A DNA stretch of 13,011 nucleotides from Vitrella brassicaformis CCMP3155. Its lineage: Eukaryota > Protista > Chromerida. Position 1 is the first letter of the stretch; every line of letters begins with the position of its first letter. Positions 1 to 13,011 of this stretch are shown here, one piece after another. The notes beneath the pieces are model-generated. The model did no database searches, was not told where the DNA came from, and worked only from the letters and a program-made list of their open reading frames with translations. The position numbers were made by a program, and so were the translations under genes. The stretch covers positions 1 to 13,011 of the forward strand of contig CDMY01000884.1 of assembly GCA_001179505.1 (NCBI GenBank), read 5' to 3'.

Positions 1-137
1 TCCCTTTTGGCGGTAACGAGGCGTGAGATCTCATCCGTGAGAGTCGTCTTGGCGCTTCTCAGCCGCTCGAACGACGCATCGAAGGCGTCACCGACACTCT
101 CGCACCCGGTGATCAGCTCGAGCACCGGATCCTCCAT
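1..137 (-). CDS. 5' coding end (partial, exits window) of a BTB/TLDc-family gene, inverted paralog of the gene at 5222-7253
   Basis: Minus strand GCC-ATG-G at 137 reads MEDPVLELITGCESVGDAFDASFERLRSAKTTLTDEISRLVTAKR, nearly identical to MEEDPVLRLLTGCESVGDAFDASFERLRSAKTTLTDEISRF at 5222. An upstream GT-AG intron at 243..160 matches the intron at 5119..5199. There is an in-frame TGA upstream of that intron and no in-frame ATG, so the intron is treated as 5'UTR. Confidence 0.75.
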   Translation of the reverse strand, partial: MEDPVLELITGCESVGDAFDASFERLRSAKTTLTDEISRLVTAKR

Positions 138-332
138 GGCTGCAGTGTCCTGAGGCTGCCTGAAGCACAACGTGACACAGATTCCCCATGGTTTTGCGCA
201 TCTGAAGGTGCGACGTGAGAGAAGAAGATGCCTGCTGCCTTACCAATCACTGCCCTTCTCCTTCTGGGAGAGGGGCTTCCTTCTGCCGATTGCGAGCTTC
301 GACAGCGACAATTCATCCAAGTCTCCGCCCCC
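1..332 (-). repeat. Inverted segmental duplicate of 5048-5359
   Basis: Reverse complement of 1-332 aligns to 5048-5359 across UTR, intron and first coding exon; 21-107 vs 5255-5341 is an 87-nt perfect match. Confidence 0.95.
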
Positions 333-412
333 TACTCAAGCAGATCCCGGAGTCTCTGCAGTGTAAGCGTGAGCAACGTCGAGCCGTGGGGCGAAAGGAC
401 GCATAAGGCGCC

Positions 413-419
413 AAAACAA
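413..419 (-). terminator. Likely RNA polymerase III terminator (TTGTTTT) of the tRNA gene
   Basis: T4 run at 416-413 on the minus strand, 4 nt after the discriminator base. Confidence 0.6.
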
Positions 420-493
420 TACGGCCTGTGGGGTTCGAACCCACGACCCCCGGCTCCGGAGGCCGATGTGTTAATCCACTACACTAAGGCCGC
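420..493 (-). tRNA. trnR-CCG: tRNA-Arg, anticodon CCG
   Basis: Minus strand folds as GCGGCCT TA GTGT AGTGGATTA ACAC A TCGGC CT-CCG-GA GCCGG GGGTC GTGGG TTCGAAC CCCAC AGGCCGT A. All four stems pair (G1.U72 wobble), and A-box and B-box (GGTTCGAACCC) are present. No intron. Confidence 0.97.
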
Positions 494-729
494 AGGCTGC
501 CTAATATGGTTTCACCATCCTTTATCCACGTGATCCTGCGACACCCGTCGACCGAAACATCCGGAGATCCGGTGCGAACAAGAGGATCACAGCTGGCGGA
601 CAGGCGAGCTGCTCGTGTCCAAACCCAAGTGCATTCATCGCATTCATTGTGTTGTCGCTATCTTTGTGACAACGTGTGGTGTGTGCCAGGTCGGTCGAGG
701 CAGATCAGATACAGCTTGCGTAGATTAGG

Positions 730-1874
730 ATGGGCTCTGTGGCGCGCACGAGCCAAGGGTGGTATCACCTGGCGGGCTTCTTCACGAGAGTTACGGAGCA
801 GGGCTGGTCGATGGACCTGACTGACAAACAGCTGCCTACAAGCAAACTCATCAAGTGACGGACGGGATGGAGCGACTCATCCAAACACTCGAGCACACAC
901 AGCATGCATTCGTTGTCCTTGTCGATGCGCATCTGTAGGTTCCTGGCGGAAGACACGCCGGTACTTCAGGCGGTCTCGAGGGCCGCATCTGTGCTTGTTC
1001 AACGATGCGGCGAAGGGCAGAGCGATAGTGCACTGAGGAGCACTCTCGAGAGGACGGCCTCTGTCACACGGGATCTGTACAGGCGGCAGGAGAGCCTCCT
1101 GCATGAGCTCGAGCCACCAACACAGTCAGCACAAGACGCCAGCAGCGGTACGTACCGTGACAAGCAATGCACTGCACATGGGCCCCCATATCTGTGAATG
1201 TGGTCTGCTGGTTGGCTGCAGATTTGCCGCCCGAGAGCGCGTCGAAGACCACGCACCACTTCTGTGACTTCCTGTTGGCCACGTGCGGCACGAGGGGCGT
1301 CATGCTGGGCGTGGCCGCCATCGTCAGCTTCCTGTGGTACGTACGGTACGCTAGTGCAGCCAGCGGTTGGGGTGCGGACACTCGATTTGATTATGTGGTG
1401 CGTCGGTGCGCTCACTCGCTGCAGGTTTCGGTTCGATTGGTGTCGGGAGATGGCCATTGCTGCGCGGCACGCGCAGGCGGCCGATGCCCACCAGGACGCC
1501 GCATTAGCAGCTGCATCCGACCACTGCAGGTGACTGACATTCGCACTGCTGGATGCTCCACAAACCACCTGTGGGTGCACCCACCTATTGTCGTGTGTGG
1601 TGTGTGGCTTGTCGTCATGCATTGCAGCCGTTGGTGTACAATCTACTCCGACAACCATGACTTGGCCCGGTGCGTTGAGGGTCTCAAAGAGCGCCTCAAC
1701 GCCTATTTTGTGCATGAGCGGCCGCCAGGCGGCTCATGTGGTGCGGCGGAGGGCGACGTGATGCGTGTGTTCAGAGAGGTGGGGCGGCTCAACTATGAGC
1801 TGCTCGAGAGCGTGGAGCCATCCCCCGTGTCCAATGACGCCATCAACGACATCCGCAATTTCTCTGTGCAGTGA
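730..1874 (+). CDS. TenA/THI-4/PqqC-family (heme-oxygenase-like fold) protein, about 266 aa, probably catalytically degenerate
   Basis: Exons 730-854, 939-1147, 1222-1336, 1425-1529, 1628-1874; four GT-AG introns, all phases compatible, 801 nt total. By-eye similarity to B. subtilis TenA (recalled from memory): KQLPTSKLIKFLAEDTPVL ~ GTLPIDRFKYYVLQDSYYL; SKTTHHFCDFLL ~ SPTAYSYTSHMY; AAIVSFLW ~ AALLPCYW; SRWCTIYS ~ QKWIGTYG; RLNYELL ~ YYEYQFW. Confidence 0.65.
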
Positions 1875-2152
1875 GAGAGACGTTTGTCTGTCTGTCTGTC
1901 TCTCCATGCATTGCATGATCGAGGGAATGTGTGCTGACTGACTGAGACAGACAGACCATTCAGTCTTCTTTCTTGTCAATCAATCGCTTTTGTCCACCCA
2001 CTTGATTGGCAAAACGCACACACACAGACCACCCACACACGCACACAAATAGCCACACGGGCCGTCCCGCTGTCTGTCTGCCCTTTTCCCTTTCTACCTG
2101 CTGTTTGTATCCATCGGCCGGCCGGCCCTCGGTCAATCACTTGAGGCGGTGC

Positions 2153-3253
2153 TCATCTGCGTCTGCCTTTTGTCTCTTTTCGCCGCTTGTGTGGCCGTGC
2201 CCTGACGTCCTCATAAGCCATCTCCTTGACTGTCTGCCAGAAGGCCTCCTGGCCGGGCCTCGAGCAGGGCGACTCGATGGCCGGGTCTCGCATGTCGGCG
2301 AAGTTGCTGTCGTCGAGGCAGTACTCCTTCTCCCTCGTGATTCTGTTTCCTTCCATGGCGTCAGCTGCTGCAGTAAGTGCAGCCACCCATCCATCCGTCC
2401 ATTGCACAGACACATGCCTTTGCGGTCTCTCTGTACCTGTGGTGGTGACTTACGGACGCCATACCTTGTGTCATTGCAAAGCAGGAGAGGCTGGCGTCGT
2501 TTTCGACTAGGTGGGCGATTTGCGACGCGGCCGTGTATCCGCCGTTGACGTACGTCTCCGACTTGCTCATCGACGTGCACAAGTCCACCAGCCGGCTGCA
2601 TCCATTGCACACACAAACTCTCTCTCTGCGCGCGCGCGCGCGCGTGTGTGTGTGACATGCCTGCGCGCCTCTACAGAGTCATCTGGTCTGACGCCGCCCG
2701 TGACTGATACGACCGTGGCGCATGGGCACCTCTTGGTCCATCTCTCTGGTGCCTCCGCGTCCATCAAGAGATACGAAAAATCTGCGCAGATGCACAGCCA
2801 CAACCATCTGTGGGTGAGGGTCGCGTATGTGTGCGTATGTGTGTTTGGCCAACCGACCGATGAGGGCCATGTCGCTCGCTTTGGGGGGGAAATTCATGTA
2901 CACGAACTGCGCCCATGCAACGCACACAGCGCACTGGTGGTCTGTGTCTCTGTGTCTCTGTCTGTCTGTCTGTCTGCCTGCGTGTGGTATGCATACACAG
3001 AGGGATACGCTCACACACGTCATATGTGGTCTTCCAGGAGACGGTGGTGCTTTCGTTGGTCTTGGTCAATGGCGTAATGGCCATGTTTTTCAAATTGCCG
3101 GACTGCAGCACACACATTACACACATTACCGAGAGCACACGCGGCGGACACGTTCGTGCAAGCTCGTGTGTGTGTGTGTGTGTGCTTTCTCTCGTTCACT
3201 GCGGCGCGTGGCGTTTGGCCGGTTGGCGGCACACACACACACACACACGCACA

Positions 3254-3289
<36 letters not shown>

Positions 3290-4038
3290 AAGAAGGAGAG
3301 AGAAGGAGAGAAAGATGAAGCTGGATGTGTGTGCGTGTGTCTCCCTCTCTGTGTGTGTATGCCTTTCCCCACTCACCGTGCATATCGCAGTGGTGCACGC
3401 CGACTTTCTGCATCTGGATGGCCACTTCTGCCATGCCCATCATCAGCAGAGACCCAATAGGAATGGTCTCGCCCTTATCCACGCAAAACAGCACACACGC
3501 CCGCCTCCAAATGGCGCGTTTATGGATGGATGGATGGATGGATGGATGCCTCACCGTCGGCAGTTTTTGTATCTTCTCGAGGCCCTTGTTGATTGTCCTC
3601 GCCAGGGGGAGGATTTCAATGATCAGATAATCTGGTATACACCGGGCGCACGGGCACCAATACACAACAGACGCGTGAATGCATGGTTGCGTGTGTGCAT
3701 TGACCTTTCATGGCCTCCTCCTTGCGAGAGACTGCGTCATGCACCACATAATAGGACGGGATCTGCACAGACACAGACAGACAGACAGACAAACAGACCG
3801 ACACGCACAGAGGCGAGACACACAGTCGGTCTTGCTGTGATTGCCATGATGAAGTACGCACCCTTGGGAAATCGCCGGCCAGGTACGCGACTCGCAGCAT
3901 CTTGAGCGACTCCGAGTACTCAGGATTGCGTTCCGCCTCCGCGCCAATGGGCTCCTCCCGCTCGTCAGTTATCGCCGTCCACAGCTTTTCATACACTGAC
4001 GACATGACGACACACACACAAGACGACCAACACCAAGG

Positions 4039-4070
<32 letters not shown>

Positions 4071-5015
4071 TGTGCCTTTTTTTTCTCCCTTGAGAGCCCG
4101 GTCTTGTTTGGTGGGCCCTTTGCCTCCCTCCGCCGCCCCGTGCAGTGATGCCTTGATGGCCACAGCCACACCCTTGTCGTGCGGTATCGTCACGCCACCG
4201 GCAGCCTTGCTCATGTCGCGAATCTCATAGTTGCACGCTGACATAAAACACACAGCAGGAGAAACACAAACAGCGAGACACATCGGTCGACTGATCATGA
4301 TTGATTGATCTCTGACTGACTGACTGACTGACTGGCTCACCGGGCACAATGGTTGCGAAGATGACGACGCCGTTGGCGCCCGTCGCGCAACGAAGCTTGT
4401 AATCTTCGCCGATCCTGACCTCTTTGATCTTTGGCTTTTTCTTCTTCTTCTCCTGTGACTCCTTCTTGGCTTCGTACACCAGCCGGACATTGCTCTCGGC
4501 CAGCTTCTCCGACTTGAACTCGCCCCAGAACTGCCGCAGGGCGCCCAGATCGTTGCCCATCGTGTGCAGCTGATCTGCACACCCAGACAGACAGACAGAC
4601 ACGCACCGAGACATAGACACACCGACGAGAGGATTGGACAGTGCAAACGTATCGGCCACCCACCCTGGACGTTGCAGTAGACGTAAGGCCTGGAGCAGAT
4701 GAACCTGACGGCCTCCACGACTGTCTCAGGCGTCGATGTCACATTGATGGTCCGGCTGTCGGCACACATGGCCGCCTCGTCGTACTCGCCCGCAGACACA
4801 GACGCAGACACAGAGTGGGCTGCCGGAAACCGCCTGCGTTTCAGGTGGATGGCCGCCCGCCGCTTGACGATGAGGGATGGTGCGGCGCCCTGCCGGACGC
4901 CCCTGCTCCTCCACGCGACTCTGCCCTGTCCGGCGGACAGTGCCTGCACGCGCCCGGCCTCCCATTGCGTGGCGAGTAGAAGGGAAAGGGACAGGAAGCG
5001 GCGTAGAGTCCACAT
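2153..5015 (-). CDS. Divergent protein kinase-like protein with N-terminal signal peptide (about 570-585 aa); one junction unresolved
   Basis: Exons (minus) 5015-4664, 4574-4341, 4237-4076, 3995-3862, 3762-3705, 3631-3555, 3473-3377, [unresolved 3376-3103], 3102-3019, 2906-2858, 2781-2661, 2595-2465, 2367-2153; all resolved phases are consistent. Kinase subdomains occur in order: ATGANGVV (Gly loop), VAVAIK, KGEKKVYEKL (helix C), YLIIEIL (hinge), GVHHCDMH (catalytic loop), MALIDFS (DFG-like). The N-terminus MWTLRRFLSLSLLLATQWEAGRVQA looks like a signal peptide. Confidence 0.75.
3161..3295. repeat. Compound (GT)n / (CA)n(GA)n microsatellites in kinase introns
   Basis: (TG)n at about 3166-3184 and (CA)n(GA)n at about 3229-3290 read directly. 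Confidence 0.9.
3296..3376 (-). mobile_element. Putative introner-like element, copy A (5' part of the kinase intron after HCDMH)
   Basis: 81 nt identical to 8614-8694, starting exactly at the GT donor (GTGAGTGGGGAAAGGCATACACACACAGAGAGGGAGACACACGCACACACATCCAGCTTCATCTTTCTCTCCTTCTCTCTC). The repeat is certain; its mobile nature is inferred. Confidence 0.5.
4038..4074. repeat. (CT)n(GT)n microsatellite inside GC-AG intron 4075..3996
   Basis: Direct reading. Confidence 0.9.
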
Positions 5016-5221
5016 GGACACCTGCATGCATGCGCCGGGTGGGCTGTGGGGGCGGAGACTTGGATGAATTGTCGCAATCAAAGCTCGCAAACGCCAAGAA
5101 GGAGAAGGGCAGTGATTGGTAAGGCAGCAGGCATCTTCCATCACATCGCACCTTCAGATGCGCAAAACCATGAAGAATCTGCGTCACGTTGTGTTTCAGG
5201 CAGCCGCAGGACACGGCAGCC

Positions 5222-7253
5222 ATGGAGGAGGATCCGGTGCTCAGGCTGCTCACGGGGTGCGAGAGTGTCGGTGACGCCTTCGATGCGTCGTTCGAGCGGC
5301 TGAGAAGCGCCAAGACGACTCTCACGGATGAGATCTCACGCTTCGTTGCTGCAAAGGGAAGCTCTGCAGGAGACCTCTGCCAGTGGGGAGATGCTGATCA
5401 ATGCAGGCAAGGCAGAAAACACACCAGAGAGGCGCTGGCACTACTAACTGTGTGACCGGTTTGGTTTGCTGTGTGTGTGTCTGTGCAATCGACAGGTGGA
5501 GTGTTGTTCCCTGTATCTCGTAGCGCTCTCCAGCTCATCAAGCGGCGGTACATTGCGGTCCTGCTGCTCTGCTTCCCCGATGCACTCCCGAGAGACGAAG
5601 GCGGGCAATTTTATCTGGAGGTGTCACCGGCATACTTCGAGGCCTTTCTGGACGGGCTTACTCTCTACGAGACTAACCGCACCGACACTGTCCAGCTGCC
5701 GGCATCCAAGGCATCCGACCCAGCTTACAACGAGTATCACGCCCTCTTCATGCGCACGCTCTCGCCGTTTCAAGCTCTGCCACAGAAGGGCAGCGGTGCC
5801 GTCACGCCGAATCTCGATGGCACGGCATGCGATGGGAAGGACAAGGCCATTGCGGATGTCGTCGAGGAGTCGCTGGGTGAGCTGGAGAGGCTCATGAAGA
5901 GGCTCACAAGGGGCAGGGAGGAGCTCTCGGGATTCTTCTCGGCCATGCAGCCATTCATGAAGGGCCAGGACGATGGTGACGTGGAGGTGCTGAGCCTGGA
6001 AGTGCTCGGCAAGAAGGTGAGCATGCTGAAGCGGACATTGCAGCGACTTGGCAGTGACCACCCTCTGCTCACGCGATTCTCAAAGTGGGCGGGCACAGCA
6101 GAAACAGAGAGGTCGACACACAGAGGGTCATGTGAGCTGTTCTGTTATGTGTTTGTGTGGTGTTCAGTACTCCGCCCTGTTGGGGTGACCGTCGAGTGCG
6201 TCAGACGCCCACCCGACACTTTGTCAACACAGTCGACTTCGCTCGTCGGATCGGCGGCACCATGCCAGCGGGGCAATTTGTGCGGCCCCCAGCGATGGAG
6301 GAGAGCGAGTGTGGGCTGTTCAAAGAGGATCTCATGATGGTAAGTCTGAGTGCTATTGTGGCTTGCCGGTCGGTCACATCTGGTCTGTGTCGATATTGTC
6401 TGTGTCAGTACGGCCTCTCCTACTCGTATTCGCCGCCCGTTGATCTGCCGGCGGGCAACGAGTGGATCATCAAGTCGGCAGACGAGTGGGTGGCCGTCCT
6501 GAACATGATCCACACATCCATCTGCAAGCCGTCGCTCGTCTTCAAGTGAGCAGCCATCCCTTTGACTCATTTGACCTTCTCTATGCGCCGTGTGCTGTGT
6601 ATGGCAGGTCTAGCAGCGACGGCTTCAAGTACAAGGCGTTCCTTGACAAGGTGGCGGGCAAGAGCGGCCTGCCCTTCGCCATCAAGCATCACACCCGCCG
6701 ATTTGGCTGCTTCGTTGACGGGCCACTGACACCGCCACAAGACCCCACTAAGACGAGCGGCATATGCCGCGTTCCCATCTTCTTCTTTTCGCTGCCCACC
6801 ATAGGCCCACCGCTGTCTGGCGCCTATGAGCGTACGACTAAGATCGAGCTACCCTCAGAGAGTCAGGTGGTGGAGGTGGCCGGCACAAGTGGGGTGGTGA
6901 AGAGCGACAAGGGCGAGCCGCGTGGGAATGTGGCCATCGCTCGCGGTGGCGCTGGAGGAGTCTTGTGGCTGGGCTACGGTGATCTAGGTCCTGCGGCCGA
7001 CCTCAGCCGCTGCCAACAGTGGATGGCGAAGAAACACTTGCCGGCGGGGTATACCGGGGGGTACACTGGGGAGGACCACGGCATATTGGCGGAGTACCTG
7101 AACTTCACCTGCAGTGAGCTGGAGGTGTGGCATGTTGAGACCGGCAGCAGGGGCTGCCGATCCAAAGCGGCAGCAGCGCACCCTGCAGTTGGGGGTCGGC
7201 CGAGGAAGCGCTGGAGCTTCATGAGCTGTCTGCCTCTTCGGGGCGGGAAATAG
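5222..7253 (+). pseudogene. Coiled coil - BTB(KCTD/T1-like) - BTB - TLDc gene (576 aa if repaired) with a 2-nt deletion at about 5353; pseudogene, N-truncated protein from ATG 5391, or sequence error
   Basis: Exons 5222-5406, 5496-6084, 6168-6339, 6409-6545, 6608-7253 (first coding intron GC-AG, the others GT-AG). BTB-like: INAGGVLFPVSRSAL...LPRDEGGQFYLEVSPAYF and LEVLGKKVSMLKRTL. TLDc-like: SLVFKSSSDGF...FLDKVAGKSG...RFGCFVDG...FFFSL...FTCSELEVWHV. Exon 1 fits the phase of exon 2 only if 2 nt are added, and the paralog at 1-137 has them (GCCAAAAGGGA vs GCAAAGGGA). Confidence 0.7.
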
Positions 7254-8010
7254 ATGGACGGACGTGTTGGTGGTGCACAATGAGCAAGAAGGGCACTGTC
7301 GTTTATTCAGCCTGGGGCAGCCTGGTACTGTGTGGATGTGTTGGGAAGATGTGTGTCGTCCTCTTGGCTACTCTCCTAGTAGATGTCTTAGCTCCCCGTT
7401 TGTGTGTTGTGGGTGGGTGGTGGGAGGGTTGGGTGGGTGGGTGGGTAGTTATTTATGAAGGGTGCATGGTTCGTCAATTTGACTTATTCACTATCTCTAC
7501 CCTGACATTCGCTGCCGCACCGTGCCTTTATTCAAGAGATAGACCGAACTGGGCTTGACGGCCGCAACAGGACATATCGGGACAGATGTGTGCTTTCTAA
7601 TCGACGCCTCCCACACGGAACAGCAAAGCGGGAATGACATCGTAATGTGTGTGCCTCACCCCTTTTTCTTTGTATGAGGATCACTCCGGTGGGCTGATCG
7701 GCCGATGCAAGACACGACGCGCGACGTGCACACATATACGGACGTGCAATAGACTGCGCCTACCACTGTACTAGCAAACAAATCCCTCGTTGACGAGTGG
7801 GCGGGGCAGTCCCGCTGGCTTTTTGCTGTAGTGGAGCTTGTCTTCCATTCCGTCAGTGCAGATCTGTCTGCCTGTCCCTGCGTGTCGTATGTGTACTTCC
7901 ATTTCCCTCATTTTGGCTCTCACGCTGAGACTCCGAGACTGCGAGTCTCAAGCGAGTCTCATCTTTCCCCCAGGGCCCCCACTAGCTCAAGACCAGGTCG
8001 TGGATGCGGG

Positions 8011-8686
8011 ATGGAGCAGCGAGAGAGCGACAAGGGTCAGCCTTTCCGCCCTCTGCAAAGCGAGGCAGCCCAGCCACCTCACCCATCGCCCGACGCGTCT
8101 GCGGGAGAGCCGAAACCGCCGCCCCCATCACCGGCAGCAGGGCCACCACCAGGCCCGGCCGCCGTCTCACTCTCTGTCGCTGCCGCTTCGCAGCCGTCAC
8201 GGGAGCCGCGCGAAGAGGAGGAGGAGGAGCCCCTGATTGACAAAGACGTCCTCTTCCCGTCCGATTCAACCACACTCACTCGGCCGCTCTTTTACGTGGT
8301 GGGGGGCATCTGTCTCATCACCATCATCGAGGGCTTCGACAACGCCGTGATCGGGGACGCAATCGTGTCGATGCAGCAGAGCTTCGGGTTCCAGGACGAC
8401 TCGGCCGTCACACAGCGGGTTGTGGCCCTCCCTCAGATAGTGGCGTGTGTGGCTGCCTTTGCCGGCGGCCAGCTGATGGACTGGCTGGGCAGGAGAGGGA
8501 CAGTGGTGGTGGCGAGCATGGCCTACCTGCAGGGCTGCCTCATTGTGTGCGTGGCGTGGGATTTGTGGAGCCTGATGGTCGGCAGGGCCTTTGCTGGGGC
8601 TGGGATGGGGCTGGTGAGTGGGGAAAGGCATACACACACAGAGAGGGAGACACACGCACACACATCCAGCTTCATCTTTCTCTCCT

Positions 8687-8720
<34 letters not shown>

Positions 8721-10066
8721 TGTATGTATGTATGAAGGCCATTCTGGTGTGCCCCGTGTATGCGGCTGAAGTGGCTCCTGCGGCCATCAGGGGAGCAATC
8801 ATATCTCTGTCAGAGGTGAGCAAAGACACACCCGCCCGACAAGAGACGCATGAGTCTCTGTTGGCATCTCGTATGGGTGTGTGTGTCACAGGTGACGCTG
8901 AATGTGGGCCTGTTCGTCGGCTTCCTGACCAGCAATGCAGTGGCGCACAGCAACCTCCCACGCACACAGGACTGGCGAGTGGTGTTCGCATTCGGCGGAT
9001 TCCTCGCTCTTATCGCTCTCATTCTCTGCCCCTATCTGCCCGAGTCACCCAGGTGGCCCATGACCCGAGACAAGAAAGCCGACGCCATGAGCCCCATCCA
9101 AGCCTTCTGCTCGCCTGGCGAGGCCAGAATGGCCATGGCGACGCTTGAGGAGGAGATAGCCGTGGAGAGGGGGAGAAACGGTCACGATCGGTCGCCATTA
9201 CGGGTGAAGGACTATGTGCAGGTGCTGTGTCCGCGGCGGGAGTACCGGAGTGCGGTTTTGGTGGCGCTGGGCCTGGGGATACTTGAGCAGCTGGTGGCTG
9301 CTGACGTCATGGTCAACTACAGCGAGCTGCTGCTCGGAGAGCTGGGACTTGACCGCGCCATGATTCTCACGGGCACCGAAAGGAGAGAGAGAGAGAGAGA
9401 GAGAGAGGGATAATGAAGGGCCCTGCATTCTCTATCTGCGTGTGTTGGTTTCTGCAGACGGTCATGGCTGCAGGCAAAGTGGTGGCCGTCTGCATCGCAA
9501 TGGCCCTGTGCGACATCATCGGCCGCCGACCCCTACTGCTCTTCTCCCTCTTCATGATGACCGTCAGCTACGGTCACCTCGGCGTCACGCCCTACTTCCT
9601 CACACTCAAGGAGTATCGATCGGAAAAACGCGCCATGCCATTCAGATACTTCGCCCTGGTGGCCTTCATCCTTCTGTGCTCGGCATTCTCTCTCGGCATG
9701 GGGCCGATGGAAAACGTCGTGGGCGCCGAGGTCCTGCCCCTGAAGCTGCGGGCGAAGGGCAACGCCGTGCTGACGCTGCTGAACCGGGTGACGGTGGCTC
9801 TCCTGACTTTCTACTTCCTCTCTCTGAAGGAGGCCATCGGCTTCTCAACCACCATGTACATCTTTGCCGGTGTGTGCCTGGCTGGCGTGTTGTGGGTGCA
9901 CCTGTTCGTGCCGGAGACGGCCAACTATCTGCTGGAGGAGGGGCAGTACCTGGCGCGGCGGCAGAGCACCCAGACGTTCAGGCAGCTGTCCCGCTCGCTG
10001 ACAGGCCTCTCTCGTACACTGACGATTCTCTCGGGTGCTGGTGGTGGTGGTGCATCGCCGCGATAG
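8011..10066 (+). CDS. MFS sugar porter (Sugar_tr family; polyol/inositol/hexose-transporter-like), about 591 aa
   Basis: Exons 8011-8613, 8738-8815, 8892-about 9377, 9458-10066. Signature motifs: DWLGRR, GRAFAGAGMGL|AILVCPVYAAEVAPAAIRG, PESPRW, DIIGRRPLLL, EVLPLKLRAKG, VPETAN; many hydrophobic helices. The donor of intron 3 is non-canonical (see findings). The start ATG is chosen, not proven. Confidence 0.92.
8614..8737 (+). mobile_element. Putative introner-like element, copy B (entire first intron of the sugar porter)
   Basis: Phase-0 GT...AAG intron whose removal restores the conserved GxGLAxxVxPVYxxE motif. Its first 81 nt are identical to minus-strand 3376..3296. Imperfect internal inverted repeat: CATACACACACAGAGAG (8629-8645) vs CTCTCTGTATGTATG (8716-8730). 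Confidence 0.5.
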
Positions 10067-10284
10067 GAGAGATAGATGATTGATTGGTGCATAGGCCATG
10101 TGCATGTGACATTTGCATCAGTTTGACCTCAAGGGCGATGGATAGTATCTTCGGACGTCGTCCTTCGCAGACGCGCGCAAAGCTCGCACAAAAAATGTGT
10201 ATTCCTACGCGTATTCCTGCAACGATGAATGGTTCGCGCGACTCATCTGTGGTTCTCCCTCCCCATCTCGCATCACCGGCAACC

Positions 10285-11971
10285 ATGCGAGGCATCGATG
10301 CAGCCAAGCGGATGGTGGCTGAGCTGGAGAAACAGGCAGGCATCGTCAACGAGCTGAGGACGAACAATGGCGGGCAACTGACAGTCACTGGGCCGCTCGA
10401 TGGGGAGATTGAGGTCAATGTGGGTGGGACGGTGCTGTGTGTGCCTCGCAAGCCGCTGCTGCTGCCCGGCGTGTGTGAGAGCGTCATTGCCTACCTGCTG
10501 CTGTACCATCTGGATGGGCTGCCGAAGGACACAGAGGGCCGCCCATTCCTCGACGCCGATCCAGTCTACCTGGAGTGGTGAGCCAAGCAACACGCACACA
10601 CAGAGGGAGGGTACATATGGTTCTTATTCTTGTGTGTTCTTCCGTGTCAATCAGGTTGCGTGATGAGATTACCAACGTCGGTGTGGCTGATGCGCAGGGC
10701 GAGAGCCACGAGATCGTCCTGAACCCTCCACACGACACCGACGTGTCGTCGCTCTTCTGGCACGAGCTCTTCTTCTCCACCAAGACCGGCCTCGGCACCC
10801 TAGTCACCAAGGACGCCGACGAGTCCGAAGCAGCAGCGACCAGCAAGAACCCCATCGACATCATCAAGGCGAGCGCGTCAGACGTCGAGGCGGCCATGAC
10901 CGACCTGGTCGAAGCTGAGAAAGAGCTCAAGAGATTCCACAGGGCCATCGGGCCATTCTTCAAGTCGCCAGATGGAGATGACGAGATAAGGAGTGTGCGC
11001 GTCCTGGGCAAGACGGTGTCGACCACTGAGGCCACACTGGCGCATGCCGGCCGCGACAAACGACTCTACGCGACGTTCCACAGGTGGGTCACACAACACC
11101 AGACAGATGGGAGAGGCACAATCGTCATGTCTGTGTCCTTCTCTTGTGTCTGCAGTGGTGCGAGTGTGTCTTGTATCCGCCCCGACCACTTCACGAATGT
11201 GGTCGACTTCGCTCGCCGACAGCATTGTGTATCGCCCGGCAGCATCGTCAAGCCACCGACCGCCCAGAATCAGCAGCAGCTGGCCGTCGACTGTGGCATG
11301 TACGGCCTCAGCATGGAGACTGCTAACAGCCCGGTGCTGTGGGCGGATGAGCTGCAATGGATCATCGAAGCGACGGGCAAGCACAACGTCACCACTACAC
11401 GCCTCTTCAAGTGAGCTTTGGCACAGCCGGGTGCGTCTGGACGGCAGTCTGTCTTTGTGTTCATGTGGATCAGGTCCAGTCGTGACGGATTTGGGTATGG
11501 CCCCTTCCTCAACAAGGTGGTGGGCAAGAGCGGCCTACTCTTCGCCCTCCGCGATGGCGACTCACACAGATTCGGGTGCTTCGTCGACGGCCCTCTCACC
11601 CCGCCAGATGACCCCTTACAGACCAACCTCTACGACGTGACCGTCTTCTTCTTTTCGCTGTCGGGTGCGTACGAGACGCCGACCAAGATCGAGATATCCG
11701 AGGAGAGGCAGTCGGTGGAGGTGGCCGGCACACAGGGGGTGGTGAAGACCGACAAGGGCGAGCCGCGTGCGAATATGAGCATCGCTTGCGGCTATCTGTG
11801 GCTCGGATTCGCTCAGCCTGGTCCGGCGGCCGACCTCAGCAGCTGCCACCAGTGGATCAAGAAAGACCTGTTGCCGAACGGCTACAGCTGCTCGATCGAC
11901 AGCAAGGGCAGCGGCACATTGGCGCAGTCCATGAACTTCACGTGCAATGAGATGGAGATATGGCAGGTGGG
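10285..11971 (+). CDS. Second BTB-BTB-TLDc family protein (at least 491 aa, 3' end lost in assembly gap)
   Basis: Exons 10285-10577, 10655-11083, 11156-11410, 11474->11971; three GT-AG introns with compatible phases. Motifs: EVNVGGTVLCVPRKPL...LPKDTEGRPFLDADPVYLEW, VRVLGKTVSTTEATL, RLFKSSRDGF...FGCFVDG...FFFSLSGAYETPTKI...FTCNEMEIWQV. Clearly paralogous to 5222-7253. The start could also be an upstream in-frame ATG (10138 onward). Confidence 0.88.
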
Positions 11972-12271
11972 NNNNNNNNNNNNNNNNNNNNNNNNNNNNN
12001 NNNNNNNNNNNNNNNNNNNNNNNNNNNNNNNNNNNNNNNNNNNNNNNNNNNNNNNNNNNNNNNNNNNNNNNNNNNNNNNNNNNNNNNNNNNNNNNNNNNN
12101 NNNNNNNNNNNNNNNNNNNNNNNNNNNNNNNNNNNNNNNNNNNNNNNNNNNNNNNNNNNNNNNNNNNNNNNNNNNNNNNNNNNNNNNNNNNNNNNNNNNN
12201 NNNNNNNNNNNNNNNNNNNNNNNNNNNNNNNNNNNNNNNNNNNNNNNNNNNNNNNNNNNNNNNNNNNNNNN
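11972..12271. other. Assembly gap (300 N), followed by a 27-G run at 12272-12298
   Basis: Direct reading. Confidence 1.
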
Positions 12272-12465
12272 GGGGGGGGGGGGGGGGGGGGGGGGGGGTA
12301 AGGCAAGGCACATATGGCTGGCTGGCTGTCGATAGCACTGCTGCATGTGTTCTGCGTGCAGGTGGGGAGCGGCTGAACCGATCTGGCAGCACACATAGAA
12401 AGCGGCAGAGACTGGTGACACAACACTGCAGCACACATCATCACACACAGGAGGCAAGCCGACGC

Positions 12466-12466
<1 letters not shown>

Positions 12467-12500
<34 letters not shown>

Positions 12501-12503
12501 TGT
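12467..12503. repeat. (CT)n(GT)n microsatellite ending in TGGTGCAG, typical of a + strand intron 3' end
   Basis: Direct reading; the same pattern occurs in confirmed introns of this window. Confidence 0.7.
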
Positions 12504-13011
12504 GGTGCAGGTAGTATGTGTATACGAAGGGAGAAGGAGCATTGCTACAGCTTGATTGATGGCCGCAGTGTGTAGCCAGCTTCATAGCGACTGACTAAGA
12601 CCCGACAGCATGACGGCCTGATGACTCATTGGTGTCCATGTGCAGACACGATCATGTGTGTGCGTGTCAACCTTTATCCACTGAGGCCTCGTCACTTTGA
12701 TAATCAAAAACTTCCTGACGCTCACTCATTCCATTCAACCCATCCATCCATTCTGTCTGTCTGTCTGTCTGTCTGCGTGTGTCGTTCATTCTTCGTGTGT
12801 CAGCGAGCCGATCGCCACCTGATCCATGGCGTCTCAGCTCGAGACACCAGGCCAGGGGTGAGGTCACGCCTCTGCGACAGACACACGAACAGCCGCCCAG
12901 CACGATGAGCATCGACGTGCGTCTCACGACGGAGGCACATGCTCAGACAAGACAGACACGACTGCATGTAAGTGTGTTTTGGTGGCTCGATTGAGGGGGG
13001 GAGCCATGGCC

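What the first reader, a model, noticed from the sequence alone, without database searches (positions are those of the whole stretch)
8614..8737. Same intron sequence in two unrelated genes: candidate introner (mobile intron) family
Seen: the first 81 nt of the sugar-porter intron (8614-8694, +) are identical to the first 81 nt of a kinase intron (3376-3296, -), and identity diverges only inside a (CT)n tract. The shared block begins exactly at the GT donor; the flanking exons share only the last G. It is not just microsatellite, since it contains unique text such as GGGGAAAGGCATAC and CATCCAGCTTCATCTTT. Both copies have internal inverted complementarity between a 5' CA/GA block and a 3' CT/GT block. 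Established: near-identical introns at unrelated loci are the hallmark of introners (Micromonas, Aureococcus, Dothideomycete ILEs, dinoflagellates), often derived from non-autonomous TIR elements. Inference: an active or recent intron-generating element; I am not aware of one described in chromerids. No clear target-site duplication was seen.
Basis: partly seen in the sequence, partly recalled or inferred. Interest (0 to 1): 0.82.

Follow-up and report, generated by a model that had tools for sequence, protein, structure and literature searches.

The report
Neighbour's intron copied into an intron
In the alga Vitrella brassicaformis, almost a whole intron of a sugar-transporter gene also sits, flipped, 5.2 kb away at the start of an old intron in an unrelated kinase-like gene; this is a one-off local copy, not a family of mobile introns, and the copy probably has to be cut out in two nested splicing steps.

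Summary
Window 8613-8694 (+) equals 3377-3296 (-) exactly over 82 nt, and CT/GT-repeat similarity (33/40) continues to 8734.

The introner reading is not supported.
- The 72.7-Mb genome (Vitrella brassicaformis CCMP3155) holds only these two copies.
- One doubtful third intron shares a 22-nt head.
- There are no terminal inverted repeats, no target-site duplication and no intergenic copies.
- The "inverted complementarity" of the sugar-porter intron is compositional (z -0.31).

Both copies look like additions. The sugar-porter intron (8614-8737) lies where seven Vitrella paralogues have uninterrupted coding sequence. The kinase-like gene's paralogue has a plain 80-nt phase-0 intron at the same codon boundary, whereas here 275 nt (3377-3103) intervene.

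An MMETSP transcript ORF reads ...HHCDMH|SGNL..., which needs exactly those 275 nt removed. No single GT-AG splice can do that. The genome annotation instead skips the catalytic loop.

The only canonical route is nested: inner intron 3376-3199 (178 nt), which rebuilds the donor G+TGAAC, then an outer 97-nt intron. This is a [D1,2] "stwintron" layout, so far found in the literature search here only for fungi.

Best reading: a single local inverted DNA copy, direction unsettled. Nested splicing is inferred, not shown.

The parts
8614..8737 (+). Sugar-porter intron 1 (124 nt, GT..AG, phase 0), at a position where no Vitrella paralogue has an intron
   Evidence: Pfam Sugar_tr profile runs 6-121 then 120-145 across it. 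The annotated protein P0004 maps exactly with this intron. Seven paralogues have uninterrupted coding sequence at this point.
8613..8694 (+). Exactly shared 82-nt block, sugar-porter copy (last exon G plus intron bases 1-81)
8695..8734 (+). CT/GT(AT)-repeat continuation, 33/40 identical to 3295-3256 (-)
3296..3377 (-). Exactly shared 82-nt block, kinase-like-gene copy
3103..3377 (-). Composite 275-nt intervening sequence (GG..AG) that is absent from the MMETSP transcript ORF
   Evidence: P0002 cannot be mapped with GT/GC-AG introns only. With free boundaries the gap is cac|GGTGAGTG...CTGCAG|tcc.
3199..3376 (-). Proposed inner intron (178 nt, GTGAGT..GCAG) holding the shared block, a (GT)10GC(GT)9 run and a 32-nt tail that is unique in the genome
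   Evidence: It is the only AG|T site that allows a [D1,2] decomposition. The tail is unique genome-wide. Strong (CA)n:(UG)n hairpin, z = -3.69.
3103..3198 (-). Rest of the proposed outer intron. With G3377 it forms a 97-nt GTGAAC..CAG intron at the codon boundary that is also split in the paralogue
   Evidence: It has its own AC-rich to GT-rich polarity cycle.
3378..3473 (-). Kinase-like gene exon ending in ...VGVHHCDMH (catalytic-loop-like HxDxHxGN motif once joined to the next exon)
3019..3102 (-). Next exon of the kinase-like gene, starting SGNLKN...
8011..8613 (+). Sugar-porter exon 1
8738..8815 (+). Sugar-porter exon 2

Best explanation
A single, local, DNA-level copying event duplicated about 120-145 nt, in inverted orientation, between two neighbouring genes on opposite strands 5.2 kb apart. 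The most likely mechanism is template switching or templated filler synthesis during break repair or replication. The copied piece is nearly the whole sugar-porter intron, from its donor through its CT/GT-repeat tail. I mildly favour the direction sugar porter to kinase-like gene (about 55:45). In that direction one event explains both the identity and the abnormal kinase-side structure, including the extra G. Because the genes face opposite ways, the flipped copy is in sense orientation in its new host. It brought a strong GTGAGT donor that landed exactly at the 5' splice site of an old, paralogue-conserved phase-0 intron. The result is a 275-nt composite that no single GT-AG splice can remove in frame. 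The in-frame mRNA seen in a transcriptome can be made only in two steps. First the 178-nt inner intron (3376-3199) is spliced out, which joins G3377 to T3198 and rebuilds a donor GTGAAC. Then the 97-nt outer intron is spliced out. This is a [D1,2] spliceosomal twin intron. Shown: the duplicate, its uniqueness in the genome, the absence of this DNA in paralogues, the in-frame transcript junction, and the uniqueness of the nested route. Inferred: the mechanism of copying, its direction, its date (later gene conversion could keep the 82 nt identical), and that two-step splicing really occurs in the sequenced strain (about 0.5). It is not a mobile intron family.
For: An exact 82-nt inverted duplicate is present. 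There are only two copies in 72.7 Mb by BLAST and by three pattern searches with mismatches and controls, and none in metagenome contigs. The host proteins are unrelated. The sugar-porter intron is real and is absent at that position in 7 of 7 paralogues. The kinase-like paralogue on C242 has a simple 80-nt phase-0 intron exactly after HHCDMH. The MMETSP transcript ORF P0002 reads HHCDMH|SGNL, is encoded exactly by the window's exons, and cannot be mapped with canonical introns; the gap is 3377..3103. Only one [D1,2] decomposition exists, and the 275 nt show two AC-to-GT polarity cycles. The genome annotation had to use an upstream donor and so dropped VGVHHCDMH. The assembly used velvet with k = 75, so both exon/repeat junctions need spanning reads. 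The [D1,2] definition, and the fact that one-step missplicing leaves one G, match PMC12403724. Leads only, not checked here: earlier scan notes report other local, mostly inverted small copies that seeded introns in this genome.
Against: No RNA reads or splicing intermediate could be examined. The transcript may come from another isolate or allele that lacks the insertion, in which case the assembled allele could simply be a frameshifted null. The inner intron's 3' tail is GC/AC-rich, not the TG run usual at Vitrella intron ends. An equally good parse makes the ancestral donor GTGCCG at 3232, so that the AG|T site used by the inner intron would be a lucky pre-existing feature. The regenerated donor GTGAAC lacks G at +5. 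The direction of copying is not settled, since both sites look derived relative to paralogues. The sharp drop from 82/82 to 33/40 identity could mean an older duplicate with later gene conversion, not a fresh event. A third intron with a 22-nt head match (1 mismatch) hints at more history than one event.
Confidence: 0.6

Rival explanations
1. The copy event is real, but the assembled kinase-like allele is a broken (frameshifted) or strain-specific insertion allele. The in-frame transcript comes from an isolate or allele without the insertion, so no nested splicing occurs.
For: The 82/82 identity suggests a recent, possibly strain-private event. The transcript is from MMETSP, and its strain's relation to the genome strain could not be established. 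A paralogue exists that might buffer loss of the gene.
Against: All 221 residues of the transcript ORF are encoded exactly by the window. A canonical nested route exists and is unique. No second haplotype contig is present in the assembly.
Confidence: 0.22
2. It is a low-copy or decayed introner: a mobile, intron-generating element that inserted independently in the sugar porter, in the kinase-like gene and perhaps in a third gene on C272.
For: The copies start exactly at GT donors, in sense orientation, in unrelated genes. Both sites lack this DNA in paralogues. The C272 intron starts with the same 22-mer with 1 mismatch, where about 0.01 such hits are expected by chance (my estimate from the controls; sequence).
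Against: There are two full copies only. There are no extra hits above reversed-pattern controls at up to 3 mismatches, none in intergenic DNA and none in metagenomes. There is no TIR and no TSD. The 3' ends differ entirely. The two copies are adjacent (5.2 kb) and not dispersed. The count is below the four-intron threshold, and the sequence would be at risk in the low-complexity filter of PMC9860276. The C272 match beyond 22 nt is only CA repeat.
Confidence: 0.08
3. It is an assembly, gap-filling or polishing artefact: either the kinase-side block was filled in from the sugar-porter locus, or only the extra G at 3377 is an error, which would make a plain 274-nt intron.
For: The scaffold is small (13 kb) and contains a 300-N gap. 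The pipeline included GapFiller, IMAGE and ICORN. The microsatellite-rich sequence is hard to assemble. The anomaly (the extra G) sits exactly at the repeat boundary.
Against: Velvet at k = 75 and the gap closers need reads that overlap the exon/repeat junction; a 1-7-nt overlap cannot create the join. Both genes are otherwise colinear with their proteins. There are no N runs near either copy. The two copies differ at 7 of 40 positions right after the block, which is unlike an in-silico paste.
Confidence: 0.07
4. It is chance or convergent microsatellite similarity between two typical Vitrella introns.
For: Vitrella introns are generally CA-rich at the 5' end and TG-rich at the 3' end according to earlier scan notes. 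The 3' 40 nt are CT/GT repeats.
Against: The 82-nt exact match includes about 60 nt of non-repeat text that is unique in the genome.
Confidence: 0.01

Closest known systems
[D1,2] spliceosomal twin introns (stwintrons) of Ascomycota (Flipphi, Fekete and colleagues; PMC12403724, PMC8469720, PMC5639578)
   Same: An inner GT..AG intron sits between G1 and T2 of the donor of an outer intron. Removing the inner intron rebuilds the outer donor. One-step use of the distal sites leaves one G and shifts the frame. It can arise when a functional intron integrates into the donor of an existing canonical intron at an old position. Integration is seamless, without a TSD.
   Different: This is an alveolate alga, not a fungus. 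It is a single case, not a sister family. The inner intron's 5' two-thirds are a copy of the neighbouring gene's ordinary intron. No near-terminal 10-nt inverted repeats were identified. Two-step excision is inferred from an mRNA junction, not shown by a splicing intermediate.
Introners / introner-like elements (Micromonas, Aureococcus, fungi, dinoflagellates; survey PMC9860276; Amoebophrya PMC7789003)
   Same: Near-identical intron sequence in unrelated genes, starting at the donor, at positions that lack an intron in relatives.
   Different: Copy number is 2 (perhaps 3) against at least four and usually tens to thousands. The copies are neighbours, not dispersed. There is no TIR or TSD and there are no non-genic copies. 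The similarity covers only part of one of the two intervening sequences.
Intron gain by double-strand-break repair with templated filler DNA, or by local segmental duplication (for example the Daphnia intron gains of Li et al. 2009, cited from memory)
   Same: A one-off insertion of locally templated DNA that is tolerated because it can be spliced. It leaves little or no repeat signature.
   Different: Here the filler is itself an intron with its donor. It landed on an existing splice site, not in an exon (if the direction was sugar porter to kinase-like gene).
Recursive splicing at zero-length exons (ratchet points) in Drosophila and vertebrate long introns (from memory)
   Same: Stepwise removal of one intervening sequence, in which the first ligation regenerates a 5' splice site.
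   Different: Ratchet points are AG|GT inside very long introns and proceed 5' to 3'. Here the regenerated donor uses a G left upstream of the inner intron, and the whole unit is only 275 nt.

Membership tests
Introner family (operational definition of Gozashti et al. 2022, PMC9860276) | At least four sequence-similar introns in one genome | tested here: not met
   Two copies plus one doubtful 22-nt head match. The threshold was read.
Introner family (operational definition of Gozashti et al. 2022, PMC9860276) | [quoted passage not shown] | tested here: not met
   It starts at the donor in both. It covers 121 of 124 nt of the sugar-porter intron but only about 122 of 275 nt (or of 178 nt) on the kinase side, and the 3' ends are unrelated.
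Introner family (operational definition of Gozashti et al. 2022, PMC9860276) | Host genes are not paralogous | tested here: met
   BLASTP E = 7. One host is an MFS sugar porter; the other has no Pfam family.
Introner family (operational definition of Gozashti et al. 2022, PMC9860276) | Not explained by low-complexity or microsatellite sequence | tested here: inconclusive
   The first 60 nt or so are unique text. The remaining half is CT/GT repeat and might fail a manual low-complexity filter.
DNA-transposon-type introner (Huff et al. model) | Terminal inverted repeats and a target-site duplication that supplies one splice site; copies also occur outside genes | tested here: not met
   The ends are not inverted repeats. 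Only a 1-nt G ambiguity flanks each copy. There are no other genomic copies.
[D1,2] stwintron | An inner canonical GT..AG intron lies between G1 and T2 of the outer intron's donor | tested here: met
   G3377 | GT(3376)...AG(3199) | T3198-GAAC.
[D1,2] stwintron | The mature mRNA lacks the whole composite, and no single canonical splice can produce it | tested here: met
   The MMETSP ORF P0002 needs removal of 3377..3103 (GG..AG) and has no GT/GC-AG mapping. Caveat: the strain of the transcript is not verified.
[D1,2] stwintron | A splicing intermediate (inner intron removed, outer retained) is detectable | not testable with these tools
   No RNA reads or transcript nucleotide sequences were available.
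[D1,2] stwintron | The outer intron occupies a position that relatives hold as a canonical intron (formation from an existing intron) | tested here: met
   The C242 paralogue has an 80-nt phase-0 intron after HHCDMH.
Sugar porter (Pfam PF00083) as host gene 1 | Match to the Sugar_tr profile above the gathering score | tested here: met
   Exons match profile positions 6-121, 120-145, 140-293 and 295-449.
   No Pfam hit at E <= 1. An HHCDMHSGN motif forms across the junction. ESM Atlas neighbours are ABC1, APH, Kdo and Pkinase-like clusters at low TM-scores (0.26-0.34 by the query), which are leads only.

The most novel reading that the evidence does not exclude
Vitrella has a recurrent DNA-level process that copies intron-sized pieces into nearby genes, usually flipped, and so creates new spliceosomal introns. 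This locus caught one such event with zero substitutions in the 82-nt block. It produced a functional [D1,2] nested intron, which would be the first stwintron supported by a transcript outside fungi. That would make intron birth and two-step splicing directly testable in a culturable relative of apicomplexans.
Probability: 0.35. Interest if true: 0.65.

Novelty: new member of a known kind. Interest (0 to 1): 0.45.

Why it matters
How new spliceosomal introns arise is still debated. The candidates are mobile introners, reverse splicing, and repair-templated copies.

This locus argues against an introner burst in this chromerid. It does give a clean, datable example of a local inverted copy that adds intronic DNA.

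If the nested splicing holds, stwintron-type architecture is not a fungal peculiarity and can arise in one step from a neighbour's intron.

There is also a practical point. Canonical-only gene predictors mis-annotate such loci. Here the annotated protein lost its catalytic loop, so nested introns may be under-counted in protist genomes.

Tried and rejected
- **Word-indexed protein search.** I searched with the kinase-like exon 3 region inside a stop-free frame and found no hits. The exhaustive search with exon 7 then found the MMETSP ORF and, through its cluster, the annotated protein.
- **C666 hit.** The 3-mismatch hit of the middle 22-mer on C666 lies in non-intronic text and is chance.
- **Tail of the inner intron.** The 32-nt tail (3230-3199) has no other copy at up to 3 mismatches, so its origin is unknown, unless it is the head of the ancestral intron.
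- **Metagenome scan.** A scan for the 22-mer head found nothing.
- **C272 gene.** The gene holding the possible third copy has no paralogue, so the age of that intron position could not be judged.
- **TIR or hairpin reading.** The sugar-porter intron folds no better than shuffles. The kinase-side hairpin is just (CA)n:(UG)n.
- **Reverse splicing of the intact present-day intron.** Rejected as the simple mechanism, because the two copies have unrelated 3' ends.
- **Strain relation of the MMETSP transcriptome to CCMP3155.** The papers searched say nothing on this.
- **Spliced models.** I built or searched no joined spliced model of my own. Exons were searched by reference, and junctions were read from database proteins P0002-P0004.
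- I then worked from coordinates only.

Full report
**Source.** The window is the whole of contig C884 of G000. G000 has 72,700,666 bases in 1064 scaffolds. That is exactly the size and scaffold count of the Vitrella brassicaformis CCMP3155 assembly of Woo et al. 2015 (PMC4501334). The annotated proteins found later also carry that organism's name.

**Observation.**
- Reading both places, a self-BLAST and an ungapped comparison agree. Window 8613-8694 (+) equals 3377-3296 (-) over 82 nt: one exon G plus the first 81 intron bases.
- Identity then falls to 33/40 within CT and GT/GTAT repeats up to 8734. After that the sequences are unrelated. The change in mismatch density is significant (p = 0.0003).
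- Upstream exon bases match 8 of 14 including the shared G (7 of 13 without it). I treat this as chance; the 10 bases before them match 0 of 10.

**Copy number.**
- BLAST of the 125-nt unit against the genome returns the two copies. Otherwise it returns only CT-repeat or CA/GA-repeat hits to the low-complexity half.
- Three pattern searches give exact hits only at the two loci: the 22-mer head, the 22-mer middle and a 17-mer core, each with 2-3 mismatches allowed. Mismatched hits are no more frequent than the reversed-pattern controls.
- There is one exception. An intron on C272 begins with the same 22-mer with one mismatch. From the controls I estimate about 0.01 such hits by chance. The rest of that 70-nt intron aligns only through CA repeats, and its gene has no paralogue to date the position.
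- A metagenome scan found nothing.
- The published operational definition of an introner family keeps families of at least four introns and filters low-complexity similarity (PMC9860276). This case does not qualify.

**Host genes.**
- The plus-strand gene is an MFS sugar porter. Pfam Sugar_tr matches profile positions 6-121 in the exon ending at 8613 and 120-145 in the exon starting at 8738. The annotated protein P0004 maps exactly with a 124-nt GT..AG intron at 8614-8737.
- The minus-strand gene (annotated CEM36244.1, P0003) has no Pfam family. It carries an HHCDMHSGN motif, and its ESM Atlas neighbours are kinase-fold families. So 'kinase-like' is a lead, not a membership.
- The two proteins are unrelated.

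**Are the intron positions old?**
- Seven Vitrella sugar-porter paralogues (29-38% identity) all read straight through the position, for example ...GVGVGV-ATVAVPMYISEV... None has an intron within about 58 codons upstream or about 23 codons downstream. The sugar-porter intron is therefore specific to this gene.
- The only paralogue of the kinase-like gene is on C242, with 47% identity over the exon. It has a plain 80-nt phase-0 intron exactly after HHCDMH, followed by DGNVLF. So an intron at that codon boundary is ancestral.

**The anomaly on the kinase side.**
- In the window the exon ends CAC-G, then GTGAGT follows. The next exon starts TCC directly after the AG at 3104-3103. A single splice from 3376 to 3103 therefore leaves one extra G and shifts the frame.
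- The genome annotation avoids this by using a donor 27 nt upstream (aaa|GTCGGC, a 302-nt intron). That deletes VGVHHCDMH from the protein.
- An independent transcript-derived ORF reads ...QMQKVGVHHCDMHSGNLKN... (MMETSP Transcript_35651, P0002). All 221 of its residues are encoded exactly by the window.
- That ORF cannot be mapped with GT/GC-AG introns. With free boundaries the first gap is 275 nt, cac|GGTGAGTG...CTGCAG|tcc, at 3377..3103.
- Enumerating AG|T sites shows one and only one way to remove those 275 nt with canonical splices. The inner intron is 3376-3199 (178 nt). Its removal joins G3377 to T3198 and creates the donor GTGAACGA of a 97-nt outer intron that ends at 3103.
- The 275 nt also show two successive AC-rich to GT-rich cycles, that is, two introns' worth of the usual Vitrella polarity (polarity notes).
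- This is the [D1,2] stwintron layout defined in fungi, including the property that one-step missplicing leaves a single G (PMC12403724).

**How the pieces fit.**
- Both copies are extra DNA relative to paralogues. They lie 5.2 kb apart in inverted orientation, each in sense orientation in its host. They share a 5' boundary at the donor but have unrelated 3' ends.
- That pattern does not fit reverse splicing of the intact present-day intron. With two copies and no TIR or TSD, it does not fit a transposon either.
- It fits a single DNA-level local copy by template switching or templated repair. Survivorship explains why the copy is in sense orientation and carries a donor.
- There are two parses of the kinase side:
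  - (i) The ancestral intron is GTGAAC..CAG (97 nt), and a 178-nt GT..AG unit was inserted between its G1 and T2. The last 32 nt of that unit are unique in the genome.
  - (ii) The ancestral intron is GTGCCG..CAG (130 nt, from 3232), and the insertion is G plus the sugar-porter copy plus an expanded (GT)n. Every base is then accounted for, and the extra G is the sugar porter's last exon base.
- Parse (ii), and the fact that one event then explains everything, make me mildly favour the direction sugar porter to kinase-like gene. The reverse direction is not excluded.
- An older duplicate later homogenised over 82 nt by gene conversion is also not excluded.

**Structure claim.** The sugar-porter intron folds no better than dinucleotide shuffles (z = -0.31). 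The kinase-side inner unit folds strongly (z = -3.69), but only through (CA)n:(UG)n pairing. Earlier scan notes describe this CA/UG polarity as genome-wide in Vitrella. It is not a TIR.

**Artefact check.**
- The assembly used velvet at k = 75, followed by GapFiller, IMAGE, ICORN and REAPR. An 82-nt exact repeat collapses into one graph node whose two entry edges need real reads across each exon/repeat junction.
- No N runs lie near either copy; the only gap is 11972-12271.
- The copies differ right after the block.
- I rate a paste artefact or a spurious extra G at under 10%. Only reads or PCR can settle it.

**What remains open.**
- Does the sequenced strain really perform the two-step splicing? 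The relation of the MMETSP strain to CCMP3155 could not be established.
- What was the direction of the event, and how old is it?
- Is the C272 intron a relative?

**Earlier notes of this scan.** These are unchecked leads. They report other local, mostly inverted small copies in this same genome that seeded introns or promoters (s1-201647, s1-218485, s1-080137). If they hold, this locus is one instance of a recurrent local process and not of a mobile family.

**Method note.** I built or searched no joined spliced model of my own. Exons were searched by reference, and junctions were read from database proteins.

**Verdict.** The introner family is not supported. The best reading is a one-off local inverted intron copy that turned an old intron into a probable nested (stwintron-like) intron.

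Noticed in passing
window 3378-3404 (-) / protein CEM36244.1 (P0003): The public annotation of the kinase-like gene uses a donor at 3404 and so omits VGVHHCDMH, the catalytic-loop-like motif that the MMETSP transcript ORF retains. This is probably a side effect of canonical-only intron models at a nested intron.
   Followed up: yes
window 8892-10066 (+) / protein P0004: The annotated sugar porter stops at 400 aa by reading into the intron after about 9390. The ORF at 9413-10063 carries Sugar_tr profile positions 295-449, so the real gene probably continues to about 10066 and the public model is truncated or split.
   Followed up: partly
window 1-332 versus 5048-5359: An inverted duplicate, 91-94% identical, of the region between the kinase-like gene and the downstream TLDc gene (its start and presumably the shared promoter). 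A third, inverted gene start therefore runs off the left end of the contig.
   Followed up: no
window 6605-7043 versus 11471-11876 (and 5189-7253 versus 10084-12335): Two tandem paralogous genes with a TLDc domain (Pfam PF07534; 75-81% DNA identity in blocks) flank the sugar porter. The locus has a history of local duplication.
   Followed up: partly
G000:C272:67873-67942 (L029 1501-1570): A 70-nt intron in an unrelated single-copy gene starts with the same 22-mer head (GTGAGTGGGGAAAG-A-CATACAC, 1 mismatch), followed by CA repeats. It may be an old relative of the shared block or a coincidence.
   Followed up: partly
window 3231-3270 (-): A long, nearly pure (GT)10GC(GT)9 run lies inside the kinase-side unit, where the sugar-porter copy has (GTAT)3. 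It pairs with the 5' (CA)n into a strong hairpin (z = -3.69) that brings the ends of the inner intron together.
   Followed up: partly
window 11972-12271: A 300-N scaffold gap lies inside the second TLDc gene.
   Followed up: no
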